IMG/VR virus record: IMGVR_UViG_3300031949_001708
Coordinates: 1,936 to 65,935 of that record
Source of the DNA: a virus
Taxonomy: Duplodnaviria > Caudoviricetes
Length of the DNA: 64,000 nt
Reading direction: 5' to 3' (one strand)
The notes beneath the pieces are model-generated. The model had not been told where the DNA came from. It did not search any database and saw only the letters and a list, made by a program, of their open reading frames with translations. Positions 1 through 64,000 of the stretch are shown one piece after another; within the stretch, counting starts at the first letter, position 1; the number at the start of each line of letters is the position of its first letter. The position numbers and the translations under genes are program-made.

Positions 1-108
1 GCGCTGGCGGACTCGAGCCGGAACAACCGCCGCGCACCCGCGACGGCCAAAGACAAGCAGGAGCAGGACGAGGCGGCCGCGCGGCTGGCCCACACCTCCT
101 CTCCCTAG
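1..108 (+). CDS. 3' end of a CDS truncated by the window edge, unknown function
   Basis: Open frame from base 1 (ALADSSRNN...HTSSP) to TAG at 106-108. Confidence 0.4.
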   Translation, partial: ALADSSRNNRRAPATAKDKQEQDEAAARLAHTSSP

Positions 109-160
109 ACCGGCACGCCTTCCCCCTCCCTGCTCCACCTCCTTGGGGCGAGGGAAGGAC

Positions 161-230
161 GTCCCGGCCCGCGCCTCTCGACCTCGACCTCGGCGTAGCT
201 GGCGAGGACCCGAGGGGCGCGGGACGGGAC
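161..230. repeat. Long imperfect inverted repeat / hairpin in intergenic DNA
   Basis: GTCCCGGCCCGCGCCTCTCG (161-180) pairs with CGAGGGGCGCGGGACGGGAC (211-230), 18/20; inner CCTCG/CGAGG stem. Confidence 0.75.
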
Positions 231-493
231 GGAGGACGAGCACCGACACACTCCGTCCCACGGGGCGGGCCGGCAGATCAGCGCCCTTTAACGCGGGGTT
301 GGGGGGGCAAGGACGCCGGTCCGCCACACCCTTGCGACAGGGGAGGCGAATGCGCCACAATTGCGGTACGCTACGCCTGCGGCCACCAGGGGGACGAGCA
401 GCCGCTCATAACACAGCGGCTGCACGGCTTCTTCCTTCAACTGACGCTCGCCCGCCTCCACGGTGGGCCGTCCCCCTGGAGCCTCTCTCCTAG

Positions 494-898
494 ATGCCAC
501 CTCGCCGCGCCGCCCTTCTGCGCCGCGCCGCCCGCCGCTCCCTCACGACCGAGGAAGCGCGCCAACTCCTGCAGTCCGTCGAAGAGGAGGAGGCGTTCCT
601 TCAGCGCGTCCGAGCGTGGGCGCTTCTCAATGGCTGGTTGTGGTACCACACGCGCCGATCCGACGGCAGCGACGAAGGCTTCTATGACGTCGTGGCACTA
701 CACCGCGAGACGGGTCGCCTCCTCTTCTTCGAGCTCAAGACAGAAGAGGGGCAGCCCAGCCCCGAGCAGTACGAGTGGGGCGAGGCGCTCTGCCACGTCC
801 TGGAGGTCCTGGATCTCACGCCGTACGTTCTGGACTACCGCCTGTGGCGGCCGTCCGACTGGCCCGAGATCGAGAGGACGTTCCGTTGGAACCGCTGA
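494..898 (+). CDS. VRR-NUC / PD-(D/E)xK nuclease
   Basis: E..F...V, GFYD, FFELK, G..S.EQ..W motifs typical of phage VRR-NUC proteins. Confidence 0.75.
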   Translation: MPPRRAALLRRAARRSLTTEEARQLLQSVEEEEAFLQRVRAWALLNGWLWYHTRRSDGSDEGFYDVVALHRETGRLLFFELKTEEGQPSPEQYEWGEALCHVLEVLDLTPYVLDYRLWRPSDWPEIERTFRWNR

Positions 899-993
899 GT
901 CTTCGGAGTTGTGGGTGGGGCTGGGATTTTCATGCTTTCCAGAAAGCGCGAAAGTCGCGCGCCCAATCCGCCAGTAGTAGTGGTAAGAAGGGG

Positions 994-1167
994 TGTGAAT
1001 TCCGGGGATCTCGGGGGATAGGATTCTAGGCCAGTGTGAAGACCATGTGGATTGAGGGCCCGGAATTGTGGATAGTCTGCAGCGGAGGCGACAGGCGCAC
1101 GGGCGCGGGATTGAAAGGCTGCGAAGATTTGGCGCGCGGTGACGCGAAAGTATTCACACTATTCACA
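994..1167. promoter_or_regulatory. Cluster of DnaA-box-like 9-mers
   Basis: TGTGAATTC 994, TGTGAAGAC 1035, TGTGGATTG 1046, TGTGGATAG 1067; inverted tandem GTATTCACA 1150 and CTATTCACA 1159; lower-GC intergenic stretch. Confidence 0.55.
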
Positions 1168-1194
1168 CTGGGCTTTGCGCCAAAGGACGTGTAA

Positions 1195-1764
1195 ATGGCT
1201 CTCATCAGCTTCCGGAAACGGGTTCGTATCTACATAAGGGATGGGTGGGCCTGTCGCTATTGCCATAAAGTGATGGACTTGACCTCCGAGGAATTGACAC
1301 TAGATCACGCTGATCCTCAAGGCGGCAACGATGATTCCAATCTGGTTACATCCTGCCGAAGTTGCAATTCGCGGAAGGGGCACCGCACCGCTGAAGCCTA
1401 TGTGGCAGAGAAGGCGAACAACGCGATCCGGCTGGTGATTGCCGGGTCACCGGTGGTAATTGAGCCTGTCCGGCCCAGCCCCAAGGAGGTGATGCGAGCC
1501 GTCTCCGCACACTTGGGGGTTGCGCCACCAGCGATTTCTGGGCCGTCCCGCCTCCGTGCGCGAGTCTATGCGCGTCACGCCGTCATGTACCTCCTAAGGA
1601 ACGACGTCGGCCTTACCTTCACCATGATTGCGCGGTTACTTGGCAAGGCCGACCACTCGACGGTCGTTTATGCCTGTCAGAAGTTCGAGGACGATCTCAA
1701 GACCAGGCCCGCTGTTTGTGCCGACATCGGCGCTATCCGCACGGCTCTCAGGATGCCGGCCTGA
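1195..1764 (+). CDS. HNH endonuclease fused to DnaA C-terminal (domain IV) helix-turn-helix
   Basis: N-term RDGWACRYC..TLDH..NLVTSCRSCNSRKG; C-term SR..ARHAVMYLLR..IARLLGKADHSTVVYA matches DnaA domain IV signature. Confidence 0.8.
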   Translation: MALISFRKRVRIYIRDGWACRYCHKVMDLTSEELTLDHADPQGGNDDSNLVTSCRSCNSRKGHRTAEAYVAEKANNAIRLVIAGSPVVIEPVRPSPKEVMRAVSAHLGVAPPAISGPSRLRARVYARHAVMYLLRNDVGLTFTMIARLLGKADHSTVVYACQKFEDDLKTRPAVCADIGAIRTALRMPA

Positions 1765-1787
1765 CGGCCGGCGAGAAGGAGGAAGGA

Positions 1788-2942
1788 TTGGCTACCCCGC
1801 CGAAGACGAAGCGACACCGTGGGACTGAGGCGCCCATGTGCAAGCTCTGCAAGACGCGCCATGGGTTCGGCGAGCCTCATGATGTTGGCGACTCCTCGCT
1901 CGTGGCGCCCCCGAAGGAGACCATTGGCTCCCTGGCGACAATCAGCGAGGCCATCCGGATGCTTGCAGGGATGGAGTCCTTAGAGGACATCCGGCACATT
2001 CGGGACATCGCCGACACGGCGCGGGCCTACGCTCGCGCCAAGCGCCTGGGCATGGGCGCTCAGAACCACGCCGGCAAGATCGCGGTGGAGGCCTGGATTC
2101 GCCAGGGCGAGGTTCTGGAGGAGATGGACCGCAAGCACCTGCGGGCCAAGCCGGGAGACGCCGGCGGGAAACCGCCGATTGATGGTTCCAAACGTGAACC
2201 ATCAATGCCCACGCTCGTCGACCTGGACACGACGAAAGCCGAGGCGGCCAAGGCTCAGGCCCTGGCGGCTCAAGCGCCGGCCGTGCGCGCCTGGTATGCC
2301 GAGGCACCGCTTGTGACGCCGGCCTACGCGGCTCGTGTGGCCTTGAAAGCGAGATATCGCGCGGAGGCTGCCACGGCCCCGCCGCTTCCGGCAGGCACAT
2401 TCGATGTGATCATGGCTGATCCGCCCTGGGAATACGCCAACAGCGGGGGCCTTCCGGGCCAGGCAGCGAACCACTACTCGACGATGACGAACGAAGAGAT
2501 CGCGGCTTTGGCGCTGCCCACGGCGGAGAACGCGGTGCTCTTTCTCTGGGTAACGAACCCGCTGCTGGCCGAAGGCCTTGAGCTGGCCCGGCGCTGGGGC
2601 TTTGAGTACAAGACCAACATCGTCTGGATTAAGCGCAACCTGCAGCGCCCCGGTGTTGGGTTCTACGTTCGGGGGCGCCACGAGTTGCTGTTTATCTGCA
2701 CCAAGGGTTCAATGGTGCCGGATCAGGAAGGGCGGTCACCCATCGGGTCGGTCGTCGAAGCCGATATCCGCAAGCACAGCGAGAAACCAGACGAGGTTTA
2801 CGTCTTGATCGAGGCGTTGTATCCAGGAGGTCGATATCTTGAACTCTTCGCTCGCCGAAACCGACCGGGCTGGACGACGTGGGGAGCGAATAGCGCTCCG
2901 GTGCTGGCCGAAACTGCGGCTGTCGACGCGAGCGGGGAATGA
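1788..2942 (+). CDS. MT-A70 family N6-adenine DNA methyltransferase with N-terminal extension
   Basis: DPPW, HYSTM, LFLW, WGFEYK, HSEKP, LELFAR motifs; TTG start at 1788 behind GGAGG. Confidence 0.9.
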   Translation: MATPPKTKRHRGTEAPMCKLCKTRHGFGEPHDVGDSSLVAPPKETIGSLATISEAIRMLAGMESLEDIRHIRDIADTARAYARAKRLGMGAQNHAGKIAVEAWIRQGEVLEEMDRKHLRAKPGDAGGKPPIDGSKREPSMPTLVDLDTTKAEAAKAQALAAQAPAVRAWYAEAPLVTPAYAARVALKARYRAEAATAPPLPAGTFDVIMADPPWEYANSGGLPGQAANHYSTMTNEEIAALALPTAENAVLFLWVTNPLLAEGLELARRWGFEYKTNIVWIKRNLQRPGVGFYVRGRHELLFICTKGSMVPDQEGRSPIGSVVEADIRKHSEKPDEVYVLIEALYPGGRYLELFARRNRPGWTTWGANSAPVLAETAAVDASGE

Positions 2943-3318
2943 CGACCGCCTCGGCGTGGATGGCTGGCTCGAATCCTGGAGTGTTCAGATCAAATATGAC
3001 CAGACCGCTTCGCCCCAGGGCAACGTCTATCACGAGCTTTACGAGAAGACACGCGGCCAAAACGATCAGCCCTGGCGCGCGTCAGCGCACGCCGCGGACG
3101 CTTATATCTTCACGTCCGAGTCGTTCGCCCTCTTGATCCCGGTCTGGCTACTCGCGGAGATGGAGATCGGCCTCAAGCTTTCCCAGATCAGGCCGACGTC
3201 TATCGGCCTGCTGATTCCCTTCGCGCGCTTTGTCGGCCGCGATGGCGTGGAGATCAAATATGCTCGGGCTTTCCCCGTGGGAACCGCGGCGATTGAGCAG
3301 GAGGGACGTGATGGCTGA
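2839..3318 (+). CDS. Hypothetical protein, possibly restriction-endonuclease-like fold; start uncertain
   Basis: DD..GVD..VQIKYD..GN.Y.E pattern resembles PD-(D/E)xK phage proteins. Confidence 0.4.
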   Translation: MNSSLAETDRAGRRGERIALRCWPKLRLSTRAGNDDRLGVDGWLESWSVQIKYDQTASPQGNVYHELYEKTRGQNDQPWRASAHAADAYIFTSESFALLIPVWLLAEMEIGLKLSQIRPTSIGLLIPFARFVGRDGVEIKYARAFPVGTAAIEQEGRDG

Positions 3319-3514
3319 TGAGGAGCACCCGGACGAGCCCGAGCCCGAGCCCGAGTGGACGCCGCAGCCGCGGGCCGGTCCTCGCGCCGAAACCCCGCGC
3401 TGCGCCCGGTGCCGCACGGCCATGAGCATCATCCGGGTCTCGGACGTTTGTGGGCGCTGCCAGCTCGACGACCTTCGTGAGTCCCGCTACCTGCCGGGCA
3501 CGCGGAAGCGGTGA
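3311..3514 (+). CDS. Small Zn-finger hypothetical protein
   Basis: CxxC...CxxC; overlaps neighbours in operon fashion. Confidence 0.55.
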   Translation: MADEEHPDEPEPEPEWTPQPRAGPRAETPRCARCRTAMSIIRVSDVCGRCQLDDLRESRYLPGTRKR

Positions 3515-3729
3515 TGGCGGCCCGCGGGAGGAAGCCGAAGCCGCTGCCACCCTACGAGGTTCGGGAGCTCGCGGACGCAACGTGGCCCTGCATTGAGATC
3601 GGGCGCCCGGGCTTCTCCCCCATCGTCGTGTTGCCGCTCCCGGCCTTCGCTCCGGCCCGCGAGGACGTCCTGCCGGCGCGCCGCGAGCTGGCCCACCGGA
3701 TCGTCGAGCTGCTTAACGATAAGGCCTGA
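3514..3729 (+). CDS. Hypothetical protein
   Basis: Start overlaps upstream stop. Confidence 0.5.
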   Translation: MAARGRKPKPLPPYEVRELADATWPCIEIGRPGFSPIVVLPLPAFAPAREDVLPARRELAHRIVELLNDKA

Positions 3730-3779
3730 CGCTCAAGGGGCTGGTGAATTAACCTCGCCTTTGGCATAATTAACTCGTT

Positions 3780-3956
3780 ATGAACACCACGCCCGTCCAG
3801 GAGAAGGTGCGGCCACAGTGCCGAGCCTGCGGCTCCTACGCGATCGTGCCGGTGAACCAGGGGCCGTTCGAGCCGCCGGGCCACGTCTGCGCGACCTGCG
3901 GCTTCGGCCGCCAGTTCCTGCGACCGCGCCCCCGGCCGTCTCGCCGTCGCCGCTAG
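3780..3956 (+). CDS. 58-aa Zn-ribbon protein (below ORF-track cutoff)
   Basis: MNTTPVQEKVRPQCRACGS...HVCATCGFGRQF...; AT-rich promoter-like DNA upstream. Confidence 0.55.
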   Translation: MNTTPVQEKVRPQCRACGSYAIVPVNQGPFEPPGHVCATCGFGRQFLRPRPRPSRRRR

Positions 3957-3999
3957 AGTTTGTTGACACGTCGCGGACGGATCGCCTACAGTCTGGCCC

Positions 4000-4758
4000 A
4001 TGCCCGCCGGCACGGCTCGCGGGCCACGCCCTTCGGAGCGGGGTCGGCGACCGACCACACGGACATGGGGCGCAATTGCCCTCGGGTTGTTGGTCAGCCT
4101 CTTCCTCGTCCTCTGGCTTTCGCAGGGCTTAGCCATTGATCCCGATCCTCGCCCTCCTGCTGATGTTTGGCCCGACGCTCCTGTGGCTGCTGATCTCAGT
4201 CTGGCGCTCCGGCTCTTCGAGGCAGGAGAAGATCCGGGCGGGCTTGAGGATGCGGGACGTCACGCCCCTCCTCGCGAGCCTCCGGCAGCCGACGATCCCG
4301 TCCCTGGACCTCCGGATGCCCCGCCGTCGGGAGGGCCGGAGCCGCCTCTCGTCGCGTTACTCCGAGAGACACGGCTAGGCCCACTCCAACCGGACGGCTC
4401 GCGCCAGGGCGTGGCGCCGCCCGGCTGCCCCCCCTCTCCCTATGATCCCATGCTGGTGGAACTGATCTGCCGCGCCTGGCCCGAGCAGATGGCGAAGGCC
4501 GTGGCGGTCGCGACGTGTGAGTCCGACCTTGGGCGCCACCCCGACACGTACCGCGTCGACAAACCGCACGGCGGGCCGTTCCAACTCGCGCGCGTCTGGG
4601 GCGCGGACGGCGACGGCTGGGAGCGGTACTTCTGGCAGAAGTACGGCTGGACCTGGGAACAGGTCGTGGCGGACGTCATCATCCACGTTGCGGCGGCGCG
4701 CGAGGTGTACGACCGGGCAGGATCGTGGTTGCCCTGGCCGTGGTGCGGCCTCGATTAA
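4000..4758 (+). CDS. Membrane-anchored lytic transglycosylase (SLT/lysozyme-like); true start may be later
   Basis: N-terminal hydrophobic helix, Pro-rich linker, CES...GPFQ...AA..VY...W.PW.C lysozyme-like motifs. Confidence 0.65.
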   Translation: MPAGTARGPRPSERGRRPTTRTWGAIALGLLVSLFLVLWLSQGLAIDPDPRPPADVWPDAPVAADLSLALRLFEAGEDPGGLEDAGRHAPPREPPAADDPVPGPPDAPPSGGPEPPLVALLRETRLGPLQPDGSRQGVAPPGCPPSPYDPMLVELICRAWPEQMAKAVAVATCESDLGRHPDTYRVDKPHGGPFQLARVWGADGDGWERYFWQKYGWTWEQVVADVIIHVAAAREVYDRAGSWLPWPWCGLD

Positions 4759-4811
4759 GGCTGGACATCCCGGTCGCTCCTACGCTAGACTCCGCTCGAA
4801 GGAAGAGGCGG

Positions 4812-5351
4812 ATGTCCAAGAGCGAGCAAGCTACCTGCAGGAGCTGTGGTCGGGCCATCGAAGAGTGGCGGAATGTCCATGGTTACTCAGGCTATCAAGT
4901 CTCTTCGCATGGTCGGATTCGCGGGCCGCGCGCCGTCCTGAAACCGTGGCCACTCAAGGGTGGGTATCCGGCGGTTGCGCTTTATAGGGGTGGCCGAAGG
5001 ACCTCAGTTCTTGTGCATGCTATCGTCGCGCGGGCTTTCTTGTCACCTCGCCCGAATGGTCTCCAGGTCAACCACGCTGATGGTGATAAGGATCACAATG
5101 CTGCTCACAATCTTGAATGGATGACGCCTTCCGCAAATCGCAAACACGCGTACGCGCTCGGCCTCCAGCGCCCCACCATCGTCTATGGCGTGGGTCACCC
5201 TAACGCGAAGCTTGATGAGGCTAAGGTCCGGGAGATTCGCCGGCGCGCAGCCGAAGGAGAGTCCACACGTCAGCTAGGCCGGGCATTTGGCATCAATTAT
5301 GGCCTCGTCGGTTACGTCATTCGGAGGGAACGATGGGCCCATGTCGAATAG
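4812..5351 (+). CDS. NUMOD4-HNH homing endonuclease
   Basis: EEW..V.GY..YQVSSHGRI, VH..VA.AF, VNH.DGDK..N...NLEW, C-terminal HTH; lower GC. Confidence 0.9.
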   Translation: MSKSEQATCRSCGRAIEEWRNVHGYSGYQVSSHGRIRGPRAVLKPWPLKGGYPAVALYRGGRRTSVLVHAIVARAFLSPRPNGLQVNHADGDKDHNAAHNLEWMTPSANRKHAYALGLQRPTIVYGVGHPNAKLDEAKVREIRRRAAEGESTRQLGRAFGINYGLVGYVIRRERWAHVE

Positions 5352-5610
5352 GAAGGAGGCTCGTTGCTCTGCCTGCCAGCGCGCTGTCATCTGGACCATC
5401 TCTCCGGCCGGCGCACGTCTCCCGCTGGATGCCCGGCCGATCATGGTCTACGCGATCGACTACACGGCCGACGGACCGCGGGCCGTGAGGGCGACGTCCG
5501 TCTACTCGGCCGAGGCGGCCGTCGAGCTGCTCGGCCCACTGTATATCAGCCACTTTCTCACGTGTCCGAGCGCTCGGGACTTTTCCGGCGGGAAGAAGAG
5601 GGCAGACTGA
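5341..5610 (+). CDS. Small Zn-binding phage protein
   Basis: CxxC near N-term, HFLTCP near C-term. Confidence 0.6.
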   Translation: MSNRKEARCSACQRAVIWTISPAGARLPLDARPIMVYAIDYTADGPRAVRATSVYSAEAAVELLGPLYISHFLTCPSARDFSGGKKRAD

Positions 5611-5867
5611 TGGACCTTCAGCGCGTGAAGTCCAGCAACATCGAAGCCGTCGGGCACGAGGGCGAGATGCTCGTCGTGCGGTTCCGCGGCGGCGCGACGT
5701 ACGAGTACGAGGCCGTTCCGGCGGCCGTGGCGGACGAACTCCTGCGCTCCAAGTCCGTCGGCTCGGCCTTCGACCGGCTCGTGCGGAAGGCGAGCTATAA
5801 GTACCGGAAGGTGCCGCCGGAAGAGGCGAAGGGTCACGCCATCATTGTGGAGCCGGAGCCGTCGTGA
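5610..5867 (+). CDS. KTSC domain protein
   Basis: VKSSNIEAVGH..L.VRF..G..YEY..VP......L..S.SVG..F. Confidence 0.85.
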   Translation: MDLQRVKSSNIEAVGHEGEMLVVRFRGGATYEYEAVPAAVADELLRSKSVGSAFDRLVRKASYKYRKVPPEEAKGHAIIVEPEPS

Positions 5868-6100
5868 TGGCGGCCGACGGGGAATGGCGCGGCGTGTTGG
5901 CCGCGCAGGACGTGGGCCTGAAGCGGCTACGCGACGCGCACACCGCCCTGGCGCTCCACCTCGAACAGCATGCCGCCGGTCTGGCGGACGGCTGCCATCC
6001 GGCCGGCGTCGGTCCCGGTTGCCACGAGCTCCGGGGCGCGATTCGCGAGGCAGTCGGGGCGCTGCGTGCCGTCGGTGAATTCGTCGCGGGAGGATGGTGA
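5864..6100 (+). CDS. Hypothetical protein
   Basis: Translationally coupled ORF. Confidence 0.5.
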   Translation: MMAADGEWRGVLAAQDVGLKRLRDAHTALALHLEQHAAGLADGCHPAGVGPGCHELRGAIREAVGALRAVGEFVAGGW

Positions 6101-6690
6101 TGGCGGCGGATCTGCAGGCGCTGCTCGAGTGCGCGGAGGCGAATCTGCGTCGCGACGGTCGCCTGGAGCCCATCGTCATAATCGAGGGCCGGGACACGAC
6201 CGCCATCCTGGACATCGGGCCGTTTTGGGGGCCGACAGCACGCCAGCGCCGCGTCCTGCTCTACCGCCTCGGCATGCTGCTGGGCTTCGGGCTTGACGCC
6301 TCCCGCACGATTGCCGTTTTCGATGGGTATCACCGCGTCGATCCGGGCGACGTCATGCGGGCCCTGCCGGCGTCCGGCTCGCTGGAGGACGACCCCAACG
6401 CGCGGGACGCGATCTTCGTTGTGGAGATGAAGCCGGAGGGCGGTCGCGTCCTCGTGGAGCCGTACGACAAGATCGTCAATCTGGACGCCACGACCTTCGT
6501 GTTCGAGCCCGCCTTCGGTGGCGACGGCTTTAGCACCGGCACGTTCGGAGAGTTCTGGCGCGGACTGCGGGAGATCGAGGGCGTGATGCGGCTGGGGGCG
6601 GAGGCGCATGGCGAGACGCTCGAGCGGGCACGCGAGATCGTGGCGGGCCAGTTCCCCCGCTTCTTCCCCGGCGTGGTCCGGAGGATCTGA
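6094..6690 (+). CDS. Hypothetical protein
   Basis: 198-aa coupled ORF, typical codon bias. Confidence 0.6.
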   Translation: MVMAADLQALLECAEANLRRDGRLEPIVIIEGRDTTAILDIGPFWGPTARQRRVLLYRLGMLLGFGLDASRTIAVFDGYHRVDPGDVMRALPASGSLEDDPNARDAIFVVEMKPEGGRVLVEPYDKIVNLDATTFVFEPAFGGDGFSTGTFGEFWRGLREIEGVMRLGAEAHGETLERAREIVAGQFPRFFPGVVRRI

Positions 6691-7115
6691 TGGAGGACCT
6701 CAAGGCTTGGCTGGAGGCTGGCGAGGTGCTGTGCGAGGAGTGCGGCACCGGGATGGCGGAGATCCTTCACTATCCGGGCTGCCCGAAGGCGTCGGCCGCG
6801 CTGGCCGCGCAGGAGGCGGCCCTGGCGGAAGCCGGATGGGTCGCGTTGCCCAATGACGACATCTCTCGCGATCTGCAGGCCCAGGGCTTCATCGACTACC
6901 GCTGGTTCGCCTCCTCGCCTTTCGCCGTCCTGGCGCTGGCAAAGCGGGGGAGCCGCCGCGACGATTGGGGCGCCTACATCGCGGGTGTGCCCGCGGGCGC
7001 GGACCTGGACCACGCGATCCTCCTCGTCTGGGGCTCGGCGGCAAAGCTCTCGGAGCGCCAGGCGGCCGTCCTGTTTCCGAACGTCGTGGCGTTCGGGCTG
7101 ATCTATCGGCAGTGA
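6690..7115 (+). CDS. Hypothetical protein
   Basis: TGATG coupling; CxxC. Confidence 0.55.
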   Translation: MEDLKAWLEAGEVLCEECGTGMAEILHYPGCPKASAALAAQEAALAEAGWVALPNDDISRDLQAQGFIDYRWFASSPFAVLALAKRGSRRDDWGAYIAGVPAGADLDHAILLVWGSAAKLSERQAAVLFPNVVAFGLIYRQ

Positions 7116-7171
7116 AACGTTCGCCTCCTCCGCGCCGTTCAGGTTAGCGGCGAGCTGCCGATACTACAGAT

Positions 7172-7258
7172 GAGGAAGGCAAGAGGGATAAAGCCCCTCG
7201 CAAGGCCCAACGTCCTAACGGGAAACCTTGCAAGCCTTCCTCTACTCCAGGCGAAAGC
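7172..7258 (+). ncRNA. Candidate structured RNA (three-way junction), family unassigned
   Basis: GAGGAAGGC 7172-7180 / GCCTTCCTC 7234-7242; GAGGG/CCCTC hairpin; GCAAGG/CCTTGC; GAAA loops; intergenic, lower GC. Confidence 0.35.
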
Positions 7259-7267
7259 GAGGCGCGG

Positions 7268-7525
7268 ATGATCCGGGACGAAGCGGTAGAAGCGGCGATT
7301 GACGAGGGGCGCGCCTTCATCCTCGAAGCCGAGCTGGCGGCCAACGCCGCCGTGCAGGAGGACAAGGATCGGCAGCGCCTGACCGTCTGGCTGACGTTCG
7401 CGCGACACAACTTGCGGAAAGCCGAGCGGGCCCGGAAGGACGTGTGGCGCGCGAGCGCGCTCGAGGACGTCAAGACCTACACCGACAGCGTGAAGCATCT
7501 CGTCGCCTTGCGGGCGGCTCCGTGA
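7268..7525 (+). CDS. Hypothetical protein
   Basis: ORF with typical codon bias. Confidence 0.55.
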   Translation: MIRDEAVEAAIDEGRAFILEAELAANAAVQEDKDRQRLTVWLTFARHNLRKAERARKDVWRASALEDVKTYTDSVKHLVALRAAP

Positions 7526-7764
7526 CGCACGTCTGCGACGCGCGCTGCTTCCTGCCGCCGGACGCGACGCCGGCGGAGCGGCGGGAGCACGAGACGTTCG
7601 CCGAGGCGTGGGATCGGGATGAAGCTGCGTGGCACGGGCGGGACAAGGACGAGCGAGCGCGGCGCCTAGCTGCCGCCTTGCCGCGCGTGCTGGCCCAGAT
7701 GGCGGGCCGCCCGGGCTCGGCCTTCATCCAGGACGTCGAGGACCGGCCCTGGTGGCGGTCGTGA
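7522..7764 (+). CDS. Hypothetical protein
   Basis: GTGA overlap with upstream stop; its stop abuts array 1. Confidence 0.5.
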   Translation: MTHVCDARCFLPPDATPAERREHETFAEAWDRDEAAWHGRDKDERARRLAAALPRVLAQMAGRPGSAFIQDVEDRPWWRS

Positions 7765-8240
7765 GCGAGCGGTTAGGCGATGGAGAACGGTTGGGGACTG
7801 GCGAGCGGGCAAGCTCTAGAGAACCGAAGGCCTGTGGCGAGCGGCCTGGAACTGGAGAACGGGAGAAGGCTGGCGAGCGGCAAGTCGATGAAGAATGGGC
7901 AGGCCATGGCGAGCGGAGAGCTGCTGGAGAACGGTGGGGACGTGGCGGGCGGTCAAGCAATGGAGAACGGACACTCAGTGGCGGGCGGCGGGCCTCTGGA
8001 GAATGGGTGTTGTATGGCGAGCGGAGAGCGGATCGGGAACCATAAGAAACTGGCGAGCGGCAAGCCGTCGGGGAACGGTTGACAACTGGCGAGCGGTACT
8101 CGGCTGGAGAACGGGGTAGAGCTGGCGAGTGGAGGCGGGATGAAGACAGGAACGAGAATGGCGAGCGGATCAGGAGTGGAGGCCGGCGAAAAGGTGGCGA
8201 GCGGTCCGTCGATGTAGAACGGTTGAGGGATGGCGAGCGC
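7763..8240 (+). ncRNA. TIGR-like dual-repeat array 1 (13 x 36 nt)
   Basis: Alternating TGGCGAGCGG and TGGAGAACGG separated by variable 8-mers, strict 18-nt spacing. Confidence 0.9.
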
Positions 8241-8298
8241 AAGACTTGACTTCGTGCTCGGCCTGAGTGAGTGATGTCGAAACGGAAGGAGGTGGCGA

Positions 8299-8550
8299 AT
8301 GGCCATCACGGATCGGGACCTGTCGGAAGGGACGCGCCTCGTGGCGCGCTACAAGAAGCAGACGTTCGTCTGCACGGTTGAGAAGGAGGCGATCGGCGGG
8401 AAGCTGGCGTTTGTCCTGGAGGACGGGCGGCGCTTCAAGAGCCCGTCGGCGGCCGGGTCGGCCGTCATGGGGAACATCGCGTGCAACGGCTGGCGCTTCT
8501 GGTCGGTCGAGGGCGAGGCGCCTGCGGCCGGGCCCGGGGCGGAGGCGTGA
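8299..8550 (+). CDS. RAMA/DUF4357-like small DNA-binding domain protein between arrays
   Basis: L.A.YK...G..FKSPSAAG..V.G...NGW.FW motif; GGAGGTGG RBS. Confidence 0.7.
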   Translation: MAITDRDLSEGTRLVARYKKQTFVCTVEKEAIGGKLAFVLEDGRRFKSPSAAGSAVMGNIACNGWRFWSVEGEAPAAGPGAEA

Positions 8551-16483: not shown

Positions 16484-18892
16484 ATGGTTGCGAGGAACGG
16501 CGCCGAGGTAGCGGAGGCACTGGCCGAAGCACAGAAGGGCTTTGACGAGCGCACGGCTCGCCGGTCCGTCATCGAGCCGCGCACACCCGAAGAAGGACAC
16601 TTCGCACCCGGTTACGACCTCGGCAACCTCGTCCTGTGGGTCGGGCAGCAGGCAGACGAGATCGAGGCGTGGGGCCGCAACGTCAAGCGCCGCGACCGCC
16701 AGCTGCGGGAGTTCATCCCGACGGAGAACGTCGTGGCGGCGGCCCTCGGGACGGTCGTGGCGCGCAACGCCGCCTTCGACTTCTCCGTCAAGGGCCCGCC
16801 CCGCACGGCCGCGCGGGTCCACGACATCCTGGAGAACGCGAACAACGGTAAGGGCTGGATCGACTTCATCGCGAAGCTGTCGTACGACCTCTACAGCCAG
16901 GACAGCGGCGCGTTCTTCGAGATCCTGCGGGAGGGCGACTCCGAGACGGCGCCACTGATCGGCGTCAACCACCTCGACGCCTCCCGCTGCTGGCACACGG
17001 GTATCCCGCAGGAACCGGTGCTTTACCAGGACCGGCTCGGCCGCTACCACCTGATGAAGTGGTATCAGGTCCAGACGTTGGCGGAGCTGCCGGCGCCGCA
17101 CGAGACGCTCTACGGGCTCCAACTCTGCGCCCTGACGCGGCTCCTCCGAGCCTGCCAGATCATCAAGGCGGTCAACCAGTACAAGTACGAGAAGGTCTCG
17201 GGTCGCCACACCCGCGCCATCCACTTCATCCGCGGCGTCCCGACGCAGCAGATCAACGCCGCCCTCGCGCAGATGCAGATCCACGCCGACCAGGCGGGGC
17301 TGTCGAAGTACCTCCAGCCCATCATGATCGGCACGGTCGACCCGGCCGTGGACCTCCAGACCGCCACGATCGAGTTCCTCAGCCTGCCGGACGGGTACGA
17401 CGAGGAGACGACGTTCAAGCACTACATCAACCAGATCGCGCTCGCGTTCCTCGAGGACTACCAGACGTTTGCGCCACTCCCGGGCGGCAACCTCGGCACG
17501 AGCGCCCAGAGCCAGATCCTGCACCAGAAGGGCCAAGGCAAGGGCCCGGCCCTCTTCATGAAGTTGATGTCTACGGCCTTCAACCAGAACGTCATGCCGA
17601 AGAACGTGGAGTTCGCGTGGGAGGAGCAGGACGTCGAGGCGGAGAAGAAGGAGGCGGACGTCCGGGCCGTGCGGGCGACGACACGGGCGGCGAGGATCGC
17701 GTCCGGCGAACTCACGCCGGAAGTGGCGCGCCAGATCGCGAAGGACGAGGGCGACCTCGACGGCGCGTACCTCGATGCGCTGGGCCAGGAGGACGTGACG
17801 GAGGACGTGGAGCTGGAGGACGACCGGCCGACGGAGGCGCAGATCGAGGAAGACGAGGCAGGAGGGGCGGGAAGCCTGTCGGCCCAGCCGGCGCAGCAGG
17901 GCCCGACGCCGGAGCAACTTCAGGCCGTGGCCGACGCGATCAAGGCGCTCTCGCCCCTCCTCCTCCGCAACGTGGCGGAGGGCCGGAAGGTCCAGCTCGG
18001 GGCCTTCCTCCAGACACGCATCCACCGCGCCTTCACCACGGCGGCGGACGACCTCGCGGCTCTCGGCTACATGGACACGGCTGGCCGCATCCAGCTCTCC
18101 GGCATCATCGGCGACACGCTCGGGACGTTTGCCCGCCTGGTGGACGAGGAGGCGGCTGGAATCGCGCTGCAGGAACTTGACCGCCAGGACGTCCGGGAGC
18201 TGGTGGAGCAGGCGGCCAAGGCGCTGGACCATCGTGCCACCGGGATGGAGACGGCCGCAGAACGCGTGCCGATGGAGGAGGAGGTGGCGGGGAAGCTCAG
18301 TCCTGTTCTCGAGTTCCTGCGTAGCCGTATTCATCGGCAACTCCGCGCCGTACCGGGCAGGAAAGCCCGCCCGGGCGACGATGCCGTCAGTGAGGCGTTG
18401 GGGGAGGTCGAGGAAGTGCTGCGCTTGGCAGTCGATCAGCGTGTAGCTCACGCGGTTGATGAGGCAACGGCCGACATTCCCAACCCGACGGTCATTGCGG
18501 AGATCATGCGCGAGGCGTTGGTCCAGAACGCACGCGAGCTGCGGCAGTTCCGGGACGTCATAGGCCGCGAGGTTGCGGACACGCTGAAGGATGCGAGAGT
18601 GCAGGCGGAGGATGTGGCGGCATCAGTGGCGGACCTGCGAAAAGCTGTAACAGCCCAGCAACAGAGTCGGGCGCTCGTGCCCCTGGTGCGCGATCTCGTT
18701 GCCGCGACCCTGAAAGAGGCGCCACCTCGCCCTACGCCCGGGTCAGAGCGGCGCCGAGCCGAGTACGGCGAGGATGGGAAGATCCGCCGCGTCGTCGTCG
18801 AGGCGGGTGACGGAACCCGGACGGCGATCGAGGTCAGGCGCGACGAGACGGGCAAGGTGGTCGAGACGTTCCAGCACCCGGACGAGACCTAG
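16484..18892 (+). CDS. Portal protein with long C-terminal extension
   Basis: Follows terminase; GW..F...DL..QDSGAFFEI.R..HLD; ~460-aa core plus ~340-aa helical tail. Confidence 0.8.
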   Translation: MVARNGAEVAEALAEAQKGFDERTARRSVIEPRTPEEGHFAPGYDLGNLVLWVGQQADEIEAWGRNVKRRDRQLREFIPTENVVAAALGTVVARNAAFDFSVKGPPRTAARVHDILENANNGKGWIDFIAKLSYDLYSQDSGAFFEILREGDSETAPLIGVNHLDASRCWHTGIPQEPVLYQDRLGRYHLMKWYQVQTLAELPAPHETLYGLQLCALTRLLRACQIIKAVNQYKYEKVSGRHTRAIHFIRGVPTQQINAALAQMQIHADQAGLSKYLQPIMIGTVDPAVDLQTATIEFLSLPDGYDEETTFKHYINQIALAFLEDYQTFAPLPGGNLGTSAQSQILHQKGQGKGPALFMKLMSTAFNQNVMPKNVEFAWEEQDVEAEKKEADVRAVRATTRAARIASGELTPEVARQIAKDEGDLDGAYLDALGQEDVTEDVELEDDRPTEAQIEEDEAGGAGSLSAQPAQQGPTPEQLQAVADAIKALSPLLLRNVAEGRKVQLGAFLQTRIHRAFTTAADDLAALGYMDTAGRIQLSGIIGDTLGTFARLVDEEAAGIALQELDRQDVRELVEQAAKALDHRATGMETAAERVPMEEEVAGKLSPVLEFLRSRIHRQLRAVPGRKARPGDDAVSEALGEVEEVLRLAVDQRVAHAVDEATADIPNPTVIAEIMREALVQNARELRQFRDVIGREVADTLKDARVQAEDVAASVADLRKAVTAQQQSRALVPLVRDLVAATLKEAPPRPTPGSERRRAEYGEDGKIRRVVVEAGDGTRTAIEVRRDETGKVVETFQHPDET

Positions 18893-18893
18893 A

Positions 18894-19421
18894 ATGGCAA
18901 AGTGCGGGATTTGCACGAAGGACGTGGCGGTCTCGCTCTACCTGCGAGTCAAGCCGATGTGGGAGATCAGGCCGGGGAGGTGGCGGGCTGCAAAGAAAGA
19001 TGCGCACCTTTTTCTCGGCTACTGGCCGAAGGGAAGCCACCTCGCCGAGTATCTGCGCATGGAATATGCGCGGGAGATGGCGGGGCGACCGGACGCGATC
19101 CTGCAGCGGCTCTGGGAGGCCAACTGCCATGGGCACCGCGTCGACGAGATCATCGAGGCGATTGAGGAGAAGATGCCTCCCATCCCTGGCGTGGCCGTGA
19201 AGATTCTGTGGAACCCCTCGCCTCGGGTCACGCCCTATCTGCTCGCCGAGACGGATGTCGCGCGCCGAGCGGCGATGCTGGAGGTCAACAACGATCTGCG
19301 CGCATGCCTCGTGACGGAGAAGCGCGATGTCAGGGAGAAGGTCTACGCCTTGGTGAACAACTCAGTTGATCGCGTCGAGCGGAGCATGTCGCTCAACGGC
19401 GCTGCCGCAAGGAGGCACTAA
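18894..19421 (+). CDS. Hypothetical protein
   Basis: Coupled to portal stop. Confidence 0.55.
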   Translation: MAKCGICTKDVAVSLYLRVKPMWEIRPGRWRAAKKDAHLFLGYWPKGSHLAEYLRMEYAREMAGRPDAILQRLWEANCHGHRVDEIIEAIEEKMPPIPGVAVKILWNPSPRVTPYLLAETDVARRAAMLEVNNDLRACLVTEKRDVREKVYALVNNSVDRVERSMSLNGAAARRH

Positions 19422-19423
19422 AG

Positions 19424-19870
19424 ATGAGTCTGGTCTACACGCCGTTCAAGGGGGACATCCTCCGCGGTGTCGCGACGCACAACATGGCCGAAGCGGGCGC
19501 GGACGTGCGCATCCTGCTGGCCATGACGAACACGACACTTGACACCGAGCAGGACGACGAGTTCGTCGGCGACACCACGACGCTGGACGAGTACGACGGC
19601 GCGAACTACGCGCGTCAGAACCTCGGCACGCAGGCGGTGACGGACGATGCTGGCAACAACCGCGCCGAATTCGACGCCGACAATAGCCAGTTCGCGAACC
19701 TCGGTGTCGGTACGCGCCAGGCGGCGGGCATCGTTGTCTTCATCTTCGTCACGAACGACGCGGACTCCTTTCTGGTCTGCTGGATCGACAGCGGTGGCTT
19801 CCCATTCGACGGCAACGGAGGCAACGTCGATATCGCTTGGAACGGCGAGGGGATTCTGCAGACGACCTAG
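19424..19870 (+). CDS. Putative virion structural protein
   Basis: Acidic, Gly/Thr-rich, E..G.NYARQ.L, FP....G.NV.I.WN..GI pattern of phage structural proteins. Confidence 0.65.
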   Translation: MSLVYTPFKGDILRGVATHNMAEAGADVRILLAMTNTTLDTEQDDEFVGDTTTLDEYDGANYARQNLGTQAVTDDAGNNRAEFDADNSQFANLGVGTRQAAGIVVFIFVTNDADSFLVCWIDSGGFPFDGNGGNVDIAWNGEGILQTT

Positions 19871-19912
19871 CGCTTGACTGGTCGGTCCTCCATGTCCGAG
19901 GGAGCCTAGCCC

Positions 19913-21862
19913 GTGGTTAGCCCGCGTGACAATCCTCGCGCCCTAGCCGTCCGCGACGCCTTCGCTGGCCAGACCAAGGGCCGCGTCGTTACGCGTGGCC
20001 CGCTGCGCCTGATCTTCGATGAGCTGCCCTCGCTGGTCCGCAACCAGGCTGGCGAGGCCGTCGGCGTCTCCGTCATGGTGCGCCTGTTCGATGGCCTGAC
20101 TGAGATACGCATCGACCCGCACCGCGTGATACTCAACCCGCCCACGGTGCCGAGGGCGAACCTGACCTATGAGGTTGGGGCGCTAGACGCCGAGAACCGT
20201 TTCGTCGGTTCAGGCCGCATCGTGGCGCAGAAGACTGCCACGAAGGGCGTAGCCTACCGGCGCATCGTAGGCGCTCCTGACCCCGAGGCGGCGCTGATAG
20301 AGGCTGTCTGGGACAGCATTGACCGAGTGCCCAACGCTAAAGGCTTCGGGACGCGAGGCACGGTCACGACCGTCTATGCGACGGCTCCCGGTGGGGCCGG
20401 GTTTGCCCGATCTTCCGATGCTGCCTATGCCACCGCTCGTACTGGCGCGGCGCTAACTACCGGGACTCCCCATAGGGTGGGGCAGTTCCTCTTTACCGAC
20501 AACATATATTACATCTACGAAGGGTTTATCATCTTCGACACCTCGGTTATTGGGGCCGGCCAAGCCGTCTCAGCTGTGGTCGCCAGCCTCGATGGGTCGT
20601 CTGATGCCTCGACGACCGACTTCATCGCCGGTCTCGCCGCCAGCGTTTACAACGGTGGTCAAGTCGTCACTGGCGACTGGGTTTCTGGCGCTGCTATTCC
20701 GACGCCCGAGCTTGCGACGTGGAACTCCTCCGGCTATGTCGCGGGTTACAACGCCTTCACAGAGACGGCGGACTTCAAGACCGCCATCAACAAGACCGGC
20801 AGCACCTCTCTTATCCTCTACTCGCAACGCCACCGCGATGCTACCACGCCGCCTGATAATGAGAACGTCGTCTTCACCGACGCCGACGCCGCTGGCACGA
20901 CGACCGACCCGAAGTTGGACATCACGCACGCGGCGGGTGGGGGGACGCAGACCATCTCGCCGTCTCCCGTGGCGCTGCCGGTCGTGGTGCCAGCGCCGAC
21001 CGTCACGAAGGCGCTGACCATCAGCCCGACGCCGGTGGCCCTGCCGCTGGCAGTTCCCGCACCAATTCTCACTCACAGCCTGACGCTCTCGCCGACACCC
21101 GTGCTGCTGCCACTCGCAGTTCCGATCCCAGCCGTTACTCACGGCCTGACGCTGTCGCCCACGCCCGCGACCATTCCGGTCGTCGTGCCGGCCCCCGTCG
21201 TGACGGTCGCGGGCGGCACCACGACCATCACCCCGACACCCGTCACTGTCCCGGTACTCGTGCCCGCGCCGATTCTGAGCCTCTCGTTGACCATCTCGCC
21301 GTCCCCCGTGACGGTGCCGCTCGTGGTGCCGGTGCCGATGATCAGCCATGCACTCACGATTTCACCGACACCCGTCACCCTTCCGGTGCTCGTGCCCGCG
21401 CCGACCGTCTCGGTCGCAAGCACCCAGACGATCACGCCTCTCCCCATCACGATCCCCGTCGTGGTGCCGGCCCCGACCGTCTCGGTTGCGGCCGGTCCGG
21501 CTGTCTCCGTGGTGCAGGTCGGCGGAGGTGGTGGCGGTCGCAGGGCTTGGCGGCCGTGGCCTTACGAATGGACGGCCATGGATCGGCTCCGCGCCCTCCT
21601 TGATCTGCTGCGCCGGCGCAAGCGCCAACAGCAGGAACTAGAGGAGGAGGAGGAGGAGGAGGAACCAAGCACCCCGCCTCCTGCCCTCCCGGTGTCGCCT
21701 GGAGAGATTCGAGCACTCGTCCAAGAAGTCCAAGAGTTGCTGGCGCTTGCGCGTGGTAAGCCAGCCTTGCCCGAACAAGCCGATGAAGAGCTGTGGCTCC
21801 TCGGCATTCGGGAGGGGGGAGACGAGGAGATGTTACTGCTAGGAGGTGACTGGACGGTCTAA
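19913..21862 (+). CDS. Putative virion surface protein with 8 Pro/Val/Thr-rich ~22-25-aa repeats
   Basis: Repeats T(I/L)(S/T)PxPVxxPxxVPAP at ~20945-21490, Gly linker, poly-Glu run. Confidence 0.7.
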   Translation: MVSPRDNPRALAVRDAFAGQTKGRVVTRGPLRLIFDELPSLVRNQAGEAVGVSVMVRLFDGLTEIRIDPHRVILNPPTVPRANLTYEVGALDAENRFVGSGRIVAQKTATKGVAYRRIVGAPDPEAALIEAVWDSIDRVPNAKGFGTRGTVTTVYATAPGGAGFARSSDAAYATARTGAALTTGTPHRVGQFLFTDNIYYIYEGFIIFDTSVIGAGQAVSAVVASLDGSSDASTTDFIAGLAASVYNGGQVVTGDWVSGAAIPTPELATWNSSGYVAGYNAFTETADFKTAINKTGSTSLILYSQRHRDATTPPDNENVVFTDADAAGTTTDPKLDITHAAGGGTQTISPSPVALPVVVPAPTVTKALTISPTPVALPLAVPAPILTHSLTLSPTPVLLPLAVPIPAVTHGLTLSPTPATIPVVVPAPVVTVAGGTTTITPTPVTVPVLVPAPILSLSLTISPSPVTVPLVVPVPMISHALTISPTPVTLPVLVPAPTVSVASTQTITPLPITIPVVVPAPTVSVAAGPAVSVVQVGGGGGGRRAWRPWPYEWTAMDRLRALLDLLRRRKRQQQELEEEEEEEEPSTPPPALPVSPGEIRALVQEVQELLALARGKPALPEQADEELWLLGIREGGDEEMLLLGGDWTV

Positions 21863-21947
21863 GAAAGTGGGCGCAAAATAGGGACGCGCTGAGAGCGGTA
21901 GGGAGAAACGGGCTTCCACTGCGGGCGCGGGCGCGAGGAGGAGAAGC

Positions 21948-22052
21948 ATGACGGGTCAGCAGAAGGCGGCCGTTGCGGCAATCGTCGTGGGAGCGATCAT
22001 CGCGATCCTGAAGGTCTTCGGGATTGACATTCCTTACGCGCCTGTCGTCTAG
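21948..22052 (+). CDS. 34-aa single-TM peptide
   Basis: MTGQQKAAVAAIVVGAIIAILKVFGIDIPYAPVV; strong GAGGAGGAG RBS. Confidence 0.65.
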   Translation: MTGQQKAAVAAIVVGAIIAILKVFGIDIPYAPVV

Positions 22053-22198
22053 ACAACCGGCGTCGGGCCGGCGTAACATTGGCCGGCTGGGCCGAGGGCC
22101 CGGGGGTGGCGCCCTGACACACACGCTGCTCCCCGGACCCTTCTCATAGCGGGAGGGTGAAACGGCTTCCACGCTGGCTCCATAACCCAGAGACACCC

Positions 22199-22239
22199 GG
22201 GAGGGAGCGCCGACCCCACCCCGGCGCTCCCTCTCTTTT
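22199..22239 (+). terminator. Intrinsic terminator
   Basis: 12-bp stem GAGGGAGCGCCG/CGGCGCTCCCTC followed by TCTTTT. Confidence 0.85.
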
Positions 22240-22265
22240 GGCCTGAAGATTGCGCCGCACGCCTA

Positions 22266-22294
22266 TTGCGACTAGCCGTTCGCATGGCTATACT
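22266..22294 (+). promoter_or_regulatory. Sigma70-type promoter
   Basis: TTGCGA-17nt-TATACT, 6 nt before ATG 22301. Confidence 0.65.
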
Positions 22295-22300
22295 CCCGCC

Positions 22301-22579
22301 ATGGACGCCCCGGCGAAGGCCCCCGAGCTAAAGACGCGCGCGCTCCCGTGGCGCCAGGAGGCGATCCTGCGCGCCATCGGCGCGAACTACCGGCGCGACG
22401 GCCGCCCCCCGACGGTCCAGGAGATTCTGGACGCGACCGGCATCACCACCACCTCTGTCGTTGCGTACAACCTGCGGCGCCTCCAGGAGAAGGGCCTGAT
22501 CCGGATCGATAATGGCGTCTCGCGCGGCATCCGACTGGTGGTGCAGGAGGAGGAGCGTTGCCCGGTTTGTGGTCGTTAG
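22301..22579 (+). CDS. LexA-like DNA-binding domain-only regulator
   Basis: RQ..IL..I......G.PPTV.EI....G..S.V.Y.L..L..KG.I.....SRGI; no peptidase domain. Confidence 0.85.
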   Translation: MDAPAKAPELKTRALPWRQEAILRAIGANYRRDGRPPTVQEILDATGITTTSVVAYNLRRLQEKGLIRIDNGVSRGIRLVVQEEERCPVCGR

Positions 22580-22607
22580 GCTTTTAGTCTGAAAAAGGAG
22601 AGAAAGC

Positions 22608-23009
22608 ATGCACCCAGACGAGGAAACGGACGCGAACATGGTCTTCGACCCGGAGGTGCGGGAGACGATCCGCACGTTGGCGGAGACGCTTGACGTGGCG
22701 GTGCGGGCGAGCGAACTGCGAACGTGCCATCCGGACACTGCGGCAGCCTGTCGCCGTGTCGTCACGGCGGCGGCCGGCCGGCTCTTCAAGATGCTGGACC
22801 TAGAAATGGGCCAGCCGCCGTCGCTGATGGCGCGCCTGGTCGAGGCGTGCGCGCCGCTGCTTGGCGGCCCTGGCTACGCCCGCGAGGAGAATCTGCGGAT
22901 CGTCCCGGAGGTTGTGAGACTGTTGAAGATTGGCGGCGGGGAGCAGTGGGCTATTGGCGAGCTCCTCGAGCGCGTCGCGGCCGTGGCGGAGGAGTGGAAG
23001 CAGGAGTGA
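22608..23009 (+). CDS. Hypothetical protein
   Basis: AGGAG RBS. Confidence 0.55.
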   Translation: MHPDEETDANMVFDPEVRETIRTLAETLDVAVRASELRTCHPDTAAACRRVVTAAAGRLFKMLDLEMGQPPSLMARLVEACAPLLGGPGYAREENLRIVPEVVRLLKIGGGEQWAIGELLERVAAVAEEWKQE

Positions 23010-23015
23010 CGCCCT

Positions 23016-23328
23016 GATGGTGGAGATCCGCCACTACTCGCCCGGCAGCCTCGCGACGCGTTGCTGGTACGACGTCGATGACTACTGCCCGCGCAAGCCC
23101 GTCGTGCGCGTCACGACCGAGGTGCGGAGCCGGCACCTGTGCGTCCTGCATTACGACGCGTGGAAGCGCGGCGTGCGGGAGTTGGTGGCGGCGTTCGGAG
23201 AATGGGACGCGCGGGGGACGGACGGCGTTCCGGATGACGGGCAGGAGCGGCAGCGCCGGCGGGCCCACGAGGAACTGGCCGCCATCCTGGCGGACGAGGC
23301 GAAGGAGAAGGTCCGGCATGGCCTATAG
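23016..23328 (+). CDS. Hypothetical protein
   Basis: Coupled ORF. Confidence 0.45.
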
Positions 23329-23833
23329 CCTCCGAACGAAGAAGTCCTGGAACGACACGATGCAGGAGATTCGGCTGACGTTCGAGCGCTGGGGCATCGA
23401 GCGTTGGACCGTCTTCGCCGGCATTCCGGGTCAGCGGCGCTCGACGGCCTATTACCAGACGGAGGACCAGCGGCGGGTCGAATTGCGCTATCAGCATCCG
23501 TCCGGCCAGGAGGTCGTGCTGATCAAGGCCACCGAGGACCGCGACGTCGACAACCTCCGCGTCCTCTACCTGGCGGTCGAGGCGATCCGGCTGAACGAAG
23601 TCCGCGGCATCGGCGACGTGGTCCGGGAAGCGTACCTCCAGATCGCGGCCCCGGCGAAGGGGCGCGACCCCTGGGAAGTTCTCGGGGTCCGGCCCGACAC
23701 GCCACTGGAGGACTGCGAGGCGATGTACCGGATCAAGGCGAAGCGGCTGCATCCCGACACCGGCAACGGTGACGAGGCGGGCATGAAGGAACTGAACGCG
23801 GCGATCGAGAAGATCAGGAAGGAGCAGGCATGA
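23318..23833 (+). CDS. J-domain (DnaJ-like) protein
   Basis: DPWEVLGV..A.YR..AKRLHPD.G.G....KELNAA. Confidence 0.88.
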   Translation: MAYSLRTKKSWNDTMQEIRLTFERWGIERWTVFAGIPGQRRSTAYYQTEDQRRVELRYQHPSGQEVVLIKATEDRDVDNLRVLYLAVEAIRLNEVRGIGDVVREAYLQIAAPAKGRDPWEVLGVRPDTPLEDCEAMYRIKAKRLHPDTGNGDEAGMKELNAAIEKIRKEQA

Positions 23834-24057
23834 CGCTCGTGTGGGTTCTTGCCGGCATCATCGGCTGGATCGCGTTCGGCACGCTCCTGCTCCGCGCCTT
23901 CCTCTTCTGGCAGAGGCGGACAGGAACGGAATGGCAAATGGACGAACCGCTGGCGGTAATGTTTGCTTTCGCCTGGCCGGCCCCACTCCTCCTGGGCCTC
24001 ATCAACCTAATCGGAGGCTTGATCCTAATCCTGGTTGATTATCGGAGGGAGCCGTGA
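23830..24057 (+). CDS. Small membrane protein
   Basis: Two hydrophobic segments; ATGA coupling. Confidence 0.6.
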   Translation: MTLVWVLAGIIGWIAFGTLLLRAFLFWQRRTGTEWQMDEPLAVMFAFAWPAPLLLGLINLIGGLILILVDYRREP

Positions 24058-24078
24058 TGGCTCGCCATACCGACCACC

Positions 24079-24324
24079 TTGGTTCTCTCGGCATGCCGAG
24101 CAGAAGGAGTGTCGACATGGCGCTGGCGGCGGTGGCGGCCGAGACGATGCGGGCCCAGCAGCGATACCCGCGCCGTCCTCCTTGAAGAGGTCGAGGAGCT
24201 GTGGGAAGTGGTGCGAAACCACCACGCCGGCGTCGACGACGAGCAGGGCATGAAGCTGCGGCTTCGCGCCGAGGCGATCCAGGTCGGGGCCATGGCCCTT
24301 CGCATCATCCTGGAGTTGACGTGA
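24079..24324 (+). CDS. Hypothetical protein (MazG-like helical pattern possible); start uncertain
   Basis: AVLLEEVEELWE.V...EA.QV.AMALR. Confidence 0.5.
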   Translation: MVLSACRAEGVSTWRWRRWRPRRCGPSSDTRAVLLEEVEELWEVVRNHHAGVDDEQGMKLRLRAEAIQVGAMALRIILELT

Positions 24325-24524
24325 TGGAGGATTGGCCCTTGGCTCTCTGGGCACTCTACGCCAAGGTCGATCTGTACTTCGCCCAGATGAAGGCCATGGG
24401 AATCGGCCGCGACCGCGCCGGGGAGCTTGCGGAGGGAGAAGTCGCTATCGCTCGGACCCTTCCGGGCCGGTCGGACCCCTTCCGGCGCATCCTTGAGGCA
24501 GTAGCGCGAGGGGATCTGACGTGA
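24324..24524 (+). CDS. Hypothetical protein
   Basis: TGATG coupling. Confidence 0.5.
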   Translation: MEDWPLALWALYAKVDLYFAQMKAMGIGRDRAGELAEGEVAIARTLPGRSDPFRRILEAVARGDLT

Positions 24525-24718
24525 CCTGCCCTGGCTGCGGCCGCGACCTCTGGGTCTGCACGGATCAGGCGACGGGCGACTACTACTGGTGCCCGGCGTG
24601 CCACCGGCGCTATTCACCCCAGGCCGACTTCATCGTTGAGGCGAAGGCGCGGTCGCTCGTGGCGGCGAAGGCGGCCGCCCAGCTCGGGCAGAGCCGCCTA
24701 CCGTTCAGGCTGGAATGA
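24521..24718 (+). CDS. Zn-ribbon protein
   Basis: CPGC..CPAC. Confidence 0.55.
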   Translation: MTCPGCGRDLWVCTDQATGDYYWCPACHRRYSPQADFIVEAKARSLVAAKAAAQLGQSRLPFRLE

Positions 24719-24731
24719 AAGGAGAAGCCGT

Positions 24732-25049
24732 ATGAACCTGCGGGACATCGTCGAGGTGCGCCAAGTTGGGCTCCAGCGAGCCAACGACCTGCTCGAGGCG
24801 GGCTACCACCTCCTCGCCATCGACCAGACGACCCAGGGCGTCGAGCGGGAGCAGAAGGAGGGCGAAGCCATCGGCGCGTCCTTCTTCGTCGCGAAGCGCC
24901 TGGAGTACGTCATCGGTCGGACGGCTGAGCAGCGCCCGATCATCGACCTGCTGCGGCAGTGGAACGACGAGCGCCGGCTGAAGAACGAGCAGTGGCGGGC
25001 AGACGCGGAACGGCGAGCCGCGACGACGGAAGCGGAGATTACGACGTGA
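24732..25049 (+). CDS. Hypothetical protein
   Basis: AGGAG RBS. Confidence 0.55.
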   Translation: MNLRDIVEVRQVGLQRANDLLEAGYHLLAIDQTTQGVEREQKEGEAIGASFFVAKRLEYVIGRTAEQRPIIDLLRQWNDERRLKNEQWRADAERRAATTEAEITT

Positions 25050-25273
25050 ACGCGCCCAGCGTCTCGGCCAGCGACATCAACCGCTGCCCAAACCATAGCC
25101 TCGTGCCCCAGCACTACCGGGACAACGGCGTCTGCGCCTGCTTCCCGGACGTGGTGGCGGATCTGCTCGTGGGGGCGCGCGCCTTCGCGGTCGAGATGCG
25201 GGTTGCGGGCATGAAGGGCACGGTCGTGCTCGAGTGGGGCGACCGCACGCTCCTGGACGTCGTGATCGACTGA
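25046..25273 (+). CDS. Hypothetical protein
   Basis: GTGA coupling. Confidence 0.45.
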   Translation: MNAPSVSASDINRCPNHSLVPQHYRDNGVCACFPDVVADLLVGARAFAVEMRVAGMKGTVVLEWGDRTLLDVVID

Positions 25274-25455
25274 TGAAGGCGACGCCATGGGTCGTGGTGG
25301 GGCCGGAGCCGGACCTCGCGTCCTGCACGCGGTGCCGCGACCGCCTGCCGAAGCCTAGCCTGCCAAAGCCCCTCGGAGCGTTCGGGCGCTACATGCAGGC
25401 ATTGGGGATTGTATACCACACGCTAGGCTGTGGTAAGATGGCGGTGCCTCGGTGA
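25273..25455 (+). pseudogene. Small Zn-binding ORF apparently truncated by an IS-end sequence at 25404
   Basis: MKATPW..CTRC.. runs into GIVYHTLG, the same peptide read from the IS right end at 51558. Confidence 0.45.
25404..25434 (+). mobile_element. Solo copy of the IS1595 right terminal inverted repeat
   Basis: GGGGATTGTATACCACACGCTAGGCT, 26/26 identical to reverse complement of 51533-51558. Confidence 0.85.
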
Positions 25456-26114
25456 GGCAGCTTGTCTTACTCATAGCGGCGGTGGTGGTGATTCTATTGC
25501 CGGACGATGGCGGCAGCTTCTGGGACTTCAACGTAATTGAGTTGATCACGCTGATTGGCGTGGTGATGGGTCTTGTGGGCGCGACCATCCGCTGGGCTCG
25601 GAACAGATATAGACGTCCTGTCCAGATACGTTACCTCATACCCAAAGAGAAATATACGCTCCGTGAGTTTCCAGGAGCCAATCGACAGGAAACCTTGGCT
25701 GATAGTTTGCGGGTCGGCATAGGAACCTATCAACTGCTGTTCCAAGTGCAAGTCATGCGAGAAATCGACGTGCTATCTGCCAATCTACGCTTTGTTGGCA
25801 ACGGAGCGGAACATCTCACCGATGAAGGCCCCAACAACCTCTTCATAATCGACCGCGAACCTAGTGACTCCGTGTCGCTACCGCGTTTTCAGAATTGGCA
25901 CGGTGAGTGGCAGAATCCTACCGGCACGACTTGGCTCACAGGAGAGCCGCGTATGCTAGGCCATAGAATAAGGATCAGCGGACCATTTATAGGTCACCTG
26001 ATTTGGGTACTACGCATCAAAGGCCGCCACAAACCCTTTGAGCAACAGTTGGCACTCACTGCTCACGGCGGCTCCCAAGACGATGTGCCGTTTCTCAGGC
26101 TGGCAACTGTTTAG
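25452..26114 (+). CDS. Low-GC membrane-anchored cargo protein
   Basis: Two N-terminal hydrophobic segments; codon usage unlike phage genes. Confidence 0.7.
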   Translation: MRQLVLLIAAVVVILLPDDGGSFWDFNVIELITLIGVVMGLVGATIRWARNRYRRPVQIRYLIPKEKYTLREFPGANRQETLADSLRVGIGTYQLLFQVQVMREIDVLSANLRFVGNGAEHLTDEGPNNLFIIDREPSDSVSLPRFQNWHGEWQNPTGTTWLTGEPRMLGHRIRISGPFIGHLIWVLRIKGRHKPFEQQLALTAHGGSQDDVPFLRLATV

Positions 26115-26154
26115 GAATGAGTTCCTTGTGCTCCAGCGTGTCAGCTAGGACGAG

Positions 26155-26430
26155 TCACTTGAACGCCTCTTCGCACCAGTCCAGGTTGCGGTTGATCTCC
26201 GCCCGCGTGAGGTTCGGATGGCGCTCGACCGCAGTTCGGCAGTCCCGCATGGATGGAATGCCGATAATGAAGATTCGGAATCCAGCGCGTGAGGACCACT
26301 CCTGCGTCCCGACCTTGGCCTGGTCAACCCACTCCTGCGTCCCGACCTTCGCCTTGGGACCGGAGTCGCCGCAACTGGCAGCCACAAGCGCAGCGACTAG
26401 AATGGCTGCGCCAAAGAATTGCCTAGACAT
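26155..26430 (-). CDS. Small lipoprotein
   Basis: Signal peptide with VAASC lipobox; GGAGG RBS; AKVGTQEW duplicated. Confidence 0.75.
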   Translation of the reverse strand: MSRQFFGAAILVAALVAASCGDSGPKAKVGTQEWVDQAKVGTQEWSSRAGFRIFIIGIPSMRDCRTAVERHPNLTRAEINRNLDWCEEAFK

Positions 26431-26592
26431 GCTGACACCTCCCTCTCGGGATTATCGGCATGAGCTAGCTGATCAACTCTTGGTGCGGAGGCGCCACCCA
26501 TCCCTTGCACCTGCTCGCTCGACGTTGGCCCGGCGGTGCCACCGGACTACATGGAGGTGTTGCGCCGGGCCTGCAGGGCGCAGCACTAGCGC

Positions 26593-26693
26593 CGGCGAGC
26601 GGTCTCGCGATGGAGAACGGTTCAAGGATGGCGAGCGGCAACATAGTGGAGAACGGGGCTTCAGTGGCGAGCGGGACAGGCGATGGAGACGAG
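26593..26693 (+). ncRNA. Orphan TIGR-like mini-array 4 (2 complete units + partial)
   Basis: Same two repeats, 8-nt spacers; 26611-26638 identical to 10319-10346. Confidence 0.8.
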
Positions 26694-27116
26694 TAAGGGC
26701 TGATGGGAGCCTTCGACGAGCCGCCCGCGCCGGATGCTGGAAGTTCGATGCTGGGCCACTACGGCCTCGTCAACCCCATGATGGCGTGGCTCCTGCGCCG
26801 GCGCCCCGAACTTCTAGCCGAGACGCCGACGGAGTTCCGCACGCCCCTGCCTCCTCCGCCGCTCTGCGGCGTGCAGGTGGCCGTCAGCGACGGCTTCACG
26901 GAGCGGTGCCGCCGGACTTCCACACGGCCTGGCCGTGCTACGCGCACGAGCCGCCCGTCGTTCGGCAGATCCGGCGCGCCACGCCCGTGATGCAGCGAGG
27001 CGTCAACAGGTCGCTCGACTGGATGCTGGAGGCGACGCGGGAGGGCAAGATGCTGGATCTTGTGTTCGATCAGGGCGCGTGGATCGTGCAGGTTCAGACG
27101 CCAGAGGGGGAAACCG

Positions 27117-27719
27117 GTGGCTAGGCGTAAAGACGACTTCTACCAGACGCCGCAGTTCGCCACGATGGAGCTGCTAGACCGCATCTCCGTTCTCGGCTCC
27201 CGCGTGCTGGAGCCGTGCGTGGGCGACGGCGCGATCGCGAGCGTTCTACGGCCGCAGGCACGCGACGTCGTGACGGCCGACATCTCCTCCCGCCGGCGGG
27301 CTGACTACCACGCCGACGCCCGGCTGCCGCAACTCTACGAAGAGGTCGGGCGGGACCACGGCCGGATCGGCTGGATCATCACGAACCCGCCCTTCTCCTG
27401 CGCCTTCGACATCCTGCGCGAGGCGCTTCAGCACGCCGAGCTGGGCGTGGCGCTTCTGCTCCGCCTCTCGTTCCTCGAGCCGACGCTCGACCGCGGCGAG
27501 TGGCTCGCGCTCCACCCGCCCAGCCGCATGCTCGTGACGCCCCGCATCAGCTTCACGGGCAAGGGGACGGACTCCGTCACGACCGCCTGGATGATGTGGC
27601 CCGGCACGCTGATTCGTACCGGAGGCGTGCCGATGCTGCGGTCGTGCCCGCCGATCGAGGTCCTGGCGAAGGCGCGGGTCCCGAGCGAGCAGGAGACGCT
27701 GCTGGAGGTGCCGGTCTGA
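27117..27719 (+). CDS. Orphan N6-adenine DNA methyltransferase
   Basis: DFYQTP, VLEPCVGDG, ITNPPF, LLLRLSFLE, AWMMW. Confidence 0.88.
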   Translation: MARRKDDFYQTPQFATMELLDRISVLGSRVLEPCVGDGAIASVLRPQARDVVTADISSRRRADYHADARLPQLYEEVGRDHGRIGWIITNPPFSCAFDILREALQHAELGVALLLRLSFLEPTLDRGEWLALHPPSRMLVTPRISFTGKGTDSVTTAWMMWPGTLIRTGGVPMLRSCPPIEVLAKARVPSEQETLLEVPV

Positions 27720-28018
27720 TGGCGACCAGTAGGGATCACCAACTCGTCGGACGCCTAGACGTCTTGGCCGTTCTGTCTCGGCCTCTCGGGCTCGAAGCTG
27801 TAACTGAACCGCCGCTCCCAAGCGCGGTCATTCTCCTCCGCGCGCTCGAGCGCTAGTCGCGCCCGCCGCAAGCGCTCCGCAGCCTCGCGCCGTAGCCGCT
27901 CCTCGCGTTCGATCTGGGCTTTGCTCGTCCTCTTCATGGTTTGCTTCTCCCTTCACCATGAACATCGGCAGGGGCGGGGCGTTACTTTAGTGCCTCGGCG
28001 GGTTAGAATTCGGGCGAC

Positions 28019-29476
28019 ATGCCGCTCCTGCTCGCCCGCCGCAAGGCCCTGGACCCAAAGGCGTTTGGCCGCGACTTCTGGGCCCAGATCCGGGAGCGCG
28101 CGCTCGAGATCGCCCGCCCGCTCTTCACCGATCTCTTCCTCCTGGGCGCGGAGCTCGGCCGATCCGTCACGCCGGCGAAGGCGGGAGCGAAGGACCTGCT
28201 GCCCGTCGATCCGGCGCTGATCAACCGCCGACTCGATGCCGTCCTTGAGACCTACCTGGACGAGTGGTGGGGCGGCCTCCAGGCGACGACCGACCGCGGC
28301 CTCCGGGACGCCATCCGGCGCGCCTCGGCTGCCGGGACGGGCGTCGAGGGCGTGATTAAGGACATCGAACCGCTCTTCGCGCCTTCGCGACTCCAGCGGA
28401 TCGCGTCGACGGAGTCGACCCGGCTCCTGGGCCTCGGCGCCCAGGCGACGTACGCCGCGTCCGGTATCGAGGAGTGGGAGTGGCAGACGGTCCGGGACGC
28501 GCGGGTCGATCCGATTTGCCGCGAGCGTCAGGGCAAACGCTACTCGATGGAAACGGCCTTCGGGCCAGCTCACGTTTCTTGTCGATGCTGGCCGAAGCCC
28601 GTCGTGCCGGAGGGCGGTGCGCCGCGCCAGGCCGCTCCTGCTCCGCAGGCGCCGCCGTCCGCGGAGGTGCCGCCTTGGCCGCGCGGCGGCTTTAAGACGC
28701 GCAAGGAGGTGGAGGCCTTCCTCCGCAAGACCTTCCCCGAGACGGACTTCGACTTCGAGCTCATGCCGTCCAAGGTGGCGAACGTGATGGGCGCGGAGTT
28801 CCACCGCCTCGCCACCGCCTTCCCGGCCGTGCAGAAGCAGCTCGTGTACTTCGGCATGAACCGGAATGTGCCCGGGCGAGCCCTGCCCTACGTGAAGGAG
28901 ATCGCCGACCGGATCAACCACTACGGCCACGCGACGATTGACGGGAGGAGCATTAGCCTTAACCCCCGCTTCTTCTCCCAGCCTTCCGAGGTCTTGGCGC
29001 GCCGTTACGCGATGGACGTCGCGATGGGCTGGCATCCCGCCATGGCCGTCCCGACGGACTACAGCGCTGTCCTGACGCACGAGTACGGTCATGCGCTGCA
29101 GTTCCTGCTCCAGGGCTCGACCTCGCAGGTTACGAGTGGCGCTCGCGCCAGCGGCCTCGGGCTCGTGCGCGACACGTTCAACATGTGGGCCGAGAAGCAC
29201 CGACCGATTCACGTCTCAGAGTACGGTGACAAGAACTTCATGGAGGGGTGGGCTGAAGCCTTCGTCGCGGGACAGAAGGGCAAGACGCCGACGAACGTCG
29301 TGGCGCGAGAGTTCGTGCGAGCGCAGAAGGCAGTGGTTAAGGCCCTTGATCCGGCGAAGTGGCGGAACCCGGGCAACCCCGTCTTCACGATGGACATTCG
29401 CCAGGACGCTGAGGCGCTGCGTCGGGCGAACGAAGAGATCCGGCGCCTGGCCGAGCAGCTTGATTTGAAGGAGTAG
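28019..29476 (+). CDS. MuF (SPP1 gp7-like) minor head protein with C-terminal zincin-like metallopeptidase domain
   Basis: RIA.TE.TR, WEW.TVRDARVDPIC, P.H..CRC; C-term THEYGH and SEYG....EGWAEAF. Confidence 0.85.
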   Translation: MPLLLARRKALDPKAFGRDFWAQIRERALEIARPLFTDLFLLGAELGRSVTPAKAGAKDLLPVDPALINRRLDAVLETYLDEWWGGLQATTDRGLRDAIRRASAAGTGVEGVIKDIEPLFAPSRLQRIASTESTRLLGLGAQATYAASGIEEWEWQTVRDARVDPICRERQGKRYSMETAFGPAHVSCRCWPKPVVPEGGAPRQAAPAPQAPPSAEVPPWPRGGFKTRKEVEAFLRKTFPETDFDFELMPSKVANVMGAEFHRLATAFPAVQKQLVYFGMNRNVPGRALPYVKEIADRINHYGHATIDGRSISLNPRFFSQPSEVLARRYAMDVAMGWHPAMAVPTDYSAVLTHEYGHALQFLLQGSTSQVTSGARASGLGLVRDTFNMWAEKHRPIHVSEYGDKNFMEGWAEAFVAGQKGKTPTNVVAREFVRAQKAVVKALDPAKWRNPGNPVFTMDIRQDAEALRRANEEIRRLAEQLDLKE

Positions 29477-29500
29477 CGTGCCAAGAGCGATAATGCGGCC

Positions 29501-29785
29501 ATGAGTGCGGGAGCACCGATCTGCGCTGGCTGCCGCCGGCTCCACAAGGTGGAGTACGAGGTGCGGCTGTCCTGCGCCGCCTTCCCCGATGGCATCCCGG
29601 ACGACATCCTGACGTCGCGGGCGGACCACCGCAAGCCACACGCCGGCGATCACGGTCTGACCTTCCTGCCGAAGAGCGGCAAGAGCGCGACGGCCGCGGC
29701 CGAGATCGTCCGACTCGCGCAACTACCGCAGCCCACGGGTCGGGACCGGGGCCGCCGGGCCCGCACGGGCCAGGTGGTGGTGTAG
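29501..29785 (+). CDS. Small Cys/His protein downstream of MuF, putative immunity protein
   Basis: C..C..L..C.AFPDGIP..I.....DH..P..GDHG..F. Confidence 0.7.
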   Translation: MSAGAPICAGCRRLHKVEYEVRLSCAAFPDGIPDDILTSRADHRKPHAGDHGLTFLPKSGKSATAAAEIVRLAQLPQPTGRDRGRRARTGQVVV

Positions 29786-29787
29786 CG

Positions 29788-30216
29788 GTGCCGCTCGATC
29801 TAAAGGCGATCCTGCCGAAGAAGTCGCTCGTGCCGCCCGGGAGCGAGGTTCAGCGCGGGATCGACCGCTGGCTCCGGGACTTCGCCAACGCGACGGTGGC
29901 GGAGATGCAGGACTACCCGCCGGCGCAGCCGTGGAAGTCCCGGCCACCGCGGCGCGGTCCTCGCGCCGGCGGCCGCCGGACGGGCAACCTCGGCCGCATG
30001 TGGGGCACGTCCATCAGCTACACGCGCAACAGCGTCACGATCGTCAACCGGACGCGCTACGCCGCATACGTCCAGGGGCCGCGGGACCGGCGCAAGGGCG
30101 TGCCGCAGGCGAGGGCCATGCGGAAGCGCGGCTGGCAGTCGGTCCAAGACGTCGCGCCGAAGCTGGCGAAGCGCTTCAAGCCCGTGCTGCTGCGGACGCT
30201 CAGAGGCACACGATGA
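29788..30216 (+). CDS. Putative HK97-gp10-like neck/tail-completion protein
   Basis: Basic; RTGNL.R.W..YAAYVQG..RGW. Confidence 0.55.
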   Translation: MPLDLKAILPKKSLVPPGSEVQRGIDRWLRDFANATVAEMQDYPPAQPWKSRPPRRGPRAGGRRTGNLGRMWGTSISYTRNSVTIVNRTRYAAYVQGPRDRRKGVPQARAMRKRGWQSVQDVAPKLAKRFKPVLLRTLRGTR

Positions 30217-30230
30217 AGGGGAATTAGCTA

Positions 30231-30494
30231 ATGGCAACGAACATGGGCAAGATCGTTCACTTCCGCTTCCCGGACTCGCGCACCATCGGTGGTGAGCCGA
30301 AGGACGAGAGGCCAGCCCTTATCGTTCGGGAGTGGACTCCCGAGCTCGTCCAGCTCCAGGTCTTCTTGGACACCGACGCGGAGGGCCGACACAACGACGG
30401 CAGCAGCCACGGCCCAATTGAGTGGCGCACCTCAGTCGGTCACGGCCCGAACGCGGACCAGTGGCACTTCGTGGAGGAGTGCCCATCAGCTTGA
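30231..30494 (+). CDS. Conserved phage hypothetical protein
   Basis: G.IVHF..RPA.IV..W..LQVF.D. Confidence 0.6.
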   Translation: MATNMGKIVHFRFPDSRTIGGEPKDERPALIVREWTPELVQLQVFLDTDAEGRHNDGSSHGPIEWRTSVGHGPNADQWHFVEECPSA

Positions 30495-30520
30495 CGTCCT
30501 GAGGGACAAGGCACTAGGAT
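30491..30520 (+). promoter_or_regulatory. Sigma70-type promoter
   Basis: TTGACG-18nt-TAGGAT. Confidence 0.5.
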
Positions 30521-30574
30521 AGGGCCGGCCGCACGGCGGGACGAGCCTCGCGGACTAATCACTGGAGGCTCGCC

Positions 30575-30793
30575 ATGCAGAACATCATCGTCGGCCGCTA
30601 CACCCACCCCACGACCCGGAAGTACTGGCAGGGCTGGATCGAGCCCGAGGATCGGTCGTGGATCATGTTCGTCGAGGCTGATGGGCGACCTGTCGTCTAC
30701 CTTGACCGAGAGGCCTCGGGGGCCGTCTACTTCGATCCCTGGACGAAGCCGGACGCCCTCGTCCGCATGCGCGAGGACGACCCATTCAACTGA
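30575..30793 (+). CDS. Hypothetical protein
   Basis: GGAGG RBS. Confidence 0.6.
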   Translation: MQNIIVGRYTHPTTRKYWQGWIEPEDRSWIMFVEADGRPVVYLDREASGAVYFDPWTKPDALVRMREDDPFN

Positions 30794-30809
30794 CCGACGG
30801 TTAACACGC

Positions 30810-30839
30810 TTGACAGCGATGTAACGCCGCGCCTACGCT
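30810..30839 (+). promoter_or_regulatory. Sigma70-type promoter for head genes
   Basis: TTGACA-18nt-TACGCT. Confidence 0.5.
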
Positions 30840-30931
30840 CCTCCCGGAGCAGGGAGGGGGAAAGGTGGTTACGCGCCTGATCGGGACACCCGCCCCGACA
30901 TAACGCTCGTCTCCCCTGGGGTTGATGCGAT

Positions 30932-33370
30932 TTGGCCTTCGCAACGAAGCGGCGAGTCTACGTCGATGACCCAAGTGACGCCCCCCCGGGCGCCCAGCTC
31001 ATCACGGGCCCGCTCGGCGGGATCTATTGGGAGAACAACGCCCCACCCGGGCGCGTCACTCGCGGTGGTATCGCGGGCGAAGGCGGGCCCGACAAGCCCG
31101 GCGGCGGCCCGGCGAAGCCTGCTGGTGGTGGGGGCGGTAGCGCCAAGAAGCCTGCTGGTGGTGGCGTGGCTAAGAAGCCACCGGCAGCCAAGCGAGAGCC
31201 GGGCAAGCCTTTCAAAGACGCGAACGACGCCAGCCTGCCGGAGCGAGTCAAGAAGGAACCACCCGAGCGCCGGGAGCTCTTTGTCCGGACGTTCAACGCC
31301 ATCTTGGAGGCCGGAGGCGGCGAGATCGATGCTGCTCGGCTTGCCATTGAGAAGCTAGGGGAACCGGCGAAGCGCCAGGCGGAAGCCAAGCGCCAGGCGG
31401 CCCAGCAGAAACGACAAGCGGAGGCGGAACGACGACGACAGCAAGCGGCACAGCGGACGGCCCGGAAGTCCACCATGGATCTGGGTGGCGTGAGGACGGC
31501 GATGAATCTCCTGCCGGATGAGTTCTTGAGCGACGCCGGGCGCATGGCAAAGGCCGCGGCCGTCGCGGCCCTCGACGAGGCGGAGAAGGCGGGACCGACG
31601 AAGACGGAGGGTGGCCGCCAGTACGGCGCCGGCGACTTTGCCGACGTGCCGGACCCGACGAAGCCGTCGACCTGGAAGCTCCGGCTGGGCGACAAGCCCG
31701 AGGCCCCGGACGTCGTGCACATCGCGGCCGCCATCACGGCCCTCTCGCCGGGCGGCTTTCGTGGCAACGTCGTGCAGCTAGGCTCGCCAAAGGACCGGGT
31801 CATCGCGAGGATCAACGCCGCCATCGGCAAGCTCGACGACGACGCGCAGAAACGGAACCTCCGGACGCGGTTGGGGAAGGTGAAGTCCATGACGATACCC
31901 GACGACGACTCTTGCCCGCACGGCTACGCCCTCGACGAGAAGTGCGATGAGTGCGGGCCCGCGATGGCGATGCCGCCCTTCGGCGGCGCCACGTCCTTTG
32001 ACGAGCTGGATGCCTTCATCGAGAGCCGCGAGTTGTCGCAAGAGATCAACGAGCTGTCCTACCAGTTCCGCGTCCTCGTGGACAACACCATGGGCGCCAT
32101 GATGATGGACCCGAAGGAGAAGGCGGCGGCCGTCGCGAAGGCGGCGTCCGACTTCCACTCCCGCGTCATGGCGCTGCCGGAAGGGGAGGAGAAGGACGCG
32201 CTCCTGGACGACAGCATCGAGGCGTTCGAGATCGCGGGCCGGCAGATCAGCGCCGCGGCAAAGGAGGGGAAGCGGATCGGCAGACCGCAGGTCGGGATGC
32301 TGAAGCGCATGTTCGAAGACCTGAAGTCGCTCCTCGGGTGGGCCAGCTACGAGGACGGTGAGCCGGCGGCAGAGAAGGTGCTGGCCGAGGGCGGCGGCCT
32401 CCAGATTTACGAGAAGGACGGCGTCGTCCGGTGGCTCACGTACTCGAGCAACGCGTTCGAGGACATCGAGGGCGAACTCTTCAGCACCAAGAGCCTCGAG
32501 GACGCGGTCGCGTGGGCCGACGCCGTCGGGGAACGCGGCCCGCTCCGGCTCTTCCACGTGCCGGGCGCGGACGTCGGGCACTGCGACTATCAGGCGGTCT
32601 TCGGCCGCTTCCTCGTGGAGAGCGGGACGTTCGCCGACACGCCCATCGGGCGGAAGGCGAAGGACTACTTCCTCCACAACCGAGACAAGCGATTCGGCGT
32701 CTCGATCGGCTACCTCTACCGCCAGGGGGACGAGCTCGACGGGACGTACGACTGGCTCCGCATCCGGGAGCGGAGCGTGACGCCGGAAGGCATGGCGGCG
32801 AATCCCTGGACCGAATTCACCGTAGGGGGTGACGTTATGACGGACGCACGGAAGGCAGCTTTCCTCGAGGAGATCCTCGGGAAGGACGCCGCCACCACCA
32901 TCATCAGCGAGGCGGAGCGCCGCACGAAGGAGCTGGAGCCGCTCGTGCGGCACAAGGCGGCGGGTGACCCTGACCCCACTGTCGCTAGCACCGACCCGCC
33001 AAAGCCGGCGGCCGTAGCCGTCGTGGCGGCTGCCGATCCGGAGGGAGAGGACGAGCAGGCGAAGGAGATGGCAGCCGCCATCGCGGGCCTGAAGGACCTC
33101 GTCACGTCACTCGCGGGCGTACCGGCCGCTATCGCGGCGCTCGAGAAGGACGTGGCGGACCTGAAGAAGACGGACGACGAGAAGGTCGCGGCCCTCCTGG
33201 CGCCCCGCGCCCGCGTCGCGGCTGAGGCGGCGTCTGCCAAGGCGGGCAACGTTCCGGGCGACGAGCTCGTGGAGCTCGTGACGGGCGGGGGCAAGGAAGC
33301 GCCTGGCGCTTCGCCCGTCAGCGTCTACGTACAGGACCTCATGCGCCAGAACGGCGTGCCGGTCAGTTAG
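30932..33370 (+). CDS. Multidomain prohead protease / scaffold protein
   Basis: Directly upstream of MCP; ChaB-like segment, SNAFED.EGE..LFH..SIG protease-like region, acidic coiled-coil C-terminus. Confidence 0.7.
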   Translation: MAFATKRRVYVDDPSDAPPGAQLITGPLGGIYWENNAPPGRVTRGGIAGEGGPDKPGGGPAKPAGGGGGSAKKPAGGGVAKKPPAAKREPGKPFKDANDASLPERVKKEPPERRELFVRTFNAILEAGGGEIDAARLAIEKLGEPAKRQAEAKRQAAQQKRQAEAERRRQQAAQRTARKSTMDLGGVRTAMNLLPDEFLSDAGRMAKAAAVAALDEAEKAGPTKTEGGRQYGAGDFADVPDPTKPSTWKLRLGDKPEAPDVVHIAAAITALSPGGFRGNVVQLGSPKDRVIARINAAIGKLDDDAQKRNLRTRLGKVKSMTIPDDDSCPHGYALDEKCDECGPAMAMPPFGGATSFDELDAFIESRELSQEINELSYQFRVLVDNTMGAMMMDPKEKAAAVAKAASDFHSRVMALPEGEEKDALLDDSIEAFEIAGRQISAAAKEGKRIGRPQVGMLKRMFEDLKSLLGWASYEDGEPAAEKVLAEGGGLQIYEKDGVVRWLTYSSNAFEDIEGELFSTKSLEDAVAWADAVGERGPLRLFHVPGADVGHCDYQAVFGRFLVESGTFADTPIGRKAKDYFLHNRDKRFGVSIGYLYRQGDELDGTYDWLRIRERSVTPEGMAANPWTEFTVGGDVMTDARKAAFLEEILGKDAATTIISEAERRTKELEPLVRHKAAGDPDPTVASTDPPKPAAVAVVAAADPEGEDEQAKEMAAAIAGLKDLVTSLAGVPAAIAALEKDVADLKKTDDEKVAALLAPRARVAAEAASAKAGNVPGDELVELVTGGGKEAPGASPVSVYVQDLMRQNGVPVS

Positions 33371-33401
33371 CCCTCGACGAGGGAGGAAGAGCAAGGAAGC
33401 C

Positions 33402-34865
33402 ATGGAAGACGTACAGGTGCTCGACGCTCTCGTCGCGGCGCTCGCGCCGCGGATGGAGCAGTACAAGGCACGCCAGTTCGGCATCGGCTATAAGCACGAC
33501 GCCCCTGGCGCGCCCATCACGGCTGGCTACAGCCACGGCCCCGGTGGACTCCTGACGTTCCCCGGGGTGGACCCGCTCATGTTCCACACGGTCATGGGGG
33601 CGCACTCGCTGCTGGACCAGATTCCGGCGACGCCTTCGCTCTACACCGACCCGACGTACTACACCATCACGGGTGTGCGGGCCGACACGGGTTCGGAGAA
33701 GGACGGCGTCTGCGACAACGCGCCCGTGGCGGGCCTGATGAAGGCGTGCCTCGTGCATTCGGTGTTCGGGCGGTACGAGCGCGCGACCCAGGAGCTGGAG
33801 GTCAACCGCGTCGGGCAGCGGATCGACCGCGCCGACCCGCTGGACCTGCGGCTGATCGGCACGCCACTCGCCCAGACCGGCATCTTCGGCGCGGGTCCGG
33901 AAAGCCCCGCCACGCCCGCCGACCTCTTCACCAATGAGGTGGCGCGGAAGTTCTGGGAGCGGAACGTCTCGTTCCACCGGCTGCTGGGGCGCCAGCTCTG
34001 GCGCGGCAACCCGGCGAATAACGCGGGCGCCGGTGGCTACAAGGAGCTGACCTCGATCCCGATCCTGGTCAACACGGGCTACGTCGATGCCGAAACGGGC
34101 GCGGCGTGCGCCGCGATGGACTCGTACATCAAGCCGTTCAGCTACCTGCCGATCGGCGGCAACTGCTCCGCCATCGTGGCGGCCATCACGGACATGTACT
34201 ACCAGGTCAAGGACCGGGCCATCCGGACGGGCGTCATGCCGGTCCGGTGGGTCTTCGCCATGCGCCCTCAGCTCTTTTACGAGCTGACCGCATGCTGGCC
34301 TTGCAGTTACCTCACGTACAAGTGCGAGGTCTCGGGCAACCAGCGGATCAACATCGACGGGCAGGACGCGGTGAGATTCCGCGACGAAATGCGGGCCGGC
34401 CGCTACCTCCTGATCGACGGCGAGCGCGTCGAGGTGATCGTCGACGACGGCATCCCCGAGACGAACAACACGAACGACGCGAACGTGCCGTCCGGTTGCT
34501 TCGGAACGGACATCTTCCTCCTGCCGATGAGCGTGATCGGCGGCCAGTCGACGCTCTACCTGGAGTACTTCCAGTACCAGAACCCGGCTGTGCAGGAGGC
34601 GTTGGGCCAGATGGTCCTGGGTCGGATCGAGGGCGCGTTCATCACGTGGCCTCGCCAGACCAACCTCTGTGTTCAGTGGCAGAGCAAGATCGAACCGCGG
34701 CTCGTCCTCCGGACGCCGTGGCTCGCGGCTCGCCTGACGCACGTGGTCTACTGCCCGGCCCAGCACACGCGCGAAGCCTTCCCCGAGGACCCGTACTTCA
34801 CCGACGGCGGCAAGACGAGTCGGCCGGGGCCGAGCTTCTACAACATCTGGAGCAGCCAGGGGTAG
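33402..34865 (+). CDS. Major capsid protein
   Basis: Position after protease/scaffold, 487 aa, strong codon bias, terminator downstream. Confidence 0.8.
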   Translation: MEDVQVLDALVAALAPRMEQYKARQFGIGYKHDAPGAPITAGYSHGPGGLLTFPGVDPLMFHTVMGAHSLLDQIPATPSLYTDPTYYTITGVRADTGSEKDGVCDNAPVAGLMKACLVHSVFGRYERATQELEVNRVGQRIDRADPLDLRLIGTPLAQTGIFGAGPESPATPADLFTNEVARKFWERNVSFHRLLGRQLWRGNPANNAGAGGYKELTSIPILVNTGYVDAETGAACAAMDSYIKPFSYLPIGGNCSAIVAAITDMYYQVKDRAIRTGVMPVRWVFAMRPQLFYELTACWPCSYLTYKCEVSGNQRINIDGQDAVRFRDEMRAGRYLLIDGERVEVIVDDGIPETNNTNDANVPSGCFGTDIFLLPMSVIGGQSTLYLEYFQYQNPAVQEALGQMVLGRIEGAFITWPRQTNLCVQWQSKIEPRLVLRTPWLAARLTHVVYCPAQHTREAFPEDPYFTDGGKTSRPGPSFYNIWSSQG

Positions 34866-34950
34866 AAGCCACCTCCGGGCGGCTAACCGGGGGGCGGCGG
34901 CGAGCCTTCGCCGGGACAACCGTCGCCCCCCGGAGACAAATCCGGATGCG

Positions 34951-34989
34951 ACAAGAGGGGAGGCCGAAAGGTCCTCCCCTCTTGTGTTA
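34951..34989 (+). terminator. Strong hairpin / terminator after capsid gene
   Basis: 13-bp perfect stem ACAAGAGGGGAGG/CCTCCCCTCTTGT. Confidence 0.75.
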
Positions 34990-35040
34990 CCCATCGTGCC
35001 GGCGTAGACTCGCGCCAGAATATCCGGCGGAGGCACTCCC

Positions 35041-36141
35041 GTGGCTAAATCCCCAGCACCTCGCCCAGGTCTCTCTGGTCGCGTCCTGATTACCGGGGGA
35101 TCAGGATTCTTAGGCCGCGCCATTCTGCGGCGCGCCGCCCGCGAGAACTGGCCCGCGCGCTTCACCATCTACTCCCGCGATGAGACGAAGCAGTGGGAGC
35201 TCAAGCATCGCTACCCGAACGCCAATTGCCTGCTTGGCGACGTCGCGCGCGACCTGCCGCGGCTGATCGCCGCGATGGCGGGCCACGACACCGTGATCCA
35301 CGCGGCTGCCGTCAAGTACATCCCCGAGGCGGAAAAAAATGTCTTCGAGACAGTCGAAGTCAACGTTACGGGTTCGCTCAACGTCGCGCTTGCGGCCCAC
35401 GCCGCCGGTGTCGCGATGGTCGTGGGGATCTCGACTGACAAGGCGTGCGCGCCTCTCAACCTCTACGGCGCGACCAAGATGGTGATGGAGCGGGCCTTCG
35501 CGGAAGCGAACCGCCTCGGGCCGACCCGCTACGTCACGGTGCGGTACGGCAATGTCGTCGGGTCGACCGGCAGCGTGATCCCGCTGTTCCGGCGCCAGCT
35601 CGGTGAGAGCGGCCGCATAAGCGTCACGGATCCGCGCATGACGCGCTTCTGGCTCGGCGTCGACCAGGCGATCGACCTCATCCTCTGGGCAGCGGAGGGC
35701 GCGGGTGTCTTTCCGGGCCACACCTTCATCGACGCGTGTCCCGCCATGAGCATCGTGGAGCTCGCGGGCGCGGTGTACGCGCGCTGGTGCGCCGACCAGG
35801 GGCGTGAGGTCGACGCCAGGATGCCGATCGACTTCGTTGGCATCCGGCCGGGGGAGAAACTCACGGAGCAACTCTTCAACGAGCAGGAGGCTCCCCGGAT
35901 CATGCGGGCTGGGCTCTCCTCCGAGTCAGAGGGATTCATCCTCGCGCCCGCGACGGCCCTGGTCTCCTCTCCAATGCAGATCACACCGGATCAGATCACA
36001 CGGGCGCGGGCGGGATTGTCAGACTACTCCCAGCCGATCATGATCAGCACGGTCGACGAGGGCTATTCGTCCGGGTCGCCTAGTCGCTGGCTTAGCGTCG
36101 AGGAGATGATCGAACTCATGCGGGACGCGGAGGGGGTGTAA
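35041..36141 (+). CDS. UDP-GlcNAc 4,6-dehydratase (PseB/CapD-like SDR)
   Basis: ITGGSGFLG, YSRDETKQ, STDKA, YGATK, RYGNV.GS.GSVIP.F, TRFW, RPGEKL. Confidence 0.9.
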   Translation: MAKSPAPRPGLSGRVLITGGSGFLGRAILRRAARENWPARFTIYSRDETKQWELKHRYPNANCLLGDVARDLPRLIAAMAGHDTVIHAAAVKYIPEAEKNVFETVEVNVTGSLNVALAAHAAGVAMVVGISTDKACAPLNLYGATKMVMERAFAEANRLGPTRYVTVRYGNVVGSTGSVIPLFRRQLGESGRISVTDPRMTRFWLGVDQAIDLILWAAEGAGVFPGHTFIDACPAMSIVELAGAVYARWCADQGREVDARMPIDFVGIRPGEKLTEQLFNEQEAPRIMRAGLSSESEGFILAPATALVSSPMQITPDQITRARAGLSDYSQPIMISTVDEGYSSGSPSRWLSVEEMIELMRDAEGV

Positions 36142-36409
36142 AGATGGCGTTAGGCGTTCGCATCGACGAGGGCACGCGGCCGAACCTGCGCCTGCGCGCG
36201 CTGTCGCGTGGGCCCACGTCCAAGCACATGCGACCCAGCAGAATCGAGGGCATGACGGCCCATGGAATGACGAGCCGTGCCCTCCGCCAGATCCTCTCGG
36301 CCGGCGCACTAGCACCCCACCTTGCCCAGCGGCGCGCTGCGGCTCACCCAGAACTACGTCGGCGTCGGAAGGTCGAGCGCCAGGCGCGCCGGCGCGGGAG
36401 GCGGGCGGC

Positions 36410-37105
36410 GTGACGCCGCCCCACCTCTGCCTCCTGCTGCTCACGTATGACCGCTTCGAATACGCGGAGCGGACGCTCCGCTCGGCCCTCGACAACCTGC
36501 GGTACTCCGGGCCGCTGAGCGTCCACATCGCGGACGACGGCAGCCCGGGGGACTACCGCGAACGCTTGCAGGAGATCGCCGGCGGCTACGCCCAGGTCCA
36601 GGGCGTGTCCGTCTCGAACTCCGGACGCCGCGGGTACGGCGCGAACTTCAACCTCGCGCTGCAGGCGATCCACTCCTACGCTGACGTCGTCCTGCCACTG
36701 GAGGACGATTGGCAACTGCAGCGGCCGCTTGACCTCGACGAGCTCGTCAGCGTGTTCGCCGAGGCGGAGTGGCCCGGCTGCATCCGGCTCGGCTACCTGG
36801 GTTTCACCCAGCCGCTGCAAGGCCAGATCGTCAGCCTTGCGGGTCGGCTTTATCTCTACCTCGCGCCCGATTCGCCCGAGCCCCACGTCTGGTCCGGCCA
36901 CCCGCGGCTCGAGACGCGGCGCTACCAGCGCGACGTCGGTCCCTGGACCGAGGGTCTCGACCCCGGCACGACGGAGTTCGAGGTAGCGCACCGGCCTGCC
37001 GCCCGCCAGGGCGTGCTGTGGCCGCTGGACTTGTGCCTGCCGGCGAGCCAGCATGGGGCGTCGCTCTTTGCCCACATTGGTGCTCAGCGCGCGGCTTGGC
37101 CCTGA
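36410..37105 (+). CDS. GT2-family glycosyltransferase
   Basis: LLTYDR, IADDGS, LEDDW. Confidence 0.85.
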   Translation: MTPPHLCLLLLTYDRFEYAERTLRSALDNLRYSGPLSVHIADDGSPGDYRERLQEIAGGYAQVQGVSVSNSGRRGYGANFNLALQAIHSYADVVLPLEDDWQLQRPLDLDELVSVFAEAEWPGCIRLGYLGFTQPLQGQIVSLAGRLYLYLAPDSPEPHVWSGHPRLETRRYQRDVGPWTEGLDPGTTEFEVAHRPAARQGVLWPLDLCLPASQHGASLFAHIGAQRAAWP

Positions 37106-37116
37106 AGGAGGCTATC

Positions 37117-37839
37117 GTGGATCTGCCGCCCATCACGATCGTCATGACGCTCTTTATCCCGCCGACAGAGGGAGGCTTTGCACGCTTAAAAGGCGCGAAA
37201 CAAACGCTCCTCTCCTGGGGGCGGCACATGAAGTACGGCGGCCCGCTCCGCGTCCACATAGTGAACGACTCGACGGAGTTGGACCCCACGGAGGTGGAGG
37301 GTGGCGCCGACGCCTTGACGCGCTTCTCCGCCTTCGACGTGCGGGTGGACCACACGCGCGGGGTCGGGCTCGGGGGCGGCTTCAACGTCGGCGTCCAGAA
37401 GGCGCTTCTCGAGAGTCCGCTGGTTCTGTACGCCGACGACAGCTACAGCCTCGTGGAGGATATCGACCTGACGCCCTGGGCGCGTGTGCTCCTTGAGCAC
37501 GAGGACATCGGCGCCGTCTCGCTCATGCCGCCGCGGCCCGGCCTGACGGGCGGCTACTGCGGCTACTTTCACAACATCCGGACGGAGGGCGTGGCGGGCA
37601 TGACGTTCCCGAAGGAAGGGTACGTTTGGAACGGCCGTCCGCTTCTGTACCACGCGCGCTTCTTCGCGGCTTACGGCCTCACGCCCGAGGGCTGTTCTGG
37701 CTACGAGTGGGAGAACACGTACAGCGAGCACTACAACGCGACGCCGGGTCCGAACGTGCTCTTCGGCTTCGTTGACGCCTGGCAGCACGTCTGGTCCGGC
37801 GTCCGCCTCGGGGACAAGCCTCCGGGCTGGAAGGGGTAA
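37117..37839 (+). CDS. GT-A fold glycosyltransferase
   Basis: IVNDS, GGGFN.G, YADDS; paralogous to upstream GT. Confidence 0.75.
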   Translation: MDLPPITIVMTLFIPPTEGGFARLKGAKQTLLSWGRHMKYGGPLRVHIVNDSTELDPTEVEGGADALTRFSAFDVRVDHTRGVGLGGGFNVGVQKALLESPLVLYADDSYSLVEDIDLTPWARVLLEHEDIGAVSLMPPRPGLTGGYCGYFHNIRTEGVAGMTFPKEGYVWNGRPLLYHARFFAAYGLTPEGCSGYEWENTYSEHYNATPGPNVLFGFVDAWQHVWSGVRLGDKPPGWKG

Positions 37840-38064
37840 GCCATGCAGGACATTCGCGCTCCAACGTTGGCCGAATTCTGGCCGGTGGCGCCTCACCTCG
37901 GCGGCCTACCATCGGTCGAGGAGTTCCGGCGTCTTCATCCGGGCAACGGTCCATGCGGGGAACAAGTTGCGGAGGACTTCGGCGGTGGTTCTTGCTGCCG
38001 TCCGCCGAACCATGTTGGTGTCTGTGTGAGCGCTGCGACGCCTCCGGGCTGGAAGGACTAGGCC

Positions 38065-38565
38065 ATGCGCCCCGAAGTTAAGCAAGCCGTGACGGAGTGG
38101 GCCGCCCTCTACCTCCGGGAGGCGAAGACGATCGTCGAGATCGGCTCGATGGACGTGAACGGGAACCTCCGCGACATCTTCAAGGGCCAGGACTACATCG
38201 GCGTGGACATGCGGCCTGGCGACAACGTCGACGTCGTCCTGAACGCCCACCGCCTCCGCGACCGCTTCCCCGGGGCGTCCGTCGACGCCGTGATCTGCTG
38301 CGACACCTTCGAGCACGATGACGCCTTCTGGGAGACGCTGCGGGAGATCCGCCGCGCCCTCAAGCCTGGCGGCTTCTTCGTCTGCTCCGTGCCGACGATC
38401 GCCTACACGACCTATCATCCGCACCCGGACGACTACTGGCGCTTCACGGGGTCGGCGTTCTTCAACCTGATCATGAGCCCGCTCTACTACCACCTAGTCG
38501 ACCGGCGGGACATCCGCACGACGGGCGACGTCGACACCTACGCGGCGATCGGGCGGCGGCGATGA
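38065..38565 (+). CDS. Class I SAM-dependent methyltransferase
   Basis: VEIGS.DVNG, GVD...G.NVD, FEH, LKPGG. Confidence 0.85.
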   Translation: MRPEVKQAVTEWAALYLREAKTIVEIGSMDVNGNLRDIFKGQDYIGVDMRPGDNVDVVLNAHRLRDRFPGASVDAVICCDTFEHDDAFWETLREIRRALKPGGFFVCSVPTIAYTTYHPHPDDYWRFTGSAFFNLIMSPLYYHLVDRRDIRTTGDVDTYAAIGRRR

Positions 38566-38719
38566 CTCGCTCGAAGAGGACCTGGCATCTCCGCCTTGCG
38601 AACGGCTCGGCGGCCTGCGACTTTCGCTGGCAGGGTGACACGCCGGAGCCGGAAGAGGTAACCTGCCGTCGCTGCAAAGGGACGTGGGTCTTCCGGACGC
38701 TGGCTGCGGGGGCGGCCAA

Positions 38720-39151
38720 ATGAAGATCGACCTCGGCTGCGGCGTGAACAAGCCCGAGGGCTACGCCGGGATCGACCGGCTGGCCCTTCCCGGCGTCGAT
38801 GTTGTCCATGACCTCTCGACCGGCATCCCATGTGCCGACGACGACGTGGAGGGCATCCGGGCCCGCGACTTCTTCGAGCACATGCCCGCCATCATCCCGA
38901 TCTTCAACGAGTGCTGGCGCGTCCTGAAGGCCGGCGGTGAGCTGGCGCTGGAGGTGCCGCGCTTCCCCCACGTCGACGCGGTCAAGGACCCGACGCACAT
39001 CAGCTTCTTCGCTGTGGAGACGTTCACGGAGTACCTGGCTGGCCCGGACCGCTTGGAGGCAGAGTATGGGATGCGCCTCTGGGACATCGTGATGATCAAC
39101 TTCAGCGAGCGCCGTATCTGGGCGACGCTGCGGCCGCGGGGGAAGGCATGA
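38720..39151 (+). CDS. Class I SAM-dependent methyltransferase
   Basis: IDLGCG, FFEH, WRVLK.GG, DPTH. Confidence 0.85.
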   Translation: MKIDLGCGVNKPEGYAGIDRLALPGVDVVHDLSTGIPCADDDVEGIRARDFFEHMPAIIPIFNECWRVLKAGGELALEVPRFPHVDAVKDPTHISFFAVETFTEYLAGPDRLEAEYGMRLWDIVMINFSERRIWATLRPRGKA

Positions 39152-40170
39152 GCGAACTGATCGCCGGCAGGCCGGGGCTTGAGGTCTGGCGCGCGACCGA
39201 TGGCATTCTCAAGATCGGCGGCTGGGAGATGGAGCGGAACAACATCGCCGGCCTCCAAAACGAAGCGCGAATGCTCCGCCTCATGGAGGGGACGGGCTTT
39301 GCGCCCCGCCTCCTGGGCGAACCCCGCCTCCTGGACGGAGAATGGCGCCACGACGGACGCTTCGCCACGCTCCAGGAAGACGTTGGGCCGACGCTGAAGA
39401 ACGGCGCCATCGTCAAGGACCCGGTGCGTTTCCGGCGCAACTGCATCTATCTCCTCCAGGCTCTCCGGAGCCGCGGCATCCGTCATGGCGACCTCACGAC
39501 GACGAACCTCGCGCTCCGTGAAGGGGACGTGGCCGTCGCGCTCGACTGGCAGGAGAGCCGCCTCTTCGACGAACCGGGCGAGGACAAGCAGCCGCACAGC
39601 GACTCGTACCTCCTCTGGCAGCGCCTCGCGGAGGCGGGGCTGGACGAGGGCCGCATCATGCGCCGCTGGATGGCCGTCTTGGCCGACCTGGGCGGCGACG
39701 TCGGCACGGAGAAGCTCAAGGGCAAGCGCCTGCTGGACCTCGGGTGCTTCCAGGGCGACTTCTGCGGATTGGCTGCAGCCGAGGGCATGGAGGCCACGGG
39801 CTTCGACGCCGATGCCGTGAGCATTGCGGTGGCCCGAGGACTCTGGGGCAAGGTCGCGAGTTTCGAGTGCGCCGACGTCACGAACGTATCCTACGGGGCT
39901 GATGCGGTTCTGCTCTTCTCGACTTGGCCCTACGTTCTCCGCAACCATGGACCAGCGATCGCGGAGCGCCTCCTCCGGGAGATCCTCGCCCAAGCTGATC
40001 GGCTCTACTTCGAGACACAGCTCGCCGGCGACGGCCCGGGTCCGGACTTCCTCGCGACGGACGAGGACGTCGGCAACTACCTCGCGCGCTTCGGAACGGC
40101 ACGATCACTCGTCTCCATCCCGGTCGCGGGTCGCGCCGCGTCCCGAACGGTCTGGATGGTCACGCGGTGA
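39148..40170 (+). CDS. Kinase-like domain + SAM methyltransferase fusion
   Basis: NE..ML, IRHGDL..TN, ALDW (kinase core); LLDLGC.QG.F (MTase). Confidence 0.8.
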   Translation: MSELIAGRPGLEVWRATDGILKIGGWEMERNNIAGLQNEARMLRLMEGTGFAPRLLGEPRLLDGEWRHDGRFATLQEDVGPTLKNGAIVKDPVRFRRNCIYLLQALRSRGIRHGDLTTTNLALREGDVAVALDWQESRLFDEPGEDKQPHSDSYLLWQRLAEAGLDEGRIMRRWMAVLADLGGDVGTEKLKGKRLLDLGCFQGDFCGLAAAEGMEATGFDADAVSIAVARGLWGKVASFECADVTNVSYGADAVLLFSTWPYVLRNHGPAIAERLLREILAQADRLYFETQLAGDGPGPDFLATDEDVGNYLARFGTARSLVSIPVAGRAASRTVWMVTR

Positions 40171-40342
40171 AGGCACTAGTCGTGATCCTCTTCCTTGCGT
40201 CGCTCGTGGCGGCCATCGTGACGGTCGGGTCTCTCCTCTTCGGGTCCGCCTCGACCTTCGCCGGACGCTTGACAGCCGTCCTCCTCCTCTGGTGGGTCAC
40301 GCTCGCGGCCGTGATCGCGCTGTCAGGGAGCAACAGGTGCTA

Positions 40343-40834
40343 GTGTTTGCCGAGATCGCGGCCCGCTTCGAAGCAGAGGCGCCGGTCAAGCGGCTGTGGA
40401 TCGTGTGCTGCGACATGGGCACGCGCCTTCCGGCCTGCCGCGTCTGCGCCGGCGCGCTCTCCGGACGCCAACGGGTCTATTGCTCGAGCGCCTGCAGCCG
40501 CGAGTGGGACGTCAACCATGCATGGGGATTCGCCAGTGCCGAGGCTCTTCGCCGTGCGGAGTTCCGCTGCTCGGCCTGCGGGGCGAAGGAAGAACTTAAC
40601 CGGCAGCCTGCGATCAAGAGTTACTTCCACCACCCCGTCGTCTCTAGCCTGGAGGTCCATCACGTCGTTCCGCTCCAGGGCCGCTACCGCAGCACCACAT
40701 GCATGAACCACCAGGAGAACCTTCAAGTGCTGTGCTCAGCGTGTCATCAGAACGTGACGGCCCGCCAGCTCAACCCGCAGGCTGCAGCCGCCCGCGATGC
40801 CCAGGTCGCGCTCGCCCTCAAGGAGACGCCATGA
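40343..40834 (+). CDS. HNH endonuclease
   Basis: CSACG..LEVHH..P..NLQVLCSACH. Confidence 0.8.
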   Translation: MFAEIAARFEAEAPVKRLWIVCCDMGTRLPACRVCAGALSGRQRVYCSSACSREWDVNHAWGFASAEALRRAEFRCSACGAKEELNRQPAIKSYFHHPVVSSLEVHHVVPLQGRYRSTTCMNHQENLQVLCSACHQNVTARQLNPQAAAARDAQVALALKETP

Positions 40835-43800
40835 GGTCAGTCCATATCTATCCTTCATTCGGCGGCGAGGACCAGGGCGACGGTGGCGTCCGGCGCGTCG
40901 CGGAGGCGCAGGCTCGTCACCTGCCGGCGTTCGGCTTCGAGCCGGTTGCGAGCCCCGAGGACGCGGAGATCATCGCCTGCCACATCACCGTCCCGACGAG
41001 CTACGTCCGGCTCTATCCCGAGAAGCCGCTGGTGGCGCACTGCCACGGTCTCTATTGGGCCCAGTACGATTGGGCGAATTGGGCACTCAAGGCGAACGCC
41101 GACGTCATGGAGCTGCTGCGCGTCGCGGACGCCATCACGGCGCCGTCCGAGTGGGTCGCGCAGGCGATGCGGCGCCACACCTCCCGGCCCATCACGGTCG
41201 TGCCGCACGGCGTAGACTTGGACGAGTGGACCGGCGGCACGCCCCAAGGCTATGTCCTCTGGAACAAGACGCGGCTCGATCCCGTCTGCGACCCCGCGCC
41301 CGTCACGGCCCTCGCGGCCCTCATGCCGGACGTGTTGTTCGTCTCCACCTTTGGCAGCGAGAACCTCTGCGAATGCCCCGAGCCCGAGCAGCGCCACGAC
41401 GCCACCTGTCGGCTCAATGATCCCCGCTTCTTCGAGCGGCTCGGTCGTCTCGCAGGCTTGACGACTGCCGGTTCCACCGAGGGGCACAACCTCTTCCGCA
41501 CGTATCGTCTTCCCTACGCCCTGGCGCGCGATTTCGTCCGCAACGCTTCCGTCTACCTCGCTACCGCCAAGGAGACGTTCGGCATCGGCACGCTCGAGGC
41601 GCTGGCGGCCGGCATCCCGGTCGTGGGATTCCGCCACGGCGGCCAGGCCGAGATCATCGAGCAGGGCCGCGACGGCTGGCTCGTGGAGCCGGGGGACGTC
41701 GAGGGCCTGGCGGAAGGCGTACGGTGGGCCTTGGCGAATGGTGAGGCGGCGGCGGCGGCGTGCCGCGCGAAGGCGGCCTTGTTTCCATGGGAAGGCGCGG
41801 CGCGGAAATACGCCGACCTCTACGAGACCGTTATTTCCAGGGCCGAGAGCAAGCGCACGAGCCCTGCCGTCTCCGTGATCGTGACGGCCTACAAGCTCGA
41901 CGCCTACCTGGGCGACTGCCTCGTGTCGGTCCTGCGGCAGTCGAGCGACGATTGGGAGTGCATCGTGGTGGACGACGCGTCGCCGGACCAGTGCGGCGCG
42001 ATAGCGGACGAGTTCGCCCGCCTGGATGACCGCTTCCGCGTGATCCACAACGAGACGAACCAGTACCTCGCGGGCGCGCGCAACACCGGCATTGCGGTCG
42101 CGCGCGGCCCCTACATCCTGCCGCTGGACGCGGACGACATGCTGGCGCCGGACGCCCTCACGCTCCTGGTCTCCGCGCTGGACGCCGACCGGACGATCCA
42201 CATCGCGTACGGCTGCGTCCGGTTTGTCGACGAGGATGGCAAGACCGCGACGGACTACCACGTGGCGGGCCAGGAGGCGGGCCACTCCGGCTGGCCGCTG
42301 CCGTTCGAGTTCGAGCGCCAGGCCAAGGGCCTGAACTACCTCCCCTACGCCTCGATGTACCGGCGGGAGGTGTGGGAGTGGACCGGCGGCTACCGCCAAC
42401 GCTGCCGGACGGCTGAGGACGCGGACTTCTGGATCCGCGCCAGCTCCTACGGCTTCCGTCCTCGCTACGTCACGCCGGCCGATACGCTGATTTACCGGAA
42501 CCGCGAGGGCTCGATGAGTCGAGAGATCGGCAGGCGGGAGTGGATTCGGTGGTTCCCCTGGGGGGCGGACCTCGCCCTCGCGCCGGCGGGAGCCATCACG
42601 CGGCAGCAGCTCGCCGTCCCGAGCTACGATCCACCCGCCGTCAGCATCGTCATTCCCGTCGGGCCGGGGCACCAACACCTCCTGATGGACGCGCTCGACT
42701 CACTGGATGCCCAGAGCTACCGCAAGTGGGAGGCGATCGTGGTAAACGACACGGGCGCGCCGCTCCCGAACCTGCCGGCGTGGGCCCGCGTGATCGAGCC
42801 CGACCGCGGCCCTGATCCGGGCGGACCAGATCCAGGTGAGCCCGGGTTCGTGAAGCGGTTTGAGAAGCAGTGGGCGTATGGCAGATTTGGTGGCGTGGCG
42901 GCGGCTCGGAACGCCGGCATCGCGCACGCCCGCGCCGACCTCTTCCTGCCGCTTGACGCCGACGACCTTCTGGAGCCAGATGCCCTTCAGTGGCTCCTGA
43001 CGGCCTATGAACAGGCGGGCGGTGGTGTCATAATCTACCCGGACTTCTGGGAGGACCCGGAGGAGCCGGGGCGATTCCGACCGTATGCCTGCCCCGATTT
43101 CGACCCCGCCCTCCTGATTCGAAGAGGCGCGCTGCATCCCGTGACGGCCCTCACGCCCGTGGCGTTCTGGCGTGAGGTCGGCGGGTACGACGAGGAGGTG
43201 CCGTGCTGGGAGGATTGGGCCTTCGCTCTCGCGTGCGCCGAGCGAGGCCTGTGTTCTCAGCGCCTTCCCGCCCCGCTCTTCACCTATCGCAAGCACACGG
43301 GCGCGCGACGGGAGGAGAACCAGGCGGCCTTCGACGACTGTCGGGACGCGATGCAGGCGCGCTTCGGCCACTTCTGGGACGGAGGTAAGGACATCATGAG
43401 TTGTGGATGCAGGAAGACCGGACCCGTCGATTCGCCCGCCGGCCCGCGCTACAGTCGCGCGGCCGCGCCGCCGGCGGCGGACGCCGTCCAGGTGCGGTAC
43501 GTGGGGAACAAGATGGGCTCGATCCTCTTTAAAGGGCCGAGCGGCACGGTCTACTCGTTTGAGGCCGGCGACCCGGCGCGGTGGGCACTGGCGGCCGATG
43601 TCGAGTACTTCACTGGCCGCCCGGACTTCCAGGTCCTGGCGGCTGGCGGCGCGATGGCGATGGTGGGGCCGGAGGCCACGCCCTTCCTTGTGGCGGAGGG
43701 ACCGCCCGTGCGGGAGCCGAGTCGCGAGCCCGTCGCCGTGCCGGCAGGCCACGCGATCGACGGCAGCCAGGCGGTGGCGCGCGCCCTAGCGGGCGAGCAC

Positions 43801-43980
43801 GGCGGCATGACGGTCGAGCGCGAGACGGAGGAGGGGGTAGACCGCGAGGAGTACGCCAGCGAGCAGGAACTGGAGTCAGTCGACATCCGGGACGTCGATC
43901 CGGAGTTGGCGATCGCCGCCTTCATGGGCCTGGGCCTGAGCCGCGAGGAGGCGGAGAAACGCGTGCGGCCCGAGGCATGA
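40831..43980 (+). CDS. Multidomain glycosyltransferase (GT4 + GT2 + GT2 + C-terminal domain)
   Basis: ETFGI..LEA.A.G.PV (GT4); VVDDAS..RNTG..LDADD and VNDT..RNAG..LDADD (two GT2). Confidence 0.9.
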   Translation: MRSVHIYPSFGGEDQGDGGVRRVAEAQARHLPAFGFEPVASPEDAEIIACHITVPTSYVRLYPEKPLVAHCHGLYWAQYDWANWALKANADVMELLRVADAITAPSEWVAQAMRRHTSRPITVVPHGVDLDEWTGGTPQGYVLWNKTRLDPVCDPAPVTALAALMPDVLFVSTFGSENLCECPEPEQRHDATCRLNDPRFFERLGRLAGLTTAGSTEGHNLFRTYRLPYALARDFVRNASVYLATAKETFGIGTLEALAAGIPVVGFRHGGQAEIIEQGRDGWLVEPGDVEGLAEGVRWALANGEAAAAACRAKAALFPWEGAARKYADLYETVISRAESKRTSPAVSVIVTAYKLDAYLGDCLVSVLRQSSDDWECIVVDDASPDQCGAIADEFARLDDRFRVIHNETNQYLAGARNTGIAVARGPYILPLDADDMLAPDALTLLVSALDADRTIHIAYGCVRFVDEDGKTATDYHVAGQEAGHSGWPLPFEFERQAKGLNYLPYASMYRREVWEWTGGYRQRCRTAEDADFWIRASSYGFRPRYVTPADTLIYRNREGSMSREIGRREWIRWFPWGADLALAPAGAITRQQLAVPSYDPPAVSIVIPVGPGHQHLLMDALDSLDAQSYRKWEAIVVNDTGAPLPNLPAWARVIEPDRGPDPGGPDPGEPGFVKRFEKQWAYGRFGGVAAARNAGIAHARADLFLPLDADDLLEPDALQWLLTAYEQAGGGVIIYPDFWEDPEEPGRFRPYACPDFDPALLIRRGALHPVTALTPVAFWREVGGYDEEVPCWEDWAFALACAERGLCSQRLPAPLFTYRKHTGARREENQAAFDDCRDAMQARFGHFWDGGKDIMSCGCRKTGPVDSPAGPRYSRAAAPPAADAVQVRYVGNKMGSILFKGPSGTVYSFEAGDPARWALAADVEYFTGRPDFQVLAAGGAMAMVGPEATPFLVAEGPPVREPSREPVAVPAGHAIDGSQAVARALAGEHGGMTVERETEEGVDREEYASEQELESVDIRDVDPELAIAAFMGLGLSREEAEKRVRPEA

Positions 43981-44173
43981 CCTACCACCACGAGCCGACG
44001 CCTTGGCGCTCGCCGCTCGACGGCGGCCATCCGATCCTTGACCCCCTCCGCGATGCGATAGACCACGTCAAGCAAGCGGCCGCATCGGGGGCAGGTGTCA
44101 ACAAGGCGGTGCTCCGCGGTGAGATCGCGACCCTCAAACACCATATGGCGTTTCTGGAAGCCAGAGCGCACGA

Positions 44174-44467
44174 ATGATGGAGGAGTTGGTCCTCGTCGGA
44201 CTTGCCGCCTGGCGGCTCGCGATCCTGTTGCTGAACGAGGCGGGGCCGCTCGACGTCCTCGTACGCCTTCGGCGCCTTGTCGGCGTGCCGGCGGTCGGGG
44301 AGGTCGAGGGCTTCCTCCCGACGATCTTCTCCTGCATCCTCTGCATGTCCGCCTACACGACGGCCGCGACGTTCGGGCTCTACGAGATCGCGGGGCCGCT
44401 CTACGTTCTACCGATCGCCGCCTGGGGGCTGGTCGTGCTGGTCGACCGCTTCATCCGCGCCTACTGA
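44174..44467 (+). CDS. DUF1360-like membrane protein
   Basis: LA.WRL..LL..E.GP..R..C..C.S. Confidence 0.7.
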   Translation: MMEELVLVGLAAWRLAILLLNEAGPLDVLVRLRRLVGVPAVGEVEGFLPTIFSCILCMSAYTTAATFGLYEIAGPLYVLPIAAWGLVVLVDRFIRAY

Positions 44468-44691
44468 ATCGCCCCACTCCTCCGGATCGCCGAAGAGCTC
44501 CCGCCAGAGGCGCTCCTCGTAGACCTTTATCTGACGAATATCGTTGCGTTCCTTGCCCTTGAGCTGTCGCATGGAGTGCGTGACGGCACCGGCGCGGGAC
44601 GCTGCCACCACCTTGATGCGCACGTCGCTGTCGCGGAGGCTGACGGCCACGAAGTACACGGTCGCGTTCGAACGGCCAGGTCTTGCGGGCA

Positions 44692-45264
44692 TCAGCCCTC
44701 GACCTCCGGGAAGGCGAAGGCGCGGAGCGCCTCCAACCGCTTGATTGTCTCGTCGAGATCGCAGAGGTGAATGTCGTCCACCTCCTCGGCCATCGGGACG
44801 TTGAAGTACCGGCGGAACTGAACGCAGCCATCGTATCGGAGCGTCGCCTCCCACCACCCCTTCGGACTCACGACCCGGCGCGTAGCCTCGCCGTCCTCGG
44901 CCAGAACCCACCAGGGCGGGCCGTCCTCAGTCAGGTCAAGTTCCTTCTCAGCAGCGTGACGCTCCTCTGGTTCCGGCGGATCGTGAGCATCCGGCCAGAC
45001 CTCCGGGGCCTGGAAGCCTGGCGGGATCACCACCACTTGGCTCGCGCGCGGCGCGAGCTGGGGAAGCCGCCTGCGTAACTCGGCGTTCTCCTCGCGCAGC
45101 CGCGCCATCTCAGCCGCCGGGTCACGGTGGCCGGTGCCGAGACAGTCGTCACAATCCCGCCAGAGTTTACCGTCCAGAAAGTCAACCCAGAAGCCTGTGT
45201 AGCCATCACATACTTGGCAAGCGTCTTCGCCTTCATAGAGTCGAACTAGGACTGGCGCGTTCAT
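44692..45264 (-). CDS. Hypothetical protein
   Basis: Part of coupled minus-strand block; CxxC motifs. Confidence 0.55.
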   Translation of the reverse strand: MNAPVLVRLYEGEDACQVCDGYTGFWVDFLDGKLWRDCDDCLGTGHRDPAAEMARLREENAELRRRLPQLAPRASQVVVIPPGFQAPEVWPDAHDPPEPEERHAAEKELDLTEDGPPWWVLAEDGEATRRVVSPKGWWEATLRYDGCVQFRRYFNVPMAEEVDDIHLCDLDETIKRLEALRAFAFPEVEG

Positions 45265-45389
45265 CGGATTCCTCCTACGTCAACCACCGTGTTGACGATT
45301 CAAAGCGTAGAATCACCAGCCATAGAGGGACTGCGCCACGATCATCGGCGACTCGTCTATGTGGATCTCGAACCAGTCGATGCCAAGCA

Positions 45390-45716
45390 TCAGCGCAACC
45401 TCTCTCGCGCCCACTCAAGGTCGTGGGCCTCGTCGCTCCAGCCCTTGAGCCGCGTCTCCACCAGCGCGTATGGGCAGACGGGATCGTGGTCCAAGTAGTT
45501 CGGGCAGTCCGTCGGGCCGACGGAACCGAGCAACTCTACCTCGGCCGTCCAGTGGTTGACGGCGTAGACGTCGCCCGTCTCGTGGACGGCGCTGACGCGG
45601 TAGCGTGGGCCGCGCGGTATTGCCGAGCCGTCCGTCCACCAAGCTCCGAAATCTGACTCACCGCTCCGCTCGCCGCCCCGCGCGTCATAGAAGTCCTTGA
45701 TCGTCGCGAATTTCAC
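45390..45716 (-). CDS. Hypothetical protein
   Basis: GTG start behind GGAGG, coupled to upstream gene. Confidence 0.55.
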   Translation of the reverse strand: MKFATIKDFYDARGGERSGESDFGAWWTDGSAIPRGPRYRVSAVHETGDVYAVNHWTAEVELLGSVGPTDCPNYLDHDPVCPYALVETRLKGWSDEAHDLEWARERLR

Positions 45717-45958
45717 AGCATGTCCTCCGTCATGGCGGCGATCGCGCCGATGTCGTCGCCCAGGAGGTCGAACAGCACACGCGACTTCGTCGCCAGTTCC
45801 GCCGCCTCCGGTCCGACCTCGTTGTGCCGGTTGCCAAACACGCCGCAGCCGTCCTTGGCGAACGCCCGCCTCGCGGCGGTGAAGGTCATGCCCGATAGGT
45901 CCTCGAATTCCCCGATGTCCCACGGCTCGGCGCAAATGGGGCAAAGAACGTCCATCAC
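45713..45958 (-). CDS. Small conserved phage hypothetical protein
   Basis: CP.C.EPWD..LGDD. Confidence 0.6.
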   Translation of the reverse strand: MMDVLCPICAEPWDIGEFEDLSGMTFTAARRAFAKDGCGVFGNRHNEVGPEAAELATKSRVLFDLLGDDIGAIAAMTEDML

Positions 45959-46284
45959 TCCTCCTTCATCGCCACAGCGATGGCGGCGCGGATGGCCTCT
46001 TGGTGGTATGTGGCATAGTGCGCCAAACGGGCATCCGTGCCTGGTAGCCTGTACTCGCCCGCCTTGTCAACGATAGCGGTGAGAAGAACCTCAACGCGTG
46101 TGAGCGTCTCCAGCAGTTCCGGCGCGGCGACGATCAGGCGGGCGTCTGCGGCCGGATCATCCCGCCCCGACGACCAGTCAAGGCAAATGGACGCCACGAT
46201 TTTGTAGCCGGCCCAGATGTCAAGCGTTGGGCTTCCGCGGTCGTCCTCTCCGCCCTTGATCTGCCATGCCTCTCGTTTGATCAC
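45955..46284 (-). CDS. Hypothetical protein
   Basis: A.ARLI.AAPELLE motif common in phage early genes. Confidence 0.6.
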   Translation of the reverse strand: MIKREAWQIKGGEDDRGSPTLDIWAGYKIVASICLDWSSGRDDPAADARLIVAAPELLETLTRVEVLLTAIVDKAGEYRLPGTDARLAHYATYHQEAIRAAIAVAMKEE

Positions 46285-46306
46285 TCGAAGACCTCCCCTC
46301 TCCTCA

Positions 46307-46705
46307 CTATGTGGTCGCCTCCTTTGCCCCAACGGGGCGCGCTTGATGATCCAGCGAGCGGCGTTCGCCGTCCTGGCAGAAGCTGCAGGTCTGGCCGTCG
46401 GCATAGCGGCCCTGGCCGTGGCAGCGCTCACACTTCACCATCTTCCACCGGAACGGGTCGCCGTCCTCGTGCTCCCAGCCGTCGTCCTGCTGGCTCCAGT
46501 GGATCGGCTCGAAGCAGCCGGCGCATTGCGGCCCGGCGCCGCCCGGCGCGCGTCCCGAGCAGGTGGCGCAGATGACGGGGAAGGACCGGACGCGGTCGAT
46601 TACCCGGAAGCAGCGGTCGCCCGCGCCAATCAGGGCGTCGCACTCGAGGCAGCGCCACTCGACCCGCAGCCTCGTGGGGAAGAGACGTCGGTCTCCGGGG
46701 ATCAT
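46307..46705 (-). CDS. Multi-CxxC hypothetical protein
   Basis: Several CxxC pairs. Confidence 0.5.
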   Translation of the reverse strand: MIPGDRRLFPTRLRVEWRCLECDALIGAGDRCFRVIDRVRSFPVICATCSGRAPGGAGPQCAGCFEPIHWSQQDDGWEHEDGDPFRWKMVKCERCHGQGRYADGQTCSFCQDGERRSLDHQARPVGAKEATT

Positions 46706-46941
46706 ACCTGTCCAGCCTGCAGCGATCCGCCGCGTTGGTGATAGTCGTGCGCGTCGAAAATGGGGATTCCGTGGGCAGCCGAGTACAGGGCCTTCCCGCA
46801 AATCCCGCAGTAAATGAGGTGGATGAAGCGCCCGCACTGGCAGCGCGGCGCCCCGTCCGCTTCCGCCCGTGCGTTCAAGCGCTTGAATTCAGCCCACTCG
46901 GCCTCGAAGGCAGCGTCCATCTCAGCGACGTCGGAACTCAC
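46702..46941 (-). CDS. Hypothetical protein
   Basis: Coupled ORF with CxC/CxxC. Confidence 0.45.
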   Translation of the reverse strand: MSSDVAEMDAAFEAEWAEFKRLNARAEADGAPRCQCGRFIHLIYCGICGKALYSAAHGIPIFDAHDYHQRGGSLQAGQV

Positions 46942-47258
46942 CGGAACACCCCGGATCGGAGGTCCAGGCCATGCTGGGCGCACAGGTCGCGGAACGCCTT
47001 CTGCACCCGCTCCGTCTCGGCGTGCGCCTCGCAGTCCTCGCGGGACCCGAGCCGCCAGTCGCGGCCGCAGGTGGTGGATAGTTGCACCAGCTCGCCGCGG
47101 GCCTTGTAGCCTACCAGGACGGCGAGCCGGTTGACGCCCGCCTCGGACGAGGATCGCCGCACGACCATCCGGACGATCCGGTCGCTGATGGCGTCGTCGA
47201 GGGCGTCGCGCTCGAGTTCGATCACGAACGCCTCGATCTCGTCGAAGTGAACCGTCAT
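46938..47258 (-). CDS. Hypothetical protein
   Basis: Coupled ORF. Confidence 0.5.
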   Translation of the reverse strand: MTVHFDEIEAFVIELERDALDDAISDRIVRMVVRRSSSEAGVNRLAVLVGYKARGELVQLSTTCGRDWRLGSREDCEAHAETERVQKAFRDLCAQHGLDLRSGVFR

Positions 47259-47338
47259 GGGGCCGCCTCTTCCTTCGCCCAGAGTATCGCGTAGCCGGGG
47301 CGACGAGGGAAGTCCTCGCCGGCCCGCCTCCGCGCGAC

Positions 47339-47581
47339 TCAATTCGCCTGCGGCGTGCCCCGATCCTCCCACGCCAGTTCCGGCAGGTCCTCGTAGGCAA
47401 TCGAACACTCCAGCCCGAAGCGCTGCAGCTCCCTGTCCTCCGTCTCGATAATCCACCGGCCATCGACGAAGTCCAAGATGGTGAAGCGGATGCCGGCCCA
47501 GATAACGACGGCGACATCCCCGTCCGCAGCTTCGAGAAGGGCGGGCGTCTCGCGCATGAGCGTCTGGTTATATTCGGCCAT
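47339..47581 (-). CDS. Hypothetical protein
   Basis: TGATG coupling. Confidence 0.45.
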   Translation of the reverse strand: MAEYNQTLMRETPALLEAADGDVAVVIWAGIRFTILDFVDGRWIIETEDRELQRFGLECSIAYEDLPELAWEDRGTPQAN

Positions 47582-47838
47582 CAGTACCACCCCTCCTCCC
47601 GCGCGCTCTCGCGCAGGCCGTTCAGCTTCGCCACGAGCCGCGCCTTCATGACGTCGTACGCCAGGCGGCCCGTGTCGAGCGCCTCCTCGATCTCCTTCGC
47701 CGTCGTGCCGGGCGTGATGCCTGACAGGTGGAGCGCCGCCTCCGCCATCTGGAAGGGCTTAAACTGCACCTTCATTCCGACCGTCACGGCGAGCTTGAGG
47801 CCAGACGTCTCGTCCGGCCCTTCCTCTCCCGGCATCAT
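47581..47838 (-). CDS. Hypothetical protein
   Basis: Coupled ORF. Confidence 0.5.
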   Translation of the reverse strand: MMPGEEGPDETSGLKLAVTVGMKVQFKPFQMAEAALHLSGITPGTTAKEIEEALDTGRLAYDVMKARLVAKLNGLRESAREEGWY

Positions 47839-48341
47839 GACGTCCGCCGCCCCGCCACCTTCGCTCGGCTGCCCGCCAGCATCCGGATGGCCTCGTCCAG
47901 CGCGCCCTCGCGGACAAGGGCCAATCCAAGGAGTGGGTCGCGTCCTGCCTCGAGCTGCCGCAGTACCAAGATCGAGGCTGCCCGGAAGATCCGCTCCGCC
48001 TCGGTTGCGGCATACGCTCCCTTCTTCGAAACCATGACGTGGACGACACGGCGGTCCTTCCGGTCTCGCGTCCTCGCGAGGTAGCCCTTCTCCTCCAGCC
48101 GGTTGAGCAGCCCGGAGATGCTGTGCGTCTCCTGCAGGAGCTGCGTTGCGATCTCGCTTGGCGTGACGCCTGGCTGAACCGCCGCGAGCATCAAAAGCCG
48201 CGCACACGCCGGCCCCACGTCCTGCGTCGCCTCTTCTCGCTGCAGCGCGAGTTCCACCAGCCGCTCCACGCCCGTGGCGGCATTACATAGGAGGATCGCC
48301 ACTGGCGTCTCCTGCGCGTCGCGGGCTTGTCGCTGTGTCAT
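47835..48341 (-). CDS. MarR-family winged-helix regulator
   Basis: T.SEIA..L......S.LL.RLEEKGY..R.RD.KDRR.V.V. Confidence 0.88.
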   Translation of the reverse strand: MTQRQARDAQETPVAILLCNAATGVERLVELALQREEATQDVGPACARLLMLAAVQPGVTPSEIATQLLQETHSISGLLNRLEEKGYLARTRDRKDRRVVHVMVSKKGAYAATEAERIFRAASILVLRQLEAGRDPLLGLALVREGALDEAIRMLAGSRAKVAGRRTS

Positions 48342-48399
48342 GTTCCTATTCCCCTTCCCGCCGCGTTCAGGCGGCGCTTCTCTCCATCGGGGCGTTCGC

Positions 48400-48879
48400 C
48401 TAGCTGACGGATTCGAGGTCCGAGATGATGGCGGCGTGCCCCTCCGGGCAGCTCGCCGGGCTCGGCTCGCGCGTGACGAACGAGTGCATGCAGGAGCTGC
48501 AGAACCACCGGGTCTGTCCCTCCAGGACTCCCTTCTGATTCGGCGTCCGGCTGATGTTCTTGAAGCCCGCCGGCTTCTCCGTGGCCGGCCTTCGCGCCGG
48601 CACACCGATCTCGACCGCCTCGCGGATCAACTCCGCGCCGTTCGAGCCCCGGTCGCTGAGGTGCCAGAAGCGCGGCCCTTGGCACGCCTTCTTCTGCGTC
48701 AGCGCCTGCCCGGCTGCCGAGAGGCTGGTGAAGACGACGCCGTGGCGCGCGTGCTCGTTGCCCTGCACGATCACAACGACCGTCTTCCCGTCCCGGTCCT
48801 CCACCTTCGCCTTGTAGGTCTCGCCCTTGTAGGGCGCGACCAGTTCCTGTCCGATCTCGAGCTGTGCCTTTGCGGCCAT
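48400..48879 (-). CDS. RAMA/DUF2924-like domain protein with C-terminal Zn-binding tail
   Basis: L.A.YKG..Y.A.V..F.SLSAAG..G..FW; C..C..H..CP.GH. Confidence 0.65.
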   Translation of the reverse strand: MAAKAQLEIGQELVAPYKGETYKAKVEDRDGKTVVVIVQGNEHARHGVVFTSLSAAGQALTQKKACQGPRFWHLSDRGSNGAELIREAVEIGVPARRPATEKPAGFKNISRTPNQKGVLEGQTRWFCSSCMHSFVTREPSPASCPEGHAAIISDLESVS

Positions 48880-49058
48880 CGTTCCTCCTTCGGCGTTTGG
48901 AATTGATGAGCAGCCTTCGCCGTTCGACCGCCCGCCCCAGCGCAGACGTCTGGACGTCTGCCTGCCGAGGCGCGGGGCCGTCCTCGAACCTAGCGATCTC
49001 GAGCTTGGTTCGCTTGGCCGAGAACCAGCAGTACTCGCATGTCTGGGGGATTATATAC

Positions 49059-49087
49059 TTGACACTAGGCTGAGAATCAGTTAGACT
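49059..49087 (+). promoter_or_regulatory. Inward promoter at IS left end
   Basis: TTGACA-17nt-TAGACT. Confidence 0.7.
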
Positions 49088-49250
49088 CATCTTGTGATGA
49101 GACAGGCTTCCCAACTTCAGGCTCTTTCTCATTCGGATCATCCTTCTCGTGGGCCACACGGTGTAGCTCGTCGCGCACTGGTTTCGGGAACAATTTCTTC
49201 ATCGCTTCTTCGGTCGTCCACTCGGTCGGCTTCTTCTTACGTCGCGGCAT
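49077..49250 (-). CDS. 57-aa ORF inside IS left end
   Basis: MPRRKKKPTEWTTEEAMKKLFPKPV...; GGAG RBS. Confidence 0.5.
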   Translation of the reverse strand: MPRRKKKPTEWTTEEAMKKLFPKPVRDELHRVAHEKDDPNEKEPEVGKPVSSQDESN

Positions 49251-49262
49251 AGGAGCACTCCC

Positions 49263-50156
49263 ATGAAAACAGCGGATATGAATGTGATGAAGCTAACGGA
49301 TTTGTTCCATAGTGACGAGCGCTGCCGTGCCTACCTTGAAGCTCTACGCTGGCCCGATGGCCTGGCATGCCTACGCTGCCAAAGCACCAAGATTTCGCGG
49401 AGCTACAAGCGCAACCAGTTTGTCTGTGATTCATGCGGCTACAACTTCTCCGTTACGGCTGGTTCCATCTTCCACGATACCAAGCTCGGCCTGCCCAAGT
49501 GGTTCATGGCCGTCTATCTCATGTGCGAATCGAAGAAAGGCATGAGCGCCAACCAGATGAAGAGGACGCTGGGCGTGTCCTACAAGACGGCCTGGTATCT
49601 CTGCCACCGCATCCGCGCCGCCATGAGGGATGCCAGCGTGGGGATGCTCAGCGGTATCGTAGAGGTTGACGAGACCTACGTCGGTGGCAAGGTGAGGGGT
49701 CGGGGCCGGGGCTACCGCGAGAACAAGACAATGGTGGTCGGCGCTATCCAGCGCGGCGGCAACGTTCGGCTCAAGGTCGAAAAGCGGGCTGACCGCAAAA
49801 CGCTCCACGCCTTCATCAAGGCATATGTGGGCGACGACGCCGAAGCGATCCACACGGACGAATGGCCGGCCTACTTGGGCATCGCCGACAAGAACACCCG
49901 GCACGAGACGGTCAACCACCGGCAAGAAGAATGGGTCCGGGCCGACGTTCACACCAACACCGTAGAGGGAGTCTGGTCGCTGTTCAAGCGCTCTATCGTC
50001 GGCTCGTACCATCAGCTTAGCGAGAAGCACATGGACGCCTACCTGGACGAGATGGCGTGGCGGTTCAACCAGCGTCACAACCCCTACCTGTTCCGCGATA
50101 CGTTGGTCAAGCTAGTAAAGGCCGAGACGCTGGAATACAAGTCGCTAATTTCCTGA
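49263..50156 (+). CDS. tnp: IS1595-family DDE transposase
   Basis: RWPDG..C..C Zn ribbon, VEVDETY, IHTDEW, VNH..E, HTNT.EG.W, YL.E..WR.N. Confidence 0.95.
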   Translation: MKTADMNVMKLTDLFHSDERCRAYLEALRWPDGLACLRCQSTKISRSYKRNQFVCDSCGYNFSVTAGSIFHDTKLGLPKWFMAVYLMCESKKGMSANQMKRTLGVSYKTAWYLCHRIRAAMRDASVGMLSGIVEVDETYVGGKVRGRGRGYRENKTMVVGAIQRGGNVRLKVEKRADRKTLHAFIKAYVGDDAEAIHTDEWPAYLGIADKNTRHETVNHRQEEWVRADVHTNTVEGVWSLFKRSIVGSYHQLSEKHMDAYLDEMAWRFNQRHNPYLFRDTLVKLVKAETLEYKSLIS

Positions 50157-50175
50157 CTCCTAAATGTCGCAACCA

Positions 50176-51495
50176 TCAAGATGAAGCCTTCTCAAGTACT
50201 TCGCGGGGCATTGGTATGTACTCGTTGTTCAAATCCAGGAAGGTCTTGAGGCCCTTCCTATCAATTCCGCCTGACAAGATTCTCACCTGATCGATCAAGG
50301 AATCGTGTCGCTTCACCCATTGGCCGATGGCTTCAAGGTCTGCCAACGTTCCGATCCTAGAGCTGTGCCATACGAATGCTCCGGCAAACAGGTAAATGCT
50401 GCAATATCGAATGAACGCGCCCTCTAACTCGGCAGGGCTTCCTTTGACTATGAGGTCCTGCACATTGCGTAGCGCCTCGCCATAATGCGGCTCGAACGCA
50501 TAATCCCTAAAGTACCTCGCGGACAGCCCTTGCCAGCCACCATTCGTGAAGCACTGGTCAAAGATCGCCTTGAGGACAGGACGGAGCGCATCAAAGGCAG
50601 GGATAGCGTAAGAATTGCACAATAAGACAAGTTGTTCATCTGGCGGTTCGGACTCGTTAACGGGTGTTGCCGATATGACAGCGAGAGGCGCGGCGCTCCA
50701 AATCTTCTCGAATGCACCCAAGAGACGCGAGTAAAGCGGGTCTTCTCTAAGAACCTTGAAGTTTGGCCGTTCAAGTGAAAACGGCGTCAGTACCTCTGCT
50801 CGAATTGAACCATCCCGTTCGTTCGGTTCGAGGATCGTCATGCCCAGGATGGGGCCGTCGAACCACCTGACCTCAACGTTGTGCGCCTGCGCTTCGCGGG
50901 TAGCTTGTTCAATTGTCTGTCTGAGATGGCTTTCAGTTTCGCCTGGTACAGCAGCCACTAGACTGGAGATCGTGTGACCGTATGGGTCTAGAAGCAAAGC
51001 CCGCTGAAACTGCGGCATCGCATAGAGTCCGTTAGCCCTGGCATACTCGCCAGCAATCCCCGTGTACCATACGCGCCTTGCTGCTCTTACTTCACCCAAG
51101 AGGCCACCGGTGGCGGTGTTCATCTCGGTGCGATCTCGAAAGAAGATCGGTGATAGCAGCGGAGCTTGGCTCCTGTTGTGGATGGGTTCGGGCTCATCTT
51201 GTAATTGCGTCGGTTCTTGTGGCTTAGTCTCTGAGGGGGCCTGTTCCAGTTCTATTGGCTTCTTCCCAACCCGATAGAGCCAATAGAGCCCAAGGGGTGT
51301 GAGCACAAGCCAGCCCCACTCGCCCGCGAAGGCGAAAACATCGGACGCACCTCGCTGCCAAAGTGACGCTAGGAAATCCAAGTCGCCGCCCCACTCGACA
51401 AGCTTGTAGGCCGGGGAGAAACCAGAGATAACCCATTGTGGCAGAGATTCTTTGCGGAGGTAGGGGCGGAGCCATTCAGGAACCCTAGAATCCAT
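50176..51495 (-). CDS. IS passenger protein, membrane-anchored, unknown function
   Basis: 439 aa, lower GC, N-terminal hydrophobic segment, within TIRs. Confidence 0.75.
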   Translation of the reverse strand: MDSRVPEWLRPYLRKESLPQWVISGFSPAYKLVEWGGDLDFLASLWQRGASDVFAFAGEWGWLVLTPLGLYWLYRVGKKPIELEQAPSETKPQEPTQLQDEPEPIHNRSQAPLLSPIFFRDRTEMNTATGGLLGEVRAARRVWYTGIAGEYARANGLYAMPQFQRALLLDPYGHTISSLVAAVPGETESHLRQTIEQATREAQAHNVEVRWFDGPILGMTILEPNERDGSIRAEVLTPFSLERPNFKVLREDPLYSRLLGAFEKIWSAAPLAVISATPVNESEPPDEQLVLLCNSYAIPAFDALRPVLKAIFDQCFTNGGWQGLSARYFRDYAFEPHYGEALRNVQDLIVKGSPAELEGAFIRYCSIYLFAGAFVWHSSRIGTLADLEAIGQWVKRHDSLIDQVRILSGGIDRKGLKTFLDLNNEYIPMPREVLEKASS

Positions 51496-51686
51496 CTCCT
51501 ACCAGCCTTTCTCGCTGGCAGTAGTCTACCATAGCCTAGCGTGTGGTATACAATCCCCCATGTCTGCTGGTCACTGAAGGGCCCCGGAGGCAGCGGTGTC
51601 TGCGAAATGATCTTCGTCGCGTTCTTTTCCACTATGGACCTCCTCCTTCACCGTCAGTATCGGCCGCCCTCGGCCAGCTCTGAAGT

Positions 51687-51938
51687 CTACCCAGCACCAT
51701 GATTGGCCCCTCCGCAACTGCACACGCAGACGGGCCCGCGCGCGTGAAGGCACGCGCCCGAGCACGCCACGCCCTCAGCGTACGTCGCCATGATCTCGAA
51801 GCGCCGCATGAAGGAGCCGCACTCGCATCCCTCGACCGGGATGGCTTCGCCTCGGCGGTAGTCCCGCCGGCGTGCCTGGCCGCAGCGCGGGCAGCGATGG
51901 AGGACCCGGACGACGTCTTGCATCTCGTTCATGGTCAA
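51687..51938 (-). CDS. Cys-rich small protein
   Basis: CPRC, CEC, C..AC..A.G..C.CSCGG.NHG. Confidence 0.6.
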   Translation of the reverse strand: MTMNEMQDVVRVLHRCPRCGQARRRDYRRGEAIPVEGCECGSFMRRFEIMATYAEGVACSGACLHARGPVCVCSCGGANHGAG

Positions 51939-52167
51939 CGCTTCTTGGGGGCCGAACGTTTCAGGCAGGGGTCCGTCGGCTCCGCTTCTTCCTTCATTCT
52001 GACGTTAGCGTGACGACGAGGCGAAGTCAACCTATAATCGGGCTGATTCACGCTATCGTCGGGGGAGGGCGCGTTAGTACCCCGCGAGAGCCTTCCGGGC
52101 CAAGGCGAAGAAGGGGCGGGCTGGGCCCGAGCGGGTCCGCCCCTGCCACCAAAGGGGGAGGAAGCCG

Positions 52168-53436
52168 ATGTACGCCCAGACCCTTACGAAGCTGCCGCTC
52201 GCGACGTGGGCCCGACTGATGGGCGTCCACCCGCTCCATTTCGCCCAGGTGTCATTCACGCCGGCGAACGCGAAGTTCCCCTCGGGCAACTGCGACAGCG
52301 TCATGGCGCAGCACGAGTGGCAGGAGGCGGACGCGACGTCGCGCGAGGAGGTGGCGCGCGCGATCGCGCAGGCGGAGGAGAACATCGAGCGGGAGCTGGG
52401 CTTCCGCCTGCTGCCTAGCTGGGAGGTGGACGAGTGGCGCGAGACGATGCGCTACTTCCGGCCCGAGCTCGACAACCTCAGCCTCACGGATCTGCGCGGT
52501 GCGGCCCAGGCGCTCAAGGCGCGCTGGGGCCACCTCGTGACGGTCGGCCAGCGCGCCACGTCCCTCCTGGCGGCCGGGTCCGCCATCACGTGGAGCGACG
52601 TCGTGGCGGTGGGGGACGGGTACGACGAGACCGGAACCGTCACGGTCGCGGGACTGGCGGCGGCCGTCGTGGCGTGCGAGGTCCACATCTACTACCCCGG
52701 CCACGCGGGCGACCCGGCATTCGAGATCCGACCGATCGACGTCTCCATCACGGCCGGCGTCGCGACCATCACGTTCCGGCGCGAACTGGCGGTCCTGGAG
52801 GACCTGCTCGAGGCGTTCAAGCCGCTCGCGGCTGAAGGTGCGGACGATGCCAACTTCCTCGACGAGGTCGACGTCTACCGCGTCTACAACGACCCGTCCG
52901 CGCCCGCAACGCTCCTGTGGGAGAACCGCCCCACCACCTGCGGCTGTGCTGACGATTCATGCCCCTCGTGCGACTACAGCGCCCAGACGGCTTGCCTCAA
53001 CTTCCGCGGCGACCCGGCGAACGGCTGGCTCTCGTACGAGCCCGCAACGTACGACTCCGACACAGACGCGTGGGCGCGCCAGGACCCGAGCGTCGGGCGT
53101 AACCCCGACATCGTTCGCCTCTGGTACCAGGCGGGGCTCCGGGACAAGCGTGTCGCCTGCCCGAGCCGCGACATGGAGACGCAGTGGGCGCTGGCGGTGG
53201 CGCGCTACGCCGCCTCCATCCTGGACCGGCCGCCTTGCGCCTGTGCGCGCGAGACGTGGGAACGGTGGCGCGTGGACCTGGCGTTCCGCGGCGGAGCCGA
53301 GGAGCTCGCGACGTACGAACTGACGCCCTCGGATCTCGGCAGCCCGTTTGGAACGGCCGCGGGCGCGATCTACGCCTGGAGGCGTGTCAAGGCAGCGGAG
53401 AGCGGCGCGGCGGCCCGCTTCGCGATCGCGCCTTAA
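52168..53436 (+). CDS. Putative head-tail adaptor / neck structural protein
   Basis: First gene of tail-side operon; GGAGG RBS; A...AE..IE.EL adaptor-like motif. Confidence 0.6.
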   Translation: MYAQTLTKLPLATWARLMGVHPLHFAQVSFTPANAKFPSGNCDSVMAQHEWQEADATSREEVARAIAQAEENIERELGFRLLPSWEVDEWRETMRYFRPELDNLSLTDLRGAAQALKARWGHLVTVGQRATSLLAAGSAITWSDVVAVGDGYDETGTVTVAGLAAAVVACEVHIYYPGHAGDPAFEIRPIDVSITAGVATITFRRELAVLEDLLEAFKPLAAEGADDANFLDEVDVYRVYNDPSAPATLLWENRPTTCGCADDSCPSCDYSAQTACLNFRGDPANGWLSYEPATYDSDTDAWARQDPSVGRNPDIVRLWYQAGLRDKRVACPSRDMETQWALAVARYAASILDRPPCACARETWERWRVDLAFRGGAEELATYELTPSDLGSPFGTAAGAIYAWRRVKAAESGAAARFAIAP

Positions 53437-53740
53437 AGACGATGTGGCGCGGGTTGATGCACGTGTGGTCGAGGCAGGTGAAGCGCGGCCTTCGCCCCTC
53501 TGGCCGCGAGCCGTACAGCAGGATGAAGGCCCAGATCCAGGCGCGCTGCACGCGGGACCGCTGGGCTGCCGAATCCCACACGCCGAAGACGCCGTAGCCC
53601 TGCGGGTCCGTCGCGCCCAGCCAATGCCAGCAGGCATCAGGCGAAGGCAGTTCGACCTTCGAGAAGAAGAGGGCTTCGGTGGGCAGTGCCTGCCGACGAG
53701 GAGCCGAAAGGCCTGTGCTTGCCGCTCGTAACGCTCTCAC
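53387..53740 (-). CDS. Degenerate HNH endonuclease-like ORF
   Basis: F.SKV....CW.W.G.....GYG.F..C...CINP.H. Confidence 0.5.
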   Translation of the reverse strand: MRALRAASTGLSAPRRQALPTEALFFSKVELPSPDACWHWLGATDPQGYGVFGVWDSAAQRSRVQRAWIWAFILLYGSRPEGRRPRFTCLDHTCINPRHIVFKARSRSGPPRRSPLP

Positions 53741-53798
53741 AAAGGCAGTTTAGCACCCGTGACAGCTAGTTAAGGCCGGCCGTACGCTCCGGGCGGAT

Positions 53799-54104
53799 AT
53801 GGAGCAGGGGCTGCGGCAGGTGACGTTCGTCGACGCGCAGGGACGGAAGTGGGCTCGCCTCCTTCCGCCTTCCGCGCCCGACAGCGACGCCGAGTGGGGC
53901 ATTCCGATAGGCCCTCCGCCGCTCACTTCTCTCGGCCTTCCCGGCGAGGTCGAGGTCGCGCTCCATAACCAGCTCTACGAGCGAGGCATCCTGACGGAAC
54001 GGGATGCCAAGCGGGGGAGGCTGGAGATCGACTCGGCCCTTCGGGCGGCGCTCCGCGTCGACACGGGCCGGATCTTCGACCTCTACCGAGGCCAGGAGGC
54101 TTAG
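53799..54104 (+). CDS. Hypothetical protein
   Basis: ORF in tail operon. Confidence 0.6.
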   Translation: MEQGLRQVTFVDAQGRKWARLLPPSAPDSDAEWGIPIGPPPLTSLGLPGEVEVALHNQLYERGILTERDAKRGRLEIDSALRAALRVDTGRIFDLYRGQEA

Positions 54105-55622
54105 ATGCCGGCAGTAGCGCAGAAGACGCTCCAGAAGACGTCGCAGTCGCGCGTCTTCACCATCGAGGGAGGGGCGGGTCCGGCGAATGCGCCGGTCTAT
54201 CAGTCCCTCGCCCGGGCGATGGCGGTCTCGTGGCCGCAGGGCGACGTGACGCCCGTCCGCATCCCGGACCCGGACCAGTACGAGTCGTTCGTCGTTGTGG
54301 ACCAGATCAAGGGCCAGCAGGGCCTCCCGACGCTCGGCCTGCAGTTCCGCAAGGACCGGAGCCTGTCGGACCTCCTGACGCTGGTCCGCAAGGGCTGCGC
54401 GTTCGACGTCCAGGTCCACGTCGGCGCGTGCAAGACGCCCAGCGACTTCAACGAGGGGTGGGAGCTGATCCAGGTGTTCGAGCTCGCGAGCATCACGAGT
54501 TACGACACGGACGAACTCGGCGCCCTTGACGCCGACCAGAACGCCGTGGTCAACGAGGCCGCGGCCCTGACGGGCCTGGACTACTACGAGCTCAAGCCGC
54601 TCGCGGCCCAGGAGCAGGCGGCATCCGAGGTCGTGCAGGAAGTGGTGGACGTCTCGATCTGCGACTCCAAAACCTGCGGCGAATGCGGCCTGCCGACGGA
54701 CGGCTGCCAGAAGGTCTTCGCCCTCACGAAGTCACACGGCGGCTCCCCCGGCCTCCCGGCCGAGATCGTCTTCACTGAAGACGGCGGCGGCTCCTTCCTC
54801 GACACGAACATCACGACCCTCCCGGCCAACATGGATCCGGACGCGATGGCGTGCGTCGGCATCCACCTCGTGGTGGTGTCGAACGAGGACTGCGCCATCC
54901 ACTACGCCGAGATCGCCGAGATCCTGGACGCGGCCGAAACCTGGACCCGCGTCACGACGGGCCTCGTGTGCGCCGCAGGCGCGCCGAACGACCTCTTCTC
55001 CCTCGGTCGCACCTTCACCTGGATCGTGGGCGATGGCGGCTACATCTACTTCTCCAGCGACATCACGGCCGGCGTGGACGTCCAGACGGCCGGCAGCGTG
55101 ACGGTGCAGAACCTCACGGCCATCCACGGTTACGACACGCTCAACCTCGTGGCCGTGGGGGCGTCCAACACCATCCTTCTGACGCGGAACGGCGGCTCCA
55201 CCTGGGCGGCCGTGACGGGTCCGGCCGCGCTCGCGGGCATCACGCTCAACACCGTCTTCATGCGGTCGAAGGACGAGTGGTTCATCGGCTCGGCCGACGG
55301 CCACCTGTACTACACCCGCGACGGCGGTGCGACCTGGACGGAGAAGGCGTTCCCCGGCTCGGGCTCGGGCGTCGTGCGGGACATCACGTTCCCGACGCCG
55401 ACCGTCGGCTACCTGTCGCACGACACGGCCGCGAACCGCGCCCGTATTCTCAGGAGCATCGACGGCGGCCACTCGTGGTACGTCCTGCCGGAGGGAACGC
55501 TCTCGCTCCCGCTCGCCGACGCGATCAACGCGATCGCGGCCTGCCGGGAGGACCCGAACCTCGTGTGGGGTGGCGGTCTCGGTGACAACGCCGTCGACGG
55601 GTTCCTCGTGAAAGCAGCGTAG
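54105..55622 (+). CDS. Putative major tail protein with C-terminal BNR/YCF48-like beta-propeller
   Basis: Directly upstream of chaperone and tape measure; repeated T.(D/N)GG.TW boxes. Confidence 0.65.
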   Translation: MPAVAQKTLQKTSQSRVFTIEGGAGPANAPVYQSLARAMAVSWPQGDVTPVRIPDPDQYESFVVVDQIKGQQGLPTLGLQFRKDRSLSDLLTLVRKGCAFDVQVHVGACKTPSDFNEGWELIQVFELASITSYDTDELGALDADQNAVVNEAAALTGLDYYELKPLAAQEQAASEVVQEVVDVSICDSKTCGECGLPTDGCQKVFALTKSHGGSPGLPAEIVFTEDGGGSFLDTNITTLPANMDPDAMACVGIHLVVVSNEDCAIHYAEIAEILDAAETWTRVTTGLVCAAGAPNDLFSLGRTFTWIVGDGGYIYFSSDITAGVDVQTAGSVTVQNLTAIHGYDTLNLVAVGASNTILLTRNGGSTWAAVTGPAALAGITLNTVFMRSKDEWFIGSADGHLYYTRDGGATWTEKAFPGSGSGVVRDITFPTPTVGYLSHDTAANRARILRSIDGGHSWYVLPEGTLSLPLADAINAIAACREDPNLVWGGGLGDNAVDGFLVKAA

Positions 55623-55628
55623 GCTGAC

Positions 55629-56330
55629 GTGACGAGCGATTTTGCAGATGCGGCCGCTTCCATCAGCGCGGAAGCGTTGGCGGCGGCGGCCCGCACGATT
55701 GCGGCCTTCCAGGCCGGGGGCATGCCCCACGAAGTGACGCTCTCATCGGGCGTCGTCCTTGCCCTCCGGCCTGTGCCGCCGTTCGCGCTGCAGGAGGCGC
55801 TGCGGCAGATCCGCGAACCGGAGCCGCCGATGTGGCTCAACCCGGACAAGGGGCGGGAAGAGCCGAACGCCGGCGACCCGGATTACCTGGCTGCGATCGA
55901 CCACTACGTCGAACTGCGGCTCGAGACGATTGCGAACGTCACGATGGCGCTCGGTACGGACCTCAAGTCCTGCCCCCCGGGCATGCCGGGCCCGGAGGAC
56001 GACGTCTGGATCGAGGAGATGGAGGTCGCGACCGATGGCCGCATTTCGATCCCTCGCACGCCACCGCGAGCCCGCTACGTCGCGTGGCTCCGGTTCCGCG
56101 CCATGCCGCGGACTAACGACATCGCCGTCGTGGCGGCGCTGCCGCTGCTCCTCGCGGGCATCAGCGAGGGGGAGGTGGCGGCCACCATGGCCTCCTTTTC
56201 GAGTGACGAGGAACGGGGAGGCGATCCTGTACCACCCCCTGGGCGGGACGGTACGAACGGGCATCGAGTACGAGGCGCTGGTTCCGGGGCTCGTGCCGGA
56301 GCTCGAGGAGAGGGAAGCGGCGCGCTTTAA
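55629..56330 (+). CDS. Tail assembly chaperone (G-like)
   Basis: Position before tape measure; overlapping downstream frame. Confidence 0.7.
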   Translation: MTSDFADAAASISAEALAAAARTIAAFQAGGMPHEVTLSSGVVLALRPVPPFALQEALRQIREPEPPMWLNPDKGREEPNAGDPDYLAAIDHYVELRLETIANVTMALGTDLKSCPPGMPGPEDDVWIEEMEVATDGRISIPRTPPRARYVAWLRFRAMPRTNDIAVVAALPLLLAGISEGEVAATMASFSSDEERGGDPVPPPGRDGTNGHRVRGAGSGARAGARGEGSGAL

Positions 56331-56490
56331 CGGCTACACCTGGCGCGACTGGCTCGAGCTGGAGCGCCACGAGCGGGCTACAGGGATCGGTCACTCCCGC
56401 CTCACGCACCTGATCGCCCTCCACCAGCAGGATGCGGTCCGAGACGACGAGCGCCTCCGGGCGCTCATGAGGCGATCCAATGGCGCTTGA
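56197..56490 (+). CDS. Frameshifted extension of tail chaperone (T-like)
   Basis: Frame FRVTRNGEAI...A.FNGY.W.DW runs to tape-measure start; TTTT at 56196-56199. Confidence 0.55.
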   Translation, partial: FRVTRNGEAILYHPLGGTVRTGIEYEALVPGLVPELEEREAARFNGYTWRDWLELERHERATGIGHSRLTHLIALHQQDAVRDDERLRALMRRSNGA

Positions 56491-59400
56491 ACAGATCGGC
56501 TTTCAGGCGGTAATCCAGGGCCTCGGCACCTTCCTCTCCGGGACGGCCCAGATCGAGAAGGCGCAGGGCCGGGTCGAAGACTCGACCAAGAAGACGTCCA
56601 CCGCCTTCGGCGCGTTCCAGAAGATCGCCATGGCCTCCGCAGCTGCGGGCGCAGCCGCCGTCCTGGGGCTTGGCGTCGCGGCCCTCAAGATGGCGGCCGA
56701 CTTCGACAAGGGCATGCGGGAGGTCAACTCGATCGCCAAGTTGTCGGAGTCCGGTTTCAAGCAGCTAGAGAAAGACACGCTCGCGTTCTCGAAGCAGATC
56801 GGCATCGCGGCGAACGAGGTCGTACCGGCGCTCTACCAGGCCCTCTCGGCCGGCGTGCCGGTGGATAACGTCTTCGAGTTCATGCGGGTGGCGGGCGAGG
56901 CGGCGATCGGCGGCGTCACGACGCTCGAGACGGCCGTGGATGGCCTCACGTCCGTCGTCAACGCCTACGGCGCCGAGAACCTGTCGGCCGCCCGCGCGGC
57001 TGACATCATGTTCAAGGCGGTGGAAGTCGGCAAGACGACGTTCGAGGAACTGTCGATGAACCTGGCGGACGTCGTGCCAACGGCCGTGGCGGCGGGCGTG
57101 TCGTTCGAGGAGGTGGCGGCGGCCGTCGCGACCATGACGGTCCAGGGCATCCGCACGACCGTCGCCACCACGTCCCTCAACCAGGCGCTCGTCGAGTTGC
57201 AGAAGCCGATGCCTCCGCTCGCGAAGGTCATGGAGGCGGCGGCCAAGAAGATCGGCGCGGCCGACGGATCGTTCAAGTCGATGAAGCTCTCGGGCGCGAG
57301 CCTCGAGACGATCCTCATCGCGCTGGAGGACGCGGCCGCCGAGATGGGGCTTAGCCTCACGCAGGTGTTCGGCTCCGTCGAGGCGTCGAAGGCCGTCCTG
57401 TCGCTCACGGGCCAGAGCGCCGAGATCGCGGCGCGGCAGTTCGATCAAGTGACGAACAGCACGGGCTCGGCCCGCGCGGCGTTCGAGGAGCTGAACAAGA
57501 GCGCGGCGCGGCAGTTCGAGATGCTGAAGACGAAGATCACCGCCACGATGATCGAGTTGGGGACGAAGGCCATCCCGCTCGTGATCGCGGGGCTGGAGAA
57601 GCTAAACGCCATCTTCCCTACGATCGTGTCGGGCGGGACGAAGCTCGCAACCGCCCTGGCGTCGATCGCGAAGTTCGCCGCCGACAACAAGGTCCAGGTC
57701 GGGCTTTTCATCGGCATCCTGGCGGTCCCGAAGATTCTGGGCGCCGCTTCCGCCCTCCTGCAGATGGCGGGTGCCATGCGGGCGATGGCCGCCGCGAGGA
57801 TCGGGCAGGTCGGCCAGGATTACGCCTTCTTCGCCAAGAGCCTCGCGGGCGCGCCGATGCTCACGCGGTCGCTCGGACCGCTCCTCATGACGCTCGGCAC
57901 ACTGGCAGGTCCGCTGGCGCTTGGCGGCATCGCGCTCGCGGCCGTCGGGGCGAGCCTCGGGATCGAGAAGCTCATCCCCTTCTTGAACAAGGGCGAGAGC
58001 GCGTCGGAGCGCTTCGAGAAGCGCCTGAAGGAGTTGAAGGATAGGCTCGCCGACATCGACCGCTCTCTCTTCCTTGGCCGCATCGACGAGTTCCAAGCCT
58101 CCCTCTACAACGTCGCGAACGTCATGAAAACGCTCAACGACATGAGCGCGGACTTCGTGCGGAAGCTAGACGACATCGACAAGACGAAGGCTCTCTTCAA
58201 CGAGGCGCAGCGGGCGGAGATGGCGGCGCGTGCGCACACGGACCTGTACGAGTCGATGGCCAAGGTTCTCCGCGAGGCCGAACTGACGGAGCCAGAGATA
58301 CAGGCGCTTTCCGACGTCATGGGCGAGGCGGCGCCCAAAGGCCGCATTGCGGCCGAGGCGGTAGGAGGCCTCTTCCACGCGCTCGAGCTGGCCTACCCCG
58401 CGACGGCTAAGCAGGCGGGCGCGACCAGGGACGCGGTCGAGGCGCTAAAGGCGGCCCGCACGCCCCTGGAGAAGCAGGCCGACCTGTACGCCGAGATCGC
58501 GAAGCAGGCGGGGGCTGCCGCCCTCTCGGTTAAGGGCTATGACGATGTGACGAAGGCGGTGGCGACAGCCCTGACGAAGGAGCAACTCGTCGCCGATGCC
58601 GAGATCGCGAGTCTCCAGCGGCGCGCCAAGGTGCTCGAGCGCGCGGGCCAGGCCGAGAGCGTCGAGGCGAAGAACATCCAGGCGCGGATCACGTACCTCG
58701 AAGACGAGCGCGAGCTCGTCAGTCTCACGGCAGCGGAGCTCGTGGCGAAGGGCAGGGTGCAGGAGGCGCTCAACAAGGCAACGGAGGGCAAGCTCACGCT
58801 GGACCGCGATGTGTTGGCCCAGCTTCTTGACATAGTGGAGGCGACGGGGCAGGACGTCTCGGTCGAGCGGGACATGCTCGGCATCTACCCGGTCGTGACG
58901 CAGGCGATGAAGGATCAGGCGGAGGCGGCCCGCCTGAACGCGGAGAAGCTGGCCTCGATGGGCCCGGCGGCCGAGACGTCGGCCGGCCAGATGGAGGGCG
59001 CGGGCGTCCGCATGAGCGAGGCCATGAAGGGTCCGGCGCAGGTGGAGCAAGAACTACTGGACCTCCTGCGAGACACGGGCCCGATGGCCGTGGCACAGAT
59101 CCCGTCCTTCGATGCGCTCGGGACGCGCGGGCGCGCGGACGAGGAACTCCTGATCCGCGGCATGGACACGCTCTCGAAGGGGATTCTGGGCCTCGGCCCC
59201 GCCGTGCTGGCACAGGGTAGCTTCTTCACTCGGTTCGCCGCCATCGCTAACGCGGCACTCGCCTCCCTCATCCTCGCCAAGACGCGCGAGGCGATCGACT
59301 CCGTTGCTCGCGCTCTCGCGGGTATCGGGGCCGCTGCTGCTGCCGGGACGCCGCCCGAGGGACGGGAGTTCGGCGGACCCGTCGCGGCCGGCCGCCCCAT

Positions 59401-59647
59401 GTGGGTCGGTGAGACGCAGCCGGAGATTTTCATCCCGCGCTCACCCGGCATCGTGGCGCGGCCGCAGCAGCTCCAGCTCGGAGGCGCGGGCTTCGGCGGC
59501 CCGTCCTTCGCGCCCGTGATCAACGTTTCGGGCCACACGATCGAGGAGATGGAGGTCGCGACCCTCGCGGCAGTCAGACACGCGTTCCAGGATGCTCGCC
59601 GCGTCGCCCTCCGCAGCGGTCAGCCGCTCACGTCGGGGATAAGCTGA
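56480..59647 (+). CDS. Tail tape measure protein (TP901-like core)
   Basis: 1055 aa Ala-rich helical; AADF.K.M.EV, ALYQALSAG, G.T.F.EL; C-term GGPV..GE..PE. Confidence 0.95.
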   Translation: MALEQIGFQAVIQGLGTFLSGTAQIEKAQGRVEDSTKKTSTAFGAFQKIAMASAAAGAAAVLGLGVAALKMAADFDKGMREVNSIAKLSESGFKQLEKDTLAFSKQIGIAANEVVPALYQALSAGVPVDNVFEFMRVAGEAAIGGVTTLETAVDGLTSVVNAYGAENLSAARAADIMFKAVEVGKTTFEELSMNLADVVPTAVAAGVSFEEVAAAVATMTVQGIRTTVATTSLNQALVELQKPMPPLAKVMEAAAKKIGAADGSFKSMKLSGASLETILIALEDAAAEMGLSLTQVFGSVEASKAVLSLTGQSAEIAARQFDQVTNSTGSARAAFEELNKSAARQFEMLKTKITATMIELGTKAIPLVIAGLEKLNAIFPTIVSGGTKLATALASIAKFAADNKVQVGLFIGILAVPKILGAASALLQMAGAMRAMAAARIGQVGQDYAFFAKSLAGAPMLTRSLGPLLMTLGTLAGPLALGGIALAAVGASLGIEKLIPFLNKGESASERFEKRLKELKDRLADIDRSLFLGRIDEFQASLYNVANVMKTLNDMSADFVRKLDDIDKTKALFNEAQRAEMAARAHTDLYESMAKVLREAELTEPEIQALSDVMGEAAPKGRIAAEAVGGLFHALELAYPATAKQAGATRDAVEALKAARTPLEKQADLYAEIAKQAGAAALSVKGYDDVTKAVATALTKEQLVADAEIASLQRRAKVLERAGQAESVEAKNIQARITYLEDERELVSLTAAELVAKGRVQEALNKATEGKLTLDRDVLAQLLDIVEATGQDVSVERDMLGIYPVVTQAMKDQAEAARLNAEKLASMGPAAETSAGQMEGAGVRMSEAMKGPAQVEQELLDLLRDTGPMAVAQIPSFDALGTRGRADEELLIRGMDTLSKGILGLGPAVLAQGSFFTRFAAIANAALASLILAKTREAIDSVARALAGIGAAAAAGTPPEGREFGGPVAAGRPMWVGETQPEIFIPRSPGIVARPQQLQLGGAGFGGPSFAPVINVSGHTIEEMEVATLAAVRHAFQDARRVALRSGQPLTSGIS

Positions 59648-60027
59648 TGCCGTACCCATGGCCGTCCTTGGGCAGCTTCCTTTTCGCCCGGGACGAGAGC
59701 CCCATCTGGGGCTCGGACCAGGGCTGGCGAAGATCGCCGACCTACGCGCGCCGCCGGCCGCTCGGTTCTGCCACTGACTCCGTCCTGACGCTGGCGATCG
59801 GCTCGGCTGATCGTTCCTTCGAGCTCTACCTAAGCCCGAGCCGCCTCGCGACTCTCGAGGCGCTCGTCAACACGTCCGCCCTCTTCACCGATTGGGAGCG
59901 ACCGACGCCGGACTCCCGCATGGCGCTCCTTTCCTCGGTTGATCCGCTCGAGTGGGTCGCGGTGGCGTGCTCGGACGGCACGACCCAGAAGCGCGTTCGG
60001 GCGGCGCTAACGCTGGTTTCGCAGTAG
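59647..60027 (+). CDS. Putative distal tail protein
   Basis: Follows tape measure. Confidence 0.55.
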   Translation: MPYPWPSLGSFLFARDESPIWGSDQGWRRSPTYARRRPLGSATDSVLTLAIGSADRSFELYLSPSRLATLEALVNTSALFTDWERPTPDSRMALLSSVDPLEWVAVACSDGTTQKRVRAALTLVSQ

Positions 60028-63000
60028 ATGCCGACTCTCAAGGAGCTCTACGAGGAAGACGATCACCGCCGCACCTCCTTTGACGTCTGGGTAGGCAACG
60101 TCCGCCTCTCGGACGTGCTGGACATTGAGTGGCAGTTCGAGTTCGGGGCCGTCGCGACGGCCGCCGTCACGGTGCCGCGGGCGGCATTACCGGCGAGCGT
60201 GGACTTCAACAGCGTCGTCCGCATCTACGTCGGCTTCGATGGCGTAAACGCGATCCAGTTCACCGGCAAGGTCGACTCGCCGGTCTACGGGACGGACAGC
60301 GTTCGCATCGAGTGCGTCGGCCGGTCCTGGCTCCTGGACGTCGTGTATAAACGGACGATCAACGTCACGTTCGTCGGGTTGGCCAACACGATCGTCCAGA
60401 ACCTCCTGGCTCAGGCTGGGATCGCGGACTACGTCGCGGCCCTGCCAGCCTGGACGGTCGGTAGCGTCGTGCCGCAGACGCTCGAATTCCAAACGTACGG
60501 TGAGGCCATTATGAAGGTGGCGGAGGTCGACGGCAGCCCCTGGTATGAGCTGCCCAGCGGCCAGGTACGGGTAGAGCAGCGCGACCCGCTGCCGGCGCCG
60601 ACGGCCTTTCGGGAGTACTTCTCGGGCGTCCTCACGGGCGTGGCCGAGTCGCAACCGGTCGGGATCACGAACGCCGCCGCCAGGCCCCGTATCCTGCAGG
60701 CCACGCTCCGCACGGTCCTGCGGGAAGTCTGCAACTCCATCACGATCCGGGGCGCGGCCGTCGACACGGTGGGGCCGGAGGGTGAGACCAACACGGACGT
60801 GATCGAGACGTCCTGCGACGGGCCGTCGCCCTGGATACCGATCCCGCCCGAGTTTCGAGACTTCACCTTCAACAACGAGCTCATCGACACGGCGGCAAAG
60901 GCTGGAGCCGTCTGCTCGCGGTACTACGCACTGAAGAACCGCCTCGAGCAGCGCCTGAGCCTTACGGTTGACGGCGACCCGCAACTCTTCCTCGGCGCGA
61001 CCGTCCTGGTCGAGGACCCGAGCTACACCGGCGTGACGGGCCGCTGGTTCGTCTACGGCTACTCATCCCGGCTCGACAGCGGCGGCTTCTCCACGACCCT
61101 CGATCTGCGCGGCGGCGGCCCAGCGGCCGGCGGCTCACCGGCGATCGACCCGTTCGCCTGCTTCGTCTGGAACAACGAGAAGGTCGAGCCCGGCGGCGAC
61201 AGCGACCAGCCGGCGGCGAAATTCCAGCAGGTCGTCCCGGCCGGTACGCCCGGAGGACCTGCCGGCGGTGGGCTGGCCGTGATCGTGACGTTCGACGGGC
61301 GCTGCTCGACGGACGTGGACGGCTCGATCGCCTCCTACGCCTGGTCGGACGACCAGGGCGGAGCCGGGACAGGCCCGGTTTGGCAGCAGGTCTACGACCC
61401 GGCGGTCATCTCGTCGGTCGTCGTGACGCTCATCGTCACGGACAACGACGGCCGAACGGACGACGTGATCAAGACGGTGAACATCAAGGCCGACGCCACC
61501 ACACCACCGGACCCGACGGTAAACGACTACGCGAGCGGCGGGGGCGAGCTGCTGATCCCCACGATCTACTGCGCCGCCGGCAACACGGCCATGTGCTCCG
61601 TCGACGGCGGCGTCTCGTGGACGGACCTGACGCCGGCAGCCGCGGGTGCGAGCGGCCTCTTCATCTCCGTCTCCGGCGCTCTGCTCCTCGACTTCTCCCG
61701 CGTCGCGGTCTTCGGCACGACGGCAGGCGAGCTCGTCCGCACGACCGACGCTTGCGCCACCGGCGCCGTCGTCTACACGGTTCCGGGTGGGCCGAGAGTC
61801 GAGTTCGTCTGGAAAGACGTGGACCTCCTCCTCATCTGGTGGGCCTCAACCGTCGACGGCCGCATCTACCGCTCGGCGGACGACGGCGTGACGTGGAGCC
61901 TCTACCACAACTTCGGCGACGGCTATCCGGTCTATCGCCTCGCGACGCCAAACGCCGGGCCCTACCGGGGCTGGCTCTTCGCCTACGGCGGCAACACGGC
62001 CGTGCCCTCGAGCCTCATCCGTTACGACGCCGGCAAAACCGGAGCCTGGACCTCCGTGCCGATCGGCGGGCTGCTCGCGGCCGCGATCTCCCTCGCTGGG
62101 GCGGGCTACTCCGTCCAGGAGGCGGCGTCGGCCGAGTCGGACGACCTCGCCATCATCTTCACCGCCGGCGTCTCGCCGGTCCACTGGTACAACCCCAACT
62201 TCCAGGACGGCGAGGGCTGGGTCGCGGCCATCGGCCTCGCGGCTGGCGCTGGCGAGGCGCTGGCGCCGGGTTACATGGGCGCGGGCGACCTCCTCGCCGT
62301 CATCGCGAGCCTCACGACCTACAGCGCCAGCGACGGCGAGACGTTCGTCGCGGGGGCGAACCCCACGCCCTCGCAGGTCAATCACCTCTTCTGGGAGACG
62401 GGTCAGTTCGGCGTCTACATCGGCGCGGCCGCCGGCGGGATCGTCAAGACGGTGGACCACGGTGAGACCTGGGGCTATATCCGGCCGCTCGGCGTCGTGA
62501 CGTGGCCTGCCGGCGCTGTGGGCTACATGATCAGCTTCGAGGCGGAGCCGCTCCAACCCGCGACGGCGGACCTCTACGTGGTCTCGGACCTCACGTACGA
62601 GCGCCTCACGGTCGGCGACGCCTGGGAGGTCAAGGACGGGGCGGCTCCGAATGTGGCAAGCGGCCTTATCCGCTACATTTCAAATGGCCTCATGTTCCAT
62701 CTGGAGCGCCGGGTTTGTTCTCCAGGCGCAGGTCAAGGCCTCTACCGCTCGATCGACTATGGAGAGAGCTGGGCAGAAGTAGCGCCGCCGAGCGCTGATC
62801 ACGGCTGTGTCTGGTACGACGTTGCGCCAGGTGGTCGGCTCTGGGCTGTCTGGTGGAACAACTCGAACAATCATGCCGAGGTCTGGCGCTCCGATGACGA
62901 CGGCGACAACTGGACGCTCTCGTATGACCGCGGCTCGGCATTCCGCTGGATCGCGAATGTTCACGTCGATCCAGGGAATGAGAACAATCTCGTCCTCGGC

Positions 63001-63600
63001 GTTGACGACGCCATCGGTCAGGCCGCGCCATGCGTCGTCTCGACGGACGGTGGCGCGACCTGGACGCTCAAGACGCCGCTGGGCGGTGCAATGGCGGCCT
63101 GTGACACGCGTGTCTGGTGGGGCCTCGGCGGTCGTCTCATCTGCCAGCTTGTCGGCGTCTTCTTCGGTGGCGTGAACATCATCACTTCCGACGACTACGG
63201 TGATTCCTGGACGCTGCGCTTAACGGTCGGCCACAATGACGCCGACGTTGGCGAGATCGTTCGCGCGGGTGGGGCTTCTGCCCCGAACTACTTCTCGTAT
63301 GGCCATAACGACGTGGGGGTTTCGGAGCACCTCCATCGTTCGCAAGACAACGGCGAAACGTGGGAGAGCCTGAATCTACCCGCTGGTCCTGATTGGACGA
63401 GTGAGACGATCCAGGCCCTGGCCTACGACATCCTCACGGACCGACTCTACCTGTTATCGTCAGGCGCGACCTACACGACGGAAGTCTGGTATCTTGAGGC
63501 CGCGACCGCCGTCGCTGTGGGCTCGGAGTCTTGGGTCGAACTGCCCTCGACCGGGCTCACGCCGAGCATACTCGGCTGCATGACGCTGATCGTGAGCTGA
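60028..63600 (+). CDS. Tail hub/baseplate protein with PKD domain and BNR propeller repeats
   Basis: N-term hub-like region; FDG..S.D.DG.I.SY.W..VTL.VTDNDG (PKD); many S.D.G.(T/S)W boxes. Confidence 0.8.
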   Translation: MPTLKELYEEDDHRRTSFDVWVGNVRLSDVLDIEWQFEFGAVATAAVTVPRAALPASVDFNSVVRIYVGFDGVNAIQFTGKVDSPVYGTDSVRIECVGRSWLLDVVYKRTINVTFVGLANTIVQNLLAQAGIADYVAALPAWTVGSVVPQTLEFQTYGEAIMKVAEVDGSPWYELPSGQVRVEQRDPLPAPTAFREYFSGVLTGVAESQPVGITNAAARPRILQATLRTVLREVCNSITIRGAAVDTVGPEGETNTDVIETSCDGPSPWIPIPPEFRDFTFNNELIDTAAKAGAVCSRYYALKNRLEQRLSLTVDGDPQLFLGATVLVEDPSYTGVTGRWFVYGYSSRLDSGGFSTTLDLRGGGPAAGGSPAIDPFACFVWNNEKVEPGGDSDQPAAKFQQVVPAGTPGGPAGGGLAVIVTFDGRCSTDVDGSIASYAWSDDQGGAGTGPVWQQVYDPAVISSVVVTLIVTDNDGRTDDVIKTVNIKADATTPPDPTVNDYASGGGELLIPTIYCAAGNTAMCSVDGGVSWTDLTPAAAGASGLFISVSGALLLDFSRVAVFGTTAGELVRTTDACATGAVVYTVPGGPRVEFVWKDVDLLLIWWASTVDGRIYRSADDGVTWSLYHNFGDGYPVYRLATPNAGPYRGWLFAYGGNTAVPSSLIRYDAGKTGAWTSVPIGGLLAAAISLAGAGYSVQEAASAESDDLAIIFTAGVSPVHWYNPNFQDGEGWVAAIGLAAGAGEALAPGYMGAGDLLAVIASLTTYSASDGETFVAGANPTPSQVNHLFWETGQFGVYIGAAAGGIVKTVDHGETWGYIRPLGVVTWPAGAVGYMISFEAEPLQPATADLYVVSDLTYERLTVGDAWEVKDGAAPNVASGLIRYISNGLMFHLERRVCSPGAGQGLYRSIDYGESWAEVAPPSADHGCVWYDVAPGGRLWAVWWNNSNNHAEVWRSDDDGDNWTLSYDRGSAFRWIANVHVDPGNENNLVLGVDDAIGQAAPCVVSTDGGATWTLKTPLGGAMAACDTRVWWGLGGRLICQLVGVFFGGVNIITSDDYGDSWTLRLTVGHNDADVGEIVRAGGASAPNYFSYGHNDVGVSEHLHRSQDNGETWESLNLPAGPDWTSETIQALAYDILTDRLYLLSSGATYTTEVWYLEAATAVAVGSESWVELPSTGLTPSILGCMTLIVS

Positions 63601-63601
63601 C

Positions 63602-64000
63602 ATGATCGACCTGGCCCATTCCGTCCGCGCCCTCGAGCTGGAGGTTCGTGCGCTCAAGTCGCGGCTCCAGCGCGTACTCGTCGGCGCCCAGCTCGCCCCG
63701 GACGCGATCGCCGGTATCGTACCGATCGGCTCGGGTGGTACGGGCGCGGGCTCTGGCCCCCTCTCGATCGTGCCGCGCTTCGTCAATGACTCCGGCGGTG
63801 CCCTGGCCGAGGGCGCGGTCGTGGTTCTCGACGCCGCCGGCGCCAGGGAGATCACGATCACCGCCACGGCTGGCAACCGGCTCGTCATCGGCGCCGTGCA
63901 CGGCGACGCCGCTCCCTACGCCGCCGCCGCGGAGACGCCTGTCCTTGTCCTGGGTTACCACCCGGCCGTGGTGGTCCAGGGAGCCGTGGCGATCGGCGAC
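63602..64000 (+). CDS. Tail/virion protein, truncated by window end
   Basis: ATG after upstream stop; open to end. Confidence 0.6.
   Translation, partial: MIDLAHSVRALELEVRALKSRLQRVLVGAQLAPDAIAGIVPIGSGGTGAGSGPLSIVPRFVNDSGGALAEGAVVVLDAAGAREITITATAGNRLVIGAVHGDAAPYAAAAETPVLVLGYHPAVVVQGAVAIGD

Follow-up and report, generated by a model that had tools for sequence, protein, structure and literature searches.

Four dual-repeat TIGR arrays with GG...CGG anchor motifs and a predicted nuclease-free TasA gene in a phage or prophage contig

TIGR arrays of the dual-repeat type consist of alternating 8–12-nt repeats separated by 9-nt spacers, with UG as box D and CCA as box C in the arrays of TasR systems, and their motifs may diverge if those of the edge and loop repeats covary (Faure et al. 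2025, PMC12045711). In the published TIGRFinder convention, a 3-nt box C, a 9-nt spacer and a 2-nt box D form a 14-nt interval that is joined to a 4-nt gap, and the end bases of this gap pair with one another in the edge repeat. SpTIGR–TasH, from the Salicola phage CGphi29 (Faure et al. 2025; structures 9W03 and 9W04), has a single array downstream of its gene, the orientation of which is known from small-RNA sequencing. Its heteroduplexes are 8 bp in length, one shorter than those of TaTasR and PlTasA, and its H296A mutant is inactive in pre-tigRNA processing. The supplement gives the SpTIGR array (Table S1) as AGCGAGCCA + N8A and AGACAACCA + N8A, describes it by an "N8A spacer", an "AG box D" and guides with 16 variable nt, lists a SpTasH "half-edge" construct that starts with AGCCA, and assigns FpTIGR a "CCN box C".

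Other described systems resemble the locus reported here in different respects. TaTIGR–TasR from a Thermoproteota archaeon (PDB 9MTY) resembles our arrays in the pairing of the box D G to the initial C of box C, in an additional covarying pair within the edge repeat and in an A-rich loop gap; it differs in its boxes (UG and CCA), in spacers whose 9 nt are all variable and form 9-bp heteroduplexes, and in the N-terminal RuvC nuclease of its protein. The nuclease-less proteins include FpTasA, which is of the dual-repeat type, and MbTasA and PlTasA, which are RNA-guided binders and repressors (bioRxiv 10.64898/2026.09.09.750476; 10.64898/2026.08.11.744272). FpTIGR differs from the arrays studied here in its CCN box C and 9-nt spacers, and PlTasA differs in using stem-loop guides and in being without the Y/H loop, a residue dyad that is typical of dual-repeat systems. 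Finally, the tasParB–tasA operons (Faure et al. 2025, fig. S14) have arrays of 10-nt repeats upstream of, between and downstream of the operon genes, an arrangement that recurs in our locus.

The window analyzed here is a 64-kb stretch of DNA within a single 65.9-kb contig, for which a soil metagenome is the probable source; this metagenome is the only run listed for the DNA, with no RNA run beside it. A DNA methyltransferase gene and a large terminase gene lie downstream of array 3, and the contig is of phage or prophage origin. The features of the locus are collected in Table 1.

Table 1. Coordinates of the arrays, genes and hairpin of the window
Feature	Position	Strand	Description
TIGR array 1	7763..8240	+	13 tigRNA units; edge TGGCGAGCGG, spacer A 8 nt, loop TGGAGAACGG, spacer B 8 nt
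RAMA-domain ORF (Restriction Enzyme Adenine Methylase Associated)	8299..8550	+	83 aa; Pfam PF18755 E 3.3e-9, above cut-off; GC3 support; between arrays 1 and 2
Small Cys-containing ORF	8481..8783	+	Start uncertain; GC3 support; no family assigned, only weak zf-DNL match; between arrays 1 and 2
TIGR array 2	8790..8939	+	4 units; starts with half edge AGCGG, ends with half edge TGGCGA
tasA (P0002)	8985..10019	+	Predicted 344-aa nuclease-less Tas protein, coiled coil + Nop domain; between arrays 2 and 3
TIGR array 3	10013..10666	+	18 units; starts with half edge AGCGG over tasA stop, ends with half edge TGGTGA
Intrinsic-terminator-like hairpin	10676..10711	+ only	11-bp stem, 9 G-C pairs, T-rich tail; directly 3' of array 3
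TIGR array 4	26593..26682	+	Intergenic mini-array; 2 units + decayed 1-nt-shifted third; 16 kb from tasA

An earlier note had recognized a TIGR array at 7763–8240 with a layout of 10+8 nt and two repeats that differ at two positions. The array anatomy and the adjacent Tas gene uphold this identity, and the coordinates are correct, though they delimit only one of four arrays. Each of the 13 units of array 1 is exactly 36 nt long, and the edge and loop repeats, both of 10 nt and both with box D and box C (GG...CGG), alternate in 18-nt rows in a strict register that runs from 7763 to 8248. The two repeats are unlike at positions 4 and 7. Across the 72 half-units of the window, positions 1–10 carry 1.2–2.0 bits of information and positions 11–18 carry 0.06–0.29 bits, in keeping with the note's statement that 8 nt of each spacer vary. 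A search of the window for the repeat pair at a spacing of 8 nt, with at most one mismatch, gave 41 matches, all on the plus strand, and the same pattern had no match in 100 dinucleotide-preserving shuffles. No family was matched in an Rfam search of positions 7000–11000.

These arrays share the alternation of 8–12-nt repeats in many copies of a ∼36-nt unit that characterizes dual-repeat TIGR arrays, with 13, 4, 18 and 2 units in arrays 1 to 4. Their spacers, which have 8 variable positions plus an invariant U and vary between units, fall within the accepted 8–10 nt around the usual ∼9 nt. The canonical motifs are replaced by CGG as box C and GG as box D, and CGG stands at the place of CCA in the characterized systems, as the note had seen. 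This substitution does not exclude membership of the dual-repeat class because the defining paper permits diverged motifs that covary. The distinctive feature of the window system is its anchor motifs only (GG...CGG versus UG...CCA). The locus is a genuine TIGR–TasA system in which the variant motifs are real, yet within the range that the defining paper allows. Taking all the evidence together, we consider it highly probable that 7763–8240 is a dual-repeat TIGR array, the first of four with 37 guide units in total, and that it serves the nuclease-free TasA encoded at 8985–10019 by the mechanism proposed below.

The clearest comparison is with SpTIGR. Aligned by frame, A/AG-CGAG-CCA-N8 of SpTIGR corresponds base for base to U/GG-CGAG-CGG-N8 of the window, where the slash marks the end of the preceding spacer. 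In the published convention, the window array reads CGG + N8U + GG + CGAG/AGAA. Both systems have an 18-nt half-unit, a 36-nt unit and 8 variable nt followed by one invariant base; the edge gap is CGAG in both, and the loop gaps, ACAA in SpTIGR and AGAA in the window, are both A-rich. Their differences lie in box C (CCA versus CGG), box D (AG versus GG) and the invariant base (A versus U). Because SpTIGR has N8A spacers, 16 variable nt and 8-bp heteroduplexes, "10+8" is another cut of the published layout, and by this alignment the window array has the layout of SpTIGR. The geometry that the note had called non-canonical is thus a known one, and the apparent anomaly is cleared: the layout is a published TIGR layout, the predicted 8+8 guide length is that of SpTasH, and the range of guide geometries is not extended.

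This comparison also bears on whether the locus represents a new TIGR subtype, with a guide either shorter than any described or 9 nt long with an obligatory first G that fixes one target base. Such a reading draws on position 10, which is G in 92–97% of the window half-units, and on the literature, where none of the paper texts searched prints both repeats of the window pair. In relatives, however, position 10 is A or variable (CGA, CGG and CGT in locus L006, TGA in L009 and CGA in L011), and since it also aligns with the A of CCA, the invariant G is the third base of box C and not a spacer base, which recalls the CCN box of FpTIGR. The 9-nt spacer with an invariant first G that the note had entertained is therefore set aside. 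Moreover, SpTIGR already has 8 variable nt and one invariant base, its heteroduplexes are 8 bp, and a member of the same clade is present in the published Tas alignment. A new subtype is accordingly very improbable in our judgment. The spacer length that the note had thought might be new is published, and the repeat logo is largely covered by the published families, in that the contig of the aligned clade member carries the same repeats.

The note had further pointed out that the minus strand would give repeats ending in CCA, and had asked for the orientation to be checked. If the minus strand were transcribed, CG-CTCG-CCA and CG-TTCT-CCA would be the repeats, box C being the canonical CCA, box D CG and the spacer N8C. 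Such repeats would fit a 2+4+3 scheme closed by G-C pairs, and stem-loop arrays have CG among their accepted box D motifs. Pairing within the edge repeat argues against it. The window and 19 relatives, 20 loci in all, provide 272 edge half-units. In these, positions 3 and 8, where the G of box D pairs with the first base of box C, are GC in 236, GU in 26 and AC in 7; positions 4 and 7, which form the extra closing pair within the 4-nt gap, are CG in 198, UG in 61, UA in 9 and CA in 3. Both pairs covary. The edge variants compatible with wobble pairing number 87 on the plus-strand RNA and 10 on the minus-strand RNA, counts to which a few loci contribute most and which are not independent events; by locus consensus, wobble favors the plus strand in 5–6 loci and the minus strand in none. 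A minus-strand transcript would turn the 87 T variants found at positions 4 and 8 of the edge into A-C mismatches. The loop repeat keeps its 3-8 pair loosely (GC 125, GU 41, AC 36, AU 28) and gives no strand signal; its gap reads AGAA, positions 4 and 7 both being A in 110 of the 270 loop half-units, and would be U-rich rather than A-rich on the minus strand.

The genomic setting agrees with the pairing. GC3 frame analysis places plus-strand genes on every side of the arrays, and tasA, all of the flanking genes and the hairpin 3' of array 3 are on this strand. The plus strand is the tas strand of the window; in all 19 relatives with this repeat type, too, the arrays are on the tas strand. More distant relatives read AGCGAGCCA on the tas strand, in the frame in which the window reads TGGCGAGCGG. 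Gene strand, homology to the SpTIGR repeats, the G-U wobble asymmetry and the plus-strand terminator are four independent lines that resolve transcription of the arrays, as far as sequence can, in favor of the plus strand; we reject the minus-strand CCA reading and regard minus-strand transcription as very unlikely.

The three further arrays are identical to array 1 in repeats, register and strand, whereas SpTIGR–TasH has only the one array. Array 1 begins on the stop codon of its upstream neighbor, ORF 7444–7764, with an edge repeat that lacks its 5' part (GCGAGCGG retained at 7765), and ends with an edge repeat that lacks its 3' part, at 8231, the final base of which is altered. The half edges of arrays 2 and 3 are AGCGG at 8795 and 10018, TGGCGA at 8934 and TGGTGA at 10661. 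The window therefore shows the expected borders, a 5'-truncated edge first and a 3'-truncated edge last, followed by a terminator in the case of array 3; no terminator-like hairpin was found 3' of arrays 1 and 2. These half-edge ends match the published rule for assigning edge and loop, and a half-edge start is shared with SpTIGR–TasH, which is also phage-borne.

We also considered whether the repeats act at the level of DNA or protein and encode no guides, either as sites for a DNA-binding protein (for example, RAMA) or as a 12-residue peptide (MENG...LASG) in a translated ORF. Some stretches of the arrays do lie in open frames, and for a homolog, P0017, gene calling carried the N-terminus into its array. 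Against this, GC3 stays flat over the arrays whichever frame is read, compared with at least 0.9 in the flanking genes; the G-U pattern, being strand-asymmetric, speaks for selection on RNA; and arrays are found with tas genes at loci that otherwise differ in gene content. A function of the repeats outside guide RNA is thus, in our assessment, extremely improbable. In the database, P0017 opens with the translation of a TIGR array (MENG...LASG, repeated), which is a gene-calling artefact; the same repeats lie upstream of tasA there. ORF 26117–27124, which spans array 4, is without GC3 support.

The gene between arrays 2 and 3 encodes a Tas protein. It scores 106.5 bits against NCBIfam NF052498 ("TIGR-Tas system RNA-guided endonuclease", TIGR_Tas_endo), for which the cut-off is 100. 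The TaTIGR TasR 9MTY is the best match of its Nop and coiled-coil core in both sequence (phmmer E 5.6e-12) and fold; TasH is also matched, SpTasH weakly (E 0.011). With a confident AlphaFold (AF2) model (pLDDT 86.8) as query, Foldseek ranks TasR 9MTY and TasH 9W04/21KL highest, with IS621 recombinases next. Pfam alone missed the Tas identity: a search of the protein gave no nuclease match and only a weak Zn-ribbon match. No tblastn match to TasA was found among cultured phages (INPHARED) at E 1e-5.

Alignment to the Tas model begins at residue 14, and residues 143–193 of TasR correspond to TasA residues 53–103, the RuvC portion being absent. The protein is therefore predicted to be without a RuvC or HNH domain and to be a TasA, with a Nop and coiled-coil core and no N-terminal nuclease; SpTasH, in contrast, has an HNH domain. 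The window protein carries a CxxC...CxxC Zn-ribbon at ∼aa 137–165 and a helical insert at ∼aa 213–280, which are present in some homologs only. The processing dyad is retained: among 26 homologs, H330 is invariant and Y323 is at least 90% conserved, and H330 aligns with H296 of SpTasH.

To place the locus among its relatives, we drew on 58 homologs of the window TasA in a metagenome protein collection and on 76 collected loci. At 19 distinct loci, whose Tas proteins are ∼32–86% identical, the arrays have edges of the form TGG[C/T]GAGCG[G/A] and variable loops (TGGAGAACGG, TGGTGAWTGG or TGAAGA..GG). Close relatives have TGGCGAGCGG, and more distant relatives (23–32% identity) have AGCGAGCCA or AGCGAGCCG of the SpTIGR type in the same frame. 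In a tree of 33 proteins, all 17 loci with a CGG, CGA or TGA box C form one Tas clade with support of 100/99. One of its members, P0028 (UniProt A0A0F9JCM7), is 43% identical to the window TasA and is included in the published alignment of Tas Nop domains (Data S1, Faure et al. 2025), and 15 full units of the window repeat pair lie on its contig (L031; LAZR01018347); the CGG-box clade is therefore inside the published Tas family.

Box C identity can be set against one position of the protein. Among the 30 loci tabulated, the residue that follows a conserved Trp (HLWExWR; position 312 in the window TasA, ∼9918–9920) is Arg in all eight CCA loci and A, C, S or L in all 18 CGG, CGA or TGA loci, the window included. 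Two CCG loci have one Arg and one Cys after the Trp, and WR occurs in 10 of 11 CCA/CCG loci. Because the CGx loci form a single clade, the change from Arg to A, C, S or L represents one evolutionary event and not repeated covariation, and we treat it as a lead, not as proof. That the GG...CGG clade uses an altered code for box C recognition is a tentative proposal, to which we give somewhat less than even chances. If RNA specificity has changed, a compact TasA of this clade would not cross-react with CCA-type tigRNAs and could provide an orthogonal second channel for multiplexed RNA-guided DNA binding. The link between box C identity and one protein position is testable and could matter for orthogonal TIGR tools. 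What the locus adds is a well-resolved example of the GG/CGG TasA clade, with evidence for the strand and the processing site that comes from sequence alone.

We propose that the arrays are transcribed on the plus strand together with the neighboring genes, and that a TasA dimer would bind every unit at box D (G2G3) and at box C (C8G9G10) of both repeats, G3 pairing with C8 and, in the edge repeat, C4 also pairing with G7. The Y323/H330 loop would cut within the edge repeat, by analogy at UGGCG^AGCGG, a site predicted from the half edges of the window (AGCGG...TGGCGA/TGGTGA) and the AGCCA half edge of SpTasH. The products would be 36-nt tigRNAs of the form 5'-AGCGG-N8-UGGAGAACGG-N8-UGGCG-3', in which each 8-nt spacer may base-pair to one of the two strands of a 16-bp DNA site, as in SpTasH of the Salicola phage. 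Because TasA is without a nuclease domain, the expected outcome is binding or transcriptional repression, not cleavage; MbTasA provides an example of an RNA-guided repressor. By homology, the processing site, the 8-bp guide length, the repressor-type action and the targeting of DNA by the window guides would follow the characterized systems. RNA recognition may differ in detail, the window boxes being CGG and GG where every characterized dual-repeat system has CCA with UG or AG. We searched the 65.9-kb contig for self-targets, placing each of the 37 spacer pairs in four orders (A+rcB, rcA+B, A+B and B+A) with gaps of 0–4 and at most one mismatch; there were only two hits, both with one mismatch and one of them to a control arrangement, which is the chance level. 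In 596 Gb of public sequence, any 16-nt site would occur hundreds of times by chance.

The genes around the arrays differ from those of the tasParB–tasA operons, which have a ParB-like gene where the window has the RAMA and Cys-containing ORFs. The RAMA ORF is not a ParB, and a search of the inter-array ORFs with E up to 0.1 found no ParB domain. The two ORFs occupy the inter-array place at which published tasA operons sometimes have the ParB-like gene. Downstream, a mechanically called ORF, 10660–11994, starts inside the last unit of array 3 and crosses the terminator hairpin. The start of the methyltransferase gene is probably downstream of this, near 10735, as it is for the 419-aa homolog of L001.

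Several spacers recur. A complete guide unit (spacers CCTGGAAC and GAGAAGGC) is duplicated between array 1 (7835–7880) and array 3 (10517–10562), the spacer AGGCGGGA with a variant loop TGAAGAC is common to 8123–8147 and 10589–10613 in the same two arrays, and the spacer TTCAAGGA is common, with its flanking repeats, to array 4 and array 3 (at 10319). Five more pairs of window spacers differ by one base. The unit and the spacer common to arrays 1 and 3 and the one-base pairs suggest that the arrays grow through duplication and drift. None of the 68 distinct window spacers occurs in the captured arrays of L001 and L029, whose TasA proteins are 82–86% identical, and this absence fits guide turnover. 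Two spacers, AAGGGGCC and CGAAAAGG, are common to the window (10635 and 8187) and to L045 (1521 and 1992), a locus whose Tas is only 37% identical; under uniform composition, the number of shared 8-nt spacers expected by chance is ∼0.04. Purine richness was dropped as a spacer feature, being 61% in the window but weak across the family (54.5%).

A further array form was seen in loci whose Tas proteins are 20–28% identical. Arrays with a 32-nt unit lie on the tas strand at L062:211–630, L068:669–1024, L069:1547–1841 and L076:1680–1900, and also in L065, L067 and L075. Each unit has an edge TGCGGGCC[A/G], ∼9 variable nt, a very short second repeat (T[T/G]TGGC-like) and ∼8–9 variable nt. These look like dual-repeat TIGR arrays with a compressed loop repeat, in contrast to a 2026 preprint in which dual-repeat guides are uniformly 36 nt.

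Follow-up and report, generated by a model that had tools for sequence, protein, structure and literature searches.

What is the short run of alternating repeats at 26593-26674 in this virus genome, and does it provide working guides to a Tas protein whose gene lies far away? The window examined here is a 64 kb stretch of a 65,935-bp IMG/VR virus record of soil metagenome origin. The first description of TIGR-Tas systems dates from 2025 (Faure et al. 2025, PMC12045711), and the initial annotation described the locus as an orphan mini-array of such a system. Our analysis identified a genuine two-guide TIGR array that belongs, as an ordinary member, to this known type of system.

Structure of the mini-array and the system it belongs to

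Direct reading of the register of 26593-26674 on the plus strand revealed two full dual-repeat TIGR units that are closed by an edge repeat, in the order CGGCGAGCGG-TCTCGCGA-TGGAGAACGG-TTCAAGGA-TGGCGAGCGG-CAACATAG-TGGAGAACGG-GGCTTCAG-TGGCGAGCGG. The 10-nt edge TGGCGAGCGG, the 10-nt loop TGGAGAACGG and the 8-nt spacers give an exact period of 36 nt. The first unit (26593-26628) matched the repeat pattern with one mismatch and comprises an edge, CGGCGAGCGG, whose first base departs from the consensus (26593-26602), spacer A TCTCGCGA (26603-26610), the loop (26611-26620) and spacer B TTCAAGGA (26621-26628). The second unit (26629-26664) was an exact match, with its edge at 26629-26638, spacer A CAACATAG at 26639-26646, loop at 26647-26656 and spacer B GGCTTCAG at 26657-26664, and the closing edge (26665-26674) forms the 3′ end of its guide. 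The array is off at a single base at its beginning and carries a full edge at its end, which is followed by a degenerate third unit (26675-26702) made up of the 9-nt GACAGGCGA and the loop-like TGGAGACGAG with no recognisable 3′ edge, running into the AAGGG/ATG start region of the open reading frame at 26703. Degenerate units are usual at array ends, according to Xu et al. (2026). A dual-repeat TIGR array is defined by alternating, distinct repeats of 8-12 nt, variable spacers of 8-12 nt and a period of about 36 nt (PMC12045711); the repeats, spacers and period of the mini-array all fit this definition.

Truncated edge repeats mark both ends of TIGR arrays (PMC12045711), and the arrays in the window and in three other contigs (L177, L001 and L182) start with ...AGCGG and end with TGGCGA.... 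Because these ends match the published rule, TGGCGAGCGG is read from the sequence as the edge and TGGAGAACGG as the loop, and on the same basis the initial annotation had named spacers A and B correctly. Box C/D-type nucleotides are expected on either side of each spacer in a dual-repeat TIGR array; each mini-array spacer is preceded by ...CGG and followed by UGG(A/C)GA, as in the main arrays. From the truncated edges, the likely cut falls between TGGCGA and GCGG, which predicts two mature 36-nt tigRNAs (26599-26634 and 26635-26670), each of the form GCGG-A8-loop10-B8-TGGCGA. A 36-nt product that is cut inside the edge repeat is described in PMC12045711 and by Xu et al. (2026).

The repeats were the same as those of the arrays flanking the Tas gene, as had been proposed. 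A search of the window for the edge-8N-loop pattern with ≤3 mismatches returned 32 matches, against 0.02 expected, all of them on the plus strand and confined to 7763-8240, 8790-8940, 10013-10666 and 26593-26674. These correspond to main array 1 (7763-8240, 13 units), main array 2 (8790-8940, 4 units, directly upstream of tasA), main array 3 (10013-10709, 18 units, which begins at the tasA stop codon and has a truncated edge last) and the mini-array. The three main arrays were delimited by the pattern scan and direct reading, and array 3 is followed by a terminator hairpin, GGCGGGGCAC/GTGCCCCGCC (10679-10698), with a T-rich tail. A model, R1, built from 32 main-array units with the mini-array excluded from training, recovered the mini-array at 41.3 bits (E 1.4e-11) over 26594-26638 and at 20.6 bits (E 4.5e-5) over 26646-26674, which places it among the best-scoring units of the window; outside the arrays, the next match in the window reached only E 0.088. 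The mini-array repeats are identical to the main-array consensus. Their perfection was considered as a sign of selection and rejected, as about half of the loops and 70% of the edges in the main arrays are also perfect and the difference is not significant. Between the end of array 2 and the start of tasA there is a further hairpin, CCTCCCG-GCGA-CGGGAGAGG (8949-8966), which L177 retains with a two-sided change at 5820-5840 (CCTCCTG-GCAA-CAGGAGAGG) and which may be a processing or translation element.

The gene tasA (8985-10019, plus strand) encodes a 344-residue protein that was characterized by profile searches, AlphaFold and Foldseek as a coiled coil and Nop domain with a Zn-ribbon insert and no nuclease domain. 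It matched TasR (PDB 9mty) with E 5.6e-12 as a single sequence and E 1.9e-30 as a family profile, and the family profile matched TasH (21kl) with E 3.7e-19, the alignments spanning residues 113-323 of TasR and 64-305 of TasH. The AlphaFold model had a pLDDT of 90.2, and Foldseek ranked TasR and TasH ahead of the IS621 recombinase. Pfam returned neither a Nop match nor a nuclease domain for this protein. Because the alignment begins past the nuclease domains of both solved proteins, with about 12 residues before the first long helix in the model, the product is classed on profile and model evidence as a nuclease-less Tas (TasA) with a Zn-ribbon insert. Its Tyr323 and His330 align with Tyr289 and His296 of SpTasH, and among 34 aligned homologues H330 is invariant and Y323 is present in ≥90%. 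In SpTasH, a dual-repeat Tas, this pair cuts pre-tigRNA in the edge repeat (PMC13421893), and by alignment the Tyr/His processing pair of dual-repeat systems is kept in the tasA product.

No second Tas gene was detected by tblastn in the 65,935-bp record. The mini-array lies 16,574 nt beyond the tasA stop codon, with at least 10 genes between them, including the terminase and portal genes, and so is not in the position next to tas in which arrays are usually found; such adjacency is a usual location and not a mechanistic requirement. As the initial annotation had proposed, this is a real TIGR array at a distance from its Tas gene, but the term orphan is too strong for a satellite of a complete system within the same genome. 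The initial annotation had also called for a search for further solo units, and a scan of the whole record found none. The best other candidate, located at G000:1424 and so not in the window, was a weak half-unit with 4 mismatches and nothing in register beside it. In the region around it (G000:C1:1374-1451) CGGCGAGCGG occurs twice at a spacing of 50 nt, together with a single weak loop-like 10-mer and again out of register with any neighbours, which is probably chance in coding DNA.

Genomic setting and relatives

The mini-array follows a non-coding leader (26431-26592); GC3 analysis gave no coding frame over 26431-26700. Upstream, a weak sigma-70-like match, CTGGCA-17-TAGAAT, was located at 26375-26403 (9/12, a consensus match only). 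Neither the leader nor the flanks of the mini-array were homologous to the main-array flanks, no terminator was found by scanning between the mini-array and the downstream genes, Rfam returned no match to the region and its predicted RNA fold was unremarkable (z = 0.04). Downstream and co-oriented with the array are an ORF without a family (26703-26990) and a DNA methyltransferase (27060-27719, PHROG 799, E 1.6e-36), both on the plus strand and supported by GC3 frames. Within 26700-27124 the GC3 signal shifts near 26850 from the frame of the 26703-26990 ORF to a frame ending at 27124, which could reflect two small genes that overlap, a frameshift or an error in the sequence. The phage encodes three DNA methyltransferases, of the MT-A70 (1716-2942), N6_N4 (10660-11994) and PHROG 799 types, together with a RAMA-domain protein (8299-8550); two of the three methyltransferases and the RAMA gene directly follow TIGR arrays, and the N6_N4 enzyme probably starts later than the ATG at 10660.

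The initial annotation had placed the array beside an IS-derived island, and this was borne out: a solo, 41-nt IS1595-type terminal repeat (25395-25435) and a lower-GC stretch (GC 0.598) lie just upstream, with the island 160 nt from the array. The solo repeat is 93% complementary to the right end (51527-51567) of a full IS1595-family element at 49044-51567, and the stretch comprises a membrane-protein ORF (25452-26114, plus strand) and a lipoprotein-like ORF (26155-26430, minus strand). No second IS end was found near the mini-array, and none abuts it. The full element, 26 kb from the solo copy that heads the two-gene island, has its left end at 49044-49072, a transposase gene (49263-50156) and a passenger ORF of 439 aa on the minus strand. 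Within the lipoprotein-like ORF, a 33-nt tandem duplication (26296-26354, 96% identical) repeats the peptide KVGTQEW. The possibility of a chimeric assembly, raised in the initial annotation as an objection, was made unlikely by a Logan contig of 3,644 nt, assembled from the source run, that spans 24208-27500 without a difference at a depth of 26.5, similar to its neighbours; this contig represents a second assembler, probably working on the same reads, and not a second sample. The one run found to hold this DNA is a DNA run, probably that of the source sample, and none is on record as RNA.

Arrays that stand apart from tas were also seen in relatives. L182 (ENA ERZ27247785 k141_1297907) carries a 7-unit dual-repeat array at 5610-5870, 4.1 kb upstream of its TasA homologue, with AAA_25 and HNH genes between the two, in addition to tas-adjacent arrays at 9494-9960 and 11362-12355. 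L178 (Logan SRR21686415_6580), a low-GC phage contig with a TasA homologue at 10001-10930, has 36-nt units (TTATGAWTAG / TTAAKRATAG) across 11245-17600 in five small clusters that are split by protein genes and extend up to 6.4 kb downstream of tas (12 pattern matches, 0.28 expected). L186 is a possible further case. From L182 and L178 it seems that splitting of arrays is regular in this clade. No separate arrays were found in G001 (52 kb covered), L177 (17 kb covered), L179, L180, L183 or L185.

A region homologous to the mini-array was found in none of the relatives. GenBank phages contained no relative by DNA or TasA protein, and IMG/VR contained none by TasA peptides or by the MuF-like neighbour; G001, the only IMG/VR contig with the same repeats, has nothing in common with the flanks of the mini-array. 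Among TasA relatives with some context the closest is L177 (82% identity), whose 20-kb contig stops short of the equivalent region; an 85%-identical relative is on a 2.6-kb contig. Relatives of the methyltransferase were ≤50% identical, the 13 homologous loci, scanned for tandem repeats of period ≥15, held no array, and an exact look-up of the methyltransferase protein gave nothing on record. Pattern scans of genome and metagenome collections returned mostly single matches in GC-rich genomes, which were treated as chance, with real arrays in only a dozen short metagenome contigs.

Half-guides shared between arrays

One half of the first mini-array guide recurs in main array 3. The 28 nt at 26611-26638, comprising the loop, spacer B TTCAAGGA and the following edge, are identical (28/28) to 10319-10346, within a sibling unit (10301-10346, plus strand) that was read directly as spacer A ATAGATAC, loop, spacer B TTCAAGGA and the next edge. 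The partner A spacers, TCTCGCGA and ATAGATAC, have 0/8 bases in common, and the spacers on both sides of the identical piece are unrelated. The initial annotation had described precisely this: an identical spacer B with both flanking repeats, next to an A spacer that differs. A position-specific composition model predicted 0.017 identical spacer pairs between mini-array and main arrays (4 by 70 spacers), and one was seen; across all arrays of the window, four were seen against 0.11-0.16 expected.

The sharing is not confined to this pair. A whole unit is duplicated between array 1 (7835) and array 3 (10517), and a second half-unit case in the window (8123/10589) shares spacer A and the first 7 bases of a variant loop. 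In L001, a related IMG/VR contig, units 3155 and 4343 have spacer B in common and differ in spacer A, and in L103 units 1330 and 1402 share spacer A and differ in spacer B. Over 15 loci there were seven identical same-type spacer pairs, compared to about 0.27 expected, and 4/7 were half-unit cases with breakpoints inside repeats; half-unit sharing recurs in three genomes. Unit mobility and combinatorial shuffling of A and B spacers had been proposed from the mini-array; the pattern of sharing is real and recurrent (8123/10589, 10301/26593, L001 3155/4343 and L103 1330/1402), while the process is a matter of interpretation. Possible causes are short-homology recombination, template switching, repeated acquisition or repeated selection of one half-site.

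The L177 phage shares no spacer with the window phage despite an 82% identical TasA, which points to fast turnover of guides. One L177 spacer B, TCGCGAGA (6945-6952), is the exact reverse complement of mini-array spacer A TCTCGCGA at 26603-26610; the chance of such a match is about 0.006 before allowing for multiple looks, and the sequence contains the palindrome TCGCGA.

To our knowledge, TIGR systems have no acquisition machinery. We put forward, tentatively and as a conjecture we consider rather doubtful as a whole, that TIGR arrays diversify without one by swapping repeat-bounded half-units within and between arrays, distant satellites included, so that combining 8-nt half-guides from a pool would create new 16-bp specificities. 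In such exchange the mini-array would be both product and partner, and it might bring its guides under a late-gene transcription programme that differs from that of the main arrays. How TIGR arrays originate and grow has been called an enigma (PMC12045711).

Possible roles of the mini-array

We favour, with a probability of roughly 0.55, the reading that the mini-array is a working satellite of the single TIGR-TasA system and gives TasA two more guides in trans. It would be read in a plus-strand transcript together with the 26703 ORF and the methyltransferase, from a local promoter or by read-through. A TasA dimer encoded 16.6 kb away would bind the alternating repeats, and its Tyr323 and His330 would cut inside the edge repeats to release the two 36-nt tigRNAs, each of whose 8-nt spacers would pair with opposite strands of a 16-bp DNA site. 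Since this TasA has no nuclease domain, the outcome would be binding and not cutting, with transcription or replication of the target blocked, and the two guides would add to roughly 35 from the main locus. Swapping of repeat-bounded pieces with main array 3 probably created the array itself or refreshed it. What the sequence shows directly is the anatomy, the 28-nt identity and a single Tas gene with conserved processing residues; that the array is transcribed, processed and loaded, how it acts and how it originated are all inferred here.

Several observations argue for this reading. Both full units have consensus repeats and the closing edge is complete, so nothing needed for two guides is missing. 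The array shares its strand and orientation with all other arrays and with the flanking phage genes, and it occupies a non-coding gap. Further points in favour are its recovery by R1, the placement of the one Tas protein in the family by sequence and fold with its Tyr/His pair conserved, the published processing by that pair and guide-dependent repression by TasA, the separate arrays of L182 and L178, and the second assembly across the site. Supply in trans, which the initial annotation had suggested, is inferred from the presence of one Tas gene and from published experiments in which Tas proteins were loaded by arrays or single tigRNAs that separate constructs expressed (PMC12045711). Against it count the weak promoter match and the lack of a terminator after the array, its two units and decayed third, the rearranged, IS-derived island 160 nt upstream, which would fit a by-product of rearrangement, and the failure to find a homologous region in any relative. 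A search for targets was confined to the phage's own genome, since a 16-mer is estimated to match public collections tens of times by chance; using all 38 guide pairs in both strand geometries with gaps of 0-2 bp and ≤3 mismatches, it gave no excess over four scrambled controls and no perfect site, and the mini-array 8-mers were not enriched in the phage genome.

A less probable but still serious explanation is that the locus is an inert relic, a piece of a TIGR array left or dropped by rearrangement, whose guides, if transcribed, would have no selected role. It could have come about when an IS1595-associated event next door deleted or inserted DNA, when a former second locus was lost, or through ectopic recombination with array 3. 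The small size of the array and its decayed third unit fit such an origin, as do the solo IS end and foreign, lower-GC island immediately upstream, the absence of satellites from the closest available relatives (G001 and L177), the missing terminator and weak promoter match, and flanks unlike the leaders of the main arrays. Undecayed repeats, intact boundaries, a near-complete first edge and a complete closing edge, all seen here, would seldom result from a random breakpoint; moreover, no IS end abuts the array, and the satellites of L182 and L178 suggest that split arrays are regular in the clade. We consider it improbable that the array acts chiefly in cis on RNA, as part of the 5′ leader of a transcript for the 26703 ORF and methyltransferase, where cutting by TasA would tie expression to the level of TasA and the guides would be secondary. 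The array ends 10-30 nt before the start of that ORF with no terminator between, arrays 1 and 2 also lie directly upstream of genes (RAMA at 8299 and tasA at 8985), and cutting of edge repeats by Tas is RNA cleavage. This argument is purely positional, 0/13 homologous methyltransferase loci are preceded by TIGR units, and the arrangement is compatible with a working satellite.

A coding peptide repeat (…LENG..MASG…), a chance match and an assembly artefact are together very improbable and were rejected. One frame does give MENGSRMASGNIVENGASVASG within a 63-codon ORF (26505-26696), which the 36-nt period keeps open. That ORF has no family match, it falls where GC3 gave no coding frame, whereas neighbouring genes have GC3 values of 0.84-0.96, and stops break the main arrays at about the rate estimated for random spacers. 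Chance is opposed by the 0.02 pattern matches expected, and an artefact by the second assembly, which crosses the site without a difference.

The mini-array most closely resembles the dual-repeat SpTIGR/TasH system of Salicola phage CGphi29. Both have alternating 10-nt repeats with two short spacers per unit and a 36-nt period (10 + 8 + 10 + 8, with 16 variable nt), carriage by a phage and a partner protein with a coiled-coil and Nop fold and a Tyr/His processing pair, and the one-base defect in the first mini-array edge may correspond to the incomplete edge with which such arrays start. They differ in that the partner here is a nuclease-less TasA and not TasH, in that the mini-array has two intact units where TIGR arrays typically have 5-15, and in that it is 16.6 kb from tas without a terminator of its own. 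The absence of a nuclease, the dual-spacer guide and DNA binding are likenesses to MbTasA (Xu et al. 2026, bioRxiv 10.64898/2026.09.09.750476) and PlTasA (Guan et al. 2026, bioRxiv 10.64898/2026.08.11.744272). PlTasA uses a stem-loop tigRNA (Guan et al. 2026), whereas the phage system is dual-repeat, keeps the Y/H loop and has a Zn-ribbon insert. According to Xu et al. (2026), TasA represses transcription in a guide-dependent and reversible way, and by analogy repression of this type is the likely mode of action here.

Guides encoded away from their protein are also seen in box C/D sRNAs and snoRNAs with Nop5 or Nop56/58, which have the same RNA-binding fold and scattered guide genes that act in trans (PMC12045711). 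Together with fibrillarin and L7Ae, guides of that kind, which adopt K-turns, direct the methylation of RNA, unlike the guides here, which are predicted to be released from a tandem array as 36-nt RNAs that target DNA. Another parallel is offered by orphan and virus-borne mini-CRISPR arrays, being short guide arrays with the repeats of a host system, located away from the effector gene and used in trans. Their architecture, protein family and targeting rule are unrelated to those of TIGR, in which two half-guides address opposite strands.

Neither the distal location nor the sharing of half-guides alters the view of how TIGR-Tas works. The occurrence of a spacer with unrelated partners, here and in two other genomes, does raise a testable idea, that dual-spacer guides diversify by half-unit exchange at repeats. 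Of the published surveys, that of Faure et al. (2025, PMC12045711) covered ±5 kb around tas and that of Xu et al. (2026) at most ±10 kb, and neither mentions orphan or satellite arrays; at 16.6 kb from tas, the mini-array is beyond this range. Guides can lie well beyond the ±5-10 kb windows used for cataloguing, so the guide repertoires of phages may be undercounted and whole-genome searches are needed.
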